Shown one piece after another: positions 1 to 59,472 of a stretch of DNA of 59,472 nucleotides. Made by a program: the position numbers and the translations under genes. Source of the stretch: Candidatus Kaiserbacteria bacterium (lineage in GTDB: Bacteria > Patescibacteriota > Minisyncoccia > Phycocordibacterales > Phycocordibacteraceae); assembly GCA_026396675.1 (NCBI GenBank), contig JAPLWI010000011.1, forward strand, positions 1 through 59,472. Direction: 5' to 3'. Position 1 is the first letter of the stretch. Each line of letters begins with the position of its first letter. Below the pieces are notes generated by a model. The model did not search any database. It had not been told where the DNA came from and saw only the letters and a list, made by a program, of their open reading frames with translations.

Positions 1-426
1 GATGGCACGCTGGTCGTAAACTACTACGGTCTTATCGCCCCGATGATTCGTTCGATTCAAGAATTAGACGCCAACATGAAGCAATTGCAGGCCGCTGGGG
101 CGATTCTTAGCGTAGAAGCGGGTACCGATGCGCAATGTGTTGTGGGGGATACGAAATTGCGGAGAAGAAGGAAAGGAAAAGGAAACACACAAAGCGACGG
201 CAACGTCGGCATCGAATACGAAGAAATCGCGATTGCCGATGTTGCGGTTGGTGATGAAATTGCCTCGCTCGACGAGCGCACCGGTCGGGTCGTGTACTCG
301 CGCGTGAACGCGCTCTTGGACATGGGTGTGCAAGAAATATTTGAACTCAAAACCGCCTCCGGTCGCACTATCAGAACCACTGGAAATCATCCGTACCTTG
401 TTCGGGAAAGGGCGACATTGTCCTAA
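1..426 (+). CDS. 3' end of a large fibre/surface-like protein gene (5'-partial) terminating in an N-terminal split-intein (Hint) half
   Basis: Frame 1 is open from base 1 (DGTLVVNYYGLIAPMIRSIQELDANMKQLQAAG..., coiled-coil fibre/chaperone-like). From Cys codon 136-138 it carries intein block A (CVVGDTKL) and block B (TGNHPYLV). It stops 7 codons after block B, with no endonuclease domain and no C-terminal splicing blocks. Confidence 0.8.
   Translation, partial: DGTLVVNYYGLIAPMIRSIQELDANMKQLQAAGAILSVEAGTDAQCVVGDTKLRRRRKGKGNTQSDGNVGIEYEEIAIADVAVGDEIASLDERTGRVVYSRVNALLDMGVQEIFELKTASGRTIRTTGNHPYLVRERATLS
136..423 (+). other. Split-intein N fragment (IntN, about 96 aa)
   Basis: Cys1 followed by VVGDTKL (block A) and TGNHPYLV (block B, TxxH). 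The ORF ends where endonuclease domains are normally inserted. Confidence 0.75.
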
Positions 427-444
427 AACCTTATGCCGATTTTC

Positions 445-474
445 TTTACACTTGTCAAAAAAGATAGCATAAAA
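445..474 (+). promoter_or_regulatory. Candidate sigma70-type promoter for the intervening cassette
   Basis: TTTACA (445-450), 17-nt spacer, CATAAA, in the 150-nt gap before the NYN gene. Sequence match only. Confidence 0.3.
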
Positions 475-575
475 ATAGGTGATTTTATATCACAGATGCT
501 TATGGCAACTCCGAAAAACACCGAAACTCGTGAGATTTCCGGCACGGTTATTCGTGATATAGAAGCGAAAATTGT

Positions 576-1208
576 ATGAAAAAGCCCCGAGTCGGTGTAT
601 TTATTGATGCAGGGAATCTGTATCACACATCTGCTAGAATCGGATGGCGCATTGATTTCAGAAAATTGAGAAACTTGTTGTCTCATACTTGTGACCTATC
701 TTTCATTAACTACCATATTATTGTTCCGCGTGAGGATGATGTGAATTATGCAAAAACGCTCACACACATACAAAAGGCCTCCGCGGCATTTACGGTGTGT
801 CAAAAGCAGATGAAGTATATCTGGAGTGATGAAGAGAAAAGAGAGATAAAAAAAGGAGATATTGATGTTGATCTTGCGGTGGATGTCATAGAAAGGTTTG
901 AGAATGTGGACGCTATGATTGTCGTGAGCGGTGACAGTGATTATCTCGCGCTTGAAAAGTATGTAGCTGAGCGCGGGAAGCCCCTCATATTTATGGGTTA
1001 CAAAAAGAATATGGCGTGGGAACTCCGTCTTAAAAACCATATGTTTTTTGAATTGATTAGAGAGTGGGTAGAATACGGAATAACAACAAACCCCGACCTT
1101 TCGGCCGGGGCGACGTTAACAGGGTCAATTATAGCAAAGGCTATTTCTGAGTCAAGCATTTTGCCGGCGGGTGTGGATAACGATATCTCAGGCAGAAAAA
1201 GGATATGA
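576..1208 (+). CDS. NYN/LabA-like (PIN-fold) RNase-domain protein
   Basis: MKKPRVGVFIDAGNLY..., DIDVDLAVDVIE, MIVVSGDSDYLALEKYV: the acidic-residue pattern of NYN/LabA-like domains. Confidence 0.75.
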   Translation: MKKPRVGVFIDAGNLYHTSARIGWRIDFRKLRNLLSHTCDLSFINYHIIVPREDDVNYAKTLTHIQKASAAFTVCQKQMKYIWSDEEKREIKKGDIDVDLAVDVIERFENVDAMIVVSGDSDYLALEKYVAERGKPLIFMGYKKNMAWELRLKNHMFFELIREWVEYGITTNPDLSAGATLTGSIIAKAISESSILPAGVDNDISGRKRI

Positions 1209-1415
1209 AAAAATCTTCTGAACTTTCTGAACTGCAAACAAACAAATCCGACCTCGTTGCCGAGGCCGGATTGCTGGAAGCGCGCGTTCTTCCGAATAAA
1301 AATAAAAGTTGGCTCCAGCACGAAACTACATGGTTTCGCGCGATTGCGCGACGAAGCGGTTGTCAACCCGCGACGGCACTTGCTACAGAGTGCAAAGGAA
1401 TCATAGCATAATACT

Positions 1416-1862
1416 ATGGAAAAGAACTTTGACGGATGGAATGAGGTGAAAAAAATAACGCACACAGAGCATCCGCGCCTGTATACGGTTCGCGAGATAT
1501 GGTGGTGCAGACTTGGCGTGAATGTTGGTACAGAACAAGATGGGAAAGGAGAATGGTCTGTCCGGCCTTGTATTATTCTGCGAGGATTTGGTTCCGATGC
1601 TTGTTTGGTTGTGCCGCTCACGACATCAACTCGCGAACACCCGCTACGTGTCACTGTCGGTTTGGTTGAAGGACAAGAAGCGAGAGCCAACCTATCTCAA
1701 ATTCGTGTTGTAGATACTCGTCGTTTGGAGGAAAAGATCGGATTTCTTGAAACGAAAGCGTTTTCAAAATTACGAAAAGCCGCCAGAGATTTGTTCTCTG
1801 GCGGCTTTTCTGACTCTCTCCCCCTTGCGGGGGCAAGGCCGAAGCCAACTGTCCAAATATGA
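1416..1862 (+). CDS. PemK/MazF-family toxin-like endoribonuclease
   Basis: FDGWNEVKK...REIWWCRLGVNVGTEQDGKGEWSVRPCIILRGF...LVVPLTTS...ANLSQIRVVDTRRL matches the MazF/PemK SH3-like barrel signature. The 3' end of the ORF reads through a terminator-like hairpin (1779-1812). Confidence 0.75.
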   Translation: MEKNFDGWNEVKKITHTEHPRLYTVREIWWCRLGVNVGTEQDGKGEWSVRPCIILRGFGSDACLVVPLTTSTREHPLRVTVGLVEGQEARANLSQIRVVDTRRLEEKIGFLETKAFSKLRKAARDLFSGGFSDSLPLAGARPKPTVQI

Positions 1863-1865
1863 TAT

Positions 1866-3164
1866 ATGACCACAACTGAAAAGTCAATGAAGAAAAAGGG
1901 AGTTGTTGATAACTTATTGAAGAGGTTTTTCGGCGCCCCCGTGCCTGATGTTGTCTTTGCGCCTGCGGCAATTCCTGCGACTAAAGCGACGATGACGACA
2001 AAAACCGTATGTCCGTACTGCAATTCGAGTAATTTTGTCAGGCGCGGCATTCGACAGAAGAAGCACGAAGTCGTGCAACTTTATTTGTGCCGGAATTCGG
2101 AATGCGGTCGAACTTTCACAGCCGAAAGAGTGAAAGGAAAAAGATTCCCTCTACAAGTCATTCTGGAAGGCATCAGTTATTACAACTTGGGATTAACGCT
2201 GGAACAAACTTGTCATATCTTAAAAGAAAAATTCTCAAAAGATGAAAATATTTTAGCACCGACGCCAGCTACGCTGGCGTCGTGGGTGGAAGAATATAAG
2301 CCGATTTGCAGGTTTGAACGAATGCGCCCGTACGCCGTCAAATTATTTCCGCCGCAGAAGATGATCGAAGTGGTTACGATGGCGCACCGCCAACTTTATC
2401 GATTCCGATACCATCGTGCAAAAACGCTGTTGTCAATGGAAGAATTTAAAAATCGTCGTTTCGGTCGTCTGAAAGAATATTTGGATAATGTTTCTGCGGA
2501 GACACCGCATCAATATTTTCAAGACGGAGAGCGGATGAGCGAGATCAGGAGCAAATTCGACAAAACCGATATGATTATCAAAAGTAAATCAAATTTCGCC
2601 AACAAAACCGCCGAGTTCGTCTTGCGGAGCGTGCCGGATAATAACGCGCGGCATGAGGCGTTGCAACGCTTCATGATTGCAAACGACTCGGTGACGATAG
2701 CGACCGAGGTGCCGGTGTATATTCGGAAAGAAGATGTGGAGCATATGGAGAATGTGCTGAAGTTCAAAATCTTAGGTGAAGAGGGGCTACTGATTAAGGG
2801 ACATGCAGACAAAGCTAAGTCAAAATCGGCAGCGGGAAGCAAATCGTTTCCAAAACTCTTAACCGGTCACATTGACATTCTGCAAATCCGCAACGGTATG
2901 GTGCACATTCTTGACTACAAACCGAACGCGAGCAAGGAGAAGCCGATTGAACAGCTTACATGGTACGCGCTTGCGCTTTCGCGCCTGACCGGTCTGCGTT
3001 TGTTCGAATTCAAATGCGCGTGGTTTGACGACAAGGATTTCTACGAGTTCTATCCGCTGCATGTCGTTAAAAAATTGCAGATAAAAAAACGCGCGCGGAA
3101 AGTGCATTACAGAGACGGCAGTGTAGCGGAAATTCCGCGCCAGGACGTGTTTAAAGTCGCATAA
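1866..3164 (+). CDS. Zn-ribbon + HTH + RecB/Cas4-type PD-(D/E)XK nuclease (candidate free-standing homing endonuclease)
   Basis: The N-terminus has CPYCNSSNF...CRNSECGRTF (a four-Cys ribbon, IS1 InsA-like), followed by a putative HTH (ISYYNLGLTLEQTCHILKEKF). The C-terminus has GHIDIL ... ILDYKPN ... EQLTWYALAL, i.e. the D, D-x-K and QxxxY nuclease motifs. Confidence 0.65.
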   Translation: MTTTEKSMKKKGVVDNLLKRFFGAPVPDVVFAPAAIPATKATMTTKTVCPYCNSSNFVRRGIRQKKHEVVQLYLCRNSECGRTFTAERVKGKRFPLQVILEGISYYNLGLTLEQTCHILKEKFSKDENILAPTPATLASWVEEYKPICRFERMRPYAVKLFPPQKMIEVVTMAHRQLYRFRYHRAKTLLSMEEFKNRRFGRLKEYLDNVSAETPHQYFQDGERMSEIRSKFDKTDMIIKSKSNFANKTAEFVLRSVPDNNARHEALQRFMIANDSVTIATEVPVYIRKEDVEHMENVLKFKILGEEGLLIKGHADKAKSKSAAGSKSFPKLLTGHIDILQIRNGMVHILDYKPNASKEKPIEQLTWYALALSRLTGLRLFEFKCAWFDDKDFYEFYPLHVVKKLQIKKRARKVHYRDGSVAEIPRQDVFKVA

Positions 3165-3171
3165 ATAAAAT

Positions 3172-3651
3172 ATGCAAAACTACGCGCAATCAAAATATAA
3201 ATATCAGACCAACAAGGCGTTTACGCCGAGGAAGCCGGTCAAGACCTTCCGCGACCTGGACATTTATCAGCAGGCGATGAACTGTGCAGTCATTGTCGTG
3301 AAGAATATCCGGCCGAAATTGGTAACGCTCAAATACCCGTTTTTGGAAGGGCTAATGGACTGCACGATGACGGTGCCGCTTTCTATCGGCGAAGCACACT
3401 CTATCCGTTTCGGCGATTTCGCGAAGGGACTCGGTTTGATGGAAAAAGCAATGTCGGGGTGCAACAAGATGATTATCTATCTGGAACATATTAAAGGTAT
3501 GTACGGAGCAAAGGTTGATGCCGGTGTAATTGATGAGATTATCGCACGTTATGCCGAGACGCGGACCAAGGCATTTCATTTGGAATGTTCGTGGAAGAAA
3601 TGGGGGACCGCGCCGCGTGAGCGCGGCGCGTTGGGCGCAGTCAAGCTATAA
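3172..3651 (+). CDS. Four-helix-bundle protein (23S rRNA intervening-sequence protein family type)
   Basis: FRDLDIYQQAMNCAVIVVKNIRPK...FLEGLMDC...SIGEA resembles the characteristic F.DL.vyq.A opening and helical pattern of this family. Confidence 0.6.
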   Translation: MQNYAQSKYKYQTNKAFTPRKPVKTFRDLDIYQQAMNCAVIVVKNIRPKLVTLKYPFLEGLMDCTMTVPLSIGEAHSIRFGDFAKGLGLMEKAMSGCNKMIIYLEHIKGMYGAKVDAGVIDEIIARYAETRTKAFHLECSWKKWGTAPRERGALGAVKL

Positions 3652-3665
3652 TCATATATAAATGT

Positions 3666-3881
3666 ATGTTTCCATTTTTTAACAAAACAAAAGACGTTAA
3701 GGGGAAGTGGCGCAAAATTTCCGATTTGACACCTGGACTTGAAATCGCTGTTCCTTCCGAGAACGGAAATGTTGCTTGGGATGAAATAACTTCCATAAAA
3801 CCAGTTGGCCGCGAGCAGGTTTACGATATTGAGGTAGAGGGAACACACAACTTCGTCGGCGACGATATTTTTGCGCATAAC
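3666..3881 (+). other. Split-intein C fragment (IntC, about 72 aa; +1 Thr codon 3882-3884)
   Basis: Block F is VYDIEVEGTHNFV. Block G is IFAHN followed by Thr. Confidence 0.75.
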
Positions 3882-4973
3882 ACCTATGTCTTGAAGTCGG
3901 GCAATCTGTCGGCTAATGCTCCTTCCGATGTTTTGAATGCCGATGACAAGAGTGTTGATATTTATAAACTTGCAACTTACGCGCTGTCAGAAGAACAATC
4001 GCTTGCGGCTAAAGTGGATGCGGAGCAGACGGAAATGGTCTCGCTCGAAGCGCGCGTGGAAGCGCTGGAAACAGGATCCGTGTCATCCGGTGGCAACTTC
4101 GGCACGGGGACGCTCGGCACGGGGTTGGCGAACGCCTTGAACGGCTTCGGCGTATTAATACAAAAGGGCATCGCGCAATTTAATACGCTCGTATTCCAAC
4201 GGCTCGTCGCGGCGACTGATTCCACAGGTGCTTCCTCAGCTGGTTCTGTCAGCATCTTGACGGGAAATGTGGTTGCGCAGGTCACCAATTCATTGGTAAT
4301 GCCGTCCACGAAGGTCTTCATCACATTCAATTCGCAAATTACCGGAAGCTGGTGGGTGAGCGACAAAGCTACTGGCTCGTTCCGCGTTGTCCTCTCGACA
4401 CCGCAGGCCAGCGATGTCTCATTTGATTACTTTTTGGTTCAAACGGAAGGTCAAATTTCAACGAGTACGGCGGCTGTCAGCGATCAACAAACAAACAATA
4501 ATTCTTCCGTTACAACGGCACCGATTATTGTAGAAAACTCGAGTGCCGAAACATCCGATACAACGGCAACAACTACTGCGACTTCAACGCCGGAATCTTC
4601 AGACACCACTCCGCCGGTCGTGACACTCATTGGCGAGGCGGCGATACAGATAAATGTTGGTGGCACATTCACTGACCCCGGCGCAACTGCGACTGACCCA
4701 GTCGACGGTGATGTGACCTCGAAGATTGTGGTGACCGGTTCGGTCAATACGGCAACGCCCGGACTTTACACACTCACCTATTCAGCTTCGAATGCGGCAG
4801 GGAATACAGGCACCGTGTCGCGCGTTGTCACAGTCCTCGCACCTGCTGAAACTCCAGCCCCAGCCGATGGTTCGACAAACTCACCACCTGACGATACAAC
4901 CGCGCCGACTGAACCAGCAGCACCTGCTCCTGAAACACCCACCACTCCCGCTGTAGAAACACCAGTGGGTTGA
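3666..4973 (+). CDS. Split-intein C half fused to the C-extein of the fibre/surface protein (coiled coil, Thr/Ser-rich linker, Ig-like DUF5011-type module, Pro/Thr tail)
   Basis: It starts with ...GREQVYDIEVEGTHNFVGDDIFAHN|T (intein blocks F and G, with +1 Thr). The extein follows with LEARVEALETGS coiled coil and TPPVVTLIGEAAIQINVGGTFTDPGATATDPVDGDVT...YTLTYSASNAAGN (Ig-like). Confidence 0.8.
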   Translation: MFPFFNKTKDVKGKWRKISDLTPGLEIAVPSENGNVAWDEITSIKPVGREQVYDIEVEGTHNFVGDDIFAHNTYVLKSGNLSANAPSDVLNADDKSVDIYKLATYALSEEQSLAAKVDAEQTEMVSLEARVEALETGSVSSGGNFGTGTLGTGLANALNGFGVLIQKGIAQFNTLVFQRLVAATDSTGASSAGSVSILTGNVVAQVTNSLVMPSTKVFITFNSQITGSWWVSDKATGSFRVVLSTPQASDVSFDYFLVQTEGQISTSTAAVSDQQTNNNSSVTTAPIIVENSSAETSDTTATTTATSTPESSDTTPPVVTLIGEAAIQINVGGTFTDPGATATDPVDGDVTSKIVVTGSVNTATPGLYTLTYSASNAAGNTGTVSRVVTVLAPAETPAPADGSTNSPPDDTTAPTEPAAPAPETPTTPAVETPVG

Positions 4974-4976
4974 ATC

Positions 4977-5063
4977 GTGTCCAACATGTCCAACACCGAG
5001 TGTCCGACAATGCCCGACACATTGTAAACAACATGTCCAACACTCGGTGTTGGACATGTTTGG
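4977..5063. repeat. REP doublet downstream of the RAYT gene
   Basis: A perfect hairpin ACATGTCCAACAC-TCG-GTGTTGGACATGT lies at 5031-5059. A degenerate inverted unit GTCCAACACCGAGTGTCCGAC lies at 4988-5008. Confidence 0.85.
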
Positions 5064-5071
5064 GCGGCAAC

Positions 5072-5731
5072 TTAAAGTTCTAAAACCTCACCGAGTGTTT
5101 TGGCAATACTCGTTCGCACAAACATTTCATATTCGCTTGCCGTTTTGAATTGCCCCAAGACCACTTCCGTGGAAAGTAACTTATCCCAACGACTTTTATC
5201 GATGTAGTCCTGGTAACTAGACCACTCGTATTTTTGTTCATTACTTTTCCATTGTTGCAAACCTCTTACATTGCGATGAATGTAAGTCGAGAGGTAAAGC
5301 AATTGATCGTCGTCTTCTATATGAATAGCTCTATATGGTCCTTGAAATAAGTGTCCGGACACTCTGTATCTCGTGTTGTAATACTTTGTATAACCATTTA
5401 AAACGCGTTGCATATATCGTGCGATGCCATTTTCTTGAGTTTCTTTAAGAATAAGATGAAAATGATTCGGCATGAGACAGAACGCGGTAAGTTCCACATA
5501 CCGATTCTTAATGATTTTCGTAACATCCTCCGCACCAATGTCGAACACTCGGTGTTGGACAAAACGACGCACACGGCGGGAAATTTGATCAAAAACAATA
5601 TCGGATTGGAAAAATAAAATTAAAAAGAGGAATCGAGAATAATCCGAGGTATCATGAAAAATAATTTTCTTCTGTGTACCGCGATTGTACACGTGATAAT
5701 ACTCACCAATGCTTATTTGAACATTTCGCAT
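5072..5731 (-). CDS. REP-associated tyrosine transposase (RAYT; IS200/IS605-type Y1 HUH transposase)
   Basis: YHVYNRGTQKKIIF N-terminus, HUH motif PNHFHLIL and catalytic Tyr motif STYIHRN. The gene is flanked on both sides by REP hairpins. Confidence 0.85.
   Translation of the reverse strand: MRNVQISIGEYYHVYNRGTQKKIIFHDTSDYSRFLFLILFFQSDIVFDQISRRVRRFVQHRVFDIGAEDVTKIIKNRYVELTAFCLMPNHFHLILKETQENGIARYMQRVLNGYTKYYNTRYRVSGHLFQGPYRAIHIEDDDQLLYLSTYIHRNVRGLQQWKSNEQKYEWSSYQDYIDKSRWDKLLSTEVVLGQFKTASEYEMFVRTSIAKTLGEVLEL
5538..5563. repeat. REP unit inside the RAYT coding sequence
   Basis: ATGTCGAACACTCGGTGTTGGACAA, translated on the minus strand as ...FVQHRVFDIG... Confidence 0.8.
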
Positions 5732-5763
5732 ACAGTTTCATTGTCGCAGAAATACGGGCATTT

Positions 5764-5790
5764 TGTCCAACACTCGGTGTTGGACATGTT
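5764..5790. repeat. REP unit between the RAYT start and gap
   Basis: TGTCCAACACTCGGTGTTGGACATGTT, with 9-bp arms and a TCG loop. Confidence 0.85.
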
Positions 5791-5831
5791 TTGGAAGTTG
5801 CAGATATTGCATGTGTGCTACACTTTTATTT

Positions 5832-6896
5832 ATGAAAAACATTCGCATTGCCATTAATGGTTTCGGGAGGATAGGTAGAGCATTTGCGCGCCGCGCGCAA
5901 AATCGTGGTGTTGAAATTGTCGCAATAAACGATCTCGGCTCGCTGGAAAATCTCGCGTATCTGCTTAAGTACGATACTGTGTATGGGCGGTTCCCCTCAG
6001 AAGTTTCAACGAAGGAGGGCGCGTTTCTTATAGATAACAAAGAGGTGAAATTCTTTTCGGAAAAAGATCCAGCGAAATTACCGTGGAAGGACTTAGACAT
6101 TGATGTCGTCGTAGAATCAACTGGACTTTTTACCGATTATGAAAAGGCGAGCGTGCACATTACTGCTGGCGCAAAACGTGTCGTAATTACCGCACCGGTC
6201 AAGGTTCCGCCAGTCGACGGAGGTGGTGCGACAGTGCTAATGGGTTTGAATGAGGAGAAGCTCGCGTCGTGTCAGATTTCGTCAAACGCTTCCTGCACTA
6301 CCAACGCCGCAGGTCCAATTATCGCGATCTTGGATGAGGTGATTGGTATAGAAAAAGCAATACTTTCCACAACGCATGCGTACACAGCAAGTCAGTCAAT
6401 TGTAGATGGGCCATCAAAAAAAGATATGAAAGAGGGAAGATCCGCGGCGCAAAATATTGTGCCGACTTCAACTGGTGCGGCAACGGCAGTCACGGCAGCA
6501 TACGAATCGCTCGCCGGAAAATTTGATGGCATCTCGCTTCGCGTTCCGGTAGTTGTTGGGTCAATCGCGGACATTACTTTCATCGCGAAGCGACCAACAA
6601 CTGTTGAGGAAGTAAATGGGGCGTTACGCGGCGCCGCAGTGGCGCCGCGCTGGACAGGCATTTTCAAAACGACTGACGAAGAACTCGTATCAAGCGACGT
6701 CATCGGTGAACCATACGCTTCAATTGCCGATCTCGGAATGACTCGCGTTGTTGATGGGAATCTCGTGAAAGTACTTGCTTGGTATGATAACGAGATGGGG
6801 TATGCGGAGTCGCTAGTTCGGCATGTGATTGCCGCGTCCGCGGCAATCATGCCGAATCCGTCAGCGGATTTGGCGCAAGCCGCCGCGAAAGCATGA
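5832..6896 (+). CDS. gap: Glyceraldehyde-3-phosphate dehydrogenase, type I
   Basis: MKNIRIAINGFGRIGR..., SNASCTTN active site and WYDNEMGY. The start is set at ATG 5832, because the ORF-track start at 5763 runs through the REP. Confidence 0.95.
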   Translation: MKNIRIAINGFGRIGRAFARRAQNRGVEIVAINDLGSLENLAYLLKYDTVYGRFPSEVSTKEGAFLIDNKEVKFFSEKDPAKLPWKDLDIDVVVESTGLFTDYEKASVHITAGAKRVVITAPVKVPPVDGGGATVLMGLNEEKLASCQISSNASCTTNAAGPIIAILDEVIGIEKAILSTTHAYTASQSIVDGPSKKDMKEGRSAAQNIVPTSTGAATAVTAAYESLAGKFDGISLRVPVVVGSIADITFIAKRPTTVEEVNGALRGAAVAPRWTGIFKTTDEELVSSDVIGEPYASIADLGMTRVVDGNLVKVLAWYDNEMGYAESLVRHVIAASAAIMPNPSADLAQAAAKA

Positions 6897-7375
6897 AAGT
6901 ATATTTTGCTTCTGACCACGCCGGATTCGCGCTCAAGAACGCACTCGTTGAACACATTCGCACACTCGGATATGAGGTGGAGGATATGGGATCATTCTCA
7001 CATGATACAGGTGATGATTATCCGGACTTCGTGACGCCGCTTGCGGAGTGCGTTGCGGCTGAGCCGGACGCACGCGGCATCATCATCGGCGGAAGCGGTC
7101 AGGGCGAAGTGATGTGCGCGAATCGCGTGAAGGGGATTCGCGCCGCCGTGTTTTATGGTCCTCGACGAGTAACAGAGGCACTCGATATTGAAGGAGGCCG
7201 TTCCGAAGACGGATACGATGCGGTGCGACTTCCCCGCCGGCACAATGATGCGAATGTACTCTCAATCGGCGCGCGCTTTGTCTCTGGAGACGAAGCCGAT
7301 GAGGCAGCTCGCATATTTCTCGAAACGCCTTTTTCCGATTCATCGCGTCATTCGCGCCGTCTTGCAAAGTTTTAG
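6893..7375 (+). CDS. rpiB: Ribose-5-phosphate isomerase B
   Basis: MKVYFASDHAGFALKNALVEHI..., GIIIGGSGQGEVMCANRVKGIRAA. ATGA overlap with the gap stop codon. Confidence 0.9.
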   Translation: MKVYFASDHAGFALKNALVEHIRTLGYEVEDMGSFSHDTGDDYPDFVTPLAECVAAEPDARGIIIGGSGQGEVMCANRVKGIRAAVFYGPRRVTEALDIEGGRSEDGYDAVRLPRRHNDANVLSIGARFVSGDEADEAARIFLETPFSDSSRHSRRLAKF

Positions 7376-7390
7376 TAGTATACTTACCAA

Positions 7391-8104
7391 ATGGGCCTCG
7401 TTGTCCCGGCCGTGCTTCTTTCCTCGAAGCAGGAGCTAGAGGAGAAGCTGGAACTTTTTTCTCGGATTTCTTCCATTACCCGAGTGCAGATTGACGTGGT
7501 CGATGGTCGTTTCGTTTCACCCACTTCATGGCCATACTCCGCCCCTCTGGAATTTTTAGAGATGATTAAGCATCGCGAAATGCTTCCGTACCTTGACCGT
7601 TTTGAATATGAAATTGATTTAATGTGTCTTGATGCTGAACAAGCGGCTGGAGCGTGGCTCGCTCTTGGCGCATCGCGCCTCATATTCCACGCTGAGAGTG
7701 CGACTGATCTACCACGACTTCTCGCATCAGCAAGGAAACGATATGGTGGCGGCGAATTTTCATCACTTGTTTCCTTCGGCATTGCTCTCAACATTGCAAG
7801 TGATCTCGCGCTTATTGAACCGTGTTTGGGTCAGATAGATTTCATACAATGTATGGGCATCGCGCAGATCGGACGACAAGGACAACCATTCGACAGACGC
7901 GTATTTGAGAAAGTACATGTACTTCGCAATCGTCATCCCGAAATTCCAATTCAAGTTGATGGCGGCATCTCGCTCGAAAACGCGCATGAGCTCGTTGCAC
8001 TAGGTGTTTCAAATCTCGTAATCGGTTCCGGTATTCTTCGCGCAAGCGATTCAATTACTGCAGTCGCGGCGTTTGAGGAACTTCAGAGTCCATACGGAGT
8101 TTGA
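7391..8104 (+). CDS. rpe: Ribulose-phosphate 3-epimerase family protein (divergent)
   Basis: VQIDVVDGRFV, LIFHAES, IQVDGGISLENAHELVALGVSNLVIGSGIL. Located within a pentose-phosphate gene cluster. Confidence 0.7.
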   Translation: MGLVVPAVLLSSKQELEEKLELFSRISSITRVQIDVVDGRFVSPTSWPYSAPLEFLEMIKHREMLPYLDRFEYEIDLMCLDAEQAAGAWLALGASRLIFHAESATDLPRLLASARKRYGGGEFSSLVSFGIALNIASDLALIEPCLGQIDFIQCMGIAQIGRQGQPFDRRVFEKVHVLRNRHPEIPIQVDGGISLENAHELVALGVSNLVIGSGILRASDSITAVAAFEELQSPYGV

Positions 8105-8121
8105 TAAGGTATAATCTGAAA

Positions 8122-8994
8122 ATGCCGCCTGCGGATGCGAAAATAAAAGAACTTAAAGAAAAAGCGAGATTAATTCGCGAGACGGTTATTCGAATGCTCA
8201 CAACAGCAGGCAGTGGGCACACTGCCGGTTCCTTGGGCATGGCGGATATTTTTGCCGCATTCTATTTTCATATTTTAAAGCATGATCCGAAGAATCCGGA
8301 GTGGGAAGAACGCGACCGACTTATCCTTTCAAACGGACACATTTGTCCTGCATTGTATGCAGCGATGGCACACTCCGGTTATTTTCCTGTTGAAGAATGT
8401 TTAACTCTGTGTAAATTTGGCAGTCGGCTCCAAGGACATCCAGAACGCCTACGATTGCCCGGTATTGAAACAACTTCTGGGCCGCTCGGTGAAGGTCTCT
8501 CGCAAGCCGCCGGTATGGCGCTTGCGCTCCGTATGGGTATATGTCGAACACTCGGTGTTGAACACGCATGTCAAACACCGAGTGTTCGACACGAAAAACG
8601 AATTTATTGCGTGATGAGTGACGGCGAACAAGATGAGGGGAATACTTGGGAAGCAGTGATGTTCGCTGGGAAAAATAAATTGTCGAACCTTACGGCGATT
8701 ATTGATCGCAATGGTATTCAAATAGATGGAATGACTGAAGAGGTAATGCCACTAGAGCCGCTCGCGGACAAGTACCGCGCATTCAACTGGAATGTGCTTG
8801 AAGTGGACGGCAATGATATCTCCGCATTTGTCGTTGCGGTTGATGAGGCAAAAGCAAGTGAGAAACCGACTCTAATTATTGCGCACACCATTCCTGGCAA
8901 AGGCGTGCAAGAAATTGAGAATGATTATCACTGGCACGGGAAAGTTCCGACAAAAGAAGAATGCGAGCGGTTTATTAAATATTTAAACATTTAA
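8122..8994 (+). CDS. tkt: Transketolase, N-terminal (ThDP-binding) subunit, carrying an in-frame REP doublet
   Basis: TTAGSGHTAGSLGMADIFAAFYF, LILSNGHICPALYA, SDGEQDEGNTWEA. ATG 8122 is preferred over the TTG at 8101. Confidence 0.92.
   Translation: MPPADAKIKELKEKARLIRETVIRMLTTAGSGHTAGSLGMADIFAAFYFHILKHDPKNPEWEERDRLILSNGHICPALYAAMAHSGYFPVEECLTLCKFGSRLQGHPERLRLPGIETTSGPLGEGLSQAAGMALALRMGICRTLGVEHACQTPSVRHEKRIYCVMSDGEQDEGNTWEAVMFAGKNKLSNLTAIIDRNGIQIDGMTEEVMPLEPLADKYRAFNWNVLEVDGNDISAFVVAVDEAKASEKPTLIIAHTIPGKGVQEIENDYHWHGKVPTKEECERFIKYLNI
8541..8592. repeat. Inverted REP doublet inserted in frame in tktN
   Basis: TGTCGAACACTCGGTGTTGAACA (8542-8564) and TGTCAAACACCGAGTGTTCGACA (8569-8591). Same unit as at the RAYT locus. 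Confidence 0.85.
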
Positions 8995-8996
8995 AT

Positions 8997-9995
8997 ATGA
9001 TAAATCCTGACGCAAAACTAAACGCAAAAGTGTTTGCGGATGATATTGAAAAAACGCCAGTGCGCAACGGTTTCGGAACGGGCATCGTGGAAGCAGGAAA
9101 GGCAGACCCACGTGTTGTCGTGCTCTGTGCTGATCTTGCAGAGAGCACGCGTGCGGAATCATTTAAAAAAATATTTCCCGAACGATTTATTGAAATGGGT
9201 GTCGCCGAACAGAATATGGCGACAGTCGCCGCCGGCATGGCAGCCGCAGGAAAAATTCCTTTCATCACATCGTACGCAGTATTTTCTCCAGGCCGTAATT
9301 ACGAACAAATTCGCACAACCATCGCGCTCAATAAAATGTCGGTAAAAATATGTGGCATGCATGCAGGCGTTTCTGTTGGCGCTGACGGAGCGACGCACCA
9401 AATGTTGGAAGACATCGGAATGATGCGGACACTTCCGGGAATGGCAGTTATTGTTCCTTGTGATGCGGAAGAAGCAAGAAAAGCAGTCATCGTAGCAGCG
9501 AAGACAGACGGTCCTGTTTATATTCGCTTTGGACGCTCTGCAACACCGGTCTTCACAACATCAGAGACCCCTTTTCAGATAGGAAAATCTTTAACGTTGT
9601 GGGATTCAAATCCGTCAGCTGGTGGACCAAAAGTCGCAATTCTTTCAACCGGTTCATTAAGTTATGCTGCCCTAGCGGCAGCGAACGAGCTCTCAAAAAA
9701 TGGCGTAGAATCAATCGTTTTGCACATTTCAACTATCAAACCATTGGATGAAGAAGCAGTACTTAATGCGGCAAAACGTGCTGGTCGCATTGTCACTGTT
9801 GAAGAACACCAAGTTGCCGGCGGTTTCGGGAGTGCCATCGCCGAATTTCTTTCAGAGACATATCCTGTTCCGATAAAAAGAATCGGCGTCCTCGATCAGT
9901 TCGGTCAATCCGGTTCTCCAGAAGAGCTGTTGGCGCATTATGGGCTAGACGCTCTCCACATAGCGGATACCATACGTGCGTTTGTGCTTATATAA
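8997..9995 (+). CDS. tkt: Transketolase, C-terminal (pyrimidine-binding) subunit
   Basis: FIEMGVAEQNMATVAAGMAAAGKIPF, GADGATHQMLEDIGMMRTLPGM. Confidence 0.93.
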   Translation: MINPDAKLNAKVFADDIEKTPVRNGFGTGIVEAGKADPRVVVLCADLAESTRAESFKKIFPERFIEMGVAEQNMATVAAGMAAAGKIPFITSYAVFSPGRNYEQIRTTIALNKMSVKICGMHAGVSVGADGATHQMLEDIGMMRTLPGMAVIVPCDAEEARKAVIVAAKTDGPVYIRFGRSATPVFTTSETPFQIGKSLTLWDSNPSAGGPKVAILSTGSLSYAALAAANELSKNGVESIVLHISTIKPLDEEAVLNAAKRAGRIVTVEEHQVAGGFGSAIAEFLSETYPVPIKRIGVLDQFGQSGSPEELLAHYGLDALHIADTIRAFVLI

Positions 9996-10106
9996 TAAAT
10001 AATATGAAGGGACGAATAAATTTTTATTTTTCAATGTTACTCGTTGCTATTATGGGCGCTGGTGCAACATTACTCATAATGCATGTTGCAAACGCAAATT
10101 CATTCT

Positions 10107-11090
10107 CTACAATAACTCAACGCGAAATTCTGCAGGAGCTTCGGTGAGAAATTTTTCAAGTGTCTTGCGCGTGAGGAGACCTTTCTGCGCGCCAATTTCC
10201 TGCACGACAGACATCGCATTTATCGGTCCCCAGAGAAGCGCTTCATCAAGCGATTTGCCGAGCGCGAGTGCTGCGACAATTGACGAAGTTGATGCATCGC
10301 CAGCGCCAGTGCGATCTAGTGGCGGTTTCGGATCCGGATACATAGGCACTTTAAATATTTTTTCGCCGTTGCTGGCATAAGCGCCATTAACACCGTCCGT
10401 GATGAGAACTATCTTCGGACCGAGTGCATGCATTTTTTCAAGAAGCGTTTTTATATCCGTTTCTCCAACTACAAGGATGCGCTCCGCCTCTTCTTTATTA
10501 CATGCAATAAGTTCTGTTCTGGTATAAAGAGCACTGAGTTTTTCCTTTCCCATTTCCATCTGGAACGTGCCGGGCTGGAAGGCGAGTTTCGTCTCAGGAT
10601 GTGCGGCAAGCCACTCCGTTAGTTCGGCATGAAATGATTCAGAATTTTTGCCGATTGAAGAAAGATATATCCATTTCGGCGGTTTAAATTCTTTAGGAAT
10701 GATATATGGATAATCCTCATGTCGGATAAGAATAGTACGGTCTGATTCATACCAAAGTACGAAATGATGATTTGTAGGGATGTTATCATTTACGGCGACA
10801 TATTTTGTATCAACTCCTTCGCGCATGAATGTCGCAAGAATCTCTTTACCAAAATAATCATTACCAACATTTGAGACGAATCCAGAGGAGAGACCAAGAC
10901 GTGCGGCGGCGACCGCCGCGTTAGCTGCATTTCCAACAGCAGGTACGGACACAACAAAATCGTAGGGAATTTTGTCGCCCCACGGCATAGAAATAGTGCA
11001 GTTCGTATTATTATTGTCGCAATTAATCTGTGCTTCTTTGAGCCGAATAAATTCATCAACTGTTGTGTCGCCGATAGCAATAAAGTCCAT
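10107..11090 (-). CDS. PfkB-family carbohydrate kinase (ribokinase/phosphofructokinase-like)
   Basis: GNAANAAVAAARLGL and DRTGAGDASTSSIVAAL (PfkB signatures). Confidence 0.85.
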   Translation of the reverse strand: MDFIAIGDTTVDEFIRLKEAQINCDNNNTNCTISMPWGDKIPYDFVVSVPAVGNAANAAVAAARLGLSSGFVSNVGNDYFGKEILATFMREGVDTKYVAVNDNIPTNHHFVLWYESDRTILIRHEDYPYIIPKEFKPPKWIYLSSIGKNSESFHAELTEWLAAHPETKLAFQPGTFQMEMGKEKLSALYTRTELIACNKEEAERILVVGETDIKTLLEKMHALGPKIVLITDGVNGAYASNGEKIFKVPMYPDPKPPLDRTGAGDASTSSIVAALALGKSLDEALLWGPINAMSVVQEIGAQKGLLTRKTLEKFLTEAPAEFRVELL

Positions 11091-11123
11091 CCGACAATTC
11101 TAACACGTGTTAACATTAGTTTT

Positions 11124-12122
11124 ATGACTGATCTTGTCGCAACGGCTCGTTCACTTTTCGCACCAGGTAAAGGAATCCTTGCCGCTGATGAAAGTGTGCA
11201 TACCGCAACAGAGCGTCTTGCTGCACATAACATCACCACGAGCGCGGAGATGCGCCGGCAGTATCGCGATCTCTTCATCGGTACTATCGGCATCGAGCAG
11301 TATTTATCGGGCGTTATACTTTTCTCTGAAACGCTTCTAGAAAAAGGGAATGATAAAAAATTATTTTCTGCATCGCTCACAAAGCGAGGCATCATGACTG
11401 GCGTGAAAGTTGATCTCGGAACTGAACCATTCCCAGCGAGCCAGCACGAACTCATTACGCAAGGGCTTCTCGATCTACCAGAGCGCATCGCCAAATATAA
11501 GAAACAAGGAGCCGTCTTTACTAAATGGCGCACAGTTTTTTGCATTGACGGCGGTACACTCCCATCTGCACAAGCGATACACGAGAACGCGAAACGACTC
11601 GCAAGTTATGCGAAGGACTCGCAAACTGCAGGTCTCGTTCCTATTCTAGAGTCGGAAGTTTTGTTCAAAGGGAAACACAGCCGCACTCGTGCTCGCACGG
11701 TTATTGAAGAAACGTTACAAACGTTATTTTCTGTACTCGACGAACACGCAGTTGATCGTGCAAGCATCATTTTGAAGACATCCATGGCGCTTTCAGGAGA
11801 TGCGAACGAGAAGAAAGATTTACCAGAAGAAGTTGCCGAGGACACACTCGCGGCGTTGTTAAAAAGTGTACCGCGACAGATAGCGGGTATTGTTTTTCTT
11901 TCAGGTGGACAGACGCCTGATCAGGCGACCGACAATTTGTCTGCAATTTGTCAGTTGTCCAAAAAGGATGGAGGAACTACTCCGTGGCCGATTTCGTTTT
12001 CATTCGCACGGGCACTTCAAGAAGAAGCGCTTTCTTCCTGGAAAGGGAAGGAAGAAAATATTTCTGTCGCTCGCGCGGCATTTCTCGCGCGTCTCGCGAA
12101 GGTTTCCGCCGTACTCATATAA
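11124..12122 (+). CDS. fba: Fructose-bisphosphate aldolase, class I
   Basis: LFAPGKGILAADESVHTATERL is the hallmark class I aldolase N-terminus. Length is about 330 aa. Confidence 0.9.
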   Translation: MTDLVATARSLFAPGKGILAADESVHTATERLAAHNITTSAEMRRQYRDLFIGTIGIEQYLSGVILFSETLLEKGNDKKLFSASLTKRGIMTGVKVDLGTEPFPASQHELITQGLLDLPERIAKYKKQGAVFTKWRTVFCIDGGTLPSAQAIHENAKRLASYAKDSQTAGLVPILESEVLFKGKHSRTRARTVIEETLQTLFSVLDEHAVDRASIILKTSMALSGDANEKKDLPEEVAEDTLAALLKSVPRQIAGIVFLSGGQTPDQATDNLSAICQLSKKDGGTTPWPISFSFARALQEEALSSWKGKEENISVARAAFLARLAKVSAVLI

Positions 12123-12159
12123 TTGCTTTCTTTCACGCTTTCCCGTATATTCAAACATC

Positions 12160-12798
12160 ATGCTTACTCTTACGGTAGAAAAGAGGAAAGACGGCGGCAA
12201 GAGCGCCGCTGAGCTACGCCGCGCTGGATTTATTCCTGCGGTAGTTTATGGCGCACATCACGCTGCTACACCGATCTCCATGCAGGCACGCGCGTTTGAA
12301 AAAGTTTTGAAAGAGGCCGGCGAAGCGACAATCGTTTCGCTCACAGGTCTCGGTACACCACTCCCAACGCTCATACATGAGGTTAATTTCGATCCAATCA
12401 CGAATCAACCACGTCATGTTGATTTCTATGCGGTAACCAAGGGCGAAAAAGTTGAAGTAGCAATTCCTCTCTCATTTGTCGGCGAATCACCGGCAGTGGA
12501 GGCAGGAGCGAATCTTGTGAAGGTTCTCCACGAACTTGAGGTTGAGGCAGATCCAATGAATCTTCCGCATGCCATTGAAGTTGATATCTCCGTGCTGAAA
12601 GAGATTGATGACCAAATTCACGCGAAGGATCTAAAACTCCCTTCTGGGGCCGCACTCATCACTGAACCAGATGATGTGGTCGCGCTCATACAAGAAGTTG
12701 TTATTGAAAAGGAAGAATTGCCGGCACCGGCAGATATCGGCTCAATTGAAGTAGAAAAGAAAGGCAAAGAGGAAACGGAAGAAACACCGGAGGCGTGA
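12160..12798 (+). CDS. rplY: 50S ribosomal protein L25/Ctc
   Basis: MLTLTVEKRKDGGKSAAELRRAGFIPAVVYG..., with an acidic C-terminal tail. The upstream part of ORF 11890 overlaps fba and was discarded. Confidence 0.9.
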   Translation: MLTLTVEKRKDGGKSAAELRRAGFIPAVVYGAHHAATPISMQARAFEKVLKEAGEATIVSLTGLGTPLPTLIHEVNFDPITNQPRHVDFYAVTKGEKVEVAIPLSFVGESPAVEAGANLVKVLHELEVEADPMNLPHAIEVDISVLKEIDDQIHAKDLKLPSGAALITEPDDVVALIQEVVIEKEELPAPADIGSIEVEKKGKEETEETPEA

Positions 12799-12813
12799 TA
12801 AAATAAACTGGCA

Positions 12814-14088
12814 ATGCGTCAGTTTATTTTTCTTGTTTTCTGGTGCGCACTTATCGGCGCACCTTCTGTTGTACTTGCGCAGAGTGTGGCGCAGGCGGCC
12901 ACCAATTACGAACAGCAATTACGGGATAAACTAGCAGATGTTGAGAACCAGATTGCCGCTCAGCAACAATTGTTGAATGGCGATATCGGCGTGCATAATA
13001 AAACGCTTTCTTCGCTTTCTGGGCAATTATCGGCAGAAAAAGAATCGCTCGCTCAGATTCTCCGACAGACCCAAGTGCTTGATGACTACTCTGTCGTCAG
13101 TGTTGCACTCGGCTCCCAGAGCGTCTCTGGTTTCTTCAGTGATCTTGACGCTTTTACTTCTATAAAAAGTTCACTTGCAAAATCATTTGCTCATATTCAA
13201 CAAACAAGCGTTTCAACCGAAGCAGAGAAGGAAACACTCCAAGCACGACTCGCGGAACAAGAACAGTTGCGCACCGTTGCACAGCTCGCCAAGCAGCAGG
13301 TTCAAGCACAAGAACAAGATAAACAGAAACTTCTGACGCAGACTAAAGGCGTTGAAGCAAATTATCAGAAAATGATTGCGACGAACCAGAAGACCGCGGC
13401 ACAGATTCGCTCAGAACTCTTCACCCTGCGAGATTCGGCGGCGATACCGTTCGGCACTGCGCTGACCTATGCTGAAGCGGCTGAGAAGGCGACCGGCACA
13501 CGCGCAGCAGTAACGCTCGGAGTTTTGAAACAAGAGACGAACCTCGGCGAAAATCTCGGCACAGGGTCGTGGCGCGTTGATATGTCGCCGACGCGCGACC
13601 AGCCGGTTTTCTCCTATATCACACAAACGCTCGGTCTCGACCCTGACAAAATGCCGGTCTCTCGGAAGCCGTCGTATGGTTGGGGCGGCGCGATGGGGCC
13701 TGGACAATTCATTCCTTCAACTTGGGTTTGTTATGGCGGATTCGTGAACACAAATACCGGAACCTGTTCTCCGCCATCTGGCGCAGGCAGTTCATTCTGG
13801 CAAGGTCCATGGCAATACTCTTCTAGTAAAGACCGTGTGCGAAAACTACTCGGCGCATCCTCGCCGAGTAATCCATGGACAGCACAAGTCGCGATTATGG
13901 CGACCGCGATGCTTATGGCGGACAACGGCGCGTCTGCACAAACGCCTTCTGCCGAACGGCTCGCGGCACTCCGCTACTTCGCCGGATGGACGCATGCGAA
14001 CAATCCCGCTTACGCATTCTACGGTGACGGTGTAATGGAATTCGCCGCCGGATTCCAGCAGGATATAAATCAACTGGGTGGGCCATAA
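12814..14088 (+). CDS. Secreted coiled-coil protein with a C-terminal lytic-transglycosylase-like domain
   Basis: Signal peptide ...APSVVLAQS, a long Q/E/K/L-rich coiled coil, and GAMGPGQFIPSTW (the G.MQF.P.TW-type transglycosylase motif). Confidence 0.65.
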   Translation: MRQFIFLVFWCALIGAPSVVLAQSVAQAATNYEQQLRDKLADVENQIAAQQQLLNGDIGVHNKTLSSLSGQLSAEKESLAQILRQTQVLDDYSVVSVALGSQSVSGFFSDLDAFTSIKSSLAKSFAHIQQTSVSTEAEKETLQARLAEQEQLRTVAQLAKQQVQAQEQDKQKLLTQTKGVEANYQKMIATNQKTAAQIRSELFTLRDSAAIPFGTALTYAEAAEKATGTRAAVTLGVLKQETNLGENLGTGSWRVDMSPTRDQPVFSYITQTLGLDPDKMPVSRKPSYGWGGAMGPGQFIPSTWVCYGGFVNTNTGTCSPPSGAGSSFWQGPWQYSSSKDRVRKLLGASSPSNPWTAQVAIMATAMLMADNGASAQTPSAERLAALRYFAGWTHANNPAYAFYGDGVMEFAAGFQQDINQLGGP

Positions 14089-14144
14089 ATATACACCGGT
14101 GTTATTTTTTTTAGCATCCGCGCGATGATACACTATATACACAT

Positions 14145-14729
14145 ATGAAACCCCATTATCTCCTTCCCATATTCGCCGTATTATTCACCGCCGCTGTCTC
14201 ATTTGGCTTGAATGCTCTTGCCTCAACCTTCTCTGAACCATCTGGTTCTCCAACCAGCTATAACGCTCCCGCGCCACTTGATACCAGTGCAAATGCAAAT
14301 GCAAAAGCAGGAGGCCTTCTCCTTAACAGCGGCGGTGCGGCCAACGGTCTCATCGTGCAATACGGCAAAGTCGGCATCGACAAAACAAACCCAGCATTTG
14401 CATTAGATGTGAGCGGAGCAGTCAACGGCACGCAACTCTGTATCAACGGAACTTGTTATTCGAGTTGGCCGGCAGGACCAACTGGCGCAACAGGTTCGGC
14501 AGGTGCCACGGGCGCAACTGGCGCAACTGGCGCTACGGGACCACAAGGACCAGCTGGGCCAACAAATGTTGGATACGCCATCTATTCCTGTCCTGCGACC
14601 TGTTATTCTCCCTATCAGGACTGGGTCACCCCATTCTTAAGTACCCAATCTTCTTGTTTTTGTAATGGTTGTGCATACGGACTGTATCAATGGTTTTCTT
14701 GCACTTATGTTGGCCACTTGGAACCATAA
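14145..14729 (+). CDS. Secreted protein with collagen-like G-x-T repeats and a Cys-rich C-terminus
   Basis: Signal peptide, then GPTGATGSAGATGATGATGATGPQGPAGPT. Confidence 0.7.
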   Translation: MKPHYLLPIFAVLFTAAVSFGLNALASTFSEPSGSPTSYNAPAPLDTSANANAKAGGLLLNSGGAANGLIVQYGKVGIDKTNPAFALDVSGAVNGTQLCINGTCYSSWPAGPTGATGSAGATGATGATGATGPQGPAGPTNVGYAIYSCPATCYSPYQDWVTPFLSTQSSCFCNGCAYGLYQWFSCTYVGHLEP

Positions 14730-14740
14730 AATATAATTGC

Positions 14741-15292
14741 ATGAAAGAAACAATCACCACCCTGTTAGTTCTAATCATCGGAATCACCATTGGTTTTGCA
14801 GGAGGTAAATATATCAACATCAAAGTAGCCGATTCTAGTTGTGAAGCGAAATTGGCAAAAGCTAAAGCGATGTTTCCTTCAGCACAAGATGTGAGAGGTG
14901 TTTCTGGGAAGATAAGTGGAATCAATGGAAATACAGTTACTATTGCGGTGAACGAAACCAGCCCATTTGATGATTCGCCGACCGCGAGGGAAGTGGTTGT
15001 CGGAGAAAATACTAAAATAGTAAAGATGGATTTTAAAGATCAGACAGTATTTAAACAAGAGTTGGAAGAATATCAGAAGATAACCAGTGCCCAAACCGAC
15101 AAGACCAAGATTCCGACCCCTCCAATACCTTTCACAGAGAAAGAAATCTCGCTTTCTGACTTAAAAGTCGGAGATCAGATCACCGTTGAAGCCGGAGAGA
15201 ATATCAAAACAGAGACAAAGTTCACAGCAACGAAAATAACACTTCAGGTTATTCCGGCTGTTTCTAAAACAGCTCCAGCAGCACCGAATTAA
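14741..15292 (+). CDS. Membrane-anchored hypothetical protein
   Basis: The N-terminal TM segment is TLLVLIIGITIGFAGG. ATG 14741 follows the stop of the upstream gene. No family was recognised. Confidence 0.6.
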   Translation: MKETITTLLVLIIGITIGFAGGKYINIKVADSSCEAKLAKAKAMFPSAQDVRGVSGKISGINGNTVTIAVNETSPFDDSPTAREVVVGENTKIVKMDFKDQTVFKQELEEYQKITSAQTDKTKIPTPPIPFTEKEISLSDLKVGDQITVEAGENIKTETKFTATKITLQVIPAVSKTAPAAPN

Positions 15293-15297
15293 CAAAT

Positions 15298-15639
15298 ATG
15301 AACATCATACCGCTACAGGAAATGATTAATCATACAAACCCTAGAGGGAAGTGGCGGGTATGGATTCTGTTTTCAATTGTGGTGATTATTGTTGGGTGGC
15401 TTGGAGTGGCGTGGTTCCTCGGTTTTTTCCCGTTCTCGTATAAAACAACTTTGCAGCAACAGGCCTATCAGAAAGTGTATGACTCGCTCACTGCGACCGG
15501 GACTTCCGAAACTATTCCGAACACGGTGCTAAAAGAACTTACTGCGACATCATCGAGCCCAACTCAATCAACAAAGTCATCGCAGGAAACGCCGACCATT
15601 ACTTCTTCTGTGCTGGATTCGCTCACTCCAAAAAGATAA
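15298..15639 (+). CDS. Membrane-anchored hypothetical protein with a Ser/Thr-rich tail
   Basis: The TM segment is VWILFSIVVIIVGWLGVAWFLGFF. Tightly packed within an operon-like array. Confidence 0.55.
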   Translation: MNIIPLQEMINHTNPRGKWRVWILFSIVVIIVGWLGVAWFLGFFPFSYKTTLQQQAYQKVYDSLTATGTSETIPNTVLKELTATSSSPTQSTKSSQETPTITSSVLDSLTPKR

Positions 15640-15640
15640 T

Positions 15641-16864
15641 ATGCCTTTATTATCTAAAACTTCTCGCATAATTCTTCTCGGACTGCTCGTACTTGCTGCC
15701 GGCACATTGTTTTTTGGCAAAGTATCTATTACGAAAGCCGATTCTACTTCTCTGCCGATAACCGGCTATGCGTGGTCTGATTATCTTGGCTGGATTCATT
15801 TCAACGGTAGCAATTACGGCGTGTATGAGGATTCTACAACCGGAAAACTTTCCGGCTATGCGTGGTCGCCATACTTCGGTTGGATAACATTCAACGAAAG
15901 CGAACTTAATGATTGTCCTTCCGGCTCTTGTCAGGCGAATATTTCTGGTAATGGCTCAGTAACCGGTTGGGCGCGTTCCTGTGCGTCTTTTTCTAATAAA
16001 AATGCCTGTAGCGGCTCTCTCGATTCTGGAAGCGGCGGATGGGACGGTTGGATTCACCTGTCTGGTTCAGGTTATAGCATTACTTCAGCAGCCAACAGTT
16101 GTTGGTCCGGATATGCCTACGGTTCGCAGGATATTGGTTTTATTAAATTTGCGGGCACTGCTGCTGACGGTTATGCCTATAGAGTCGGCGGTCCTTCTTG
16201 TGGCGATTGTACAAATGGCGCGAATAATTATCCGACCTGCAACACTTGTTCTGACCCGTTCGTGTGGGCCGGCTCCTCATCTTCCTGTGTCGCATGTAGT
16301 AATGGAGGATGCACTGGAGGCGTATGTAACAATGGCACAAACAATCCTCCAACCTGCACCATATTTGCGCCAGCCGCGACTCTATCTGCGAACCCATCAA
16401 CAATCGACAGCGGTCAATCAACAACTCTGATATGGAGTTCTACACATTCAACATCTTGCACAGCAGCTGGAGGATTTTCAACGGGCGGCGCTACTTCGGG
16501 TAGCGTCTCCAGTGGTCCTCTCACACAGAATCCATCAATCTTCCAAATCACCTGCTCGAATTCGGACAACACATCTCAACCGGCTTCTGCCACCGTTACG
16601 GTTCTTTCTCCGGATGCGACCATCAGTGCAACCCCTTCTCGCGTCAATTCTGGCGATACCTCCATAATTTCTTGGAGTTCATCAGATGCAAATAGTTGTG
16701 CAGTTACGAGAAACGGTATTGCGTGGAAGACCGGTCTTAGTTCTTCAGGTATATCCGACACCATTACTTCGCAGACCGTCTACACTATCACCTGTCAAAC
16801 CAATGGCACCCCGATAAATAAATCAGTTACGGTAAACATCCTTTCTGGCTTCCAAGAATTCTAA
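15641..16864 (+). CDS. Secreted surface protein with YAWS..GWI.F repeats, a Cys-rich region, two Ig-like modules and a C-terminal FQEF
   Basis: GYAWSDYLGWIHFN and GYAWSPYFGWITFN repeats. The C-terminal roughly 160 aa are paralogous to the end of 20378-22102. Confidence 0.7.
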   Translation: MPLLSKTSRIILLGLLVLAAGTLFFGKVSITKADSTSLPITGYAWSDYLGWIHFNGSNYGVYEDSTTGKLSGYAWSPYFGWITFNESELNDCPSGSCQANISGNGSVTGWARSCASFSNKNACSGSLDSGSGGWDGWIHLSGSGYSITSAANSCWSGYAYGSQDIGFIKFAGTAADGYAYRVGGPSCGDCTNGANNYPTCNTCSDPFVWAGSSSSCVACSNGGCTGGVCNNGTNNPPTCTIFAPAATLSANPSTIDSGQSTTLIWSSTHSTSCTAAGGFSTGGATSGSVSSGPLTQNPSIFQITCSNSDNTSQPASATVTVLSPDATISATPSRVNSGDTSIISWSSSDANSCAVTRNGIAWKTGLSSSGISDTITSQTVYTITCQTNGTPINKSVTVNILSGFQEF

Positions 16865-16870
16865 GTCCGC

Positions 16871-16898
16871 TTGACAATTATATATTATAGTATATTCT
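16871..16898 (+). promoter_or_regulatory. Candidate promoter
   Basis: TTGACA-N16-TATTCT in an A+T-rich spacer. A strong SD (AAAGGAGG) lies before ATG 16951. Confidence 0.35.
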
Positions 16899-16950
16899 TT
16901 CTTTCAGAAAAGGTAAGACGGTTGTCTCGCCAAAAAAAGGAGGATTATCT

Positions 16951-17547
16951 ATGAAAAAGATAACAATGTTCTTTGTAATCGTGTTTCTTGTTTTTGGGTT
17001 ATCAGCACAGTCCGCAGAGATGAAACCGTTTCTTCTTGAGCACTATGGCTGGACTATTGACATCAAACAAGGTGGGAGGTTTGATTTCTGGAACATCGAA
17101 TGTTCCGCAACAACACAACTCCTTCCAAAGGATGGGGTTAATGTCTTCAAGAACTGGGTCTGTCGGCAGAAAGACAAGGAATATTGGACGGTCTCTCTTT
17201 GGCGAGTTCCGTCCGTTAAGTCGACCGCGATTGAGGCAATGGTCTATCGCACAATGTCTGAAGGGCTCGGCTACGGAAAGGTAACTTGTAGAGAAGAAGT
17301 ATTCCCGTCGGCCGCGGATCCGAAAGGAGTTATCAATGATTGTGAAGTTCCTCTTCAGCATGGGACATTTTATGTCTCGTTCTACCACTTCAACATTCCG
17401 ATGCCTGAAGGATCGACATTTGTCGATAATGACGGGAAGAAGCCGGAGACACTCGGCTTCACCATCTGGGTTCAAAATGCTGGAATATCGAACCCAGCTG
17501 TTAAAGGAAGATTGCGAGAACTCGTTTCCGCGATCAGGAAGAAATAA
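16951..17547 (+). CDS. Secreted hypothetical protein
   Basis: Signal peptide MKKITMFFVIVFLVFGLSAQSA, a strong SD and a downstream terminator. Confidence 0.65.
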   Translation: MKKITMFFVIVFLVFGLSAQSAEMKPFLLEHYGWTIDIKQGGRFDFWNIECSATTQLLPKDGVNVFKNWVCRQKDKEYWTVSLWRVPSVKSTAIEAMVYRTMSEGLGYGKVTCREEVFPSAADPKGVINDCEVPLQHGTFYVSFYHFNIPMPEGSTFVDNDGKKPETLGFTIWVQNAGISNPAVKGRLRELVSAIRKK

Positions 17548-17567
17548 GTTCTTTAAGGTTGTTCTTA

Positions 17568-17601
17568 ATGCCGCCGCATTTAACGGGCGGCATTTTGATT
17601 T
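17568..17601 (+). terminator. Rho-independent terminator
   Basis: ATGCCGCC-(10-nt loop)-GGCGGCAT followed by TTTGATTT. Confidence 0.7.
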
Positions 17602-17639
17602 AAGGAATGGTATGATTCGAATCACAAATATGTCTTTCT

Positions 17640-18806
17640 ATGCTTCTTAAAAAGATACATTCCAATAAATTTTTTTACTTCGGTCTCTTCTTTTTATGCA
17701 TAGTTTTGTCTTGTTTTTTACTCTACAGAACAGAATTTAGTTGGGTTACTCTTGACGATAAAAAGATAGAGAAATTAAGCGCGCAGGCCACAGCAGATGC
17801 ATCAAATTTTTTATTTGAAAAAAACATACGCGAATTTAAAGAACTCAGTTTTCTTTATTCACTTAAAGGAAACACTAATTTGGCGGCGCGAATGATGATG
17901 AAAGTAGGTTTTCAATATGATAAGAACGGCGACTATCTCACTGGATTGCCGATTCTTAAAAAAGTAGCTTTCAATGAAAAAATTTCCCCAGAAGTAAGAT
18001 CGGAGGCGATTGCTCGCATCGTTATGGCTTATTCCGGCAATGAGAAAAAAGAAATAATGCAGGCGATATTCAATGATGATAATCAAATGATGAAGGATGC
18101 GCTTGGCGAAGGGAATATAGAAAATAAACAAGATTTACGAAGAGCAGCTATTCATTTACTGGAAAAAGCCAATAGCATTCATGAATATTCTTATCTCGAT
18201 TATATTCTCGCTGCGCGCAAAAGCTATTTGTTTATAGACGAAATGAAAAATATCAGTAAAAAGGAAATAAACTCAAGGAAAGAAGAAATCCTTTCTCTTA
18301 TACAAAGAGGAGATGAATTGTTGAAAAAGGAAGTAAACATGAATGATTTTATAAAAGGAAGTTTCATTCATGATTTTTTACCTTCAGGCCAGTCGCAAAA
18401 ATTACAAGCATTTGCGGAACTTGCTCAAGTTGACCGCATCTATGAGAAATCAGCAACAAGTGTATACAACGGCTTAAAAACAATAAAAGAAATGTATTAC
18501 AAAAATGACAACAGCCCAAACTACTTAGGCACAGAGTCCTTCATCAGATTTTATTACGCCTCGATGCTTGCGTACTTGCATGGAGCTGATTACAAAAAAG
18601 AAATTGAGGAGATTATTGCTCCAACTATGATTGAGACGGGGAATTGGGGAATTGCCAATCGTACCGTGGCATGGAGATTTTATGAAAATGAGTTAACCAA
18701 GCCCGAAGAAGAAAAAGGGTCAAATTATGAGAGTATAATGAATATAGCTTCTTTACTGCCGGATTTTAATCAATTTCTTATAGAGAAAGGATGGATGAAC
18801 GATTAA
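17640..18806 (+). CDS. Membrane-anchored all-helical hypothetical protein
   Basis: N-terminal TM segment FFYFGLFFLCIVLSCFLLY. A+T-rich Lys/Glu/Asn-rich ORF. No family was recognised. Confidence 0.6.
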   Translation: MLLKKIHSNKFFYFGLFFLCIVLSCFLLYRTEFSWVTLDDKKIEKLSAQATADASNFLFEKNIREFKELSFLYSLKGNTNLAARMMMKVGFQYDKNGDYLTGLPILKKVAFNEKISPEVRSEAIARIVMAYSGNEKKEIMQAIFNDDNQMMKDALGEGNIENKQDLRRAAIHLLEKANSIHEYSYLDYILAARKSYLFIDEMKNISKKEINSRKEEILSLIQRGDELLKKEVNMNDFIKGSFIHDFLPSGQSQKLQAFAELAQVDRIYEKSATSVYNGLKTIKEMYYKNDNSPNYLGTESFIRFYYASMLAYLHGADYKKEIEEIIAPTMIETGNWGIANRTVAWRFYENELTKPEEEKGSNYESIMNIASLLPDFNQFLIEKGWMND

Positions 18807-18825
18807 TTTTTTATATAATATCAAA

Positions 18826-19206
18826 ATGATTACTTATACAGATTCTTTCATAATATGGACAATTTTTACAGTTTCTTCAGAAACTCTAACCCTTATTTTT
18901 TTGTTAAGAGTGTTTTTCCATGTTACGAGAGATAAGATTAGCAATACTCGACTTATATTCGCTGGATTTTTCGCTTCTTTTTCGACCATGCCTTATGTGT
19001 GGTATGTTTTCCCAAATCTTGCTGACTGGACGCGTGGTACTTCTGTCCATTACAGCGAAATATTTGCCGTTTTATTAGAAGCGCTATTTTATAGAATGTA
19101 TCTTAAAACAAGCACCAAAAATTCCTTGATAATCTCTCTCGTTTGTAATTCAATCTCTTTCTCTCTTGGAAGGTTTTTAATAATGAAAGGATTATGGTTC
19201 TACTGA
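18826..19206 (+). CDS. Small multi-pass membrane protein
   Basis: Four hydrophobic segments. No family was recognised. Confidence 0.5.
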   Translation: MITYTDSFIIWTIFTVSSETLTLIFLLRVFFHVTRDKISNTRLIFAGFFASFSTMPYVWYVFPNLADWTRGTSVHYSEIFAVLLEALFYRMYLKTSTKNSLIISLVCNSISFSLGRFLIMKGLWFY

Positions 19207-19274
19207 TGATGAACCATAGCTTGTGTACAGTCGTCTTGACGAAAGTTGCTTGTCTGGGATACGATTAATCAGCA

Positions 19275-20387
19275 ATGGAATCTGGGTTGATTAAAAAATA
19301 TTTGAAGTACATCGGAGGATTGATTGTAGTAATCCTCATTCTCCAAGCGGTTGGATATTTTATATACAAAAATGTAGTACCAGCAGCACTTCCTGAAAAG
19401 AATACTCAAGGACAGGGTGTAGATTTATCTCCAGCTACAGTTGTCTTTACAGGACAGCCGGCACCAGAAAAACCATTTGATTTTAAAGGAACTCTATATT
19501 TATCGTTGAAGAAAATAAATGGTAATTTTGGTTTGGGAATATATACATTTAATATTAACGGCACTGTTGGTTCGAAATTCACTACAATTTTTGCTGACAG
19601 GATAACGAAAGATGGAGATTATAACATAAGCATTTCCCCTTCGGTTTCTTCGGACGGTAAAAAACTGGCTTTTGCAAGAGGGAAAGTGAGTGCCCAATTA
19701 CTTCAGATTTTTACCAGTGATATTTCAGGCACAAATGCTCAACAGATTACTAATACTCCTGACAAATATAAAAGAGAACCGGTTTTCAACCCGTCTGGTA
19801 AGCTAATTGCCTATATATCGCATAAAACAAAATCATCCGCAAATGATCCCGACCCAAATATACCAGAGAGTTGGTCGACATATGTGACCGATCTCAAAGG
19901 AAATGTTGTAAAAATAGCTGCTGGTGTCAATCCTATTTTTTCTCCAGATGGAAAAAAATTGCTCATCCTTCAGAACGATGGACTGCATGCTTTTGATATA
20001 AGAGTATGGACAAATCCGAAGCATTTGGGACTTGTAGTAAAAACAGTTGGTGGAAGGGCTTCTGAACAGATGAAGATATCTGTTTCAACAGACGGAAGAA
20101 TGATGTCTTGGTCGTCTGAGAACACAATGAAGGTTGTCGTTTCGCATATAAATTCATGGGACACATTTTCCATAAGTCCGTTTCTAGTTATAAAAACCAA
20201 AGCGTATTGGTCTGTTTTTTCTCCTGATGGAAAATATTTAGCTGTCGACGAATGGAGAAAGGACAGCATCGATGGTACTGAATATCCGGTTATAATGGGA
20301 TATGACCTGTCCAATGGCAAATCAGTGAAACTACTTACTTTAATCAGCGACGACAAGTCGTATTTATGGTTCGGCGCATGGAAATAA
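19275..20387 (+). CDS. TolB-like beta-propeller (PD40 repeat) protein, membrane-anchored
   Basis: Repeated SSDGKKLAFAR, FNPSGKLIAYIS, FSPDGKKLLIL and FSPDGKYLAV motifs. Confidence 0.7.
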   Translation: MESGLIKKYLKYIGGLIVVILILQAVGYFIYKNVVPAALPEKNTQGQGVDLSPATVVFTGQPAPEKPFDFKGTLYLSLKKINGNFGLGIYTFNINGTVGSKFTTIFADRITKDGDYNISISPSVSSDGKKLAFARGKVSAQLLQIFTSDISGTNAQQITNTPDKYKREPVFNPSGKLIAYISHKTKSSANDPDPNIPESWSTYVTDLKGNVVKIAAGVNPIFSPDGKKLLILQNDGLHAFDIRVWTNPKHLGLVVKTVGGRASEQMKISVSTDGRMMSWSSENTMKVVVSHINSWDTFSISPFLVIKTKAYWSVFSPDGKYLAVDEWRKDSIDGTEYPVIMGYDLSNGKSVKLLTLISDDKSYLWFGAWK

Positions 20388-22102
20388 AAAATAAAAAAAA
20401 GAATATAGTTCTAATTCTTGGAGTGTTTATACTGATGTCGGTCATTTTTGTGCGTCTATCGGGCGCTTTCCCGAATCCCTTTTCAGGGAAGATTTTTATT
20501 TCGATTTCAAACGCACTTTTGACACTGAATCAAACAGCTCACGCCGATGGTGATGGCGGCGATGGCGGCGATGGAGGTGGAGGTGGAGGTGGAGGAGACG
20601 GGGGAGGTTGTGGTTCCGGCGGTTGTGGTGGCGATGGTGGTGCTGGCGATGGTGGCGGTGCTGGCGATGGTGGCGGCAGTGGCGATAGTTGGAGCGGCAG
20701 TGACTGCGTTCAGAGTTATGGTTGGGGATGTTACTCAGCCACTAACTCCTGCGGGGAATCTTCAATGGGCAATATAAATTGTTATGGTATTTGTAATGCT
20801 TCGACGCCAGCGAATCCTAGCGGGTACGGCAGTGCTTGTACTTCAGCCGCTAACTCCTGCGGCCAAACCAATTCTGGAAGTATCCAATGCAACGGTTCTT
20901 GTTCCGCTTCAGTTCCATCCAATGCAACATGTCTTCCGACAACTCCAACACTCTCCGCTCTATATCAAGTAGGAATTTACATCGGTACCACTGGCTCGGC
21001 ATACTATCCAAACGGCTATACTTTGTATGCAAACGCCTCTAGCCCATCCGGCTCAAACCTAGCATATTACTTCGAATGGTCTGGCGATTCCGCAGCGGCC
21101 CAATGGTCTGCTTGGGTTGGGTCAGGCGGTTGGGGAAGTGTTGATGGTCATTATGCTGACTACAACGCTGGTACATACTATGCCCGCGCATGGGCGTATG
21201 ACGGCTACGGTAATTGGTCTGTCTCACCATCCGCATGGTTACCCATCACACTTACTAATCCAGCTCTTTCGGTTTCATGTTCTGGTACTCCAGGCAATCC
21301 ATATATTAATCAGCCAGTCGTATGGAATTCTTCGGTATCTGGCGGATCGCGTTTATACAGTTATTCATGGAGCGGCAGTGAAGGTCTTTCAGGTACAAAC
21401 TCATCAGTTGAGAAATCTTATACAACAACCGGAGTGAAGCAAGCATCACTCTCTATAACCGACACACGCTCTGGCTATACATCCTCTGCTACATGTACCA
21501 CAGGAGCGAATCAGCTGAACGGTCCGACGAATAGCCAAGTAGGAGGCACAGGCGTAGGCGTCGGGTCATGCACTTCTTCGCTTTCAGCGAATTCGTATAC
21601 GGTTGAGCAGGGCGAGAATACTTCAATTACATGGAGCGTACCGGGCGGAGCGTACTGCGCTTCTTCATGCTCCGGGAGCGGCTTCAATACGGGTGGAGCC
21701 ATTTCTGGCGGTCCAGTAAATGCAGCCGTTCTTCCGGTCCCTCCAACTACCTCATACGCGCTTACCTGCACCGGCGGAACCTACGGCCAGCCGCCTCCCG
21801 CGAATACTACCGTTACCGTCCTTGTCCCGACTGTTAATCTGACAGTGAATAACCAGACGGGAACGACTCGCGTGAACCAAAATACTGCGAATAATGTTAC
21901 AGTGGCCTGGACATCTACGAACTCGTCTTCATGTACAGTCACCAAGAATAATTCTCCATGGAATACAGGTCTTAATTCACCTGGCATTACTGATTCTGTT
22001 ACATCTCAGACGGTCTATAAAATTGATTGTTTAAATAACCACGGCACGCACGCGACCGCTTCCGTCACCGTGAATGTTCTAGCAAGCTTCCAAGAGTTTT
22101 AA
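20378..22102 (+). CDS. Secreted surface protein with a Gly/Asp low-complexity tract, Cys-rich repeats, Ig-like modules and a C-terminal FQEF
   Basis: The signal anchor is [17 protein letters not shown]. The Gly/Asp tract is [46 protein letters not shown]. The end (...[12 protein letters not shown]) is paralogous to 15641-16864. An alternative start is 20366. Confidence 0.7.
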
Positions 22103-22285
22103 TCTTTAAATTTATGATTAATCATCCAACCGCTTTGCCACCGACGAAAGCACCAAACAAACCTCTTCCCGCCACAAATCTTCCTGACGGATCGTTGAAA
22201 GTTTCATCCACTTCTCTTGTTTCTACAGTAGCATCGAAAGCAACTTCGACAGAACAATCCGCCAGTGCGTCTTATACCAATTTTA

Positions 22286-22313
22286 TTGGAAATGGAACAA
22301 CACTTTATATACT
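22286..22313 (+). promoter_or_regulatory. Candidate promoter for rpmE
   Basis: TTGGAA-N16-TATACT, about 20 nt upstream of ATG 22333. Confidence 0.35.
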
Positions 22314-22332
22314 TGTAAGCACAGGACTTGTC

Positions 22333-22581
22333 ATGAAAAAGGACATCCACCCGGAAGGGTATCGACCCGTTGTGTTTGAAGATCTCGCTTCTGGCGCGAA
22401 GTTTTTGATTGGTTCTACCATTGCATCGTCAGAAACGACTACTTTTGAAGGGAAAAAGTATCCGAAAGCAGTCGTAGAAATCTCCAGCAAGTCGCACCCG
22501 TTTTATACGGGCGAAGACCGTATGCTTGATAAGGCCGGTCGAGTCGAGCGCTTCAAGCAGCGCGCCGCGAAAAAGAAATAA
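22333..22581 (+). CDS. rpmE: 50S ribosomal protein L31 (type B, no Cys ribbon)
   Basis: [29 protein letters not shown]...[10 protein letters not shown]...RVERFKQR. Confidence 0.9.
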
Positions 22582-22705
22582 GCAAGAAATCCGAAATCCG
22601 AAACAAGCACCAAAATTTTAAATTCAAAATGAATTCAGTTTTTGATTTTTAATTTCCAATTTGTTTCGGATTTCGTGCTTAGGAATTTCGTGCTTTAATA
22701 AAGAT

Positions 22706-23494
22706 ATGGACTACGCAGAGTATTTAAAAAATGGAGCGAAAGGCAAGACCGAAGACAGTTTGGACGGAAAACCAATTTCGATTGTGGTGGAGCTGCGCGC
22801 GGGCGCTGGTGGCTCTGAAGCGGCCATTTTCGCTCGCGATTTAAAGGAGATGTATCAGAAATATGCCGAGCATCGCGGATGGAGAACGCATATTATTGAT
22901 GATCTAACACTCGAAATTTCCGGTCCAGACGCCTATGACGCTTTGCGTTATGAAACCGGCGTGCATCGGGTCCAACGCGTCCCGCTCACTGAGAAGACCG
23001 GCCGTGTTCATACTTCGACTGCATCGGTCGCTGTGTTGCCGATTCGTGCAAAGTCAAAGATTGAAATAAATCCTGGCGATATTCAAATGGAATTCTCTCG
23101 AAGCGGCGGAGCGGGAGGACAGAATGTGAATAAAGTTGAAACGGCAGTACGACTCGTGCACATTCCAACCGGTATTGATGTGCGATCGTCCTCCGAGCGC
23201 AGTCAGCAGGCGAATCGCGAGAAGGCAATGCAGATTCTCTCCGCTAAACTTGAGCAACTGCACGAGGAAAAAGAGGCGCGAGAACACGCAGCCGAGCGCA
23301 AGGCGCAAATAGGCACCGGCGATCGTTCCGAGAAAATCCGCACATATAACTATCTCCAAGATCGTGTGACCGATCATCGACTACAGAAGTCCTGGCACAA
23401 TCTGCCGAAGATTATGACGGGCGGCATCGACGATATTGTCGAGGAGCTCCTCGCTCGACAGCGCGATGAAGCATCGCTTGCATCTATCTCGTGA
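22706..23494 (+). CDS. prfA: Peptide chain release factor 1, lacking N-terminal domain 1
   Basis: [28 protein letters not shown] (RF1 PxT-type decoding loop) and [25 protein letters not shown] (GGQ). Only about 85 residues precede GVHRVQRV. Confidence 0.85.
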
Positions 23495-23515
23495 TTCAAG
23501 TACAGTAGTCCCATA

Positions 23516-24214
23516 ATGACGGCAGGAAGTGACAAGGTAGAATTGAAGCGCCTCTTCGACACAGGGGCGCATTTCGCGCAGGTAAAAAGCCGTCGTCATC
23601 CTTCGATGAAGCCGTACTTGGTGGGAACGAAAGGGCGACAAGAGATTATTGACCTAGTGCAAACAACCGAACAGCTTGAGGCCGCGAAAGCCGTCATGGA
23701 AGCGTTTGCGAAGGAAGGGAAGACAATATTATTCGTTGGAGGGAAAGTAGAAATTGCCGCAGTCGTGAAAAAAGCGGCAGAGGAAATCGCCGCTCCATTT
23801 GTCGCGGCACGCTGGCTAGGCGGTACGATATCTAACTGGAGTGAAATAAAAAAGCGCGTTGAACGCCTTGCTGAACTTTCTGAAAATGCGGCGACGGGAG
23901 CGAGCGCCAAACAGCATACCAAACTTGAGCTAGTGCATATCGACCGCGAGAAGAAGCGACTCGAAGAACGGCTAGACGGCATCACGACTTTAACGAAACA
24001 TCCGGACGCTCTTCTTGTTGTCGACACCAAGCACGAAAAGCATGCGGTAAAAGAGGCGAATGATGCGGGTATTCCCGTTATCGCGATTATGAATTCCGAT
24101 TGCGACTTGCGTAACGCGGCATATCCAATCGTCGCAAATGACGCATCCCGCGAGACGGTTCGATTTATCCTCGCCGAGCTCACAAGTGCATTTAAAAAAG
24201 GACAAACAGCATAA
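23516..24214 (+). CDS. rpsB: 30S ribosomal protein S2
   Basis: LFDTGAHFAQVKSRRHPSMKPYL, ILFVGGK, RWLGGTISNW, DALLVVDTKHEKHAVKEANDAGIPVIAIMNSD. Confidence 0.93.
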   Translation: MTAGSDKVELKRLFDTGAHFAQVKSRRHPSMKPYLVGTKGRQEIIDLVQTTEQLEAAKAVMEAFAKEGKTILFVGGKVEIAAVVKKAAEEIAAPFVAARWLGGTISNWSEIKKRVERLAELSENAATGASAKQHTKLELVHIDREKKRLEERLDGITTLTKHPDALLVVDTKHEKHAVKEANDAGIPVIAIMNSDCDLRNAAYPIVANDASRETVRFILAELTSAFKKGQTA

Positions 24215-24223
24215 TGTATTGAG

Positions 24224-24266
24224 GGACTTCGTAAATCCATCATCTGATGATGGATTTACGAAGTCC
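24224..24266. repeat. Perfect 43-nt palindrome (21-bp arms) between rpsB and tsf
   Basis: GGACTTCGTAAATCCATCATC-T-GATGATGGATTTACGAAGTCC. No T-tract follows. Confidence 0.9.
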
Positions 24267-24299
24267 AAACATGCATTGTATGCTATTATCTAAATTACT

Positions 24300-24761
24300 A
24301 TGGAAATCACGACTGAAATCATTAAGGAACTGCGAGAAATGACCGGTGTGTCAGTTATGCAGTGTAAAAAAGCGCTTGAAGAAGCGGGCGGGAATCTCGC
24401 TCAGGCCGATTCAGAATCTGATTTTGTCGCAAGGAATCCGGAATTTTGCGCGCTTGCACGCGAGATTGCAATGCAGGTCGCAGCGACCGATCCAAAATAT
24501 ATTACTGTTACGGAGATTCCGAGCGAAGCGAGGAATGCTGCGATTGCGGTATTCGAGAAAGAAGTCGTAGGTAAACCGAAAGATATACAGTCGAAAATTA
24601 TGGAAGGAAAACTATCAAGTTACTTCCAAGACCAAGTGCTTTTGGATCAGCCATTCATCAAAGACGAGACCAAAACGGTGCGTGACTTACTCAATGAAGC
24701 GACACAGAAATTTGGCGAACGCATTGAAGTGAGTCGTTTCGTTCGTATATCGGTTCGTTAA
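24300..24761 (+). CDS. tsf: Elongation factor Ts, unusually short (153 aa)
   Basis: The N-terminal UBA-like segment is IIKELREMTGVSVMQCKKALEEAGGNL. It runs directly into SDFVARNPEF, followed by QVLLDQPFIKDETKTV. Confidence 0.8.
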   Translation: MEITTEIIKELREMTGVSVMQCKKALEEAGGNLAQADSESDFVARNPEFCALAREIAMQVAATDPKYITVTEIPSEARNAAIAVFEKEVVGKPKDIQSKIMEGKLSSYFQDQVLLDQPFIKDETKTVRDLLNEATQKFGERIEVSRFVRISVR

Positions 24762-24766
24762 TCTTC

Positions 24767-25177
24767 ATGGCGTATCTAATTTTCATTCTTGTCTCACTCG
24801 CACTTCTGATTGGTTTCTTCATTCTTTCCGATCATGAAGGACGACACGGCACTCGTTTTTTCGCACGGGAACGTGTTCGTCTCGATGAACAGGTAGAACG
24901 AGCCGAATTCATTTTGACGAATGTTAATCTCGGGTCATTTCTTCGCGGAGAAATTCGCAGTGTAATACAGCGTATTACACACGATGTCGCACACCTTTCG
25001 CTTCAGGCAGTTCGTACCGTAGAACGATTGCTCACGCGCATAGTCCGATATCTTCGTACTCAGCGCGCGATTGACACTGTCCCGCGCGAAAATGCACGGG
25101 AGTTTGTCAAAACACTTTCCGATTTCAAAGATCAGTTGAAGGAGTCACCGCCCGAGATTCCTGATATATTGAATTAG
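24767..25177 (+). CDS. Membrane-anchored hypothetical protein
   Basis: N-terminal TM segment YLIFILVSLALLIGFFIL, with a helical Arg-rich remainder. Confidence 0.5.
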   Translation: MAYLIFILVSLALLIGFFILSDHEGRHGTRFFARERVRLDEQVERAEFILTNVNLGSFLRGEIRSVIQRITHDVAHLSLQAVRTVERLLTRIVRYLRTQRAIDTVPRENAREFVKTLSDFKDQLKESPPEIPDILN

Positions 25178-25194
25178 AGAAGTAGGAAATAATT

Positions 25195-25267
25195 GCCGCC
25201 TTAGCTCAGTTGGTAGAGCAACGCTTTTGTAAAGCGAAGGTCCCCCGTCCGAATCGGGGAGGCGGCT
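25195..25267 (+). tRNA. tRNA-Thr (anticodon TGT)
   Basis: Hand-folded cloverleaf. The acceptor is GCCGCCT/AGGCGGC, the D arm GCTC-AGTTGGTA-GAGC, the anticodon loop TTTGTAA, and the T arm CCCCG-TCCGAAT-CGGGG. No CCA is encoded. Two oddities: an A27-A43 mismatch and C at T-loop position 55. Confidence 0.85.
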
Positions 25268-25941
25268 CAAGGTTTCGTATTAGTCGCGGTTGTCGAGGCG
25301 AATGTGCCTTTTGGAAATTGTTTTTGGAAATCAGCAAGGGAGGTAAAGCCGTAAGAATGTTTACCATTAACGATAAAGGCCGGCAGTGGACCATTAACTT
25401 TCGTGATCGCAATTAGAGTTTTTAATGCACCAAGATTAAGATTGTAATCAAAGGAATACACGCGTAGAGCCGGATAGGTCGTGCGCAAATAAGAAAGCGC
25501 GTAGCCGGCCTTGTCGCAGTCACTGCAGTCGCCAGCATTACTGTAGAAATACAACGCTATAACCGGTTTTGTATGACAAGCGGCGGCAAGTTCTTTAGTG
25601 ATGAGATAATCGCGGATCTCGAGAAGCGAATATTGTTTTTTTAGTTGGACGACTTGCGAATCATTTGTACCAAGTTGGCTTTCGGCATACGAAAGACGTT
25701 CACCCAAATCTGCGAGTTCACCGGTGAGCGTTGTTGAGGAAGCGACGCTATCACAAGGCGCCGCTTCAAGCAATGAGAATTGCGTGTCGAGTGAAAGTGT
25801 ATCGACATAAATCTGATTCTCTATGGTTGATAATTCGGCGATACGCGCATCATTGAGATAATTGATCGTGTAGATAACAGTGCCAGTAATGGCTCCTGCG
25901 ACTAGGAGCGCGATAAGAGAATTGCGGACGAAAATCGACAT
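25267..25941 (-). CDS. Membrane-anchored thioredoxin-like protein (CxxC)
   Basis: N-terminal TM segment, then ALYFYSNAGDCSDCDKAG (CSDC motif) in a Trx-like context. Confidence 0.6.
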   Translation of the reverse strand: MSIFVRNSLIALLVAGAITGTVIYTINYLNDARIAELSTIENQIYVDTLSLDTQFSLLEAAPCDSVASSTTLTGELADLGERLSYAESQLGTNDSQVVQLKKQYSLLEIRDYLITKELAAACHTKPVIALYFYSNAGDCSDCDKAGYALSYLRTTYPALRVYSFDYNLNLGALKTLIAITKVNGPLPAFIVNGKHSYGFTSLADFQKQFPKGTFASTTATNTKP

Positions 25942-25972
25942 AGTACTTGGTTATTATATTTATATTATTTCT

Positions 25973-27235
25973 TTAACGCCACGTCGTGCGTACGCCGAGT
26001 GTCACATCAGAAACTGAACGCATTAACCATAATGGCGCGATGATTCCATAAAGGAGAAGATACAGTACCATACTAAACATAAGTTTCCCAGGCGTTCTTG
26101 ACATGCGCTTGCCCACAATCATCCAACCGAATGTACCAGCGACAATCATTACTCCAAGAAGCGTGAGGACCGTTATAGGTAGATAGAACCATGTAAACGA
26201 TGAATGCCACGAGAGCATATACGAAAGCGGTGCAGCTTGTGTCATAGAGAATGCGTGTATGACATGTCGTATGACCTGAAAAATGCTCAGTAAGAAAAGA
26301 AAAATGCCGCTCACAATCGCTATGATACCGAGCGGCAAGACCAATATTCCAAGAACTGCATTTTTTTTGACGCCGAGTAAATCACGATAATCAAAGAACA
26401 TATTGCGCATGAATCCAGTTGTCCAGCGAACGCGCTGTTTGATGAGTTTGGCGAAGGTTGGAGGACCTTTTGTATATACTCGTGCGCGGATTGCATTACC
26501 GATGTGAAGTCCGGCGCGTTGCATACGCATTGCCATCTCCATATCTTCCGCGAGATACGCATGCTTGAAAAGTCCTATATTTGCGAAAATGAATCGCCGA
26601 TAGAATGAAAAAGGTCCTGGCGTAACATAAAGGCCGTTAATCGACGCAAAAACGTGTCGGAGCGTTATCGCTAGCGAGTATTCCGCATATTGCATGCGTT
26701 GAAGAATCGTACGCGGTTTGTGAATCGACATTGACGCAGTAACTGCGGAAATATGTTTATCATTGAAAGCCGCAACGATCTCGCGCAAGGCATCGGGAGC
26801 AACAAAAGAGTCAGCGTCAAGGAATCCAATAATCTCAGCATCTTTCGCGTATTCTATCCCAAGATTCATAGCAGTGAATTTCCCACCATTCTCCTTATGT
26901 AGTGCGGTGATCTGCGAATGATGAGAAAATCGGTCGATGACTAACGACGTGCCATCAGTTGAACCGTCGTCCACGAGAATAATTGAGAGTTTCTTTTTCG
27001 GATACTCAAGCTCGAGTAATGACTCCACTGTTCCGGCGATCGTGGTCTCTTCGTTCCAACAGGGAACGACAATGGCGACACGCGGAACTTCCATGGCGAA
27101 TGGCTTGATCATCTTTCCTCGGGACGCACGTGCCGGTCCCGAAAGGAAGGTCACTAGTAAAAATGACTCAAAATAGAGCGCGATGAAAAGAAATGGGTAG
27201 GTAAGTACCTGTAGATTCATATAATAATGGCACAA
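25973..27235 (-). CDS. Family 2 glycosyltransferase, membrane-embedded processive type
   Basis: VAIVVPCWNEE...LVDDGSTDGT, FLDADS and QRVRWTTG (QxxRW), with flanking TM helices. Confidence 0.85.
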   Translation of the reverse strand: MCHYYMNLQVLTYPFLFIALYFESFLLVTFLSGPARASRGKMIKPFAMEVPRVAIVVPCWNEETTIAGTVESLLELEYPKKKLSIILVDDGSTDGTSLVIDRFSHHSQITALHKENGGKFTAMNLGIEYAKDAEIIGFLDADSFVAPDALREIVAAFNDKHISAVTASMSIHKPRTILQRMQYAEYSLAITLRHVFASINGLYVTPGPFSFYRRFIFANIGLFKHAYLAEDMEMAMRMQRAGLHIGNAIRARVYTKGPPTFAKLIKQRVRWTTGFMRNMFFDYRDLLGVKKNAVLGILVLPLGIIAIVSGIFLFLLSIFQVIRHVIHAFSMTQAAPLSYMLSWHSSFTWFYLPITVLTLLGVMIVAGTFGWMIVGKRMSRTPGKLMFSMVLYLLLYGIIAPLWLMRSVSDVTLGVRTTWR

Positions 27236-27254
27236 CTATAGCATAAAATGTCCT

Positions 27255-28385
27255 CTAACGAATTATCGCTCCGAAATTTTTAACTGTTGCGGTCTCTAGT
27301 TCTTTATGAAGCGCGTTCACTTCTTCGTTGGTAAGTGTGCGGTCCAAACTGCGATAAGTGATTCGGTATGCGTAACTCACCTTGCCGACACCCAATTTTT
27401 CTTCATTTTCATATTTATCAATGAGTTCCATTTGTTCGGCCGTATCCCCAATGACATCGCGCACCAGATCAAAATAATTATTCGGTTCAAAATCTTTGTT
27501 CACGATAAATGAGATATCGCGAATGATAGACGGGTATTTACTTACCTCTTTAAATTTCGTCCCGAGCCGAAGCTGTTTCTTAACACGGTCGTCATCTGAC
27601 CAAAGAAGACGAATATCTGGAAGTTCCATCGAAATAATCGCAAGTCGTTCAAGACCGAAACCGAATGCCCAGCCATTATATCCCTCAAGACCCATCTTTT
27701 TCAAAACGCTTTTTTTCGGCATTCCGCCACCGAGTATTTCTACCCACTCGTCACCAATTTTAACTTCGACCTGCAAAGAAGGATCCGTATACGGGAAGAT
27801 ATCATCCAAGAAGCGATATTCAGTTTCTTTGCCAAAGACGCTCTGCACGATTTCAGACAGTATGTTTTTTAAGTCATCGAGTACCAAGGTTTTCTCAGAG
27901 TCCGGTACCAAATACCATCCACCCATCTGATGGAAAATATTCATGTGCCGGCGGTCAATTTCGTCTTTGCGATACACTTTTCCGTAACAGAGTGTGCCCA
28001 ACGATTCGCCATTTGCAATGCGCGCCTTAATCTCCGGCTGGTTTAAATAGTAGTACCAGAATACAGTATCGTGCGTGCGCAGGATGTTCTTGTCGTCTGC
28101 ATAATATGTGTCCGAGGTTGAACGTGCTGGGTGGTCGTCGGGGAAGTCGAATAGGTCAAAACTGATGCTCGCAGGCACTATCTCTGGTATTTCAATAACA
28201 TCAAATCCTTTCACTATAGGCAGTTCTTTCACGCGTTTTACGATTTCAGCTATAGGACTTGTGCTGGTTCGTGATAAGTCGGGCATTGCCAAATAACGCT
28301 TCATTCTCGCCGCGTCAACATCGGATCGTGCCTCTAAATCTGCCCGTAATCGTTCCTCCTCCGCCATCGATATTTTGATATCCAT
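27255..28385 (-). CDS. pheS: Phenylalanine-tRNA ligase, single-chain mitochondrial-type (alpha catalytic core + FDX-ACB domain)
   Basis: The class II core has HPARSTSDTYY and GWAFGFGLERLAI. The C-terminal segment YPSIIRDISFIV...YFDLVRDVIGD...LIDKYE...YAYRITYRSLDRTLTNEEVN is an FDX-ACB domain. Confidence 0.85.
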   Translation of the reverse strand: MDIKISMAEEERLRADLEARSDVDAARMKRYLAMPDLSRTSTSPIAEIVKRVKELPIVKGFDVIEIPEIVPASISFDLFDFPDDHPARSTSDTYYADDKNILRTHDTVFWYYYLNQPEIKARIANGESLGTLCYGKVYRKDEIDRRHMNIFHQMGGWYLVPDSEKTLVLDDLKNILSEIVQSVFGKETEYRFLDDIFPYTDPSLQVEVKIGDEWVEILGGGMPKKSVLKKMGLEGYNGWAFGFGLERLAIISMELPDIRLLWSDDDRVKKQLRLGTKFKEVSKYPSIIRDISFIVNKDFEPNNYFDLVRDVIGDTAEQMELIDKYENEEKLGVGKVSYAYRITYRSLDRTLTNEEVNALHKELETATVKNFGAIIR

Positions 28386-28390
28386 AATTG

Positions 28391-28419
28391 TTCCAGAATA
28401 GCATATTTTATGCTACAAT
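28391..28419 (+). promoter_or_regulatory. Candidate gyrB promoter
   Basis: TTCCAG-N17-TACAAT with a TG-containing extended -10 (TGCTACAAT). It overlaps the small inverted repeat TAGCAT-ATTTT-ATGCTA. Confidence 0.45.
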
Positions 28420-28434
28420 ATAGGAAATAACGGT

Positions 28435-30516
28435 ATGGTAAAAATATCTGAAAAAGAGCCTAAAAAGAAGGCCTATGACGCCTCGTCTATTACCGTCCTC
28501 GAAGGGCTCGAGCCGGTGAGAAAGCGCCCTGGAATGTACATCGGTACAACTGGTCCTGACGGTCTCCATCATCTCGTCTCAGAAATATTTGATAACGCAC
28601 GTGATGAAGCAATGGTGGGCAGATGCGACGATATAGAAGTCGCGCTTTTGCCGGATGGTTATGTACGCGTTGCCGATAACGGCAACGGCATTCCTGTAGG
28701 CATCCATCCGAAAACGAAGGTTTCAGCGCTTGAGACCATTATGACGACGCTTCATGCTGGCGGTAAATTTGATAATGAAGCGTACAAGGTATCGGGCGGC
28801 TTGCACGGTGTAGGCGCGTCGGTGGTAAATGCCCTTTCAGAAAAAACGAAAGTGGTCGTGCATCAGGACGGTGGTATGCATATGCAGGAATATAAAATCG
28901 GCAAGCCGCTCGCAAAAGTGAAAAAAATCGGCACCAGTAAAGAACACGGTACCATCGTACTCTTCAAACCGGATATTGAAATTTTCAAAGAAGGCGTCGA
29001 ATTTAATTTGGATAAAATCATAACGCATCTGCGTCAACAGGCATATTTGGTAAAAGGCGTTCGAGTTTCGGTGGTTGATTCACGAACGAACGAAAAAGCA
29101 TTTGAGACAGACACGATTTTTCTTCGTGAACAAAAACTCGGTGTTCCATCAACGACATTCTATTTCGAAGGCGGTTTGAAATCGCTTGTTGCATTCCATA
29201 ACAAACACCAGACACCCATACATAAAAATATTTTTTATGTTGAACGTGAACAGGACAAAGTCACGGTCGAAGTTGCATTCCAATATGTTGATGACATTAC
29301 ATCGAGAATCACCGCTTTTGCGAACAATACCTATAACATCGAAGGTGGTACGCACGTCACTGGCTTTAAAACGGCGCTCACACGCTCTCTGAACACATAC
29401 GGAAGAAACGCAAATATTTTGAAAGAGAAGGACGAGAATTTTACCGGTGATGATGTGCTTGAAGGCATCACAGCTGTCATTTCAGTGAAGCTTCCAGAAA
29501 TTCAATTCGAAGGACAAACTAAAGCGAAGCTCGGTTCGGTCGAGGCACAGGGCGCGGTTGGGACGATTTTCGGCGAAGCTCTCGGTGCTTTTCTTGAAGA
29601 AAATCCGGACGATGCACGCGCGATTATCAATAAAGTTCTTCTAGCGCTTAAATCGCGAAAGGCGGCGAAGGCGGCGAAGGATTCGGTACTACGCAAAGGC
29701 GCGTTGGAAGGGATGACCCTCCCAGGTAAGCTCGCTGACTGTCAGACCAAGAGTGCGGAAGAAGGTGAACTATTTATCGTTGAAGGTGACTCGGCCGGCG
29801 GTTCATCGAAGCAAGGTCGAGATCGTCGCACGCAGGCGATTCTCCCGTTGCGTGGCAAAATCTTGAATGTCGAGCGCGCGCGCCTTGACCGTATGCTCGC
29901 TTCAGTTGAAATTCGCGCGCTTATAGTCGCACTCGGTACAGCTATAGGTGATGTCTTTGATTTATCAAAATTGCGCTATCACAAAATTATAATCGCAACC
30001 GATGCCGATGTTGATGGTGCGCACATTCGTACACTACTTCTCACACTTTTTTACCGTCATTTCCGGCCGGTTATCGATGGTGGTTTTATATATATCGCTC
30101 AGCCGCCACTCTATAAAATCACGAAAGGGAAGGCGATGGCGTATGCGTATTCTGATAAAGAAAAAGAATCGGTGCTGAAAGAATTCGGTATCGCGGCGAA
30201 TGAAGTAGCGGTAGTCAGTGAGGGTGACGAAGTAGAATCAGTAGAAGAAACTGCAGAAGCCGCCTCCGCTGAAGCTACGGCGAGCCAAAGGAAACCAACT
30301 AAGGTAAATATTCAGCGCTATAAAGGTCTCGGCGAAATGAATCCGAGCGAGCTCTGGGAGACGACGATGAATCCGGCGCGGCGCGTGCTGAAGCGCGTGA
30401 ATGTTGAAGATGCCGAAGCAGCTGACCGCATTTTTGACATTCTCATGGGCACCGACGTCGCCGCACGCAAGTCCTTCATCCAATCAAACGCGAAATTGGC
30501 GACAGTGGATTTATAA
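28435..30516 (+). CDS. gyrB: DNA gyrase subunit B
   Basis: YDASSITVLEGLEPVRKRPGMYIG, GGLHGVGASVVNALS, EGDSAGGS, PLRGKILNVE, KGLGEMNP. Confidence 0.97.
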   Translation: MVKISEKEPKKKAYDASSITVLEGLEPVRKRPGMYIGTTGPDGLHHLVSEIFDNARDEAMVGRCDDIEVALLPDGYVRVADNGNGIPVGIHPKTKVSALETIMTTLHAGGKFDNEAYKVSGGLHGVGASVVNALSEKTKVVVHQDGGMHMQEYKIGKPLAKVKKIGTSKEHGTIVLFKPDIEIFKEGVEFNLDKIITHLRQQAYLVKGVRVSVVDSRTNEKAFETDTIFLREQKLGVPSTTFYFEGGLKSLVAFHNKHQTPIHKNIFYVEREQDKVTVEVAFQYVDDITSRITAFANNTYNIEGGTHVTGFKTALTRSLNTYGRNANILKEKDENFTGDDVLEGITAVISVKLPEIQFEGQTKAKLGSVEAQGAVGTIFGEALGAFLEENPDDARAIINKVLLALKSRKAAKAAKDSVLRKGALEGMTLPGKLADCQTKSAEEGELFIVEGDSAGGSSKQGRDRRTQAILPLRGKILNVERARLDRMLASVEIRALIVALGTAIGDVFDLSKLRYHKIIIATDADVDGAHIRTLLLTLFYRHFRPVIDGGFIYIAQPPLYKITKGKAMAYAYSDKEKESVLKEFGIAANEVAVVSEGDEVESVEETAEAASAEATASQRKPTKVNIQRYKGLGEMNPSELWETTMNPARRVLKRVNVEDAEAADRIFDILMGTDVAARKSFIQSNAKLATVDL

Positions 30517-30529
30517 TTTCTTGAGAAAA

Positions 30530-30546
30530 GGGAAGTCTGACTTCCC
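30530..30546. terminator. Short hairpin between convergent gyrB and thrS
   Basis: GGGAAGTC-T-GACTTCCC flanked by A/T runs. Weak as a terminator. Confidence 0.35.
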
Positions 30547-31793
30547 TATTTACGCGTTTTGATTTCTTCGGTCGCGCGGGATATAAAGTTGGCGAGCGAA
30601 GTGATGTCTAGTTTGCCCGCATCACGACTCTCAATTGAAACAGTTTTTGATTCGGCTTCTTTATCACCGACGACGATGAGATAGGGAATTTTTTCCATCT
30701 TCGCAGAGCGGATTTTTTTACCAAGGGTTTCGTTTGAGTCGTCAACTTCAACGCGGATATTTTCTGCCTTCAGTCCATCAGTAACTTCCTGCGCGTATTT
30801 TGCGTGTTTCTCCGATACGCTCAACACCTTGGTCTGCACCGGCGAGAGCCAGAGCGGCAACACCCCAGCTGTGTGTTCAAGAAGAACGGCAGCAAAGCGT
30901 TCGATAGAACCCATAATCGCTGAGTGAATCATAACGACCCGTTCACGCTCTCCTTTTTCATTTATACACACTAGGTCAAAACGTTCAGGCATATTGAAAT
31001 CAAGCTGGACAGTCGCCACTTGATGTTGGCGGCCTATAGAATCGGTGGCGAGAAAGTCGAGCTTCGGTCCGTAAAGCGCAGCTTCGCCAGGCGCTTCAAA
31101 CGAATCGGTACCGCGTCCAGAAGCGATTTCTCGCAGGGCATCTTCTGCCTTCTTCCAAATTTCTGGCGTACCAAGATATTTTTCTGGTGTCTTCGGATCG
31201 TGGAATGAGAGGCGTACTTTAAGTTCTGTGAACCCAAACTTTTTATAAAATGTATCAATAATGTCCCAGATCTTTAAGAACTCATCTTTAATTTGTGAAG
31301 TGCGGCAGAATACGTGACTGTCATCTTGAGTAATTGAAAGAACGCGAGTGAGACCATTTAATTCGCCTGACTGCTCATCACGATATACCATCGTCGTTTC
31401 CGCATATCTCTGTGGCATTTCACGATACGAGTGCGGTTTGCGATCAAAAATCTGAGTATGATGTGGGCAACTCATTGGCTTGAGTGCATACTCGCGTTCA
31501 TCTCGGGATTCTATTTTGAAAAGGTCGTCGGAGAATTTCTGCCAGTGTCCTGACTTCTCGTACAACTCACGCTTCGTTATATGCGGAATAGTGACGCGTT
31601 GATAATCGTATTTGGAACGCAATTCCCATACAAATCGATCAAGTTCTTGACGAAGAATGGTGCCCTTCGGTGTCCAGAGAGGAAGGCCAGAGCCAACTAA
31701 TTCGGAGAAAGTAAATAAATCAAGTTCTTTGCCGAGCTTCTTATGGTCTCGTTCTTTATCATCCATATTTACAGAATATATCACATTTCTCAA
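30546..31793 (-). CDS. thrS: Threonine-tRNA ligase, catalytic + anticodon-binding domains only (no TGS or editing domain)
   Basis: It starts at ...RDHKKLGKELDLF, which is the beginning of the class II core in full-length ThrRS. Also GHWQKFSDDLF and PLWLSPVQ. Total length is 415 aa. Confidence 0.9.
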   Translation of the reverse strand: MRNVIYSVNMDDKERDHKKLGKELDLFTFSELVGSGLPLWTPKGTILRQELDRFVWELRSKYDYQRVTIPHITKRELYEKSGHWQKFSDDLFKIESRDEREYALKPMSCPHHTQIFDRKPHSYREMPQRYAETTMVYRDEQSGELNGLTRVLSITQDDSHVFCRTSQIKDEFLKIWDIIDTFYKKFGFTELKVRLSFHDPKTPEKYLGTPEIWKKAEDALREIASGRGTDSFEAPGEAALYGPKLDFLATDSIGRQHQVATVQLDFNMPERFDLVCINEKGERERVVMIHSAIMGSIERFAAVLLEHTAGVLPLWLSPVQTKVLSVSEKHAKYAQEVTDGLKAENIRVEVDDSNETLGKKIRSAKMEKIPYLIVVGDKEAESKTVSIESRDAGKLDITSLANFISRATEEIKTRK

Positions 31794-34700
31794 AGCACCT
31801 TAAGTTCTTCTATCGCAATTGATGGTTCGCCATTCCTGACTGAGACCTTACCCTTCGCGAGGAGACACTCGCCCGAAACGAACGTCTTTGCATGTTCTTT
31901 GAAAAGTTTCGGGAAGACGACCGCCTCAATTGAACCGGTCATATCGCCTAATTTAAGGAATGCCATTTTTTCTCCGCTCTTGGTGAGAATACTGCGCACT
32001 GAAATAACGAGAACCGGTACAATAACTGGCATCCCCGGTTGCGGTTCCGTGATAATTTTTGCAATTGTAATCTTCGCCTTCGCGAGCAGTGTTGCGTATG
32101 CTTCAAGCGGATGGCCGCTCACATAAATACCAAGCAATTCTTTTTCCCACGCAAGTTTATTGAGAAGCGAAGCAGATTTCCCTTGTCGGAGGGTAAGCGA
32201 AGATTCCGAGCCAAGCGAGGAACCAAAGAGAGAGTCCTGTGGCGCCTGCGCGGTCGCTTCACGATGAAATGCGAGCAGCGTTTCAACATTTTCTAGAAGA
32301 GTTCCTCGTTCGCCAAGAGAATCTAACGCACCACATTTGATCAAGGATTCGAGCGATTTGCGATTGAGGTTTTTCGAACTAATTCTGGAGAGGAATTCTG
32401 GAAGCGTTTTGAATTGTCCATGTGTTTTTCGTTCTTCGATAATCGCTTCTGAAATGCCGTCACCGAAGTTTTTAATTGAAGAAAGCCCGAAACGAATTGC
32501 ATCTTCACTCACGACAGTGAACGCCGTGCCACTTTCATTCACGTCAGGCGGTAAAATTTTGATGCCCATTCGAGAGGCCTCGGCTACGAAGATTGCGATT
32601 TGTTCAGTATCGCCCGAGTCGGCGGTCAGAAGAGAGGCGACATACTCAACCGGATAATTCGCTTTCATATATGCGGTTTGGTAGGCAACCAGCCCGTAAG
32701 ATGCTGAATGCGCCTTGTTGAATCCATATGCGGCGAATGGCTCAATCCAATCCCATACCTTTCTGGCTTTGGGTGGTGGCCATCCCGAGTGCGAGATGCA
32801 TCCTTCTATGAATTTATCTTTTTGCTTCTGCATTTCTGCTGGAATTTTTTTGCCGACCGCTTTACGGAATTTGTCTACTTCGCCCCAAGAATATTTAGCG
32901 AACTCATGCGCCATGATCAGGAGGTCGTCTTGATAAACTAGGATGCCGTAGGTCTGTTTCAAAATTGGCTCCATTGCAGGATCAAGATAGGTGATGAGTT
33001 TTGGATTGTGTTTTCGCTCAATGTATTGAGGTATAAATTGCATTGGCCCAGGACGATAAAGAGCGACCATCGCGTTAATGTCGTGGATTGTTGTTGGCCG
33101 GAGCTCTTTCAGCCAACGAGTCATTCCGGAACCATTTAGTTGAAACACTCCTTCGGTCTCACCGCGCGCGAGCATCTCGAATGTTTTTGTGTCATCAATT
33201 GGAATACTTTCAATATCAATAGCTATACCTTGCGTCTCTTTAACTCGTGCGATTGTATCCGCAAGAATAGAAAGATTTTTGATGCCTAGGAAATCGAATT
33301 TAGTGAGTCCAACGCCATCCTCACCAACAGAATACATATCGTACTGTGTAATGATTTTACCTGTGCCTTTTGGGTCAGGCTGTATCGGCGTCCAATCAAC
33401 GACTGGTGTCGGCGCAATTACGACGCCAGCGGCGTGTACGCCAACATGTCGTACGCAGCCTTCGATGCGTTTCGCAACATTAATAATCTCTCGTGTGTCG
33501 TCATCCTCGTCATACAGCGTTTTCAAATCCGGTTCCAATTCAAGCGCGTGATCAATCGTCATCGGGAATCCCTGCGAGCCGATTGGGATGAGTTTCGCGA
33601 TGCGATCGCCAGTGTTGTATGAATGGCCGAGAGCACGTGCGACGTCGCGAACAGCGGCACGCGCCATCATTGTGCCGAATGTACCGATCTGTGCGACATG
33701 GTCATCCCCGTATTTTTCACGCGCATATTCGATGACTTCATCACGACGATTGTCAGCAAAATCCATGTCTATATCCGGTGCCGAAGGACGTTCAGGGTTG
33801 AGGAATCGTTCAAACGGTATTTTATATTCCAGAGGGTCTATCTTAGTGATTCGCAGTAAGTAAGTAGCCATTGATCCTGCCACCGACCCGCGGATGTTGG
33901 TATAAATATTTCGTTCGCGCGCAAAGCGAACAAGGTCTTCTACAACAAGAAAGTATGCCGCGTAACCCTTTAGTTTAATGATGTTTAGCTCATATTCGAG
34001 ACGTTCTAGGACATCTTTTCGGTCGTCTAGTCTGCGCACCTTGATGCCATCGAGGCACAATTCATGCAAGACTTCATCAGCAGTTTTCCCAGTTGGAAGA
34101 GGAAAATTCGGGAATACGAATTTCCCAAGAGTGAGTTCTACATTACAGCGTTCAGCGATTAAGCCAGAATTCGTTATCGCTTCTGGAATATCGGAGAAAA
34201 ATTTCTCGGCAGTTTTTTCGCTTATGAAAGAGAAATCCTCGTCTTCATTTTTCCCACGCGCGCCATGCTGAATGCGCCGCATAATCTCGGTTGCCTCGCG
34301 ATCGTCGGGCTCCAGATAATACACATCATTTTGAGCGACGAGCGGAGTATTACTTTCTCGCGCGAGTGCTACGATTTTTTTCATTCGTGTTTCGTGTCCA
34401 GCGACTCGTGGGTGGTGTGTAATTTCAAGGAAAACGTTTCCTTCACCGAATATTTGTTTGAATTCCGCGAGCGCCGCCGCGGCGCCATTAGCATCGTCTG
34501 CCCGCAAAAGTTGTGCAACATCACCAGCGAAGGACGGCAGAATCGCGATGAGACCATTGTGATACTCGCGCAAAAGTTCTTTATCAAGACGTGGCCGCTC
34601 AAAAAATCCTTCCGTCCACGATTTCGTCACGAGTACGAGCAGATTTTTATAGCCCAAATTATTTTCTGCGAGAAGTACAATGCGTGAACGTTTCGCGTCA

Positions 34701-34948
34701 ATGTCTCGATCCTTATCGTGCCGCGAACGCGGTGCGAGATACGCATCAACGCCGAGAATCGGTTTTATTCCCGCATTGATTGCGGCTTTGTAGAATTCGA
34801 TGGCGCCGTGCATATTGCCGGCGTCGGTAAGTGCAAGCGCATCCATACCTTCCTTCCTCGCTTTTTCAACCAACTCCTCTACCTTTGGCAATGCTTGTAA
34901 AAAGGAATAATGGCTGTGAGTGTGAAGGTGGATGAATCGGCTCGCCAT
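31790..34948 (-). CDS. dnaE: DNA polymerase III alpha subunit
   Basis: FIHLHTHSHYSFLQ (PHP domain), the polymerase core, and a C-terminal OB fold. ATG 34948 is preferred; the ORF track extends to a GTG at 34981. The stop overlaps the thrS start. Confidence 0.95.
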   Translation of the reverse strand: MASRFIHLHTHSHYSFLQALPKVEELVEKARKEGMDALALTDAGNMHGAIEFYKAAINAGIKPILGVDAYLAPRSRHDKDRDIDAKRSRIVLLAENNLGYKNLLVLVTKSWTEGFFERPRLDKELLREYHNGLIAILPSFAGDVAQLLRADDANGAAAALAEFKQIFGEGNVFLEITHHPRVAGHETRMKKIVALARESNTPLVAQNDVYYLEPDDREATEIMRRIQHGARGKNEDEDFSFISEKTAEKFFSDIPEAITNSGLIAERCNVELTLGKFVFPNFPLPTGKTADEVLHELCLDGIKVRRLDDRKDVLERLEYELNIIKLKGYAAYFLVVEDLVRFARERNIYTNIRGSVAGSMATYLLRITKIDPLEYKIPFERFLNPERPSAPDIDMDFADNRRDEVIEYAREKYGDDHVAQIGTFGTMMARAAVRDVARALGHSYNTGDRIAKLIPIGSQGFPMTIDHALELEPDLKTLYDEDDDTREIINVAKRIEGCVRHVGVHAAGVVIAPTPVVDWTPIQPDPKGTGKIITQYDMYSVGEDGVGLTKFDFLGIKNLSILADTIARVKETQGIAIDIESIPIDDTKTFEMLARGETEGVFQLNGSGMTRWLKELRPTTIHDINAMVALYRPGPMQFIPQYIERKHNPKLITYLDPAMEPILKQTYGILVYQDDLLIMAHEFAKYSWGEVDKFRKAVGKKIPAEMQKQKDKFIEGCISHSGWPPPKARKVWDWIEPFAAYGFNKAHSASYGLVAYQTAYMKANYPVEYVASLLTADSGDTEQIAIFVAEASRMGIKILPPDVNESGTAFTVVSEDAIRFGLSSIKNFGDGISEAIIEERKTHGQFKTLPEFLSRISSKNLNRKSLESLIKCGALDSLGERGTLLENVETLLAFHREATAQAPQDSLFGSSLGSESSLTLRQGKSASLLNKLAWEKELLGIYVSGHPLEAYATLLAKAKITIAKIITEPQPGMPVIVPVLVISVRSILTKSGEKMAFLKLGDMTGSIEAVVFPKLFKEHAKTFVSGECLLAKGKVSVRNGEPSIAIEELKVL

Positions 34949-34970
34949 TGGCACAGTATATACTTTCTTA

Positions 34971-35546
34971 ATGAGATTCACGTTGGGGGTAGATGAAGCG
35001 GGGCGCGGGCCGCTCGCTGGGCCGGTTGCGGTCGGAGTTATTGCAGTTCAGGAAGGATTTGATGTGGCGAGAGAATTTCCTGGAGTTGCGGACTCAAAAA
35101 AACTGTCAGAAAAGAAGAGAGAAAAGCTTTTCGAAATGCTTGAAGAACGCGTCGCCTATGGCGACGCGCGTTTCTGTGTGGAATTTGAAAGTGCTGAGAC
35201 AATAGATAAAGAAGGCATCGTCTTCGCAGTTCGCCACGCGCTCTGGCGCGGCGTGAATGCACTTGCACCAGATGCAGCATTGGTAAAAATACAATTAGAC
35301 GGCGCGCTTCGCGCGCCGCCAGAATATTCGCAAGAAACCATCATTAACGGCGACGAACTTATACCAATTATTTCACTCGCATCAATTGCCGCAAAGGTAA
35401 CTCGTGATCGACTGATGAAAGAATTATCACTCCAGTATCCACAGTACGGTTTTGAAAAGCATAAGGGCTACGGTACTCGCGCGCATTACGCCGCGCTCTT
35501 AGAATTTGGTCCATGCGCCATTCATCGTCGTTCGTTTCTGCATTGA
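34971..35546 (+). CDS. rnhB: Ribonuclease HII
   Basis: LGVDEAGRGPLAGPVAVG and DSKKLSEKKRE. The start is set at the Met just before the DEAGRG motif. Confidence 0.9.
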   Translation: MRFTLGVDEAGRGPLAGPVAVGVIAVQEGFDVAREFPGVADSKKLSEKKREKLFEMLEERVAYGDARFCVEFESAETIDKEGIVFAVRHALWRGVNALAPDAALVKIQLDGALRAPPEYSQETIINGDELIPIISLASIAAKVTRDRLMKELSLQYPQYGFEKHKGYGTRAHYAALLEFGPCAIHRRSFLH

Positions 35547-35555
35547 TTACGCTTC

Positions 35556-35584
35556 TTGACCCATTCTTTCTTTGAGAGTATAAG
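35556..35584 (+). promoter_or_regulatory. Candidate promoter
   Basis: TTGACC-N17-TATAAG. GGAGG lies before ATG 35636. Confidence 0.45.
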
Positions 35585-35635
35585 TGATATCGGTGAGGTC
35601 TCGATCTCATACATTGATCTTTTCGGAGGTGTCAA

Positions 35636-36406
35636 ATGGGAAAGGAACAAATGGCTTCGGTCAGTAAAACTTTAGCCCAAAAGATGTTGGAATTTGCCCT
35701 TGGTCAAAAAAGCGTTTCCTTCGGCGAGCTATCCACAGAAGAAGGAGATAAGCTGCTACGGTCTACATTGGAGGAGGTTAATTTGAGAGAGTTGCGCGGA
35801 TTTAAGCCCCTCAAAGATTTATTGATCATTCATCCGGGGAGTTTCATGTACGGCGGCGCTCCCGTGCACACTTTAGAGGTGGAGTTCTTGGATTTAGATC
35901 CAAATGTCTCCCTTCATACCGAGTCCGATGAAGAGAAACCCCAAGTTAATCTGGATACTTACGTCTTGCCTCTTTCCCGCGTGAGAAGGGCCGCCATCTT
36001 CAAACGACACGAATCGGACGAGGAAACTAGGGACTATCAAACGGCAGTTTCGTGGGGCAGGTCGGCTTATCATCACAGAGGAAACGGCAAAATTTTGGCG
36101 CTACGGAGGCCCAATAATCATACGAGGGCCGATGAAAACCTTGTCATTGTCGAGTTCAAGTACGAAAAAATTCCGCTCGAGGCGAGGTATGTGATTAAAG
36201 AAATCACAACACATTCCCTTCCGTTAGAGAAATTCCGCGAGCATTTTGGTTCATCATATGAGCGAATGGCTGTCGAGCTCATAAGTGAACTCCAAACGGC
36301 CTATGAACGCACCTCGAATGAGCTAAAGAGTCAGCTCGACCGTATTTCCGGAAAAGCTCTGAAACTGGGAAGATTGTCGAATGCTCTTGAGTACATTCGC
36401 GGATAA
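35636..36406 (+). CDS. Hypothetical protein
   Basis: A 256-codon ORF bracketed by a promoter-like element, an SD and a strong terminator. No family was recognised. Confidence 0.6.
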   Translation: MGKEQMASVSKTLAQKMLEFALGQKSVSFGELSTEEGDKLLRSTLEEVNLRELRGFKPLKDLLIIHPGSFMYGGAPVHTLEVEFLDLDPNVSLHTESDEEKPQVNLDTYVLPLSRVRRAAIFKRHESDEETRDYQTAVSWGRSAYHHRGNGKILALRRPNNHTRADENLVIVEFKYEKIPLEARYVIKEITTHSLPLEKFREHFGSSYERMAVELISELQTAYERTSNELKSQLDRISGKALKLGRLSNALEYIRG

Positions 36407-36409
36407 TTC

Positions 36410-36454
36410 AACCCCGCGCGGCTATTGTCGCGCGGGGTTTCTCTTTCTTTTTTT
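36410..36454 (+). terminator. Rho-independent terminator
   Basis: AACCCCGCGCG-(8 nt)-CGCGCGGGGTT followed by TCTCTTTCTTTTTTT. Confidence 0.85.
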
Positions 36455-36478
36455 GTCGGTGCATGGTAGGGTAGCCGC

Positions 36479-36799
36479 ATGTCAATTCGCATGCGCCATA
36501 CGAGCGGTCACACTGGCAATCGCCGGTCGCATCATGCGCTCAAAGATATCCGCCTCGGGCATCGGCTCGATGAAGCTACTGGTATGTACCGTGGCAATCA
36601 GATTTTTACGCCGAAAGCGAAGGGCGAACATAAAACAAAAGTAAAAGGTTCTGATACGGAACCAACGGCAAAGCGTACGCATGAGCATGCTCATGAAGAA
36701 CATTCAAACGCTGAAGCGAAAAGCTCGAAAGGTATTTCTGGAAAAGTGGCAACAGCAACTCGTCCAAAAGCACGGAGCGGTTTTGGCGGCGGCGTTTAG
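36479..36799 (+). CDS. rpmF: 50S ribosomal protein L32 (Cys-less, with a long basic C-terminal extension)
   Basis: MSIRMRHTSGHTGNRRSHHAL is an L32 N-terminal signature as I recall it from Patescibacteria. No Cys residues are present. Confidence 0.6.
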   Translation: MSIRMRHTSGHTGNRRSHHALKDIRLGHRLDEATGMYRGNQIFTPKAKGEHKTKVKGSDTEPTAKRTHEHAHEEHSNAEAKSSKGISGKVATATRPKARSGFGGGV

Positions 36800-36874
36800 T
36801 TGTTAGAAATTAATCCACCGCGGCCACATTGCGTGGCCGCGGTGTTTGCTATACTCACATCTATAGATCTTTCC

Positions 36875-37795
36875 ATGGCGAACCGACATTTAGCGCGTTC
36901 TGTCGTCCTCCAGACACTCTTTGAGTGGGACACCACACACGCGTCGCAAACCGAAGCGAAGAATATTCTCGCACGCAATGTTGCAGAATTCGGTGGCGCT
37001 GATGTTGACCAGTTATTTATGGAGCACCTATTATTTGGTGTTTTAGCGAAAAAAAGCGATGTAGATCTCATTATTGAAAAAGCGGCGCCAGAATGGTCGC
37101 TGGAAAGAATCGCCCCAGTCGACCGCAATATTCTGCGCCTCGGACTTTATGAACTTCTATTTGCCGATCGGACGCAGGTGCCAGCAAAAGTTGCTATTAA
37201 TGAGGCCATAGAACTTGCCAAGACATTCGGCGGTGATTCAAGCGGGCGTTTTGTGAACGGCGTTCTCGGTGCCGTGTATAAAGAGCTCGGTGAGCCGGGG
37301 AAAAATGAACAGGGAGAAAAGAAAGCGAAGCGCGAGGAATTGCCGATAGAGAAAATGGGTGGCGCCATCGTCTACGCGAAACACGACGGACAATATTATC
37401 TCGCTCTCGTGCACGATGTATTTGGCCACTGGACGCTTTCAAAAGGTCACATCGGAGAGGACGTTACGCCCGAAGCAGGCGTTACGCGCGTTATAAAGGA
37501 GGAGCTTGGCCTCGATGTAAAGGTTGAAAATCAAGTCGGCGAGAATGAATATATCGCATCGCATCCTGAAAAAGGGAAGATGCGTAAACACGTTTGGTTC
37601 TTCCTTGCCTCAAGCGACTTTGAACCGCTTGTGTTGAAAAAAAGTGGTGGCCTCGATGACGCAAAGTGGTTCCGTCTCAAGGACATCATTGACCTTAATT
37701 TTTATGATGATATGCTCCCAATCGTGACTATGGCTGTACAAAAACTTCTTGACCACGCGAGCAGTACACGCGATAGGATGCCAGCGCATGCCTGA
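36875..37795 (+). CDS. nusB: NusB antitermination factor fused to a C-terminal Nudix-fold domain
   Basis: The NusB part has RHLARSVVLQTLFEWD and AINEAIELAKTFGGDSSGRFVNGVLGAV. After a Lys/Glu linker comes GHWTLSKGHIGEDVTPEAGVTRVIKEELGL, a slightly degenerate Nudix box. Confidence 0.8.
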   Translation: MANRHLARSVVLQTLFEWDTTHASQTEAKNILARNVAEFGGADVDQLFMEHLLFGVLAKKSDVDLIIEKAAPEWSLERIAPVDRNILRLGLYELLFADRTQVPAKVAINEAIELAKTFGGDSSGRFVNGVLGAVYKELGEPGKNEQGEKKAKREELPIEKMGGAIVYAKHDGQYYLALVHDVFGHWTLSKGHIGEDVTPEAGVTRVIKEELGLDVKVENQVGENEYIASHPEKGKMRKHVWFFLASSDFEPLVLKKSGGLDDAKWFRLKDIIDLNFYDDMLPIVTMAVQKLLDHASSTRDRMPAHA

Positions 37796-38477
37796 TTTCT
37801 CCCCATTTACACAAAAAATTGGTGTTTCTTTCAACAACCCAGATCTTTTGGTAGAGGCACTGACGCATCGTTCTTATTTAAATGAGCACCGTGACTATAC
37901 TGGCAATCATAACGAGCGACTAGAATTTCTCGGCGATGCAGTTCTTGAACTTGCTGCCACTGACTTCCTTTTTAAAAAATTTCCCGCAAAGCCGGAAGGA
38001 GATCTCACAAGTTATCGCGCTGCGCTCGTAAACACAGTATCGCTCGCCGAGAGCGCGCAGGCGCTCGGCATCAACGATTATTTACTGCTTTCAAAAGGTG
38101 AAGCGAAGGATACCGGCCGTGCGCGTGAGGTGATTCTCGCCGATGCATTTGAGGCGATTATAGGCGCAATTTATCTTGATGCTGGTTACGTCAGTGCCGA
38201 AGCGTTTATCGCAAAGAATCTGTATGGGAAAATTGACGAAATAATTTCGCGTCGCGCGTATCAAGATGCAAAGAGTCGTTTCCAAGAATCGTCGCAGGAG
38301 AAAAAGGGAATCACACCGAGATACGAAACGCTTTCTGAAGAAGGGCCCGATCATGCAAGACATTTTACCGTCGGTGTTTTCATCGGAGATGAAGAAATTG
38401 CGCGCGGAGAAGGGGCTAGCAAACAAGAGGCCGAACAATCCGCCGCCGAAGCAGGACTAAAGAAGATGCAGTGGTGA
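37788..38477 (+). CDS. rnc: Ribonuclease III
   Basis: FNNPDLLVEALTHRSY, NERLEFLGDAVLEL, and a C-terminal dsRBD (GEGASKQEAEQSAA). Confidence 0.93.
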   Translation: MPDFSPFTQKIGVSFNNPDLLVEALTHRSYLNEHRDYTGNHNERLEFLGDAVLELAATDFLFKKFPAKPEGDLTSYRAALVNTVSLAESAQALGINDYLLLSKGEAKDTGRAREVILADAFEAIIGAIYLDAGYVSAEAFIAKNLYGKIDEIISRRAYQDAKSRFQESSQEKKGITPRYETLSEEGPDHARHFTVGVFIGDEEIARGEGASKQEAEQSAAEAGLKKMQW

Positions 38478-38491
38478 TACAATAATCAGCA

Positions 38492-40717
38492 ATGCTGAAG
38501 CGATTGGAGATCGTTGGATTCAAGTCGTTCGCCAAGAAGACGGTCTTGGATTTTTCTAATTCCACCACAGCGATTGTCGGCCCGAACGGCTCTGGGAAAA
38601 GCAATGTTGCAGAAGCGTTTCGTTTCGCACTCGGCGAACAATCGATGAAGAGTATGCGTGGCAAACGCGCAGAGGATCTTATTTGGGGCGGTTCGCATTC
38701 GGTGCCGCGCGCTTCGCGCGCGGCGGTTTCTGTCATTTTCGATAATTCCAGAAGATCTTTCAAAATTGATTTTGACGAAGTCGCGATTGAAAGGGCAGTT
38801 TTCCGCGACGGAACAAGCGAATATTCCATCAATGGCTCACGAGTGCGTCTACGCGACATCGAAGAACTCCTCGCTGGCGCGAATATCGGTGAGACCAGCC
38901 ATCACATTATTTCGCAAGGCGAAGCCGACAGGATATTACTTTCCTCGCCGCGTGAGCGGCGAATGATGCTCGAAGATGCTCTTGGACTTAAGGTATACGA
39001 ATTCAAAAAACGAGAGGCGGAAAAGAAACTTGTAAAGACAGAAGAGAATATTGCGCAAGTTAATTCGCTCCGACGAGAACTTGCACCGCATCTGCGATTC
39101 CTAGAAAAACAAGTTGAAAAACTTGAGCGGGCAGAAACATTACAAAAAGAACTGGTCAACTCAGCACAAACATACTTCGCAATTGAAGATGCATATCTTG
39201 CACTAGAAAAATCAAAAGTTGCCGTAGAGAAGCGAAATGCAGAAGAACGTCTCGTATTCGCAAGTGCCGAGCTCGATCGTATTGCGGATCCGAAATCGGC
39301 TGATAGCGAGACGATGCAACGCACAGAGACGCTTCGGAATGCAGAACGCGAAGTTTCTGAACTTTCTGCAACGCGCGCGGCGCTTTCGCGCGATATCGGT
39401 AGAGTAGAAGGCGCACTTGTAGAAGTGAAACGGCGTGCAACTGCAACTGCGCGAGAGCCGTACGCGAAAGTGCCGCGTGAAGAACTTGAAGCGCTCCATA
39501 ACGAGGTTGAAAAACAAGTTGAAAGCGCTCTCGGTGCCGAACGCGAGGGAAGTATTGAAGCGCTACGCGCAGCGCTTGTCGCTATTCGTACGGCGGTAAA
39601 ATTTCTTTTCAATCGACACAATGCCCCACGCGACGATTATTTTTCCGACGAGGAGGATGCTGCATTCAAACTTGAGACCGAACGCGCCACGCTCGCCGAG
39701 AAATACGACGCGACTTCTATCGCACTCGAAAAAGCCGAAGCCGCACGCGCACGCGCACGCGAAGCAATGCTTGCTCTAGAAGAGACCAGTCATGAAATTC
39801 GACGCCGCATTCTTGATTTCGCACAAAATAAGGCACATGAGGAAGGCGAAATAGCAAAGGCCGATGCCCGAGAATATGAATTAAACCTTCTCACGGAAGA
39901 ACTAGAGCGAAATAAAAGAGAAGTGCTTGCCATCGGAGGTACTACGGCTGTCTCATATGAATCACTCCAATCTCTTCCAAAGGAAGATCGGAAAACACAG
40001 GAGGAACGGAAACGCACACTTGAACGCACAAAAATTCGCCTCGAAGAAGCAGGCGGCATGAATGAAGAAATACGACAAGAACATAAAGAAGTTTCTGAAA
40101 GAGAAAAATTTCTCGCCGTTGAACTCGATGATCTCGCGAAATCAGCGTCAGGACTTCATGCTCTTATTGACGATTTAAATACAGAGCTCGCAAAACATTT
40201 CTCAGAAGGACTTTCAAAGGTTAATGCGTCATTCAATGAATATTTTGCGTTGATGTTTGGCGGCGGCTCCGCACGCCTCACTCTGAAGGCCGAAGTCGAT
40301 CCCGAGGAGCTTGGCGACGAGGGAGAAGATACTGAGGAGCTCCGCGACGAAGTAAAAGAACGTCCCGGAATAGAAATAGCAGTCAATCTGCCAAAAAAGA
40401 AAGTGCGCTCGCTGATGCAACTTTCTGGTGGCGAGCGCGCGCTCACGAGCATCGCGCTTATCTTCGCGATGAGTCAAGTAAATCCACCGCCATTCTTAAT
40501 TTTGGACGAGACCGATGCGGCTCTTGATGAAGCTAACAGCCGCCGCTATGGCGATATGATAGAAAATCTCGCGAAGAAGTCACAACTTATCGTCATTACA
40601 CATAATCGTGAGACAATGAGTCGCACGAACATCCTCTACGGCGTTACGATGGGCGGTGACGGCGTCAGTAAGCTATTGTCTGTGAAGTTCGAGGAAGCCG
40701 TCGCCGTGGCGAAATAG
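38492..40717 (+). CDS. smc: SMC-family ATPase, short (741 aa) with no recognisable hinge domain
   Basis: Walker A GPNGSGKSN, signature LSGGERALT and Walker B FLILDETDAALD. The middle is continuous coiled coil. Confidence 0.8.
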   Translation: MLKRLEIVGFKSFAKKTVLDFSNSTTAIVGPNGSGKSNVAEAFRFALGEQSMKSMRGKRAEDLIWGGSHSVPRASRAAVSVIFDNSRRSFKIDFDEVAIERAVFRDGTSEYSINGSRVRLRDIEELLAGANIGETSHHIISQGEADRILLSSPRERRMMLEDALGLKVYEFKKREAEKKLVKTEENIAQVNSLRRELAPHLRFLEKQVEKLERAETLQKELVNSAQTYFAIEDAYLALEKSKVAVEKRNAEERLVFASAELDRIADPKSADSETMQRTETLRNAEREVSELSATRAALSRDIGRVEGALVEVKRRATATAREPYAKVPREELEALHNEVEKQVESALGAEREGSIEALRAALVAIRTAVKFLFNRHNAPRDDYFSDEEDAAFKLETERATLAEKYDATSIALEKAEAARARAREAMLALEETSHEIRRRILDFAQNKAHEEGEIAKADAREYELNLLTEELERNKREVLAIGGTTAVSYESLQSLPKEDRKTQEERKRTLERTKIRLEEAGGMNEEIRQEHKEVSEREKFLAVELDDLAKSASGLHALIDDLNTELAKHFSEGLSKVNASFNEYFALMFGGGSARLTLKAEVDPEELGDEGEDTEELRDEVKERPGIEIAVNLPKKKVRSLMQLSGGERALTSIALIFAMSQVNPPPFLILDETDAALDEANSRRYGDMIENLAKKSQLIVITHNRETMSRTNILYGVTMGGDGVSKLLSVKFEEAVAVAK

Positions 40718-40718
40718 A

Positions 40719-42686
40719 TTATGCAGGTACGAAATCCAATTCTTTTTCGGGAATGCGCGCAGCGATTAATTTTACGCGGATTGGGTCACCAAGTTGAAAT
40801 GTTTTTTTCGTGCGACGGCCGGTGAGGCAGTAGTGCTTTTCATCATATTCAAAGAAGTCGTCTCCGACAGAACGGATATTGATCATCCCGTCGGCGTGCG
40901 TCGTTTTTTCTTCCACATACAACCCGCGTTCGGTAACGCCAGAAATAACAGCGTCGAACTCTTGCCCGATTTTGTCGGCTAAGAATTCGACTTGCTTCAT
41001 TTTTATTGAATCGCGCTCGGCATCAGCCGCTGCAACTTCGCGTTCAGAAGCATGAAGTGCGAGTGCATCAAATTCACGCATTTCCTGTTCAGAAATTTTC
41101 GTACCACCCGAGTGCGCCTTCACGAGTCGATGAATAACAAGGTCAGGGTAGCGACGAATTGGCGAAGTAAAATGCGTATAAAAATCGAATGCGAGACCGA
41201 AGTGACCGATATTTTGCGTTGCATAAATTGCCTTACTCATTGAACGCAAAGTCGCTGTTTTAACGAGATATTCTTCCGGCTTTCCTTTCACCGCTTCGAG
41301 CAGTTTATTTAATTCTGCGCCAGTAACATTCCCGCTTCCAGAGGTCTTCAAATGATAACCCATAACACGTAGTAGGTTCGCTAGATTCTCAATACGGTCA
41401 GTATCGGGTACGTCATGAATGCGATACAGTGATGCGAAAGGCGTTTTGCCTTTCGTGCCGAGCGCAGCGAGGTGCTTCGCCACTGCCTCGTTCGCGAGCA
41501 ACATAAAGTCCTCAATGAGACGATTTGTCGCTTTCTGTTCTTTTAGGTGGATAGCGATAGGTACCCCTTCGGCGTCAAGTTCGACTTTTACTTCGGCAGT
41601 ATCAAATTCAATTGCGCCATTCGCTTGACGCTTCGCTCGGATTTTTTTCGAGAGATCTTGAAGCATAGAAAGTTCTGTAAACAAAACACCCTCACCTTTA
41701 TCAAGCACTTCCTGCGCCTCTTCGTAAGTGAAGCGCTTGTCTGAATGAATGATTGTTTCGCCGAACCATGAGTCCAAGACACTAGCTTCGTTATCGAGTG
41801 TGAAAACGGCCGAGACCGCGAGACGGTCTTCATTTGGTTTTAGCGAACATAAATCGTTTGAAAGAATTTCTGGGAGCATAGGAATTGTACGATCGACGAG
41901 ATACACACTTGTCGCGCGCTCATATGCCTCTTTATCCAACGCATTTCCGGGCTTTACGAAGAAAGACACATCAGCGATGTGGACGCCGACTTCTATTTTC
42001 CCATTAGCAAGCTTTTGTATCGATAATGCATCGTCGAAATCCTTCGCATCTGCAGGATCAATTGTACACGTTGGAACATTTCTGAAATCGCACCGCCCAG
42101 GATTCTTTGTCTCTTCCGCAAGCATCGCTGCGCCTTCGGATTCAAGTCGTTTTGCTTCAATAACAACTCCTGGAGGGAAGTTCGGCGAGAATCCTTGCCC
42201 AAGCGCGAGAGCGCGCATTTCTGTCTCGTGTACACCTGCATTGCCGATTATCTCTTCAACAAAGCCGGTAGGATATGTTGCATCTTCTTTCCAATCTTGC
42301 AATCGTACCAATACCTTATAGCCAAGCTGGACATTTCTCGTGTTTACTATTTCAATCGGCACATACATCTTTTTATAATCAGGCGCGAGCAATATCTTTC
42401 CCGCATCCTCTATAAGCGTGCCGACAAATGTCTCGCGCGCGCGCGAAATTATTTCAATCACTTTTCCAGAAGCACGCGGCGGCATTCGCCCGGCTGGATC
42501 CTGATACATTCCCGCTGGAATGACCTTCACGATATCTCCAGCGAGTGCGTGGGCAGTCCATTCAGGAGGAATGATCAAATCCTCGTCACTCTTCTTGCTC
42601 TTTGTAGCTTTAGAGGAGAGTGAGAAAAAACCGAAACCCTTCCGAGTCATCGCTATTGGACCTTCGTATATCGTATCCACTTGCAT
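40719..42686 (-). CDS. rnr: Ribonuclease R / RNB-family 3'-5' exoribonuclease
   Basis: RNB motifs (IDPADAKDFDDALS, YLVDRTIPMLP, HFGLA...YTHFTSPIRRYPDL) and a C-terminal S1 domain. Confidence 0.92.
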   Translation of the reverse strand: MQVDTIYEGPIAMTRKGFGFFSLSSKATKSKKSDEDLIIPPEWTAHALAGDIVKVIPAGMYQDPAGRMPPRASGKVIEIISRARETFVGTLIEDAGKILLAPDYKKMYVPIEIVNTRNVQLGYKVLVRLQDWKEDATYPTGFVEEIIGNAGVHETEMRALALGQGFSPNFPPGVVIEAKRLESEGAAMLAEETKNPGRCDFRNVPTCTIDPADAKDFDDALSIQKLANGKIEVGVHIADVSFFVKPGNALDKEAYERATSVYLVDRTIPMLPEILSNDLCSLKPNEDRLAVSAVFTLDNEASVLDSWFGETIIHSDKRFTYEEAQEVLDKGEGVLFTELSMLQDLSKKIRAKRQANGAIEFDTAEVKVELDAEGVPIAIHLKEQKATNRLIEDFMLLANEAVAKHLAALGTKGKTPFASLYRIHDVPDTDRIENLANLLRVMGYHLKTSGSGNVTGAELNKLLEAVKGKPEEYLVKTATLRSMSKAIYATQNIGHFGLAFDFYTHFTSPIRRYPDLVIHRLVKAHSGGTKISEQEMREFDALALHASEREVAAADAERDSIKMKQVEFLADKIGQEFDAVISGVTERGLYVEEKTTHADGMINIRSVGDDFFEYDEKHYCLTGRRTKKTFQLGDPIRVKLIAARIPEKELDFVPA

Positions 42687-42733
42687 TTAAGACACTCTAG
42701 CAATATTGGCGGTATTCTGCTATAGTCGCGCGT

Positions 42734-43156
42734 ATGTTGATGATTCGATTCCAACGGACCGGTCGGACCAATGATCCGGCTTTTCGCATTGTTTTATTGG
42801 AGAAAACGCGTGCAGCGAAAGCTGGCAGTATCACAGAACAGCTCGGCACCTATAACCCGAAGAGCAAAGCGCTTACGATTGATGCCGAGAGAGTTAAGGA
42901 ATGGATTGCCAAAGGCGCACAGCCAACCGACTCAATCCGGAATCTTTTGATTACAAAAGGCATCTTGGAAGGGAAGAAGGTGAATGTGTTACCGAAGAAA
43001 ACCCCGATCAAATCGGAAGAACCAGAAATAAAATCTGAAATAATATCTGACGTGAAAGTTGCCGCTGAAGAGGTACTAGCTCCAGTAGAAGAAGCTGTAG
43101 CGGAAGACGTAGTAGGAGTTGTAGAGGATGCTGCGGCAGAAGCGGAGTCCCTCTAA
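42734..43156 (+). CDS. rpsP: 30S ribosomal protein S16 (with an acidic C-terminal extension)
   Basis: MLMIRFQRTGRTNDPAFRIVL...LGTYNP. Confidence 0.92.
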   Translation: MLMIRFQRTGRTNDPAFRIVLLEKTRAAKAGSITEQLGTYNPKSKALTIDAERVKEWIAKGAQPTDSIRNLLITKGILEGKKVNVLPKKTPIKSEEPEIKSEIISDVKVAAEEVLAPVEEAVAEDVVGVVEDAAAEAESL

Positions 43157-43163
43157 AATATCC

Positions 43164-43481
43164 ATGGAACCAGATCAAATGTTCCTCGAGTATGCAGTAA
43201 AAGCACTCGTTGAGCACCCAGAGTCGGTCGAAACCACACGCGTTATTGATCAGATGGGTGTTCTCCTAACGCTTACCGTACATCCAGACGATATGGGGAA
43301 AATTATCGGTAAGAGTGGCAAGACCGCTGAAGCCCTCCGAATTCTTCTGCGCGTGGTTGGGATGAAAGGGAACGCACGCGTGAATTTAAAGATCAATGAG
43401 CCGGTCGGTGGGAAAAGAGATTTACCAGTGCAGACAGGACCAGAAGTTAAGACCGTCGATCAAGTGATCGATGAAATTTAA
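43164..43481 (+). CDS. KH-domain RNA-binding protein (YlqC/UPF0109 type)
   Basis: VHPDDMGKIIGKSGKTAEALRILLRVVG (GxxG KH motif). It occupies the conserved position between rpsP and trmD. Confidence 0.85.
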   Translation: MEPDQMFLEYAVKALVEHPESVETTRVIDQMGVLLTLTVHPDDMGKIIGKSGKTAEALRILLRVVGMKGNARVNLKINEPVGGKRDLPVQTGPEVKTVDQVIDEI

Positions 43482-44154
43482 TTTAATTACATTGTTTCCA
43501 GAAGCGTGCGATGCATATTTAAGTGCATCAATTGTCGGGCGCGCGCGAAAGGAAAAAAAGATTTTCATACAGTATCAGAACCCGCGCAATTTTGTTGAGA
43601 ACAAATGGGGAAAGGTAGATGAACGTCCGTACGGTGGCGGTCCGGGGATGGTGATGTCCGCAATGCCCATTGCCCGTGCAGTTCAACGGGCATTGCGGAT
43701 CCCGACGAGTTTTCGAGGAGGGACGAAACTCAAAAAATCAGTCATCATCTGGTTCTCGCCAAGCGCGAAGCAATTCACCAACAAAGATGCTGATTCACTC
43801 ATAAAAAAATACGACCAAGTTGTGCTCGTCTGTGGTCGTTATGAGGGTATTGATGAACGTGCAAGAAAAATACTCAAAACGCTTGCGCCGATTAAAGAAT
43901 TCGCTGTTGGCCAAGCGGTCTACACGGGCGGGGAAGTTCCGGCACTCGCGATCGTGGACGCGGTCACGCGCCGGTTGCCGGGTGTACTCGGTAAAGATGC
44001 GTCGATCGAGGAACGCCGCATCGCCTCATCGGCTGTTTATACGCGCCCAGAAACCATCACCTATAAAAAGAAAAACTATAAAGTCCCAACAGTTTTACGT
44101 ACGGGGCATCACGCAAAAATAGATTCGTGGCGCCAAACGAAGCGAACGAAGTGA
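43471..44154 (+). CDS. trmD: tRNA (guanine37-N1)-methyltransferase
   Basis: MKFNLITLFPE..., RPYGGGPGMVM, VCGRYEGIDERA. Confidence 0.93.
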   Translation: MKFNLITLFPEACDAYLSASIVGRARKEKKIFIQYQNPRNFVENKWGKVDERPYGGGPGMVMSAMPIARAVQRALRIPTSFRGGTKLKKSVIIWFSPSAKQFTNKDADSLIKKYDQVVLVCGRYEGIDERARKILKTLAPIKEFAVGQAVYTGGEVPALAIVDAVTRRLPGVLGKDASIEERRIASSAVYTRPETITYKKKNYKVPTVLRTGHHAKIDSWRQTKRTK

Positions 44155-44201
44155 GCAAAGTCCCGAACCGTCTGCGGGAGGGACCGGCCACCACGCGAAT
44201 A

Positions 44202-44230
44202 TTGACAAATGGCGTTCTAGCAAATAACAT
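44202..44230 (+). promoter_or_regulatory. Candidate promoter of the small membrane-peptide gene
   Basis: TTGACA-N17-TAACAT. Confidence 0.45.
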
Positions 44231-44269
44231 TCTCATCAGAAATCTATTAAAAGGAGAAGGAGGAATAGT

Positions 44270-44434
44270 ATGAACATTTTCTTTTGGTCAAATTGGCTGT
44301 TCTATCCGTTGGTTATTGTCTTCATGATTGTTGTCGCTGCAATAGTCTTCCATAGACCTCCGAAGAAGACGGGCAAAGGATTCAAGAGACCCGCAGATAG
44401 AAATAGAGTTTCCTACTTTCGATACCAAAGATAA
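44270..44434 (+). CDS. Small (54 aa) single-pass membrane protein, absent from the ORF track
   Basis: SD AAGGAGAAGGAGG lies 6-8 nt before the ATG. The product is MNIFFWSNWLFYPLVIVFMIVVAAIVFHRPPKKTGKGFKRPADRNRVSYFRYQR (a TM helix plus a basic tail). A terminator follows immediately. Confidence 0.55.
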   Translation: MNIFFWSNWLFYPLVIVFMIVVAAIVFHRPPKKTGKGFKRPADRNRVSYFRYQR

Positions 44435-44436
44435 TT

Positions 44437-44477
44437 CCGCCCACAACAGAACCGTTGGAGGGCGGTTTCTGTTTTTT
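44437..44477 (+). terminator. Rho-independent terminator
   Basis: CCGCCC...GGGCGG outer stem with an inner CAAC/GTTG stem, then TTTCTGTTTTTT. Confidence 0.7.
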
Positions 44478-44754
44478 ATAACCGTGAGCAAGGACTCCAT
44501 TTGCTCATTGTTTACACGAGGTTGAACCTCGTGCACCTCATGCATAAATCCTTATCCACACTTGCGCGGAATAGGGTCTTTATGGTATCTTCAAAAGTAT
44601 AGATTTGAGTGAGTAATGAAGGGCTGGAGCGAAATTGATTAATACGGGAACTACATAAAAACGCAAAAGCGAGGCGAATCCGTGTGCGTTTGTATTTATA
44701 TATTTTACTGTTAGAGAAAAATCTTAATTATTTACCACTTCACGCCACCACCAC

Positions 44755-47700
44755 ATGCGTAAAAACCTCGTTCAGAAAACATTCGGTGCATATCAAGCAC
44801 CACGAGTACCATTTCCGGATCTCGTCGGGCATCAACGCAACTCGTTCGAGTGGCTTCTCACTGACGGTCTCAAGGAGCTTTTCAAAGAATTCTCGCCGAT
44901 TGCTGATTATTCAGGAAAGAAGTTTGAACTTCGATTTGAAAGTTTTGAAATCGGTGAACCAAAATATGATGAGGACTTCGCACGCGAAAACATTCGCACT
45001 TATGAAGCACCGGTAAAAGCAACTGTGAAGCTTATTAATAAGACACTTGGATCGGAGAAATCACAGGAAATTTTCCTTGCGGATATACCGCTCATGACAC
45101 CTCACGGCTCTTTCATCGTGTCAGGGGTTGAGCGCGTCATCGTTCCGCAGTTAGCACGTTCATTCGGCGCATTTTTTGTTTCAGAACTTCTGCGCGGTAA
45201 GTCGTTCTTCGGCGCTAAAATCATTCCTTTGCGTGGCGTTTGGATTGAATTTGAATCGGAGGCGGATGGTGCTATTTTTGTGAAAATTGACCGGAAGCGA
45301 AAGTTCCCTATTACCGAATTACTTACCGTCTTTGGCGGCGGTGTTGGCGAATCAGTAGCAAAGCATTTCGCAAACGATCCGCTCGCGCTCTCGGCGATTA
45401 AAGCGACACTTGAGCATGATGAAGCCAAATCGGTTGAAGAGGCCTATATAGAAATCCATCGACGTATGCGCGACGGCGATCTCGCGACGCCAGAGAACGC
45501 AAAGAATTTCGTGCAGTCACTCTTTTCTGCCGAGCGTTATGATATCGGGAAAATCGGTCGCCATCGCCTCAACACGCGTTTCGGTCTGCCGGTGACAGAG
45601 AAAGCGCTTGAGAAGCGCACACTTACACTCGCTGACTTCGTTCATATTATTTCAGAAATCACGAGATTAAATGCAGATCCTTCAGCGCGTCCAGATGACA
45701 TAGACCACCTTGGTTTTCGCCGCGTACGATTTGTCGGCGAACTCCTGCAGGCGCGTATGCGCGTCGGAATGAGTCGTATGAAACGAAATATTCAAGATCG
45801 TATGTCTACAACGCAGACCGAAACAACGCTCCCAATGACACTCGTCAATCCACGCCCGTTCCATGCATCAGTTCATGAATTCTTCACCGCCAACCAGCTC
45901 TCGCAGTTTATGGATCAACAGAATATTCTCGCCGAACTAGAAAATATGCGCACACTTTCCGCACTCGGCCCAGGAGGGCTCACCCGCGAGCGAGCTGGCT
46001 TTGAAGTTCGTGATGTGCATCCGTCGCACTATGGACGTCTGTGTCCAATCCACACACCAGAAGGTCAGAACATCGGACTTATTCTTCGCCTTGCAACACA
46101 CGCACGAACTAACGATTTCGGCGTTATTGAAACGCCATACGCTCGCGTGAAGAACGGTGTAGTGACAAAAGATATTGTGTACCTCAACGCGCTGGATGAA
46201 GAGCTTGAAACAATAGCACACGGCGCAACCAAGCTTGATGAGAACGATCGCATCACGACTGACCTTGTTGAAGCACGCCATAAGGGCGAACCGGTCATTG
46301 TCGCACGCGATGCAATCACTCTTATTGATTCTTCGCCATATCAAATGTTTTCTATTGCGACCGATATGATTCCATTCGTGAATCATGACGACGCGAACCG
46401 TGCCTTAATGGGTTCAAATATGCAGAAGCAGGCAACGCCGATTCTTATTCCTGAAGCGCCTTTGGTCGCCACTGGTATCGAATCACACGCTGCGCGCAGT
46501 ACAAGTCGTCTCGTGCTCGCCACTGAGTCCGGAGAAGTTACTCATGTTGAAGCGCGAAAAATTATTGTGAAAAACAAGGAGGGGAAGTTGAAGGAATATC
46601 GTTTGCAAGGACTTACACGAACAAATCAAAATTCCGCGTTTATGCAGCGACCATCAGTCAACATTGGTATGACTGTGAAAAAGGGCGACGTACTCGCAGA
46701 CAATTCTTCAACTGACCATGGTCAACTCGCGTTGGGTCAAAATGTCCGCGTTGCTTTCATGAGTTGGAACGGTGCGAACTACGAGGACGCCATCGTCATC
46801 TCCGAACGTCTTGTTGAAGATGCTAAATTCACGACTGTTCATATTGAGGATTTTGAATGTATCGTGCGCGACACGAAACTCGGTCCTGAAACGACGACCC
46901 ACGATATCCCGAATGTTGGTGAACTTCGGCTTAAGAATCTTGATGAAGAAGGTGTCATTCGTATTGGCGCAGAAGTGCGTCCCAGCGATATTCTTGTCGG
47001 TAAAGTAACCCCAAAGGGTGAGACACAACTTACTCCAGAAGAACGGCTTCTGCGAAGCATCTTTGGCGACAAGGCGAAAGATGTGAAAGATACTTCTCTT
47101 CGCATGGAAGGTGGCAAGCGCGGTCGCGTCATCGGTGTTCGAATTTTCTCGCGAGAGCGCGGTGACCAGCTAGAAACAGGCATTATTAAAAAGATTGTCG
47201 TTACAGTCGCGCAGGTTCGAAATGTAAGCGTCGGCGACAAACTCGCAGGACGACATGGCAATAAAGGTGTTATCAGTCGCATATTGCCGGTTGAAGATAT
47301 GCCGTATGACAAGGACGGCAATCCAGTCGATATCATTCTCACTCCACTCGGTGTTCCGAGTCGTATGAATCTTGGGCAAATTCTTGAAATGCATTTAGGT
47401 CTTGCGGCGTACACTCTTGGTTATCAGGCGATCGTTCCGCCATTTGCCGGTGCGTCCGCAGATGAAATTCGCGACGAACTCGTCAAGGCCGGCTTCGCGA
47501 AAAATGGGAAAATACAATTATATGACGGCCAATCTGGCGAACCATTCGCACAAACAATCTCGGTCGGTTACATGTATGTTTTTAAACTGCATCACATGGT
47601 GGAGGATAAAATTCATATGCGTTCAATCGGTCCTTATTCTCTCATCACTCAACAACCGCTCGGCGGCAAAGCACAGAACGGCGGACAACGATTCGGCGAA

Positions 47701-47931
47701 ATGGAAGTTTGGGCTCTTCTTGGTTACGGCGCCGCTTACACGCTTCGCGAAATGCTTACGATAAAATCGGACGATATTCAAGGTCGTTCAGCGGCCTTCG
47801 ACGCTATCGTAAAGAATGAATCTATTAGTCATACCGGCACCCCTGCATCATTTGCTGTCCTTACGAATCAGATCCGCGGGCTTGCGCTGGATGTTGAGCC
47901 GATAAATCTATCGCCAGAACCGGAAGAATAA
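44755..47931 (+). CDS. rpoB: DNA-directed RNA polymerase beta subunit
   Basis: Conserved throughout (PHGSFIVSGVERVIV, NHDDANRALMGSNMQKQA, GRHGNKGV, GGQRFGEMEVWAL). Confidence 0.98.
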   Translation: MRKNLVQKTFGAYQAPRVPFPDLVGHQRNSFEWLLTDGLKELFKEFSPIADYSGKKFELRFESFEIGEPKYDEDFARENIRTYEAPVKATVKLINKTLGSEKSQEIFLADIPLMTPHGSFIVSGVERVIVPQLARSFGAFFVSELLRGKSFFGAKIIPLRGVWIEFESEADGAIFVKIDRKRKFPITELLTVFGGGVGESVAKHFANDPLALSAIKATLEHDEAKSVEEAYIEIHRRMRDGDLATPENAKNFVQSLFSAERYDIGKIGRHRLNTRFGLPVTEKALEKRTLTLADFVHIISEITRLNADPSARPDDIDHLGFRRVRFVGELLQARMRVGMSRMKRNIQDRMSTTQTETTLPMTLVNPRPFHASVHEFFTANQLSQFMDQQNILAELENMRTLSALGPGGLTRERAGFEVRDVHPSHYGRLCPIHTPEGQNIGLILRLATHARTNDFGVIETPYARVKNGVVTKDIVYLNALDEELETIAHGATKLDENDRITTDLVEARHKGEPVIVARDAITLIDSSPYQMFSIATDMIPFVNHDDANRALMGSNMQKQATPILIPEAPLVATGIESHAARSTSRLVLATESGEVTHVEARKIIVKNKEGKLKEYRLQGLTRTNQNSAFMQRPSVNIGMTVKKGDVLADNSSTDHGQLALGQNVRVAFMSWNGANYEDAIVISERLVEDAKFTTVHIEDFECIVRDTKLGPETTTHDIPNVGELRLKNLDEEGVIRIGAEVRPSDILVGKVTPKGETQLTPEERLLRSIFGDKAKDVKDTSLRMEGGKRGRVIGVRIFSRERGDQLETGIIKKIVVTVAQVRNVSVGDKLAGRHGNKGVISRILPVEDMPYDKDGNPVDIILTPLGVPSRMNLGQILEMHLGLAAYTLGYQAIVPPFAGASADEIRDELVKAGFAKNGKIQLYDGQSGEPFAQTISVGYMYVFKLHHMVEDKIHMRSIGPYSLITQQPLGGKAQNGGQRFGEMEVWALLGYGAAYTLREMLTIKSDDIQGRSAAFDAIVKNESISHTGTPASFAVLTNQIRGLALDVEPINLSPEPEE

Positions 47932-47959
47932 TTTTATTAATTTCCCTCACCCCTTAATT

Positions 47960-50900
47960 ATGGCACCAAATTCCCGCAGCAGTTTCTCCTCGCGCATGCC
48001 TGCCGGCCAGCTTCACCAAGCGAGCCGTCAGGATATGTGGAATGGATTACGCCTCACTCTCGCGTCACCTGAACGCATCCTCGCGTGGTCATCAGGCGAA
48101 GTGACCAAACCAGAAACAATCAATTATCGTACCCAGCGCTCAGAGAAACACGGGCTTTTCGATGAAAAAATATTCGGTCCGGAAAAGGACTATGAATGTT
48201 ACTGCGGAAAATATAAGGGTATCCGCTACAAAGGAATAGTTTGCGACAAGTGCGGCGTCGAGATCACTCGCTCGATTGTTCGTCGCGAAAGAATGGGACA
48301 CATCGAACTATGCACACCAGTCGCGCACATTTGGTTCCTGCGGAGCGTTCCATCTCGCATGGCGCTCTTACTCGGCGCACCAGCGGCGGATATAGAAAAA
48401 GTAGTATATTTCGCGGGATACATCGTTACCAAAATTGCAGAGGAAGAAAAGAAACGTCTCATTAGCGAACTTGAAGGCGAATACAAATCAAAATATAAGT
48501 CGCTCGGGAGTGATGCAGAACGCGATGCACTTAAAGAAAAAATGACCTTTGCGAAGAATGAAATCGAGAGTGTCATCGTCGGAAAGGTTCTCGACGAACT
48601 CGAATATCATCGCTTTTCTGTGAAATATGGAGGCCTCTTCGATGCGCGTATCGGTGCAGAAGCAATTTACGATATTTTCCGCTCCATGGATTTGAAAGCA
48701 CTAGAGAAGACGCTCTCGGCTCGTTATGAGAAAGCCGGTGCCGCTGAGCGCGAGAAACTCGCAAAACGTCTATCGCTTATTGCCGGTCTCATTGCGTCTG
48801 GCATTCGCCCAGAATGGCTCTTCCTTACTCGCATTCCTGTTATTCCACCGGCATTACGGCCAATGGTCGCGCTTGAAGGTGGCCGCCACGCGACTTCTGA
48901 TGTGAACGATCTTTATCGCCGCGTTATAAACCGTAACAATCGTCTCAAGAAACTAATTGATATTCACGCGCCAGAAGTAATTCTCAGAAATGAAAAGCGC
49001 ATTCTTCAGGAGGCCGTTGATGCACTTCTCGATAATTCCATCAGAAAAAGCGGCGCTTCTGCAGGAGCCATTACGCTCGCACAGCGTCGTCCACTCAAGT
49101 CACTCGCAGATTATCTTAAAGGGAAACAAGGATATTTCCGTCAGAACCTGCTCGGCAAGCGCGTTGATTATTCTGGTCGTTCAGTCATCGTCGTCGGTCC
49201 AGATCTTGAACTTGATGAATGCGGACTTCCGAAACATATGGCGCTTGAACTTTTCCGCCCGTTTGTTATCGCAGGATTCCTTGAGCGAGAACTCGCCTTC
49301 AATATCCGCGGCGCCGGTCGTCTCATCGAAGACGGTGTGCCGGAAGTGTGGGAAATACTCGAAGAGGCAATTGCCAATAAATATGTACTCCTAAACCGCG
49401 CGCCGACGCTTCACCGCCAAGGCATCCAAGCGTTCCGTCCGCGACTAATTGAAGGCGATGCTATTCAACTCCACCCGCTAGTTTGTAATGCTTTCAACGC
49501 TGACTTCGACGGCGACCAAATGGCGGTTCATGTTCCGCTCTCGGAAGAAGCGCAGTGGGAGGCCGAGCATATAATGAGTGCTAATAAAAATATTCTAAAA
49601 CCGGGCTCAGGCGATATAATAGTACTTACAGGCAAACCACTTGATATTATTCTCGGCGTCTACTGGCTTACGAAGGCGGTTGAAAAAGCGAAGGGTGAAG
49701 GTGATCATTTCTCTTCTCCAAACTCGGCAATTCTCGCATCCGAATATGATGCTATCAACATACGCGCAAAGATTAAGATATTGCCGGTCGCCGGCAAAGA
49801 AAAATACGCGATGTTTGATGGACATCCATTCGAAACGACGGTTGGTCGGCTTCTCTTCAATACCGTGCTCCCAGCCAACTATCCGTTCGTGAACGAAACG
49901 ATTACTAAAAAAGTCCTAGCACGTATCGTGACCGATTGTATTGCGCGCTACGGACTTGATGCTGTGCCGGATATCGTGAACAAGGTAAAACACTTTGGTT
50001 TTGAGTATGCTACGAAATCCGGTGTTTCTTGGTGTGTTGATGATGTCTCCGTGCCGAAGAAGAAGCCGGAAGTCGTTGAACGGGCTGCCGTTAAAGTGGC
50101 GAAGATTGAAGAAGAGTATAAAAGCGGACTTCTTTCTGAAGAAGAGAAACGCCGCATGGTTATAGAAATTTGGCAGGCAACGAAACAAGAAGTCGAACAG
50201 CTTGTTGCCGAAGAACTAGACCCAATGGGTTCAGTCGCCGATATGGTGCGGAGCGGTGCGCGTGGCTCAATGGGTAACTTGACTCAAATGGCCGGAATGA
50301 AGGGTCTCATTCAAAATACCATTGGAGAAACCATTGAAGTCCCGATCGCATCTTCCTTCAGCGAAGGATTGAATCCGATTGAGTATTTCATGTCCACACA
50401 CGGTTCACGCAAAGGTCTCACCGATATGGCGCTTGGTACCGCGAAGGCCGGTTACCTTACGCGTCGTCTCTTCGATGTTGCGCAGGATTCAATCGTAACC
50501 GAGAAGGATTGCGGCACATCGCGTGGAGTGAAGATTAATCGCATCAGCGCTTCTGGCATTCAGATTGATTACGCTGAGGCGCTTAGAGGCCGTGTTCTTG
50601 CGGAGGATGTAAAGGATGCAGACGGAACGGTTCTCTTTAAGAAAAAGCATTACCTCTCCGCTGGTGATGCTGAAGCAATTGCAGCTTCTTCTATTTCTTC
50701 TATTGTTGCTCGTTCGCCGATGTCTTGCGAAACGCGTTACGGCATCTGTCAGACCTGCTATGGCATGGATCTCACAACACAAGAATCCGTTGATCTTGGA
50801 GAAGCGGTTGGTACTGTTGCCGCACAAGCAATCGGTGAACCGGGCACACAACTCACACTTCGTACCTTCCACCAAGGTGGCGTGGCTTCAGTAGGTGGTG

Positions 50901-51709
50901 ACATCACCGGAGGTCTTCCGCGCGTTGAAGAGGTCTTTGAAAAACGCTCGCCAAAAAATCCGGCGGTCATCTCGAAATCGGATGGTATTGTCACAGAAAT
51001 AAAAGATGCTGGTCGTGAGAAAATAATCGTCGTCGCACCGATAAAAGGGCAAGGGAAAAAAGATGGATCGGAATATGAATATCTCGCGCCATATCCGCGC
51101 GTCTCTCTTGTGAAAGAAGGCGATACAGTATCGAAGGGCCAGATTCTTACTGACGGTTCTGCCGACCTCGACGACCTCTTCGAATATGCCGGCCGTGCAG
51201 TGGTGCAGGAATATATTATCGCCGAAGCGTCGAAAATCTACGAATTGCAAGGCGCTCATGTATCACGTAAGCACCTCGAAGTCATTGTGAAGCAGATGTT
51301 TTCACGCATGAAAATTACCGATGCAGGGGATACCGATTATTCAATAGGCGATGTTTTAGAGGACTGGGAATTTGCGAAAGCGGTGACGGAGATGGAGGCA
51401 GCGAATAAAATAGCGCCGCAGGCGCGTGAGATTGTGCTTGGCATCAAAGAGAGCGCGCTTTCGCGTCGCTCATTCCTCTCCGCGGCATCCTTTGAGCAGA
51501 CAACGAAGATTCTTATCAACGCGGCGCTTAAAGGCAGTGTAGATCGCTTGCGCGGACTGAAGGAAAACATTATTCTCGGGCGTCTCATTCCATCAGGAAC
51601 AGGTTTCGCGGGAAGTAAGAAATACTCGCACATTACGAAACTTCAATCCGAACGGCCAGTAGCACCATCTTCACGCCCGAGCTATTCGCGCGCTCCTAGG
51701 GCACTCTAA
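47960..51709 (+). CDS. rpoC: DNA-directed RNA polymerase beta' subunit
   Basis: Zn ribbon CYCGKYKG...CDKCGVE, NADFDGDQMAVH catalytic loop, RGLKENIILGRLIPSGTG. Confidence 0.98.
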   Translation: MAPNSRSSFSSRMPAGQLHQASRQDMWNGLRLTLASPERILAWSSGEVTKPETINYRTQRSEKHGLFDEKIFGPEKDYECYCGKYKGIRYKGIVCDKCGVEITRSIVRRERMGHIELCTPVAHIWFLRSVPSRMALLLGAPAADIEKVVYFAGYIVTKIAEEEKKRLISELEGEYKSKYKSLGSDAERDALKEKMTFAKNEIESVIVGKVLDELEYHRFSVKYGGLFDARIGAEAIYDIFRSMDLKALEKTLSARYEKAGAAEREKLAKRLSLIAGLIASGIRPEWLFLTRIPVIPPALRPMVALEGGRHATSDVNDLYRRVINRNNRLKKLIDIHAPEVILRNEKRILQEAVDALLDNSIRKSGASAGAITLAQRRPLKSLADYLKGKQGYFRQNLLGKRVDYSGRSVIVVGPDLELDECGLPKHMALELFRPFVIAGFLERELAFNIRGAGRLIEDGVPEVWEILEEAIANKYVLLNRAPTLHRQGIQAFRPRLIEGDAIQLHPLVCNAFNADFDGDQMAVHVPLSEEAQWEAEHIMSANKNILKPGSGDIIVLTGKPLDIILGVYWLTKAVEKAKGEGDHFSSPNSAILASEYDAINIRAKIKILPVAGKEKYAMFDGHPFETTVGRLLFNTVLPANYPFVNETITKKVLARIVTDCIARYGLDAVPDIVNKVKHFGFEYATKSGVSWCVDDVSVPKKKPEVVERAAVKVAKIEEEYKSGLLSEEEKRRMVIEIWQATKQEVEQLVAEELDPMGSVADMVRSGARGSMGNLTQMAGMKGLIQNTIGETIEVPIASSFSEGLNPIEYFMSTHGSRKGLTDMALGTAKAGYLTRRLFDVAQDSIVTEKDCGTSRGVKINRISASGIQIDYAEALRGRVLAEDVKDADGTVLFKKKHYLSAGDAEAIAASSISSIVARSPMSCETRYGICQTCYGMDLTTQESVDLGEAVGTVAAQAIGEPGTQLTLRTFHQGGVASVGGDITGGLPRVEEVFEKRSPKNPAVISKSDGIVTEIKDAGREKIIVVAPIKGQGKKDGSEYEYLAPYPRVSLVKEGDTVSKGQILTDGSADLDDLFEYAGRAVVQEYIIAEASKIYELQGAHVSRKHLEVIVKQMFSRMKITDAGDTDYSIGDVLEDWEFAKAVTEMEAANKIAPQAREIVLGIKESALSRRSFLSAASFEQTTKILINAALKGSVDRLRGLKENIILGRLIPSGTGFAGSKKYSHITKLQSERPVAPSSRPSYSRAPRAL

Positions 51710-51732
51710 AATTCTGCAAAGGTTTCTATTTC

Positions 51733-51762
51733 TTTGTCAAGCACCAGCGCAGCAAGGTAGAA
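51733..51762 (+). promoter_or_regulatory. Candidate dnaG-rpoD promoter
   Basis: TTGTCA-N18-TAGAAT, 10 nt before ATG 51773. Confidence 0.4.
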
Positions 51763-51772
51763 TCAAGAGAAT

Positions 51773-53470
51773 ATGACCGACACTGTCGCGCAGATTAAGG
51801 AGCGCCTGACGATTCAGGATATCGTGGCGCCATATGTAAAATTGACGAAGGCAGGGAAGTCACTCGTCGGGCTCTGCCCATTCCATAAAGAGAAAACAGC
51901 ATCTTTTCATGTCTCGCTTGATCGCGGCACATGGCACTGCTTCGGCTGTGGACTGGGCGGTGACGGATTTTCTTTTATCGAAAAAGTTGAAGGTGTTGAT
52001 TTCAAAGGCGCGTTAAAAATTCTCGCAGAGAAAGCAGGAGTTCAAATTACTACCATATATGGTAGTGGCGGCGGGAAAGAAGATGTATCAAAAAAAGATC
52101 GCTTGCGCGAAGTGATTAGCAGAGCGAGCGAGTGGTATGCAGGAAAACTTGTCGGGAGTCCAGCCGAAACATACGCGAAGCAGCGCGGCCTCTCGAAAGA
52201 GACCATTCATTCATGGCGTCTCGGCTACGCGCCAGACGCGTGGCGCGCGCTCCTTGAAGCACTTTCAGCTGAAGGATTCACAGTGCAAGAACTTCTCGCA
52301 GCAGGATTGATAAAGGAGGCCGATGGGAAGACCGGCACGTTTTATGATCGTTTCCGCAATCGGCTGATGTTTCCGATTACAGACAACGCCGGTCGTGTTG
52401 TCGCATTCACTGGACGCGCTCTGTCCGCGGACGACCAGGCGAAATATCTCAATAGTCCAGAAACGGAGTTGTATCATAAGTCAGAAATTCTTTTCGGCAT
52501 AGACCGCGCAAAAGATGCGATTCGCACGCGCAAGTTCGCTCTTCTCGTTGAAGGTCAAATGGACGTCTTGCTCGCGCATCAAATCGGTTTTGAAAACGCA
52601 ATCGCACTTTCTGGCACAGCACTCTCAGAAAAGCACCTCGCGCTTATTAAACGTTACAGTGAAAATCTTTTGCTAGTCCTCGATGCCGATACAGCAGGAC
52701 TTTCTGCGACTGCAAGATCTGCTGCACTCGCGCTATCTCGCGGACTGCAAGTAAAAGCGGCCCGACTTCCAAAAGGAAAAGATCCAGCAGAACTCATCAG
52801 TGGAGATACAGCTACTGGCAAAAAGGAATTTTCAAAATACATTACAGCCGCGAAACCGATTGTTGAATTTTTCTTGGTGTCTTTGACAGAACGAGAGCGT
52901 GATCCACACCGACTTATTTCTGCCGCCGAACGAATCATTCTTCCGCTTATTGCCGCAATGCAGAGCCCCATGGAGCGCGAACATTTCATACAAATCACTG
53001 CCCGCACACTTGGACTTTCAAATGAGGCAGTTCGCGATTCGCTTACTAAATTACCTCGCGCGAGTGTGGAAGAGACCGTGACCATGAAGGATTCTGTCAC
53101 CGTGATAAAACGATCTGCACGCCAAAATCGCGAAGAGACGCTTCTTGCCGTTGTCCACGCGTATCCTGATACCCCCCTTGCCGAACGCGTCAAAACGAGG
53201 TATCTTCAGATTACTGAAGCCGACCAATTGCCCGCCGATGCTCCTGTGGAGCCGGCCCTTTTCGAAGCGGAACGGTTGTTCGGCAAAGATCCGGAAGAAG
53301 ACGCGGCGGATGAACTCCTCCGTGTTTTTGAAGAATTAGTGGTTCGAGAGGCGTATCAAGAAGCAGTGACGCATCTGCGAAGAATAGAATCCTCGGGAGA
53401 TGCAAAGGCAATCGAGAGCGCACAGGCGCAGTGTGCGAAAATTTCTACCCGTCTTGCCGTATTCGGATAA
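51773..53470 (+). CDS. dnaG: DNA primase
   Basis: [34 protein letters not shown] zinc finger and a TOPRIM domain ([18 protein letters not shown]). Confidence 0.95.
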
Positions 53471-53492
53471 CTCACCTATCTATTTTTTCATC

Positions 53493-54725
<1,233 letters not shown>

Positions 54726-54731
54726 ATAATT

Positions 54732-55562
54732 ATGGGAAAGAGAATGAAACTCCCGATTAAACACTGGAGTCATTCGTCCTTAATGGCTTTTTTAAGGAAC
54801 CCATTGGCGTGGTACAAGCGATATGTAGAAGAAATATATGACACTCCTAGAACTCCCGCATCTATTGTCGGGAGCGCGGGGCACCTCGCGCTCGAGCATT
54901 TTTATCGGGGCGAAGCAAAGAATGTCGCAATGCAGAAAGGTCTTGAATATCTGCGCGCCATTTCAGATGCTGATATTGATTTCGGTAAATTAAAAACACG
55001 TCGTGCGAAGAAGGAAAAGCGCGCGGCGATGGAACGAGAATATCTCCAAGCAATTTCTTTTTATCTTGAGCGACCGCCGCGGCACAAAGTGCTTGGTGTT
55101 GAAGTAAAAGGCGTGGTGTCGGTCGACGGGCTTCTTCTACCAATTAAAGCCGTTTCGGATTTGGTTGTCGTCTCAAAGATTGAGAAAGGCGCTGTTGATA
55201 TCATTGACCATAAATTCGTTGCATCGTTTAGCAAAGGAGGCGCGGAAAAGACGCTTTTTATGATTCAAGCGATTTTCAATTATTACACCGTCAGAGAACT
55301 TTTCGGCAAACCGGTACGGCGGTTTATCGTCTATGAATGCAAAAAAACAAAAAACGCCGATGGAAGCAAACAAGTGCGACGGTATGAAATTGATTTCCAA
55401 AATCATGAAGAGGACTTCTCAGTTTTCCATCGACTACTAAACGACGCGACAACGGAAATCTCTCGTCGGCGCATCTATTTGCCGAATCCTTCTGACATGT
55501 TTGAAGGCGAAAATTCTTTTGATATATACCGCCTTGGCCTGGTGGATGATTCCACGAGGTGA
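54732..55562 (+). CDS. PD-(D/E)XK (RecB/Cas4-like) nuclease family protein
   Basis: WSHSSLMAF...YV, GSAGHLALEHFY, AVSDLVV...VDIIDHKF (D ... D-x-K arrangement). Confidence 0.65.
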   Translation: MGKRMKLPIKHWSHSSLMAFLRNPLAWYKRYVEEIYDTPRTPASIVGSAGHLALEHFYRGEAKNVAMQKGLEYLRAISDADIDFGKLKTRRAKKEKRAAMEREYLQAISFYLERPPRHKVLGVEVKGVVSVDGLLLPIKAVSDLVVVSKIEKGAVDIIDHKFVASFSKGGAEKTLFMIQAIFNYYTVRELFGKPVRRFIVYECKKTKNADGSKQVRRYEIDFQNHEEDFSVFHRLLNDATTEISRRRIYLPNPSDMFEGENSFDIYRLGLVDDSTR

Positions 55563-55598
55563 CACCTTACGGAAACCGTAAGGTGTCACCTCGTGGAA
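55550..55598. terminator. Perfect 23-bp-arm hairpin between convergent genes (bidirectional terminator-like); both stop codons lie in its arms
   Basis: TTCCACGAGGTGACACCTTACGG-AAA-CCGTAAGGTGTCACCTCGTGGAA. Confidence 0.75.
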
Positions 55599-56260
55599 AG
55601 TGCCTGATCAATTAATTGTTTAACTGCGTCATAGGAGTACGCGCCGTTCATTACGATAGGCACCTGACCTTTTACGAGAATGAGAGAATATGGAGTTCCT
55701 TTCGCACCGACATCAAGCGCATTTTGGCGGTCAGCATTAATTCGCGCGTCAAGAGTCGAAGATGCGTTGGCGTAGCAGGTAGCGAAAGCGTCCCCCGAAA
55801 TGCCCGCAATTGCCGCGAACTTTCCATATTGTGAAGGACCAATCGGCTGATTTGCGAAAAGCGCGTCCGCGAATTTCCAAAATGCGTCATTGCCTGCAAC
55901 AGCAGCGGCACACTCGGCTGCGCGAGCGTGTGAAAATGCATTCGGATGAATCTCAACAAGAGGAAATTCGCGATACACCCACGCGACTTTCCCATTAGTA
56001 CCTTCGTTCGCAATAATCTGATTCATCGTTTCATTAAAGTTTTTGCAAAAATCACAATCAAAGTCAGAATATTCTACGATCACGACTGGCGCTGCAGGAT
56101 TCCCGAACAAGTGGTCATTCGCACCGATCGGCCGTACTAGTGCCGGATTGCCTGAGTCCGGTGTCGTTATCGTCGGGTGTCGCATTGAAAAATACACTGC
56201 TCCTGCAACGACAATTCCGCCGAGGATAATCGCGATTGGGATTGTAAGTTGGGATTTCAT
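55586..56260 (-). CDS. DsbA-family thiol:disulfide oxidoreductase, membrane-anchored
   Basis: N-terminal TM segment, VVIVEYSDFDCDFCKNF (CxxC), and GTPYSLI near the C-terminus. Confidence 0.8.
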   Translation of the reverse strand: MKSQLTIPIAIILGGIVVAGAVYFSMRHPTITTPDSGNPALVRPIGANDHLFGNPAAPVVIVEYSDFDCDFCKNFNETMNQIIANEGTNGKVAWVYREFPLVEIHPNAFSHARAAECAAAVAGNDAFWKFADALFANQPIGPSQYGKFAAIAGISGDAFATCYANASSTLDARINADRQNALDVGAKGTPYSLILVKGQVPIVMNGAYSYDAVKQLIDQALSTR

Positions 56261-56838
56261 AATTGGAGTGCGTGCGTCATCGTTGATGTTTTATTTATTT
56301 CATGATTCCAAAGCGACGTATCAATTTTAATATCACGAATATCTCGCAGATCTTTATACTTAAGTACTCCGTGTTCAAGCGCATACTCATACAATTTACG
56401 CGTGATGCGCACATCATCAATACAATAGTCGCGAACCTGATCTTTCTTTCCTTCTTTCCACCACACTCCAGCTTTCAACCCATCGCCTGATTTCCCACTA
56501 CCGAGCGTTGCTTCGGCGAGCGACTGAAGTCGAATACGACGACCGAGCACTTTTTGTACTTCAACAAGCAAATCGAGCGAACGAATATGCGAGAGATCGC
56601 CGGGGTAATAACGATTTAAAAGCGGAATGTCGAACGAGTCAGAATTAAAACCAATAAGCATGTCGGCGTGTTCTATAATCGGCCAGAGTTTTGGCAATTC
56701 TTCTTTAACGAACGATGAATACTCATCCGTATGCGAATCATGAATAGCCACCACAATGAGTTCTTGTTCCCGTACATCAATGTGACCGCGCACAACGGAG
56801 TCAGAAATGGACTCAATATCGAAAGTAATAGCGCGCAT
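56257..56838 (-). CDS. DEDD-family 3'-5' exonuclease (PolB-exo/RNase T-like)
   Basis: ITFDIES, GFNSDSFDIPLL, YCIDDVRITRKLY (Exo I/II/III). Confidence 0.75.
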   Translation of the reverse strand: MRAITFDIESISDSVVRGHIDVREQELIVVAIHDSHTDEYSSFVKEELPKLWPIIEHADMLIGFNSDSFDIPLLNRYYPGDLSHIRSLDLLVEVQKVLGRRIRLQSLAEATLGSGKSGDGLKAGVWWKEGKKDQVRDYCIDDVRITRKLYEYALEHGVLKYKDLRDIRDIKIDTSLWNHEINKTSTMTHALQL

Positions 56839-56840
56839 AC

Positions 56841-58109
56841 TTAACTGCCAGCGCGAAGCCGTACGAGTAATTCGGAAAGGGGAAGTCCAACTTCCTCGCC
56901 AGTCGCGAGAATTTTCATACGAAGTGAATTGCCTGAAATCTCATCTGTGCCGTATGCGATAAAGAGCGGAATGCCGCGCTTCACAGCATCTTTTATTTGA
57001 TCACCAAGTGTTCGATCAGTCAGGTTTACGAAAATACGACCACCTTGTTTTCGTAGTGTGTCGGCGAAGGCCTGTGCGGCGGGAATGTCACCAACGGTTG
57101 GCGTGCCAAGATAGAGTTGCGGCCTTCCTTTGTTCGTGTCGATGGTGAGTTTGTGCGTCTCAAGAAAATCAGAAAGAGTTACATCTCCGAGCGCGAAACC
57201 GACAGCTGGGATCTGATCTCCACCAAAGAGTGCAACAAGACCATCGTATCGTCCGCCACCAAAGAGAGCCCGAGGATTCGCCGGATTAGTGTCATACACT
57301 TCGAAGACCATGCCAGTGTAATAGTCAAAACCGCGCGTAATACCAGCATCAAAGACGACATTCCCAACGCCGCGCGCTTTTAATCCATTTATACGATCAA
57401 GAAGTTTACTTTTCTCCTTCGCTACCTCGTCTGCCGCTCCAGTGTTTTCGATAATCGTAAAAGGATCTTTTGACGAGAGCGTAGAAGATGCAGCGACAAA
57501 AGCTGCGGGCGTCATTTTTGATTTTTTATCCAGGAGACGCAGATAATTTCGGACACCGTCACTTTTTAATCCAGCCGCTTTACAGGCGGCATTTAGAAGT
57601 GTCCGTGAATTCATACGGATGACGAAATCACTTTCCGTAGCACCGAAGTCTTTTAACAGAGCAGACACTAATCGTACAATTTCGATATCCGCTTCACCTT
57701 CTGGAAGACCGATGAGATCAATATCCGCTTGGTAAAACTCACGCAATCGACCTTTCTGCGGCCGTTCATAGCGAAAACGATTACCGATAGAGAACCAGCG
57801 GAGTGGCATCGCGAGCTCGCGGCGTTTAGCGGCAACCATTCGTGCGAGTGTCGGCGTCATTTCGGGACGCAGTGTCACACGACGATCACCCCGGTCCATG
57901 AAAGTGTAAGTTTGTTCACCAACAATTTCTTCAGATGTCTTCGCTTCGTAAATTTCGGCGCGTTCTAGGGGGGAAGCGTTGTATTCCTCATATCCCCACA
58001 ACATTAATGTCTTACTGATTCGTGTGAAGATTGCTTGAAGACGCACCCAATCAGATGGGTAAAAATCACGGACGCCTTTATAAGGATCGGTAGAAAGTGG
58101 TTCTGACAT
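56841..58109 (-). CDS. hisS: Histidine-tRNA ligase
   Basis: KGVRDFYP, RLREFYQADIDLIG, GGGRYDGL. Confidence 0.93.
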   Translation of the reverse strand: MSEPLSTDPYKGVRDFYPSDWVRLQAIFTRISKTLMLWGYEEYNASPLERAEIYEAKTSEEIVGEQTYTFMDRGDRRVTLRPEMTPTLARMVAAKRRELAMPLRWFSIGNRFRYERPQKGRLREFYQADIDLIGLPEGEADIEIVRLVSALLKDFGATESDFVIRMNSRTLLNAACKAAGLKSDGVRNYLRLLDKKSKMTPAAFVAASSTLSSKDPFTIIENTGAADEVAKEKSKLLDRINGLKARGVGNVVFDAGITRGFDYYTGMVFEVYDTNPANPRALFGGGRYDGLVALFGGDQIPAVGFALGDVTLSDFLETHKLTIDTNKGRPQLYLGTPTVGDIPAAQAFADTLRKQGGRIFVNLTDRTLGDQIKDAVKRGIPLFIAYGTDEISGNSLRMKILATGEEVGLPLSELLVRLRAGS

Positions 58110-58116
58110 GCAAAAA

Positions 58117-58851
58117 TTATATCATTTTGGCGCAAATTACGCGTGGCTTGTCATACTGGTCATTCAATATTTTGGCACGCAATCCTTGTGACTCAAACAA
58201 TGAGAGCGCGATTGTCGAGTGTTCACTGTCGCACTCAATCCACGTCTCACCTCCTTCCGTAAGGTGACACCTCGTGGAAAGCGCGATACGGCGGATTAGG
58301 TCGAGGCCATCAACGCCAGCTCGCAGAGCGCGAGACGGCTCGTAATCAGCGACACTCGACTGTAATATGCGATTGTCGGGAATGTAGGGCGGATTCACGG
58401 CGATGACATCGAACTGCAGATTACCGAAGGGTTCAAAGAGGTCACCAATACCGATGTGTGCTCGTGATGCATTCAAATTATTCTCGTGAATGTTTTTTAA
58501 AATAGTTTTCTCATGTGCAGGGTCAATCTCTCCAAAAAATACTTCCATATATGGTAGTGCTTTTAATGCCGCGCATCCGATTGCGCCGCTTCCAGCGCAG
58601 ATGTCGAGGAATGTCATGTGGGGTTTCCGAAACCCCACATGATTTAAGAGTTGCTCGGTCCACCACTCTGTTTCTGGTCGTGGAATGAGCGGCTTTGAAT
58701 CGAGATAAATTTTCAATCCTAGAAATGGTTGCCAACCAATGACATATCCAAGCGGCTCGCCTTTGGCGAGCCGCTTTTTATCGGCCTCATATTCCGGTGT
58801 TTCTTTCCCATTGTATTTTTCTTTCAAAAGCCACTGTTCATCCTTGGTCAT
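58117..58851 (-). CDS. prmC: Release-factor glutamine N5-methyltransferase (PrmC/HemK), short form
   Basis: LIPRPETE, DICAGSGAIG, VIAVNPPYIP (NPPY). Confidence 0.85.
   Translation of the reverse strand: MTKDEQWLLKEKYNGKETPEYEADKKRLAKGEPLGYVIGWQPFLGLKIYLDSKPLIPRPETEWWTEQLLNHVGFRKPHMTFLDICAGSGAIGCAALKALPYMEVFFGEIDPAHEKTILKNIHENNLNASRAHIGIGDLFEPFGNLQFDVIAVNPPYIPDNRILQSSVADYEPSRALRAGVDGLDLIRRIALSTRCHLTEGGETWIECDSEHSTIALSLFESQGLRAKILNDQYDKPRVICAKMI
58257..58281. repeat. 25-nt copy (1 mismatch) of the right arm of the 55550-55598 hairpin, inside prmC
   Basis: CCGTAAGGTGACACCTCGTGGAAAG compared with CCGTAAGGTGTCACCTCGTGGAAAG at 55576-55600. Confidence 0.9.
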
Positions 58852-58873
58852 ATAAAGAAGTTACCACGAAAAC

Positions 58874-58902
58874 AAAAATGCTCCGCCTAGCGGAGCATTT
58901 TT
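58874..58902 (-). terminator. Rho-independent terminator of the RRM gene
   Basis: AAAAATGCTCCG-CCTAG-CGGAGCATTTTT. T-tracts follow on both strands. Confidence 0.8.
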
Positions 58903-58926
58903 GTTGTGGCGAAATGAGTAAGAGAA

Positions 58927-59283
58927 TTAGTATCCTCCGCGACCGTAGCCGCCACGACCATAACCGCCTGCATCGCCACCTCCAAAGCCGCCTTCGCGGC
59001 GAGGAGGGCGATCACCCTGCGGTCGGGCGAAAGAGACCGAGAGCGTGCGCCCATCCATCTCCTTACCGTCCCAACGATCGATTGCCGCTTGCGCCTCCGC
59101 TTCGGAAGCCATTTCGACGAAGCCGAAGCCGCGTGAGCGGCCCGTCATACGATCAGAAATAATACTCGCGGACACGACATTACAGACCTCGCTAAAGGTC
59201 TTTTTAAGATCGTCTTCCGTCGAGCGATAGGGGATACCGCCCACGTAGAGCTTGTTCCCCTGTACTGATGCTGCATTGTCCAT
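58927..59283 (-). CDS. Glycine-rich RNA-binding protein (single RRM)
   Basis: KLYVGGIPY (RNP2), RGFGFVEM (RNP1) and a C-terminal GGFGGGDAGGYGRGGYGRGGY. The start is set at MDNAAS (ATG 59283-59281). Confidence 0.88.
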   Translation of the reverse strand: MDNAASVQGNKLYVGGIPYRSTEDDLKKTFSEVCNVVSASIISDRMTGRSRGFGFVEMASEAEAQAAIDRWDGKEMDGRTLSVSFARPQGDRPPRREGGFGGGDAGGYGRGGYGRGGY

Positions 59284-59472
59284 GTATTGGATATAACTGA
59301 TTAACCTCGCCGAAACTGAACACTTGCGGCTCGCCTTCGCCAGCTGGCGAACGGCTAAACCGAGCGAAGCTCGAATACTCTGCGAGTAAAAACAGTATGA
59401 CAGAAATGCCAAAAAAATGCAAGGGAGTGTGGATAACTTTAATGAGTGCCAGAAAAAAGAGCTGGGAAGAAC

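Follow-up and report, generated by a model that had tools for sequence, protein, structure and literature searches.

A gene for a giant, tail-fiber-like surface protein was found to be cut within an intein in a Candidatus Kaiserbacteria genome, with a cassette that carries a nuclease gene lying between the two intein halves. The window, by which we mean the whole stretch of DNA analyzed (59,472 nt), comes from an ultra-small, Paceibacteria/Kaiserbacteria-like member of the Patescibacteria (CPR). As judged from sequence comparisons, it is quite probable that a natural split intein fractures the surface-protein gene and that the nuclease and its partner, P159, form a selfish homing-type module. 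Because the layout recurs under selection in many related genomes, the locus does not look like a dead gene but like a working and apparently undescribed variant of the fractured-gene arrangement.

As P0001 shows, the window makes up an entire contig, and the N-extein is therefore truncated at the contig start. The features of the locus, with the basis for each, are as follows.

1-135, + strand: 3' end of the N-extein (last 45 codons), closing a Peptidase_S74-type chaperone domain (translation; relatives)
136-426, + strand: intein N half, IntN (TIGR01445; alignment to 4o1r; orthologues)
484-561, + strand: conserved DNA element of ~75 nt at the cassette 5' edge (DNA alignment)
576-1208, + strand: free-standing NYN (PIN-like) nuclease gene (PF01936)
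1205-1411, + strand: 68-aa ORF, candidate antitoxin (ORF call; homologues)
1416-1862, + strand: PemK/MazF-like toxin gene (PF02452)
1866-3164, + strand: 432-aa nuclease (NF050000; motifs; family alignment)
3172-3651, + strand: P159, 159-aa four-helix-bundle partner (synteny; PF05635 matches in the family)
3666-3881, + strand: intein C half, IntC, 72 aa (TIGR01443; PF14890; orthologues)
3882-4973, + strand: C-extein with +1 Thr (PF16403; likeness to L028)

Two intein halves in separate ORFs

The upstream ORF enters from the window start and reads ...EAGTDAQ/CVVGDTKL...TTGNHPYLVRERATLS (the slash marks the splice site), with Cys1 (codon 136-138) directly after ...TDAQ, a poly-basic loop (KLRRRRKGKG), block B (TTGNHPYLV), and a 7-residue tail before the TAA stop at 424-426. 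The ORF at 3666-4973 begins MFPFFNKTKDVKGKWRKISDL...EQVYDIEVEGTHNFVGDDIFAHN/TYVLKSG and contains the strand GKWRKISDL...EIAVP, block F (VYDIEVEGTHNF), and block G (AHN), ending FAHN/T with the +1 Thr codon at 3882-3884. The original prediction of complementary intein halves in two ORFs was borne out, as both exceed curated HMM cutoffs: the upstream ORF matches TIGR01445 (intein_Nterm; 28.4 bits, cutoff 24.5), and the downstream ORF matches TIGR01443 (intein_Cterm; 31.9, cutoff 15.6) and PF14890 (37.0, cutoff 35.8). Fused in silico, the halves align with the Npu DnaB mini-intein 4o1r (E = 2e-17) over blocks B to G, including the block B T-x-x-H. AlphaFold2, run on the fused halves as a single sequence, gave an uninformative model (pLDDT, 40), and it is the alignment to solved mini-inteins that supports the HINT fold.

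The residues for splicing (Cys1, block B Thr and His, block F Asp, the terminal His-Asn, and the +1 Thr) are all conserved. Cys1 and the block B TxxH are kept in 11/11 orthologues, and the D, THNF, and HN/T positions of IntC are invariant in more than 20 loci. The ends created by the split are conserved as well: IntN stops 5 to 14 residues past block B in eleven orthologues, and every locus has a Met start 10 to 15 residues ahead of the IntC strand. Among orthologues, dN/dS for IntN is 0.09 to 0.25, and IntC has a dN of 0.12 to 0.29 with dS saturated; overall, dN ranges from 0.12 to 0.41 against dS values that are ≥1 or saturated. Since dS is saturated, the orthologous halves are not recent identical copies, and these substitution patterns indicate that both are held by purifying selection after the split.

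Exteins of the giant surface protein

In the relatives P0003, P0004, and P0006, a PF13884 domain is followed by Hint, and complete N halves in relatives range from 1,157 to more than 4,400 aa. The C-extein of the window begins within a partial S74-like segment and continues with a coiled coil, a β-domain (...GSWWVSDKATGSFRVVLS...), a Thr/Ser linker, an Ig-like domain, and a P/T/A-rich tail. The coiled coil, linker, and Ig-like module had been described correctly from the window itself, and the last matches PF16403 at 86 bits (approximately 4623-4835, aa 320 to 390 of the ORF at 3666-4973). Behind the conserved IntC, C-exteins in the family vary: some consist of a tail only, some have a partial S74 before the tail, and others carry repeats and a full S74 before it.

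A search for an intein-free allele in relatives had been proposed; intein-free relatives were found, and they are contiguous across the junction. The C-extein shares 47% identity with a part of the L028 protein that lacks an intein and spans the splice junction, and intein-free relatives run continuously from S74 through coil to Ig-like domain in one chain (L063). Compared with these relatives, the predicted spliced product has ~15 extra residues at the site and is not seamless. By these alignments, the two ORFs derive from a single ancestral protein, and their exteins belong to one protein family.

Break point within the intein

In the alignment to 4o1r, the break appears immediately behind block B, as an interruption of 17 residues. 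The site where endonucleases are canonically inserted (AVPSENG/NVAWDEI) is uninterrupted in the window. The break lies ~20 residues, or one β-hairpin, upstream of the position where homing endonucleases sit, not exactly at that position as had first been proposed. It coincides with a nested-domain site of this intein family. An NYN domain is nested in frame at the same position inside contiguous inteins of L063, P0010, and L100, which speaks against the view that NYN is plain cargo, and IntN and the nuclease share one ORF, in frame, in L032, L042, L045, and L046. Among the relatives, neither a contiguous (cis) intein allele at exactly the window's site nor an empty-site/filled-site pair demonstrating homing was found.

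Recurrence in Patescibacteria

The same break point was found in at least 17 species-level GTDB loci (17/80), with syntenic examples at L005, L006, L008 to L011, L016, L100, and L101, and ~70 clusters of stand-alone IntC plus Ig-like proteins share it. Dozens of independent assemblies show this layout. What had appeared to be a singular case is one member of an arrangement that, by these sequence counts, is far beyond chance and widespread among Patescibacteria. No description of a multigene nuclease/toxin insert in a surface-protein split intein was found in the searched literature, in line with the original prediction, which knew of no precedent.

It is extremely improbable that an ordinary insertion left a decaying pseudogene here or that the locus is an assembly chimera. 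The cassette family does occur outside inteins, the contig starts inside the gene, and the related locus L099 is broken into many short ORFs, all of which would fit such a history. Against it stand the same break in many lineages with intact ORFs, intact catalytic residues, dN/dS of ~0.1 to 0.25, saturated dS, and the conserved Met before IntC. The pseudogene reading, raised earlier in the form of an insertion that inactivated a contiguous intein, was rejected on this selection and recurrence. Misassembly was likewise rejected: the junction between cassette and C half is present in four independent assemblies, which answers the concern that positions 1-4973 might be chimeric.

The nuclease/P159 cassette almost always lies at the 3' end of giant S74/Ig-like genes, with or without an intein. 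Usually it is found just 3' of the host stop codon; ~20% of loci have it inside the intein, and about three-quarters of species-level loci are without an intein. Occurrence of the cassette at many nonintein sites had been named as a sign of plain disruptive insertion. Such sites do exist, but they are not random; they lie directly 3' of the stops of homologous S74/Ig-like genes, and plain disruptive insertion therefore does not follow from them.

Cassette genes and the 5' DNA element

Between the halves lie five ORFs in the order NYN, 68-aa ORF, PemK, Zn-ribbon/PD-(D/E)XK nuclease, and P159, all on the + strand and closely spaced (-4 to 14 nt). The tight packing on one strand was as predicted, but the count of four genes was short by the 68-aa ORF. 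No strong terminator-like hairpin was found on the + strand of the cassette, only five weak 5- to 7-bp matches, and these co-oriented genes are probably cotranscribed. An additional ORF at 433-579 was rejected as a sixth gene; it is the conserved DNA element read as protein. A CGTGAT-type motif occurs in this element three times, at 487-495 in inverted form (TATATCACa), at 528-536 (TCGTGAGAT), and at 552-560 (TCGTGATAT). The element gave translated matches in 32 loci and was aligned as DNA in 27 loci, with and without inteins; the alignment showed no covariation, and there was no Rfam match.

Profile matches confirmed the first two assignments made from the sequence. The NYN gene matches PF01936 (70 bits), has intact acidic motifs (FID, DVD, and GDSD), and was also found in the PADLOC search (1.5e-8). 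The toxin gene matches PF02452 (49.7 bits, cutoff 23.1) and a MazF-like PHROG (9.6e-12), and it contains a perfect 16-bp hairpin (1774-1810, repeat I7). Of the two parts of a type II toxin-antitoxin system of the PemK/MazF kind, the toxin domain is present. Upstream of it, the 68-aa ORF overlaps NYN at its stop (ATGA) and is separated from PemK by 4 nt; L019 and L023 have homologues in this position. The ORF is possibly an antitoxin; it has no Pfam or NCBIfam match above threshold, antitoxin families included. NYN, the 68-aa ORF, PemK, and Bro-N are interchangeable accessory genes of the cassette.

A repeat search found neither terminal inverted repeats nor target site duplications flanking 427-3665. 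An IS1-like insertion sequence or transposon was rejected on these grounds, the likeness to IS1/IS1595 being limited to the Zn-ribbon N terminus of the nuclease.

The nuclease and its partner P159

The 432-aa predicted nuclease consists of a four-Cys Zn ribbon (C49, C52, C75, and C80) of the IS1/IS1595 type (NF050000; 30, cutoff 28), a helical, HTH-like middle, and a C-terminal RecB/Cas4-type PD-(D/E)XK domain. An alignment of 25 sequences shows D337, D350-Y-K352, and Q363...Y367 to be invariant (motifs GHID, D-Y-K, and QxxxY). The protein remains the best candidate for the mobility nuclease, as first suggested. Its PF12705 score of 20.7 falls under the cutoff of 22, several relatives carry precomputed PF12705 annotations, and the PADLOC match is Cas4-like (4e-4). 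AlphaFold2 gave a poor model of it (pLDDT, 55). With more than 1,811 proteins, the family is sporadic in distribution and has very high identity across classes (60 to 86%), above that of the surface proteins it accompanies. None was found in IMG/VR contigs.

P159 has no PDB sequence match, and a GC hairpin (3610-3629) lies within the 3' end of its ORF. The window copy does not match PF05635, whereas 14/19 family members do (best E, 2e-5), which suggests that P159 is a divergent member of this 23S rRNA IVS-type four-helix-bundle family. It occurs together with the nuclease in ~89/94 loci, adjoining IntC where an intein is present, and is a near-obligate partner rather than the cargo it was taken for. 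Broken copies of the nuclease or P159 were seen in L039, L068, and L026.

Comparison with known systems

In the fractured genes described in 2009 (PMC2677866), one gene is split into two co-oriented ORFs at a single locus; the ORFs carry intein halves where they were broken, and a free-standing nuclease gene separates them. The window has this same layout, with a predicted nuclease. In both cases the nuclease family also occurs outside inteins and apparent control elements accompany the insert. In contrast to those genes, the insert here comprises five ORFs and is built on a near-obligate nuclease/four-helix-bundle pair, to which NYN, PemK, and Bro-N are exchangeable additions; the nuclease is a Zn-ribbon/HTH/RecB-Cas4 PD-(D/E)XK protein rather than GIY-YIG, HNH, or Vsr-like and is absent from IMG/VR; and the host is a giant patescibacterial surface protein, not a phage DNA-metabolism enzyme. 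The split directly after block B and the relatives with in-frame IntN-nuclease and IntN-NYN-IntC are further differences. The 23S rRNA IVS proteins (PF05635) are likewise small helical proteins inside an intervening or mobile sequence, but P159 is highly divergent, has its near-obligate PD-(D/E)XK partner, and lacks an rRNA context, and no reverse transcriptase was found in the window cassette.

With natural split inteins (DnaE of Npu and Ssp; the metagenomic gp41-1, NrdJ-1, and IMPDH-1), the window shares separately translated halves, DnaB/DnaE-type HINT blocks, and class 1 chemistry (Cys1...His-Asn with a +1 nucleophile). Unlike the dispersed halves of DnaE, those of the window are adjacent. 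IntC is 72 aa here and ~35 to 40 aa there, the greater length being due to a break upstream of the G-W-x-K...AVP hairpin. Further differences are the Thr at +1 and a conserved poly-Arg/Lys loop after block A.

An improbable alternative is that the halves no longer splice and are kept as a noncovalent docking pair or for single-sided cleavage of the bacterial intein-like (BIL) type, the two proteins then working in a complex or being released as separate fragments. A docking function would also give purifying selection, the split site is noncanonical, and the hosts belong to the large and variable secreted or surface proteins that are the niche of BIL domains and also harbor pretoxin-HINT (PT-HINT) domains, with weak matches to the latter seen here. 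Even divergent orthologues, however, keep every residue for four-step splicing unchanged, among them the +1 Thr and His-Asn. The best matches are true DnaB-type inteins and TIGR intein models, IntN passing the N-terminal and IntC the C-terminal one, and a split family with nested or free-standing nuclease genes is atypical for BIL/PT-HINT.

Proposed trans-splicing and cassette mobility

Under the favored explanation, the upstream gene would give a giant N-extein ending in the Peptidase_S74 chaperone domain fused to IntN, and the downstream gene would give IntC fused to the coil, β-domain, and Ig-like tail. The two intein parts would associate into one HINT fold, in which Cys1, block B Thr/His, block F Asp, His-Asn, and the +1 Thr may drive protein trans-splicing. 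The product, ...EAGTDAQ-TYVLKSG..., would have the architecture of the uninterrupted relatives. The constant core of the cassette appears to be the nuclease and P159, preceded by the repeat-bearing DNA element, and this pair is most likely a selfish homing-type module for the 3' ends of this surface-protein gene family, its mobility presumably driven by the nuclease. Entry into the intein at the nested-domain site would have spared the host, because the split intein would still rejoin the surface protein. Broken nuclease and P159 copies and a sporadic distribution with high interclass identity fit a selfish element. Points against this explanation are the unusual split site after block B, the 72-aa IntC, the truncated N-extein, the ~15 extra residues and the partial S74-like segment at the junction, the uninformative model of the fused halves, the poor nuclease model with its subthreshold PF12705 score, and the location of most nuclease/P159 copies outside inteins. 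That neither a cis intein allele at this site nor target site duplications, terminal inverted repeats, or an empty-site/filled-site pair were found also weighs against it.

Much less likely than a selfish module, but with somewhat more weight than loss of splicing, is that the nuclease and P159 are a previously unrecognized dedicated system that diversifies or exchanges C-terminal modules, with the split intein as an adapter through which different downstream tips could be joined to one giant stalk. Such a system could, for example, make targeted breaks that drive recombination at the 3' ends of the giant genes. It would be consistent with the near-constant position of the cassette at those ends, intein or not, the conservation of the nuclease above that of the surface proteins, the varied C-extein architecture behind a conserved IntC, a PF05635-like partner, and the three-repeat DNA element at the cassette edge. 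Profile searches of the cassette ORFs, however, revealed no reverse transcriptase, recombinase, or silent-cassette array; there is usually one IntC per locus; some nuclease or P159 copies are degenerate; occurrence is patchy, with 337 loci in GTDB species representatives; and the accompanying toxin and RNase genes are typical of mobile or defense islands. If this reading were true, the fracture of the intein would be exploited for modular surface variation in these bacteria and not merely tolerated.

Predicted intein halves and their host gene

The two ORFs bordering the cassette carry what their sequences indicate to be genuine halves of an intein, since both match splicing-domain profiles and an in silico fusion of the two aligns with a solved mini-intein. 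The original prediction of an N half (IntN) and a C half (IntC) at these positions is thus borne out. The intein N-terminal region model TIGR01445 matched the N-half ORF with 28.4 bits (cut-off, 24.5), and DnaB-intein models matched it as well. The C-half ORF matched TIGR01443 (31.9 bits; cut-off, 15.6), PF14890 (37.0 bits; cut-off, 35.8), and the bacterial surface Ig-like domain PF16403 (86 bits). The IntN-IntC fusion aligned with the Npu DnaB mini-intein 4o1r from block B to block G (E = 2e-17), and an AlphaFold2 model of the fused chain, built without an alignment to examine reconstitution of the HINT fold, reached a pLDDT of only 40. Because the 59,472-bp window is the entire contig, the truncation of the N-extein is due to the contig end and not to biology.

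Features of the split gene and its insert in the window (a slash marks the splice junction)
Open at window start, stop codon 424-426, +: N half, ...QAAGAILSVEAGTDAQ/CVVGDTKLRRRRKGKG...RTIRTTGNHPYLVRERATLS followed by the stop; Cys codon at 136-138
576-1208, +: NYN gene, PF01936 (70 bits)
1205-1411, +: 68-aa ORF, 4-nt overlap with NYN and 4-nt gap to PemK, no family match
1416-1862, +: PemK gene, PF02452 (49.7 bits)
1866-3164, +: nuclease, 432 aa, Zn ribbon and PD-(D/E)XK motifs
3172-3651, +: P159, a 159-aa protein, PF05635 at family level
3666-4973, +: C half, beginning MFPFFNKTKDVKGKWRKISDLTPGLEIAVPSENGNVAWDEITSIKPVGREQVYDIEVEGTHNFVGDDIFAHN/TYVLKSG

Directly after block A lies a polybasic loop, KLRRRRKGKG (window 154-183; residues 52 to 61 of the N-half fragment), which is conserved in all IntN sequences of the family, with variants including RRRRK, RRKKK, and RRRRRKKGK. 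It could serve in electrostatic pairing with IntC or in nucleic acid contact.

Sequence comparison with relatives shows the two ORFs to be parts of a single ancestral gene. In the related locus L063, one ORF of 1,549 codons spans the Peptidase_S74 (S74) domain, the coiled/linker region, and the Ig-like domain uninterrupted. The in silico spliced product of the window is 47% identical to an intein-free stretch of L028 over query residues 18 to 315, with the junction at residue 45, and that of L018, compared with L005 in the same way, is 50% identical over 600 residues. The fit at the junction is imperfect, with about 15 extra residues near the insertion point in the intein-bearing versions.

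Behind the conserved IntC, the C-extein varies by locus and consists of the tail only, of a partial S74 domain and tail, or of repeats, a full S74 domain, and tail; that of the window starts within a partial S74-like segment (...APSDVLNADDKSVDIYKLATYAL...). This variation hints at recombination at the intein or the cassette. The cassette might accordingly be viewed as a functional partner that drives the exchange of C-terminal modules, a reading that we consider unlikely; we favor a homing-type module. The first part of the C-extein in the window (3882-4030) partially duplicates the end of an S74 domain, although a complete S74 domain already closes the N-extein.

Conservation and selection in related loci

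The closest relatives of the N half (57 to 78% identity) are proteins with Peptidase_S74 and Hint domains, all of which end 5 to 14 residues after block B. A search with the C half recovered stand-alone proteins of 420 to 730 aa that combine intein-C and Ig-like domains and fall into about 70 distinct clusters, and no contiguous cis-intein allele at the S74 site was found among 120 C-half homologues. The layout of the window recurs in other genomes with differing inserts.

Order of genes in related loci
L005: N half, 52 aa, Bro-N, 450 aa, 155 aa, C half; syntenic with the window to the Y1 transposase, GAPDH, and RpiB genes
L006 (Candidatus Kaiserbacteria): N half, Bro-N, PemK, 443 aa, 154 aa, C half
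L008 to L011: N half of 4,407 aa, NYN, nuclease, 156 aa, C half
L016: N half of 1,157 aa, nuclease, 157 aa, C half; NYN and PemK downstream of the C half

Cys1 and T-x-x-H are conserved in IntN (11 orthologues), ...VYDIEVEGTHNF...HN/T is conserved in every IntC, and each IntC has a Met start 10 to 15 residues ahead of a conserved G-W-x-K-V-S-x-L strand. Halves that merely dock or cleave, with no splicing, are an alternative that we regard as quite improbable; complementary, conserved halves under selection are what the comparisons show at the level of sequence. In pairwise comparisons of orthologues with the window, dN was 0.12 to 0.41, and dS was 1.1 or higher or could not be computed because of saturation, giving dN/dS ratios of about 0.09 to 0.25 where defined. 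Such values cannot be reconciled with decay following a disruptive insertion, and with the conserved splicing residues they speak against the pseudogene that had been raised as an alternative. A chimeric assembly had been a further concern; an identical C half is encoded by four independent Logan assemblies from different runs, one of which (L001) covers the end of IntN, the cassette, and the C half with sequence beyond it. A pseudogene or chimera is therefore very improbable.

The syntenic locus L099 (1-12119), with GAPDH, RpiB, Rpe, and transketolase genes downstream, has its giant gene, intein halves, and cassette split into many short ORFs, which marks it as either a copy in decay or a long-read assembly rich in frameshifts.

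Cassette genes and the DNA element at the cassette edge

The insert consists of five same-strand ORFs separated by gaps of 3 to 14 nt or overlapping by 4 nt. Four genes had been described between the halves; their common strand and tight packing stand, and the 68-aa ORF at 1205-1411 raises the number. This ORF, a candidate antitoxin for PemK, has conserved counterparts in L019 and L023. The NYN-like and PemK/MazF-like assignments were confirmed by their profile matches. Two of the ORFs contain a hairpin within their 3' end: a perfect 16-bp hairpin in PemK (1774-1810) and an 8-bp GC hairpin, GCGCCGCG-tgag-CGCGGCGC (3610-3629), in P159, shortly before the start of the C half. A sigma-70 promoter scan upstream of the C half found nothing convincing.

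The apparent ORF at 433-579 has translated matches in 32 loci. At the DNA level, it contains an element of about 75 to 85 nt (window 484-561), TATATCACG-N~30-TCGTGAGAT-N~15-TCGTGATAT, with three CGTGAT-type motif copies, one inverted and two direct. The element is conserved upstream of the first cassette gene in 27 distinct loci, with or without an intein (including L005, L008, L018, L024 to L026, L037, and L047; alignment A3), and marks the 5' edge of the cassette; it is kept even where it is translated as a linker between IntN and the nuclease. A structured RNA was rejected, and we treat the element as a cluster of DNA motifs, because there was no covariation, the consensus energy was -2.75 kcal/mol, and no Rfam family matched. 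The repeats are putatively protein binding, and the element could be an operator, a recognition site (possibly that of the nuclease), or an element end; the Zn-ribbon/HTH region of the nuclease may bind it.

Position of the break and nested domains

The break had been placed exactly where homing endonucleases sit in contiguous inteins, which the alignment to 4o1r and 1mi8 contradicts: the canonical endonuclease point (...EIAVPSENG/NVAWDEI...) is continuous in the window, as in a mini-intein, and the actual break, a 17-residue interruption, falls within the hairpin that directly follows block B. Judged from related sequences, this position is the nested-domain site of this intein family, because there are inteins with an in-frame NYN domain, fusions of IntN to the nuclease, and a locus (L100) in which one giant gene has, besides a terminal split intein, a contiguous NYN-intein. 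Contiguous inteins of the family (L063, L100, and P0010, a protein of locus L098) were found only at another extein site (...GH/C ... HN/TY...).

Nested and fused arrangements in relatives
L063:11-4657, L100:1-4402, and P0010 (L098:2524-3174): contiguous inteins with an in-frame NYN (PIN-like) domain directly after block B
L032:2-2854, L042:1-2124, L045:2-1813, and L046:1-1998: IntN and the Zn-ribbon/PD-(D/E)XK nuclease encoded by one continuous reading frame

In the four fused loci, a linker of about 60 residues joins IntN to the nuclease, and P159 and IntC follow as separate genes. Such an N-extein-IntN-nuclease fusion resembles an intermediate stage between nested and free-standing endonucleases. 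Full-text literature searches found no report of an intein-nested NYN domain.

Nuclease family and its genomic context

The nuclease family numbers more than 1,811 proteins, and the nuclease is 60 to 86% identical across Kaiser-, Moran-, Nomura-, Taylor-, Doudna-, Yanofsky-, Zambryski-, and Sungii-bacteria, Minisyncoccia, and Paceibacterota. Its predicted Zn ribbon and RecB-type PD-(D/E)XK domain are upheld by motifs invariant in an alignment of 25 sequences, namely, four cysteines (C49, C52, C75, and C80) and GHID337, D350-Y-K352, and Q363...Y367, a RecB/Cas4-type signature; profile support is marginal (PF12705, 20.7 versus 22; IS1/IS1595 Zn ribbon, 30 versus 28; PADLOC Cas4-like, 4e-4). An AlphaFold2 model from the same alignment had a pLDDT of 55, and PDB sequence searches with nuclease and P159 profiles yielded nothing useful.

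A scan of GTDB species representatives identified 337 nuclease loci, 80 of which were fetched for context. The P159 gene follows that of the nuclease in about 89 of 94 loci, and we therefore consider P159 a partner of the nuclease and not, as had been proposed, cargo. Its assignment as an rRNA-IVS-type four-helix-bundle protein gains support at family level, with 14 of 19 members matching PF05635 (23S rRNA-IVS four-helix bundle; best E, 2e-5). The cassette is embedded in an intein in 17 of the 80 loci, concentrated among the closest relatives of the nuclease; at least 27 further loci have it immediately 3' of the stop codon of an S74/Ig-like giant gene, 9 more have it behind a gene with the same P/T/A/E-rich tail, and only 8 to 9 have other contexts. 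Between IntN and IntC, the order always closes with the nuclease followed by P159. The presence of NYN, PemK, Bro-N, and the 68-aa ORF varies (insert, 1.77 to 3.4 kb), and these accessory genes can also be found behind the C half, beyond the intein. These gene orders show a cassette that is operon-like in layout and has the nuclease and its partner as a constant core. Broken copies of the nuclease or P159 occur in L039, L068, and L026.

A phage-borne origin, as for most loci of Dassa et al., was rejected, the nuclease being absent from the IMG/VR contigs searched, and an IS-type insertion was rejected, with no terminal inverted repeats or target-site duplications found around the cassette. An IS200/RAYT-like Y1 transposase gene (5072-5731, -) is flanked by REP-like palindromes, TGTCCAACAC-tcg-GTGTTGGACA (4978-5060, 5539-5561, 5764-5786, and 8542-8591), one copy of which is inside the gene (12 half-site matches versus 2.5 expected). 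A Y1 gene also adjoins P159 in L063, L073, L077, L079, L088, and L090.

Relation to fractured genes and proposed mechanism

The closest description is that of the fractured genes of Dassa et al. (2009), in which a single free-standing GIY-YIG, HNH, or Vsr-like gene lies between split-intein halves in DNA metabolism enzymes, mostly of phages (PMC2677866). That concept is already established; the arrangement described here is widespread and under selection and differs in its host, a giant cellular surface protein of Patescibacteria, in its nuclease, which is of another family and has an obligate partner, in its multigene insert with toxin and RNase content, in its split site, and in having relatives with in-frame nested NYN domains and IntN-nuclease fusions. 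Full-text searches found no paper joining an intein with an NYN domain and no description of inteins in surface proteins of CPR/Patescibacteria.

We propose that IntN and IntC would come together and join the giant stalk to the Ig-like tail by trans-splicing and that the cassette genes would be cotranscribed. The nuclease/P159 pair would be a homing-type selfish module specialized for the 3' ends of this family of giant surface-protein genes, with the intein as its safe harbor.

If the halves splice, natural split inteins would gain a new family, one with an unusual split point after block B, a 72-aa IntC, and Cys1/Thr+1, and protein ligation tools could draw directly on its dozens of diverged pairs, which are presumably orthogonal. 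The analysis also defines a very large (>1,800 proteins), highly conserved, unannotated pair of nuclease and four-helix-bundle genes, which comes with a conserved DNA element and keeps to a strictly defined genomic position. Dassa et al. (PMC2677866) raised the question, still open, of how inteins are invaded and broken by nucleases. The graded arrangements across related genomes, from NYN nested in frame through the nuclease fused to IntN to the free-standing multigene cassette, look like intermediates in that process. The arrangement is thus rich in apparent evolutionary intermediates and exposes a large uncharacterized nuclease system, and splicing of the halves would extend fractured genes from phage replication enzymes to the giant cell surface proteins of ultrasmall episymbiotic bacteria.

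Follow-up and report, generated by a model that had tools for sequence, protein, structure and literature searches.

Split-intein loci described in 2009 (PMC2677866) carry the two intein halves, IntN and IntC, in one locus and one orientation, with a free-standing nuclease gene at the endonuclease-insertion point. Control elements come with the insert, among them structured or hairpin sequence ahead of the nuclease gene, and related nuclease genes can also be found with no intein on either side. The locus described here, which lies within a 59,472-nucleotide stretch of DNA that was analyzed as a whole and is hereafter termed the window, shares each of these features. It also encodes an endoribonuclease with the PemK/MazF domain and the conserved catalytic Arg and Thr of the MazEF/PemIK type II systems, and, as in type III systems of the ToxIN type, a MazF/Kid-like toxin fold is found together with a structured RNA as a candidate inhibitor.

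Type I systems with 3' overlap include par/Fst-RNA II of pAD1 as well as txpA/RatA and bsrG/SR4 of B. subtilis. The present locus resembles them in that the convergent toxin and small RNA genes have overlapping 3' ends and one bidirectional intrinsic terminator between them, and in that the RNA has its own strong (here predicted) promoter and a protein antitoxin is absent. SymE/SymR and RalR/RalA are type I systems with nuclease toxins and thus a precedent for placing a nuclease-type toxin under a cis-encoded or nearby small RNA rather than a protein, as would be the case here. SymR overlaps the 5' end of symE, and SymE itself has an AbrB/MazE-like fold and not that of MazF. The final group comprises the S23 four-helix-bundle (4HB) proteins and DGR Avd. 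A 4HB protein of the present insert has a predicted fold closest to 2RLD and 2GSC, with Avd also matched, and its relatives match PF05635/TIGR02436 weakly. S23-type family members are typically encoded within insertion elements, including CPR rRNA insertions (PMC11270868).

Results

IntN, the N-terminal half of the split intein, occupies 136..426 on the plus strand (Cys1 at 136-138, block B TTGNHP, stop codon at 424-426; Pfam/NCBIfam intein_Nterm and Hint matches) and forms the end of the N-extein gene, which encodes a giant surface protein whose C-terminus is of the Peptidase_S74 type. Peptidase_S74 is also present in the host genes of loci L224 and L227. IntC (3666..3884, plus strand) contains blocks F and G, with ...FAHN at 3876-3881 and the +1 Thr at 3882-3884, and is followed by a C-extein with an Ig-like domain that runs on to 4973 (matches to Pfam Intein_splicing, NCBIfam intein_Cterm, and Bact_surface_Ig-like). 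Searches with jackhmmer recovered IntN/IntC pairs in 14 related loci, such that 14/38 loci have split-intein flanks; intein-free junctions exist as well, since intein-free homologues span the junction. The 3.2-kb insert between the IntN end (426) and the IntC start (3666) lies at the endonuclease-insertion point of the intein, which agrees with the first-pass annotation in that its genes ride on a homing-type element. All ORFs of the region are encoded on the plus strand (502-579, 576-1208, 1205-1411, 1416-1862, 1866-3164, 3172-3651, and 3666-4973). Their coordinates, their spacings of 4, 3, 7, and 14 nt, and the ATGA overlaps at 576-579 and 1205-1208 were all found as annotated, but the tight packing that they suggest is largely illusory, as several parts of these ORFs lie on conserved non-coding elements: these underlie both small ORFs (502-579 and 1205-1411), 21 codons at the 3' end of the toxin ORF, ~50 at that of the NYN ORF, and 42 at the 5' end of the nuclease ORF. 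The domain calls themselves (NYN, MazF/PemK-like, DNA nuclease, and flanking intein halves) hold in profile searches, and fold matches agree with those for the nuclease and the 4HB protein.

The nuclease gene (1992..3164, plus strand, within an ORF open from 1866) encodes an IS1-type Zn ribbon, an HTH, and a RecB-like PD-(D/E)XK domain, and it probably starts at the ATG at 1992, because homologues align only from about aa 38-49 of the ORF. The Zn ribbon matches NCBIfam IS1_IS1595_Zn with 30 bits (cutoff 28) and the PD-(D/E)XK domain matches PDDEXK_1 (PF12705) with 20.7 bits, which is below the cutoff of 22. D295, D308-x-K310, and Q321xxxY325 are invariant among 31 sequences, and the top Foldseek matches, albeit weak (E 0.015-0.2), are the nuclease domains of AddA, RecB, and Cas4. 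A total of 3531 nuclease homologues were found. The 4HB gene (3172..3651, plus strand; 159 aa) encodes a divergent 23S-rRNA-IVS (S23)/Avd relative, and its stop codon constitutes the right end of the cassette, immediately past which the flanks diverge. Its AF2 model (pLDDT 81) consists of four long helices, with 2RLD and 2GSC as the top Foldseek matches (TM 0.78-0.86) and DGR Avd at rank 22; the window protein has no Pfam match, while PF05635 matches 8 of 29 relatives, weakly. In all 36 loci having downstream sequence, the 4HB gene follows the nuclease gene, which makes it the obligate downstream partner of the nuclease. The pair itself could be a toxin/immunity pair. The nuclease-4HB cassette is also found immediately behind intein-free giant genes, next to their stop codon, and terminal inverted repeats are absent from it; its mobility may therefore occur by homing or in another way.

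A conserved non-coding leader (427..575, neither strand assigned), defined by a 13-locus nucleotide alignment, marks the left end of the cassette. It contains an inverted copy of a motif, ATATCACA, at 487-494, and two direct copies, CGTGAGAT at 529-536 and CGTGATAT at 553-560. This motif cluster also precedes cassettes at loci that lack an intein, and the gene directly after the leader can be NYN, MazF, Bro-N, or the nuclease, depending upon the locus. The 25-codon ORF 502-579, which had been noted for its overlap with the NYN start, sits within this leader and its ATG is not conserved among the 13 loci. The insert is a mosaic in which the nuclease and 4HB genes form the invariant core and the MazF-like and NYN genes are optional accessories. 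L002 and L232 have NYN, MazF, nuclease, and 4HB genes in this same order, and L014, L224, and L227 have all four in differing orders; the co-location of the gene set is not due to chance. MazF-like genes are present in about 11/38 loci and NYN genes in about 4/38, at varying positions and with 27-74% identity. L002 has the same NYN/RNA-element/nuclease/4HB scaffold with a MazF that is only 27% identical, while other cassettes have HicAB or RelE-type pairs in the accessory slot. Most MazF homologues occur without NYN, nuclease, or 4HB genes. Among 19 genome loci found via the toxin, a single one has an NYN gene close to that of the window, a second has a distant partial NYN, and 0/19 contain the nuclease or 4HB. 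The proposal that NYN or 4HB might be the partner of the toxin is contradicted by this distribution, as 4HB tracks the nuclease.

The MazF/PemK-like endoribonuclease ORF (1416..1862, plus strand; Pfam PemK E 4.7e-13) consists of a core of aa 1-127 (1416-1796) and a 21-aa tail (1797-1859) that is the reverse complement of an antisense RNA gene. Its catalytic residues are intact, with the Arg of VRP and the Thr of PLTTS aligning with their catalytic counterparts in B. subtilis EndoA/YdcE. The 723 homologues fall into two length classes of 127 and ~148 aa, the stop codon having been lost through a 2-nt difference in a hairpin loop. As originally noted, no protein antitoxin is recognizable for this gene; the sequences that precede 41 close homologues are unrelated and share nothing. 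The ORF does read through a terminator-like hairpin, and the stem reported at 1779-1812 is real, although its reported size of 10 bp was too small: it is a perfect 16-bp inverted repeat (1774-1789/1795-1810) with a fold of -47 kcal/mol and z = -6.8 vs shuffles. What had been missed is the role of this hairpin as the terminator of a conserved convergent small-RNA gene. This gene is predicted to produce an ~87-nt antisense RNA (1765..1853, minus strand) that reads, in order, 5' ACAG-UUGGC-UUCG-GCC (hp1), CCCCCG-CAAG-GGGG (hp2), the 16-bp terminator hairpin (1810..1774), and a U tract. The toxin core shares its final ~12 codons with this RNA gene. The accompanying minus-strand promoter (1859..1912) has a -10 TATCAT at 1864..1859, a -35 TTGACT at 1887..1882, and an upstream box TTATCAACA at 1912..1904. 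In a promoter scan it has 10/12 matches to the sigma-70 consensus, and the long nuclease ORF has its first codons within it.

An opposite-strand convergent unit, consisting of a sigma-70 promoter, an RNA with covarying hairpins, and a shared terminator, always accompanies the MazF-like gene. Conservation of the promoter (-35 TTGAC, -10 TAT..T) and of three hairpins extends to 64 unique loci, some of them with MazF genes of 28-49% identity; column identities are 0.79 for the -35, 0.67 for the -10, and 0.34 for the spacer. The covariance model scores 97.3 bits at this site as its sole hit in the window, and its about 70 hits elsewhere are all antisense at MazF 3' ends. Compensatory changes are found in 13/23 pairs, with observed values reached by 0/500 shuffles, and 96% of cells are paired vs 44-66% in slid controls. 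Several features favor the minus strand: owing to 94 G-U cells, paired cells amount to 96% there vs 86% on the plus strand, and the UUCG and GNRA/GCAA loops are correct only in that reading. Conservation within the locus is highest in the RNA region (0.88 identity vs 0.57-0.77 for the CDS; hp1/hp2 0.88 vs 0.41 at codon position 3). Homology of the MazF+RNA unit ends at about 1406 and about 1912, and the same 0.5-kb unit adjoins an IS3 transposase in a Bradyrhizobium elkanii chromosome. In the 127-aa form, which comprises most homologues, only the terminator hairpin overlaps the toxin CDS; hp1/hp2 are outside of it and therefore complementary to the toxin mRNA only upon terminator read-through. 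No complementarity of hp1/hp2 to the toxin 5' region was found (mean z +0.58).

A similar but shorter arrangement is found at the NYN (PIN-like) RNase gene (576..1208, plus strand; Pfam NYN E 4e-19, PADLOC NYN 1.5e-8), whose domain spans aa 5-157 (588-1046) and whose homologues are 177-209 aa in length. The tail of this ORF (1047-1208) overlaps a convergent antisense unit (1079..1180, minus strand) composed of a promoter, a short predicted RNA, a hairpin, and a U-rich tract. The unit begins with a TTATCCACA box (1180..1172), followed by a -35 TTGACT (1155..1150) and a TG-extended -10 TATAAT (1133..1128), with 11/12 matches in the promoter scan. Its hairpin (1111..1090) has a GAAA loop, precedes the U-rich tract, and was called as a minus-strand terminator; this hairpin in the NYN ORF tail was also missed in the first-pass annotation. 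The TTATCCACA box lies upstream of NYN antisense promoters but also ahead of ordinary promoters in the window. On the minus strand the unit folds at -21.4 kcal/mol (z -4.3), compared with -12.7 (z -2.0) on the plus strand. The unit is conserved in L002, L041, L186, and L187, and analogous promoter, hairpin, and U-tract units are found behind NYN genes sharing only 24-33% identity; near-consensus convergent promoters followed by a hairpin and U tract are found across NYN genes of 24-89% identity.

The remaining small ORF, 1205-1411, had been considered for its antitoxin position. Alignment of eight copies revealed that its DNA is a structured RNA-type element on the minus strand (1232..1408) with an extended -10 TGCTATGAT (1408..1400), a conserved ~110-nt core, a terminator-like hairpin (1272..1245), and then UUUGUUUGUUUG. 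The hairpin reported at 1245-1272 is genuine, with 12 pairs including one G-U on the minus strand. Across the eight copies, the core is conserved with G-U pairs on the minus strand and the terminal hairpin is always present, though non-homologous in sequence; TGCTATAAT is conserved on the minus strand. The element has a covarying structure and, on the minus strand, a TGnTATAAT promoter and a terminator of its own. No Rfam match was obtained for 1232..1408. Gene callers place the element in ORFs of 70-314 aa with varying offsets and no consistent ORF, and it is found after PemK, after NYN, before Bro-N genes, and beside a RelE pair, yet it is missing from nearly all MazF loci. We therefore rejected ORF 1205-1411 as an antitoxin protein. 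Its sequence features predict that it is a third minus-strand structured RNA gene.

Discussion

We favor, with a probability of about 0.6, a view of the insert as a stack of independent selfish modules rather than a five-gene operon, with RNase toxins and type I-like RNA antitoxins on a homing-type nuclease element. The core module would consist of the leader followed by a sequence-specific DNA-binding nuclease and its obligate 4HB partner. This pair would serve in mobility or maintenance and would have broken up the intein, with trans-splicing of the intein halves restoring the host surface protein. The accessory modules would be the MazF-like and NYN genes, each under a separate promoter and each facing a convergent small-RNA gene, the terminator hairpin of which sits in the 3' end of the RNase gene. 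The 68-codon ORF would be a third minus-strand RNA gene and the 25-codon ORF part of the leader. From the sequence data at hand, the small antisense RNAs of the two RNase genes are probably the "missing" antitoxins, and the antisense RNA is the best antitoxin candidate for the MazF-like gene. Such RNAs would most likely pair with the toxin mRNA across the shared bidirectional terminator and thereby trigger decay or a translational block, in the manner of type I systems with 3' overlap.

Pure antisense action leaves the sequence conservation of the RNA unexplained, because hp1/hp2 are mostly outside the overlap and have no 5' complementarity. We also considered a less likely scenario in which the RNA is a candidate antitoxin acting upon the MazF protein and not its mRNA, similar to type III, with hp1/hp2, preceded by ACA, as a pseudo-substrate in the RNA-binding groove of the MazF dimer and the convergent position only securing co-inheritance. 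Such a role would fit the exceptional conservation of hp1/hp2, their location outside of the CDS in most homologues, their lack of complementarity to the toxin 5' region, the retention of hp1 sequence where the helix could tolerate change (4/5 pairs of helix 1 never vary), and the separate RNA variants of divergent MazF subfamilies. However, the defining type III layout of same-strand upstream tandem repeats processed by the toxin is missing, and the shared bidirectional terminator already offers about 40 nt of perfect complementarity, an extent that is sufficient in known 3'-overlap type I systems. It is somewhat less probable still that the RNases are putative anti-phage/anti-competitor effectors (abortive infection) or element regulators, with the convergent RNAs as negative regulators or insulators that silence the RNases and stop read-through into adjoining modules. 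The PADLOC defense-associated model matched by NYN, the occurrence of MazF-like proteins among phage 'moron' families, the accumulation of modules beside giant surface-protein genes, a typical variable region, and the arrays of several MazF+RNA units in L041, L207, and L212 all point in this direction, whereas classical type II pairs (HicAB, RelE-like) occupy the same accessory slot and the self-contained 0.5-kb MazF+RNA unit moves into another phylum. Moreover, effector functions are also compatible with the RNA as an antitoxin.

The conserved 3' element might instead belong to the toxin transcript or the DNA itself, either as a terminator and 3' UTR stability structure or as a recombination/target site defining the mobile unit, with no separate RNA gene. 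The terminator is symmetric and bidirectional, the plus-strand fold is nearly equal (-44.1 vs -47.4 kcal/mol), the element is located where the homologous unit ends, and metatranscriptome contigs from the same samples contained nothing from the MazF/NYN cassette locus. Nevertheless, we judge this improbable given the -35 and -10 conserved solely in antisense at the correct distance to the first hairpin, the nonconserved 17-nt spacer between them, the minus-strand bias of G-U cells, pairing, and loops, and the same promoter logic at unrelated NYN genes with unrelated hairpins. A neighboring protein as the antitoxin, be it the 68-codon ORF, NYN, or 4HB, is by far the least credible. The window, L002, and L006 all have ORF 1205-1411 open, with a conserved ATGAAAAAATC at its start, and 4HB is small, helical, and of an antitoxin-like size. 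These features are outweighed by the varying contexts, inconsistent boundaries, and minus-strand signals of the 68-codon DNA and by the distributions of NYN and 4HB among MazF loci.

Compared with known systems, the MazF-like gene differs from MazEF/PemIK in that a MazE/PemI-type gene is neither upstream nor downstream in 41 close loci, in its own extended -10 and extremely short leader, and in its N-terminal 25-aa extension (DFDxWNxxKK). Relative to ToxIN-type systems, there are no tandem repeats here, and the RNA gene follows the toxin gene in opposite orientation. The toxins of type I 3'-overlap systems are small hydrophobic membrane peptides, whereas here the candidate is a 127-aa MazF-fold (or NYN) endoribonuclease, and the overlap does not include the part of the RNA that is conserved best, with 5' complementarity not found. 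Neither SymE/SymR nor RalR/RalA has the promoter-hairpin architecture seen here. Unlike S23/Avd proteins, the window 4HB scores below every family threshold, is longer, with an N-terminal extension, and has a PD-(D/E)XK nuclease as its strict companion in place of a reverse transcriptase or rRNA insertion. Lastly, the host gene of the split-intein loci in PMC2677866 is a phage DNA-metabolism enzyme, while here it is a giant surface protein of cellular Patescibacteria; the nuclease is RecB-like PD-(D/E)XK with an IS1-type Zn ribbon and HTH rather than GIY-YIG, HNH, or Vsr-like; and the insert adds an obligate four-helix-bundle partner and up to three further modules.

A mosaic cassette between the halves of a split intein

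The window begins inside a gene, and the ORF at 43-426 closes with the N-terminal half of an intein (IntN; Cys1 at 136, block B TTGNHP). The C-terminal half (IntC; ...VYDIEVEGTHNFVGDDIFAHN and then the +1 Thr) opens the ORF at 3666-4973, with an Ig-like surface domain after it. On the same strand and at the same locus, the two halves flank an insert encoding an NYN RNase (576-1208), a 68-codon ORF (1205-1411), a MazF-like protein (1416-1862), a free-standing PD-(D/E)XK nuclease (1866-3164), and a four-helix-bundle protein (4HB; 3172-3651). With Cys1, TxxH, HN, and the +1 Thr all found, this is the layout of a fractured gene, and the alignment to intein-free homologues is continuous across the extein junction. 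The ORFs, overlaps, and gaps reported in the first-pass annotation were all exact in the sequence, and domain searches confirmed its assignments of NYN (E 4e-19), PemK/MazF (E 4.7e-13), and a nuclease composed of an IS1-type Zn ribbon plus PD-(D/E)XK. The same searches returned no family match for the 4HB protein or for either of the two small ORFs (502-579 and 1205-1411).

We compared 38 genome loci containing a relative of the nuclease (related loci are designated by L-numbers), each of which was checked against all of the window proteins. The nearest relatives all derive from Patescibacteria/CPR metagenome-assembled genomes (Paceibacterota, Kaiserbacteria, and others). The 4HB gene follows the nuclease gene in every one of the 36 loci having downstream sequence. 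MazF-like genes were found in ~11 of the 38 loci and NYN genes in ~4, at 27-74% identity to those of the window and located before, between, or after the nuclease-4HB pair. Locus L002 has the same gene order as the window (IntN, NYN, 68-codon element, MazF, nuclease, 4HB, IntC), and yet its MazF is only 27% identical, a case of module replacement. The cassette is a mosaic around an invariant nuclease-4HB core. By profile searches, the cassette is flanked by IntN/IntC halves in 14 of the 38 loci; in the remainder it lies right behind giant surface-protein genes that are intein-free, adjoining their Pro/Thr-rich C-terminus. Gene neighbourhoods drawn from the protein collection identify the host as a protein of 2400-4400 aa with a Peptidase_S74 domain; next to such hosts, the quartet of the first-pass annotation (NYN, nuclease, 4HB, and PemK) does recur.

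The accessory slot of other nuclease/4HB cassettes holds classical type II pairs, namely a RelE-like toxin with an upstream antitoxin in L006 (405-879, minus strand) and HicB-HicA in L036 (5397-5898). Other split inteins of the same genomes (L024 1022-2314 and L033 9165-9974, the latter on the minus strand) contain an NYN gene alone in one case and only ~270 nt in the other, an observation suggesting that small selfish modules in general can land in the gap of such split inteins. Immediately past the stop codon of the C-extein (window 4980-5795) lies a minus-strand gene for a REP-associated tyrosine transposase (RAYT, IS200-like Y1; 5072-5731), around which a ~27-nt palindromic repeat, TGTCCAACACTCGGTGTTGGACA, occurs four times (4983-5010, 5034-5060, 5538-5561, and 5764-5790). 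Two other interpretations of the cassette were rejected. It contains no attC-like R'/R'' core of an integron, and a polymorphic-toxin cassette is at odds with RNases that are complete, cytoplasmic, driven by promoters of their own, and unfused to the giant protein, and with the canonical splicing residues of IntC.

The MazF-like gene and its predicted antisense RNA

The MazF-like protein matches the PemK domain (PF02452) over aa 26-126 at 49.7 bits against a gathering cutoff of 23.1, as well as the PHROG MazF-like family (9.6e-12). The catalytic residues, whose loss would have spoken against the first-pass reading, are intact: the Arg of VRP and the Thr of PLTTS correspond in the alignment to the catalytic R25 and T48 of EndoA/YdcE from B. 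subtilis, and are kept in all 23 homologues inspected. Its 723 relatives fall into two length classes of 127 aa and about 148 aa. Nucleotide alignment of the 3' ends of these genes revealed that the sequence past codon ~118 is conserved irrespective of translation, and that a 2-nt difference in a hairpin loop puts the stop codon of the 3' arm in or out of frame. The first-pass annotation had noted the missing partner of this toxin, and indeed no MazE/PemI-type gene (AbrB or RHH fold) adjoins it. The 160 nt upstream are unrelated among 41 close homologues and have no conserved ORF, with an extended -10 located a few bases before the ATG. Downstream of the gene there is a predicted antisense RNA unit, not a protein antitoxin gene. 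One subclade (L052, L053, L213, and L214) retains the antisense RNA and has the MazF domain fused to a ~80-aa N-terminal domain (MSTNNYIQIKETYPETYDVSERDYESEGEIQ...), which might be a protein regulator in fused form.

On the minus strand, the unit consists of a TTATCCACA-like box, TTGAC(T/A), 17 nt, TAT(A/C)(A/C)T, ~7 nt, and a ACAGUUGGC-UUCG-GCC hairpin, followed by a second hairpin with a GNRA-type loop and a 12-16-bp terminator hairpin with a U tract. In the window, its promoter is at 1887..1859, and the terminator hairpin (1810..1774) is shared between the minus-strand RNA and the toxin gene. The predicted RNA (1853..1765, minus strand) is the single copy of its covariance model in the 59-kb window (97 bits), and the approximately 70 copies in other loci are all antisense at MazF 3' ends, some of them in arrays with two or three MazF+RNA units. 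The promoter-plus-hairpins architecture occurs in 64 unique loci, including those with MazF genes just 28-49% identical to that of the window, in which the hairpin sequences differ and the pairing is kept. Among 34 close sequences, RNAalifold predicted 23 pairs, of which 13 show compensatory changes, and none of 500 column shuffles reached the observed values on any of five measures. Pairing was 96%, compared with 44-66% when the partners were slid; there are 94 G-U cells, and the paired fraction is 96% for the minus strand versus 86% for the plus strand. Column identity computed over 37 loci was 0.11-0.31 upstream of the ATG, 0.57-0.77 in the CDS (0.41 at codon position 3), 0.88 in the first two hairpins of the RNA (hp1/hp2), 0.79 in the -35, 0.67 in the -10, 0.34 in the promoter spacer, and 0.12 beyond 1916. 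From this profile, we can delimit a homologous unit of about 1406-1912 that comprises the toxin gene and the RNA gene.

The unit was also found at L235 (3001-3435) on a 9.77-Mb contig of Bradyrhizobium elkanii, where a MazF 77% identical to the CPR clade, accompanied by the antisense RNA unit (96.5 bits), adjoins an IS3-family transposase. This indicates that the 0.5-kb module has been transferred between phyla, and it places the module in a cultivable alphaproteobacterium that is an experimentally tractable host. L041 (1-3900), L207, and L212 carry tandem arrays of two to four MazF+RNA units, at times interleaved with NYN+RNA units, in a layout that resembles a cassette array; two MazF copies in L041 lie 595 nt apart and have identical alignment scores to the window toxin.

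Rfam searches of the whole window at gathering thresholds and of 1-5200 at E up to 5 detected no known family. The miRNA-like matches on a palindromic hairpin were attributed to chance, and a weak CRISPR-DR57 match at 1813-1849 (22.5 bits versus a gathering score of 39, with no repeat array) arises because this segment is hp2 of the antisense RNA. Matches listed in a scan of genome contigs with the AGGCCGAAGCCAACT 15-mer were likewise chance hits in unrelated phyla, and L058-L177 were disregarded. It should be noted that the sequencing runs holding the locus are DNA, that three metatranscriptomes of the same samples had no contig on 400-3700, that a search for RNA runs covering L181 came up empty, and that runs X19/X20, recovered with the antisense RNA sequence, contained only related DNA-like contigs.

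A convergent unit behind the NYN gene and a shared promoter-upstream box

The NYN domain (PF01936) scored 70 bits against a cutoff of 24.2 and spans profile positions 1-141 of 145. Behind this domain, the minus strand carries a TTATCCACA box (1180..1172), a TTGACT-16-TGcTATAAT promoter with 11/12 consensus matches (1155..1128), and a hairpin with a GAAA loop (1111..1090) followed by a U-rich tract. The fold of this hairpin is far better on the minus strand (z of -4.3 versus -2.0 on the plus strand). The unit is kept in L002, L041, L186, and L187, and comparable promoter-hairpin-U units are found behind NYN genes of just 24-33% identity.

The TTATCCACA box, which equals the DnaA-box consensus, lies 1-20 nt upstream of -35 hexamers at 1172-1180(-), 1904-1912(-), 44552-44560(+), and 59428-59436(-), and is similarly placed in most related loci. 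It accompanies antisense-RNA promoters and ordinary ones, such as that of a gene for an RRM-type RNA-binding protein at 59280 (minus strand). Its occurrence upstream of ordinary promoters (59436, 44552) supports the NYN and MazF antisense promoters being real in this lineage. The DnaA-box interpretation was rejected, since the window shows no enrichment of the motif (15 versus 11 expected) and the motif also precedes ordinary -35 hexamers. TTATCCACA could represent an upstream promoter element, or a regulator site, specific to this lineage.

The leader and the 68-codon element

The 25-codon ORF at 502-579 lies within a leader of ~150 nt, which follows the IntN stop codon in conserved form in 13 loci and contains an inverted ATATCACG plus two or three direct copies of CGTGAKAT. 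The ATG of this ORF is not conserved, and the first downstream gene varies by locus. The leader motif cluster also marks the left end of cassettes outside inteins. In a search for terminal inverted repeats, the leader-motif repeats were absent from the right end, where similarity between cassettes ends immediately past the 4HB stop codon. The CGTGA(G/T)AT copies (window 427-575; L007, L009, L014, L020, L022, L025, L026, L029, L031, and L036) are conserved in sequence, not compensatory, and resemble target sites of a DNA-binding protein; the Zn-ribbon/HTH part of the nuclease may be what binds them.

The ORF at 1205-1411 occupies the position expected of a MazF antitoxin, and this role, raised as one option in the first-pass annotation, was not sustained: there was no family match and no consistent ORF, and nearly all MazF loci lack the element. 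Among 1.84 billion representative proteins it had 13 matches, and its true relatives have the conserved segment inside ORFs of 70-314 aa at differing offsets. The element occurs after PemK, after NYN, before Bro-N, and beside a minus-strand RelE-type pair. Its eight DNA copies have in common a core of ~110 nt in which G-U pairs occur on the minus strand, the sequence TGCTATAAT conserved on that strand, and an ever-present terminal GC-rich hairpin of non-homologous sequence followed, again on the minus strand, by a U-rich tract. Because the ORF offsets and contexts vary while these features are common to all eight copies, the most fitting interpretation of this DNA is a third gene for a minus-strand RNA (about 155 nt) rather than a MazF antitoxin. 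Its single-sequence fold is no more stable than shuffles (z -0.9), and the structural support therefore consists of conservation and covariation only. A pattern scan for further copies returned only the two already known. The element carries AAGTTGGCTCCAGC on the plus strand (1309-1322, compared with 1838-1851 on the minus strand). Its predicted minus-strand RNA would thus show complementarity of 8-10 nt to AGUUGGCU, the invariant 5' end of the MazF antisense RNA, which may reflect chance or an RNA-RNA contact.

The nuclease and its four-helix-bundle partner

Relatives of the nuclease number 3531 and carry differing annotations ('transposase-like' or 'PD-(D/E)XK'). Within 31 sequences, D295, D308-x-K310, and Q321xxxY325 are invariant, constituting the D ... 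D/E-x-K ... QxxxY motifs. The best matches are to the RecB, AddA, and Cas4 nuclease domains and to the IS1-type Zn ribbon. The protein scores 20.7 bits against PF12705 (cutoff 22), several homologues have precomputed PF12705 matches, and the AF2 model (pLDDT 75) has weak structural matches to the AddA, RecB, and Cas4 nuclease domains. The four-cysteine Fe-S motif of Cas4 is absent from the alignment, in which C342 is the sole invariant Cys C-terminal of residue 110. We found no match to the GIY-YIG, HNH, LAGLIDADG, Vsr-like/EDxHD, or I-Ssp6803I-like families. The alignment with homologues starts only at about residue 38-49 of the long ORF, and codons 1-16 of this ORF overlap the RNA promoter; thus, the real start is probably the ATG at 1992.

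The AF2 model of the 4HB protein (pLDDT 81) is an up-down four-helix bundle superposable on solved members of the 23S rRNA IVS family. Its closest structures are 2RLD and 2GSC of the 23S-rRNA-IVS/S23 family (ranks 1-6, TM(target) 0.77-0.86, rmsd 2.0-2.7, at a Foldseek E of only about 0.01), with DGR Avd lower in the list. The window protein has no PF05635/TIGR02436 match, whereas 8 of 29 relatives weakly match PF05635 (best E 3.3e-4) and 4 of 29 match TIGR02436. PDB sequence searches with the 4HB and nuclease profiles returned nothing useful.

Discussion

Taken jointly, these results can be read as follows, with a probability that we put at roughly 0.45, or slightly below even odds. CPR MazF and NYN endoribonucleases neutralised by dedicated convergent structured small RNAs, through antisense pairing, protein binding, or both, would form a widespread, horizontally mobile TA class that combines a type II toxin fold with an RNA antitoxin. 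Together with classical TA pairs, they would be collected by a very abundant nuclease/four-helix-bundle element, which would represent a new homing-endonuclease family with an obligate cofactor, capable of fracturing inteins within giant surface-protein genes that are non-essential. The MazF family has >700 members, one of them already in Bradyrhizobium, and the nuclease/four-helix-bundle element has >3500 homologues.

As to mechanism, we infer that the nuclease/4HB pair serves as the mobility or maintenance module and that the RNase genes are hitch-hiking addiction-type modules.

The antitoxins of the RNases would be the convergent small RNAs, acting most simply via the shared terminator. In 3'-overlap type I systems, action likewise proceeds through a shared terminator. 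A serious alternative is that the antisense RNA binds the toxin protein in a type III-like mode. Pairing leaves the strong sequence conservation of hp1/hp2 unexplained, and the RNA lacks complementarity to the toxin 5' region; a second pairing site between the 5' part of the RNA and that region, as in a par-like model, was no better than shuffles. Against this, the locus departs from ToxIN-like systems, which have tandem same-strand repeats upstream of the toxin: no such direct repeats occur in 1-6000, and the RNA gene lies downstream of the toxin and antisense to it.

If neutralisation by the convergent RNAs is correct, a large MazF clade that has no protein partner but a strictly co-inherited, covarying antisense RNA would blur the boundary between types I, II, and III, in a simple, portable 0.5-kb module that is testable in E. 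coli. It would also explain the 'orphan' PemK/MazF and NYN genes across Patescibacteria annotations, whose odd C-terminal tails and neighbouring small ORFs would arise because unannotated RNA genes are read through. The functionally uncharacterised 23S-rRNA-IVS protein family would gain a concrete genomic role as the partner of a selfish nuclease, and the 'fractured gene' route to split inteins would extend from phage replication genes to cellular surface proteins. For unculturable organisms, the analysis adds three new candidate RNA families as well as TTATCCACA, a lineage-specific motif upstream of promoters. In the literature searched, an incomplete set, we came across no account of RNA antitoxins for MazF or NYN, of Patescibacteria surface proteins with inteins, or of the nuclease/4HB pairing seen here.

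Compared with known systems, the predicted antisense RNA gene resembles those of type I TA loci in being cis-encoded, overlapping the toxin gene, and having its own promoter and terminator. However, the typical though not universal type I toxin is a hydrophobic peptide of <60 aa, whereas the present one is a soluble RNase-fold protein of 127/148 aa. MazF ranks among the most thoroughly studied toxin families and, to our knowledge, every characterised MazF is under protein-antitoxin control; known MazEF type II systems have an adjacent MazE/PemI, whereas here there is a predicted downstream antisense RNA unit. The cassette shares with fractured genes the split intein halves and the free-standing nuclease, but this nuclease has no match among the described homing-endonuclease families and, unlike Cas4, is devoid of the four-cysteine Fe-S motif.

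Follow-up and report, generated by a model that had tools for sequence, protein, structure and literature searches.

A REP doublet linked to a Y1 transposase gene lies in frame in the transketolase N-subunit gene of a Candidatus Kaiserbacteria bacterium

Introduction

How does a palindromic repeat come to lie in frame inside a transketolase gene, and what becomes of the enzyme? The question is raised by tktN of a Candidatus Kaiserbacteria bacterium, in which two inverted repeat units were noticed next to the cofactor-binding motif. The genomes of CPR/Patescibacteria, to which this organism belongs, are about 1 Mb in size, gene-dense and known almost solely from metagenomes, and little is understood of how mobile DNA survives in them.

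REP-RAYT systems were reportedly dealt with by Nunvar et al. in 2010 and by Ton-Hoang et al. in 2012. In REPINs, two inverted REPs form a long hairpin; these elements are extragenic and reach tens to hundreds of copies per genome (Bertels & Rainey 2011, PMC3116915). The TnpA enzymes of the IS200/IS605 family (PF01797) use HUH and tyrosine chemistry and recognise subterminal hairpins on single-stranded DNA (see also PMC6006769). Rickettsia palindromic elements (RPEs) are found within various unrelated housekeeping genes, where they keep the frame and do not conflict with the protein fold; they are regarded as selfish DNA (Ogata et al. 2000, as related in PMC10969869). Moreover, REPs tagged with GTAG or CGTC, partly linked to RAYTs, were found inside known genes by Di Nocera, De Gregorio and Rocco (2013, BMC Genomics 14:522; PMC3733652). 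More than half of these intragenic REPs are dimers coding for 20-30 aa, and many are located in UvrA/B/C/D, DNA ligase and aminoacyl-tRNA synthetases. With intragenic REPs and dimers catalogued in 2013 and the RPEs earlier still, a REP doublet inside a gene is not new in kind; the view of the preliminary description of this locus, that RAYT-type REPs were not known to enter genes, has to be given up in the light of PMC3733652.

In this study, we analysed a single metagenomic contig of 59,472 nucleotides (59 kb), hereafter the window, which represents only part of the genome. We describe the anatomy of the doublet, its repeat family and the linkage to a transposase gene, the empty sites of orthologues, the intact host gene and the recurrence of inserts at the same site.

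Results

The features of the locus are listed in Table 1. Two inverted REP units had been described within the tktN ORF as leaving the frame unbroken. We found an inverted pair with 23-nt arms of 91% complementarity (two mismatches) around a 4-nt spacer, CGCA, and the ORF (8101/8122-8994) is open across it; the translation, ...GMALALRMGICRTLGVEHACQTPSVRHEKRIYCVMSDGEQDEGN..., is exactly the one quoted in the preliminary description. A single unit is a small hairpin, with a 10-bp stem and a TCG loop in the family consensus TGTCCAACACTCGGTGTTGGACA, and the inverted units fold together into one long hairpin (as RNA -34.1 kcal/mol, z -6.3; as DNA -24.3 kcal/mol, z -6.75). The stretch 8542-8591 is a REPIN-like doublet, in which the 23-nt REP hairpin is present twice in inverted orientation. 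It has stops in two of the six frames; evolution of the REP towards six open frames was considered and dropped, since 25% of random 10+3+10 hairpins are six-frame open as well. A hairpin of -34 kcal/mol within the mRNA could reduce expression.

Table 1. Position of the transketolase genes, the transposase gene and the REP copies in the window
Feature	Position	Strand	Remarks
tktN, N-terminal (ThDP-binding) subunit of split transketolase	8122..8994	+	Transketolase_N, Pfam E 4.5e-60
tktC, C-terminal subunit	8997..9995	+	Transket_pyr + Transketolase_C; intact, directly downstream
Y1/HUH tyrosine transposase, RAYT-like	5072..5731	-	219 aa; Pfam Y1_Tnp; presumed mobilising enzyme of the REP family
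REP copy ~30 nt upstream of transposase start codon	5765..5785	+	repeat-unit match
REP copy within transposase ORF	5540..5560	+	reads VQHRVFD on the coding (-) strand; covarying 9-bp hairpin
REP copy just past transposase stop codon	5035..5055	+	extended 14-bp stem 5030-5060
REP copy, inverted relative to 5035-5055	4988..5008	-	second REP doublet, transposase 3' flank
REP unit 1 of doublet	8542..8564	+	TGTCGAACACTCGGTGTTGAACA; translated CRTLGVEH
REP unit 2 of doublet, inverted	8569..8591	-	TGTCAAACACCGAGTGTTCGACA on + strand; reverse complement TGTCGAACACTCGGTGTTTGACA; translated CQTPSVR(H)
Inserted segment, 48 nt = 16 codons C141-R156	8542..8589	+	missing from empty-site orthologues and 6YAK

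The protein had been credited with an extra segment of about 19 residues. The segment is present, and its size is 16 residues (48 nt) when judged by 34 empty-site homologues, the empty genome loci and the split transketolase of PDB entry 6YAK; its junctions can be placed only to within 1-2 nt, given that the palindrome extends to 8591. The inserted peptide, CRTLGVEHACQTPSVR, contains two Cys and two His. A search of metagenome contigs with the exact 32-nt flank gave 0 matches to a strain-level empty allele. Removal of the 48 nt on the way to the mature protein, in the manner of an intron, an intein or a programmed DNA excision, is barely conceivable, although the preliminary description had allowed for removal at the RNA or DNA level, and so is an assembly artefact. 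Palindromes can produce assembly or amplification chimeras, but in-frame palindromes are present at the same codon position in independent assemblies from many samples. As to removal, 16 aa are far below the size of an intein and 48 nt below that of group I/II introns, and Rfam returned only generic hairpin matches below threshold at the insert (24 bits against gathering scores of 90-100), which identify neither a self-splicing intron nor a known structured RNA. Moreover, a length that is an exact multiple of three within an open frame would not be needed in a segment that is removed.

The host gene is intact. TktN keeps all 80 columns that are invariant across 120 homologues and has the ThDP/metal motif residues D167, G168, E169 and N197; the domain, these residues and the adjacent C-subunit gene identify it as the N-subunit of a split transketolase. 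The operon gap-rpiB-rpe-tktN-tktC is conserved and complete. 6YAK matches the window protein with a phmmer E of 4.8e-73 and shares its subunit organisation and the modelled fold (Foldseek TM 0.88-0.90). In 6YAK the loop is short and the window protein has 16 residues more: the alignment opens a gap of 16 residues in 6YAK, and of about 15 in human transketolase, exactly at the insert. An AlphaFold model built from 120 sequences reached a pLDDT of 83.9 and a pTM of 0.86 (30 near-identical sequences gave a pLDDT of 43). In this model, which the preliminary description had envisaged, the insert is predicted as coil with pLDDT <50 between helix 124-138 and strand 161-166, i.e. in the loop joining the GMAxA helix to the beta-strand that enters the SDGE ThDP/metal motif. 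This spacer had been taken to be short in transketolases at large; it is so in split and human-type enzymes, whereas the loop of the E. coli and yeast transketolases is naturally longer here.

That this tktN copy is impaired or turning into a pseudogene, with the pathway served by another gene elsewhere, is very improbable. The metal-binding D167 follows 10 residues after the insert, and the genome is known here from one 59-kb contig; against impairment stand the unbroken frame, the retention of every invariant residue, the intact operon and the fact that the frame is kept in all 80 genome loci, including the 13 that by our own count bear an insert. We know of no evidence that these small genomes commonly carry duplicate tkt genes. 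A second intact tktN next to other damage in this copy, a combination set against its own reading by the preliminary description, was not encountered: the window holds no second tktN.

A colonisation of tktN by a RAYT-type REP had been suggested, and the repeat family indeed flanks a Y1/HUH transposase gene, which is located 2.8 kb upstream of the doublet. The protein matches Pfam PF01797 (Y1_Tnp, E 1.6e-9), and its HUH motif (N89-H90-F91-H92) and Y114, Y117 and Y122 are invariant among 28 homologues, so that the domain, the motif and the catalytic Tyr expected of a RAYT are all present. It is best regarded as a distant RAYT relative, because REP_Tyr_transpos (NF047646) is its best and sole NCBIfam match and scores below the cut-off (37.8 bits vs 80). 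Likewise, the consensus TGTCCAACACTCGGTGTTGGACA lacks the 5' GTAG or CGTC tetranucleotide of cognate RAYT REPs and has TGTC...GACA instead. The 21-nt unit GTCSRACACTCGGTGTTSRAC occurs at six sites of the window (9 strand-matches; 0.00 expected, 100 shuffles). Four of these copies are at the transposase locus and the other two are the tktN doublet, whose units differ at one position from the copy within the transposase ORF and at two from the copies that flank it.

The three-copy layout, with REPs before, within and after the gene and with co-varying sequences, is found at 34 of 43 related transposase loci, and some related MAGs have two family-1 transposase genes on different contigs. The motif of the internal copy, VQHRVFD, belongs to the conserved protein, being present in 120/120 transposase homologues, which led us to reject the idea that this copy is another in-frame insertion. 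Since the REP is a translated, covarying hairpin within the transposase gene (V[QK]H[RS]V[FL][DN]), the coding sequence of the enzyme carries its own putative recognition element. This internal REP is possibly a master copy or an autoregulatory site. A REP as a conserved covarying hairpin inside the ORF of its transposase appears to be new.

Outside the window, a collection scan for exact matches, which misses diverged copies, found the REP in 57 stretches, of which some 50 belong to Paceibacteria-type MAGs. By the same exact-match scan, related MAGs hold at most ~8 copies each, compared with six copies in 59 kb here. A survey for REPs in other ORFs, as had been proposed, did detect in-frame copies in related MAGs: of the copies that do not belong to a transposase locus, about one third lie in the reading frame of verified housekeeping genes (LigA, UvrC, AlaRS, CysRS and others). 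Ten long ORFs with a REP were tested in other MAGs, and all proved to be real genes, namely PheT, HolB, UvrC twice, MiaB-like, AlaRS, LigA, DUF4015, MnmA and CysRS. Eight of these ten verified intragenic copies read VQH[SR]VLD; the tktN doublet uses a minority, Cys-containing frame. Some REP copies in other genomes have outer stem extensions of variable length. The tktN doublet is one case of a wider habit, in which several small coding-palindrome families lie in frame in housekeeping genes of Paceibacteria-type CPR genomes.

Among the 120 closest tktN homologues, 34 are empty at the loop and 86 have some insert of 2-22 aa. At the level of genome loci (n=80, those with motif variants identified by tblastn), 67 are empty and all keep the frame. 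Empty sites read GMAYAFRMD-GKKxRVYC, and the nearest relative (P0003), 87% identical outside the loop, is one of them; most orthologues lack the segment. Proteins 92-95% identical outside the loop differ in being empty or filled, or carry unrelated inserts. Between lineages the inserted peptides are unrelated, and at least four sequence-unrelated palindrome families occupy this position (the window REP, DFVNPSSDDGFTKS, MSGRTTSRH and GGSASGG). Inserts whose DNA was read are mostly strong hairpins, and in other lineages many form long, perfect palindromes whose stems measure 20-27 bp. The tktN loop of L272/L273, and that of L274, likewise contains an inverted doublet, made of the REP that flanks a different RAYT gene ~4 kb away. 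Together with the window, this makes three independent cases in which the insert is the REP doublet of a transposase gene 3-5 kb away, with three different REPs and two transposase families represented as doublets in the same loop. Recurrent occupation of the same tktN loop by unrelated palindromes, in 86 of 120 homologues and in three cases by the REP doublet of a neighbouring transposase, appears to be new. When the 8-20 kb loci of the other lineages were searched with 12-mers, no tktN insert had a second copy there; the earlier view that the window insert is the sole dispersed repeat was overturned by mismatch-tolerant searches with the arms (L272, L274) and by exact collection-wide scans.

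The frequency of inserts at the loop could be taken to mean that they are kept for their use, be it as a Cys/His metal or redox switch, as an interaction surface or as a hairpin tuning translation, processing or decay of the gap-rpiB-rpe-tktN-tktC message. We consider this decidedly improbable. The share of filled homologues, the prevalence of strong hairpins, the great stability of the hairpin in the window and the two Cys and two His of its peptide would suit such a role. However, the Cys/His residues are an automatic outcome of reading the REP in this frame, the site peptides have no resemblance between lineages, and an insert is missing from more than a quarter of the closest homologues (34/120) and from most genome loci. 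The differing loop states of near-identical proteins indicate turnover, not conservation, and the same elements also occur between genes and in many other genes. At the site itself there is no Rfam family and no T-run in the terminator scan, and hence no terminator.

Discussion

Taken together, the data point to a transposase-linked selfish REP doublet that is probably tolerated in a permissive loop of a still working transketolase. The tolerance of the doublet in such a loop is supported because the invariant residues are kept, tktC is intact and the insert is modelled as a low-confidence coil. The RAYT-like enzyme encoded at 5072-5731 would have copied the doublet into single-stranded DNA, and the copy would have landed in the codons of the loop between the GMAxA helix and the SDGE strand. 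Hereby 16 codons would have been added with the frame kept and no stop introduced. If translated, the insert would form a disordered loop of 16 residues, and since the remainder of tktN and tktC are intact, the outcome is most likely a working transketolase. We infer that the doublet is selfish DNA at a permissive site, neither an adaptation nor a sign of a pseudogene. Counted against this explanation are the low copy number of the REP, the transposase score below the cut-off, the missing GTAG/CGTC tag, the minority frame and the two arm mismatches.

The part played by the transposase might be questioned. The palindrome may have reached tktN without RAYT-like catalysis, through template switching, fold-back synthesis, gene conversion or illegitimate recombination with the REPs 2.8 kb away, and its linkage to the transposase gene would then be mere proximity. 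Candidate source copies are indeed very near and differ from the tktN units by one mismatch (internal copy) or two (flanking copies); neither a target-site duplication nor a conserved cleavage tetranucleotide was identified. Many inserts elsewhere are perfect palindromes, as quasipalindrome correction would yield, and the outer stem extensions vary among REP copies. Still, such an origin is unlikely. Related MAGs have the same REP in unrelated genes on further contigs, at a great distance from any transposase copy, and the REP co-varies with the transposase gene at 34 of 43 loci, which is the classical signature of an enzyme and its cognate substrate. Moreover, three different REPs of two transposase families have entered the same loop as doublets.

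The doublet shares traits with several known systems. Like the RPEs, it is a palindromic repeat kept in frame in a conserved housekeeping gene and missing from orthologues. As related in PMC10969869, however, RPE-1-type elements measure ~100-150 bp, encode a conserved peptide and are without a known dedicated transposase, whereas the doublet is a pair of 23-nt REPs totalling 48-50 nt, and its cognate Y1 gene is 2.8 kb off. With REPIN-RAYT systems it has in common the inverted REP pair, the Y1/HUH gene flanked by REPs and the co-variation of REP and gene. It departs from them in its low copy number, the large intragenic share of the family, the spacer of 4 nt, the transposase below the NCBIfam RAYT cut-off and a REP that is part of the transposase coding sequence; the doublet itself, in frame within tktN, is not extragenic. 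Compared with IS200/IS605, the transposase likewise belongs to PF01797 and has HUH and Tyr, but these insertion sequences end in two hairpins that differ from each other, and they move as a whole, gene included. Here, a single hairpin sequence recurs on both sides of the gene and within it, and gene-less hairpins are dispersed. The family resides in the same kinds of genes (LigA, UvrC, AlaRS, CysRS) as the intragenic REPs of PMC3733652. Set beside the sections of that paper drawn on here, it differs in its host (Patescibacteria/CPR), in having TGTC...GACA in place of the GTAG/CGTC tag and in occupying transketolase, a gene absent from the gene list there; these sections report neither one site recurrently filled by different families nor a REP within the transposase ORF.

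A wider reading is tentatively offered. Small palindromes mobilised by Y1 transposases may live largely inside genes in Paceibacteria-type CPR, with the tktN loop as a shared landing pad and with a transposase ORF that contains its own translated REP. If this is true, one and the same position of the loop would have been entered by several palindrome families or passed from one to another. The literature searched yielded no description of a REP-RAYT system with such architecture and lifestyle, and nothing relevant on palindromes within genes of CPR.

REP-type elements can evidently persist in CPR genomes where essential enzymes have permissive loops that accept them in frame. In doing so they enlarge and diversify protein sequences with function unchanged, and can mislead alignment, phylogeny and structure prediction in these lineages. 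The tktN inserts can serve as natural tests of how much change a loop of a ThDP enzyme tolerates. A hairpin lying within the transposase ORF also points to a simple way in which REPs may originate from their transposase or regulate it. The basic picture of selfish palindromes tolerated in genes is unchanged, and the importance of the case is therefore moderate.

The recurrent occupation of the tktN loop also provides a testable case for target preference or local hopping by Y1 transposases. A RAYT gene is located near tktN at 14 of 81 loci, at 5 of 12 insert-bearing (the count at that stage) vs 9 of 69 empty ones (Fisher p = 0.03, uncorrected), an enrichment that, taken without the genome-wide density of such genes, is a weak lead only. 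At some loci the empty site contains a small hairpin of its own, ATGCG-TTT-CGCAT, which is a possible target signal.

Anatomy of the insert and its host ORF

The sequence at 8542-8591 reads TGTCGAACACTCGGTGTTGAACA-CGCA-TGTCAAACACCGAGTGTTCGACA and was called by a repeat finder as an inverted pair with 23-nt arms, 91% complementarity and a 4-nt gap. It is enclosed by an ORF for a Transketolase_N protein (Pfam E 4.5e-60), the N-terminal subunit TktN of a split transketolase, and is translated uninterrupted as ...GMALALRMGICRTLGVEHACQTPSVRHEKRIYCVMSDGEQDEGN...; the following ORF encodes Transket_pyr and Transketolase_C. Both the repeat call and the open frame bear out the preliminary description of an inverted REP pair within tktN. 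As single-stranded RNA the doublet forms an 18+3 bp hairpin (-34.1 kcal/mol, z -6.3 vs shuffles), as DNA it reaches -24.3 kcal/mol (z -6.75). Rfam and terminator scans found neither an overlapping family nor a terminator-like T-run at the site.

Features of the window and of related loci (L numbers)
Feature	Locus	Positions	Strand	Remarks
Intein region segments	window	43-426, 576-3651, 3666-4973
REP unit	window	4988-5008	-	21-nt unit match
REP unit	window	5035-5055		21-nt unit match
Transposase ORF	window	5072-5731	-	219 aa
REP unit	window	5540-5560		inside transposase ORF; 21-nt unit match
REP unit	window	5765-5785		21-nt unit match
tktN ORF	window	8101/8122-8994
Doublet arms	window	8542-8564, 8569-8591		tktN
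Excess by codon count	window	8542-8589		C141-R156, 48 nt
REP unit	window	8543-8563		tktN; 21-nt unit match
REP unit	window	8570-8590	-	tktN; 21-nt unit match
Following ORF	window	8997-9995
Intergenic palindrome	window	24213-24277		between rpsB and tsf
PD-(D/E)XK nuclease gene	window	54732-55562
Perfect 23-bp hairpin	window	55550-55598
DsbA-like thioredoxin gene	window	55586-56260
tktN insert	L001	7620-7662
GGSASGG palindrome	L003	6279-6312		GAPDH
GGSASGG palindrome	L055	14933-14966		YchF-like
Four-helix-bundle gene	L272	10908-11315
Four-helix-bundle gene	L273	6328-6735
LRGAAAAPRW palindrome	L001	4879-4903		GAPDH
LRGAAAAPRW palindrome	L003	6523-6547		GAPDH
LRGAAAAPRW palindrome	L016	8562-8590		GAPDH

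Empty sites and the state of the gene

The 120 closest TktN clusters (72-80% identity) were aligned, all of them from Patescibacteria/CPR, with Paceibacteria, Kaiserbacteria and Minisyncoccia among the names. The site is empty, GMAYAFRMD-(D/G)KKQRVYC, in 34 clusters, against which the window protein has 16 additional residues. The split transketolase 6YAK (PDB; E 4.8e-73) leaves a 16-residue alignment gap exactly facing the insert, and human transketolase shows one of about 15 residues there, so that the stretch previously taken to be extra is indeed missing from the empty-site relatives and from both of these enzymes. The junctions are uncertain by 1-2 nt because the palindrome extends two bases past 8589. 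Among 80 tktN loci of species-representative genomes, most have an empty site at the DNA level (67 counted) and all keep the frame. Outside the loop the nearest relative is TktN homologue P0003 (87% identity), whose site is empty; in the next two it holds another short palindrome, MSGRTTSRH. Searches of metagenome contigs with the exact 32-nt flank found no strain-level empty allele.

Window TktN keeps the consensus residue at all 80 columns invariant in the 120 homologues, among them those of the GDG-type ThDP/metal motif region and Y162, C163, D167, E169 and N197. The genes around it keep their conserved order, surface protein-gap-rpiB-rpe-tktN-tktC-pfkB, and a profile search found a single TktN copy in the window. 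A first structure model was unusable (pLDDT 43); a second, built from the 120-sequence alignment, reached mean pLDDT 83.9 and pTM 0.86 and resembles 6YAK (TM 0.88-0.90, rmsd 2.2 A). The insert, earlier suggested to be a surface loop, is modelled as a low-confidence coil (139-160, pLDDT below 50 at 143-156) between helix 124-138 (GMALALRM) and strand 161-166 (IYCVMS). Judged by its sequence and model, the host gene looks functional. That the insert has impaired tktN is very improbable beside the retained invariant residues, and its removal before translation, or an assembly artefact, is extremely improbable.

The REP family and the linked transposase gene

Six sites in the window match the 21-nt unit GTCSRACACTCGGTGTTSRAC vs 0.00 expected. 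The first four lie around or within an ORF whose product has a Y1_Tnp (IS200-like) domain (Pfam E 1.6e-9). Its sole NCBIfam match is the REP-associated tyrosine transposase (RAYT) model, at a sub-threshold 37.8 bits vs a cut-off of 80. Among 28 homologues, N89-H90-F91-H92 (the HUH motif) does not vary, nor do several tyrosines. The family consensus from copies in other genomes, TGTCCAACACTCGGTGTTGGACA, is a 10-bp stem with a TCG loop, and the pair of REPs beyond the 3' end of the transposase gene is arranged as an inverted doublet, like that in tktN.

The copy inside the transposase ORF was considered as another in-frame insertion and rejected; all 120 of the transposase homologues have the motif V[QK]H[RS]V[FL][DN]. 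In 43 related loci (from L193-L265) the 21 nt encoding it pair into a 9-bp stem around a 3-nt loop. Matching 21-mers (0-2 mismatches) stand just before the start codon in 36 of these loci, just after the stop codon in 41 and at both ends in 34, and they vary between genomes in step with the internal copy. Among 31 distinct internal hairpins, 95.7% of cells pair (slid registers: just 24-41%) and both partners have changed in five of the nine stem pairs (37 cells). The observed covariation score was reached by 0/500 shuffles. In one covarying pair the partners are the third base of a Val codon, where the change is synonymous, and the first base of the Asp or Asn codon, which argues for selection on the hairpin as nucleic acid. 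The internal copy strengthens the link between REP and transposase; no prior description of a REP as part of a transposase ORF was found in the literature searched. Template switching or gene conversion could have copied a nearby REP into tktN with no enzyme involved; with the family varying in step with a transposase gene, we regard this as unlikely.

The same REP in other genes

Scanned for the exact pattern, species-representative genomes gave 57 stretches; Paceibacteria-type MAGs account for about 50, and no MAG has more than about 8 copies. Many copies sit in long ORFs, and all ten checked against Pfam are genuine housekeeping genes: PheT, HolB, UvrC (twice), a MiaB-like radical-SAM enzyme, AlaRS, LigA, a DUF4015 hydrolase, MnmA and CysRS. 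The copies in LigA and in the MiaB-like enzyme fall between Pfam domains. Frame use is biased: the REP is read as VQH[SR]VLD in eight of the ten, the consensus being open in six frames (binomial p = 0.003). The tktN doublet uses the rarer, Cys-containing frame and has stops in two of six frames. Six-frame openness was rejected as a special REP feature, since 25% of random hairpins of the same size are open in all six.

In-frame palindromes within genes are established for Rickettsia RPEs (PMC10969869). The preliminary impression that such behaviour was unknown for RAYT-type REPs was mistaken: intragenic GTAG and CGTC REPs occur in several species, more than half of them as dimers coding 20-30 aa, many in uvr genes, ligase and aminoacyl-tRNA synthetases (Di Nocera et al. 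2013, PMC3733652). Transketolase is missing from the gene table of that study. The tktN doublet has the structure that defines a REPIN (Bertels & Rainey 2011) but is not extragenic, and, at six copies in the 59 kb available, the window family does not appear to reach high copy number. Curated RAYTs are related to the window transposase only distantly, and the tetranucleotide tags of their REPs are missing from its REP. The insertion is ordinary in kind and unusually informative in context.

Recurrent filling of the tktN loop

In 86 of the 120 homologues the loop holds 2-22 extra residues, and no other internal TktN site has indels >4 residues. The inserts fall into unrelated classes (e.g. DVVRPTSDVGRTTS, DLGGPTSDVGPPRS, DFVNPSSDDGFTKS, MSGRTTSRH, IPSTSLGTGD, NLQPTTYNLQP), interspersed with empty sites on a neighbour-joining tree. 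Pairs 92-95% identical outside the loop can have one empty and one filled site, or unrelated inserts. A useful protein loop or RNA hairpin would be in keeping with the stable fold; among so many unrelated and empty loops we hold it to be quite unlikely.

As DNA, many inserts are long, often perfect hairpins (stems 12-27 bp), and several represent dispersed families. One of these, the insert shared by L001 and L187, GGACTTCGTAAATCCATCATC-T-GATGATGGATTTACGAAGTCC, matches the intergenic palindrome of the window exactly; in other MAGs a close variant is read in frame as DIVSPSSDDGLTMS within the genes for Tgt, a methyltransferase, a UvrC-like protein and TatD. The loci of this second palindrome family are the window, L001, L187, L183, L190, L154 and L163. 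The GGSASGG palindrome (CCGCCAGAGGCGGATCCGCCTCTGGCGG), in the L041 loop, GAPDH and a YchF-like gene, is a third coding family, in frame in three housekeeping genes of three MAGs. The MSGRTTSRH palindrome doubles as the internal hairpin of a second RAYT family. The L272/L273 and L274 inserts are inverted doublets of the REP flanking a RAYT gene a few kb off, which belongs to another family than the window's and lies elsewhere in the operon neighbourhood.

Of 81 loci (L001-L080 and the window), 14 have a RAYT-like ORF no more than about 10 kb from tktN: 5/12 filled (as then counted) vs 9/69 empty (p = 0.03). This enrichment is a lead only, and local hopping may account for it. The recurrence may reflect exceptional loop tolerance, local hopping from neighbouring transposase genes, or target preference.

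It is established biochemistry for Y1/HUH transposases such as IS200/IS605 TnpA (see PMC6006769) and E. coli TnpA-REP that the enzyme recognises hairpins in single-stranded DNA. By analogy with these enzymes, the doublet would have been mobilised in trans by the neighbouring transposase, probably over a short distance. Selection would have removed all insertions breaking frame or fold, leaving the one in a presumably permissive loop, which would be translated as a disordered segment. The overall interpretation, a REP tolerated within the gene, is supported.

Further observations

A 23S_rRNA_IVP/bAvd-type four-helix-bundle gene lies between tktN and tktC in L272 and L273 and is missing in the window and L274. 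Upstream in the window, N-terminal (CVVGDT...TGNHPYLV) and C-terminal (VYDIEVEGTHNFVGDDIFAHNT) intein parts lie ~3.2 kb apart, with four or five unrelated ORFs between them; they could be a split or interrupted intein. The C-terminal part is followed by an Ig-like surface protein, which in L272 is a single 3032-aa ORF. The 23-bp hairpin is common to the 3' ends of the convergent nuclease and thioredoxin genes, both of which terminate within it with ...STR*. Finally, GAPDH LRGAAAAPRW is encoded by a natural 12-14 bp palindrome (GCGCGGCGC...GCGCCGCGC), which is a conserved coding palindrome and no insertion.
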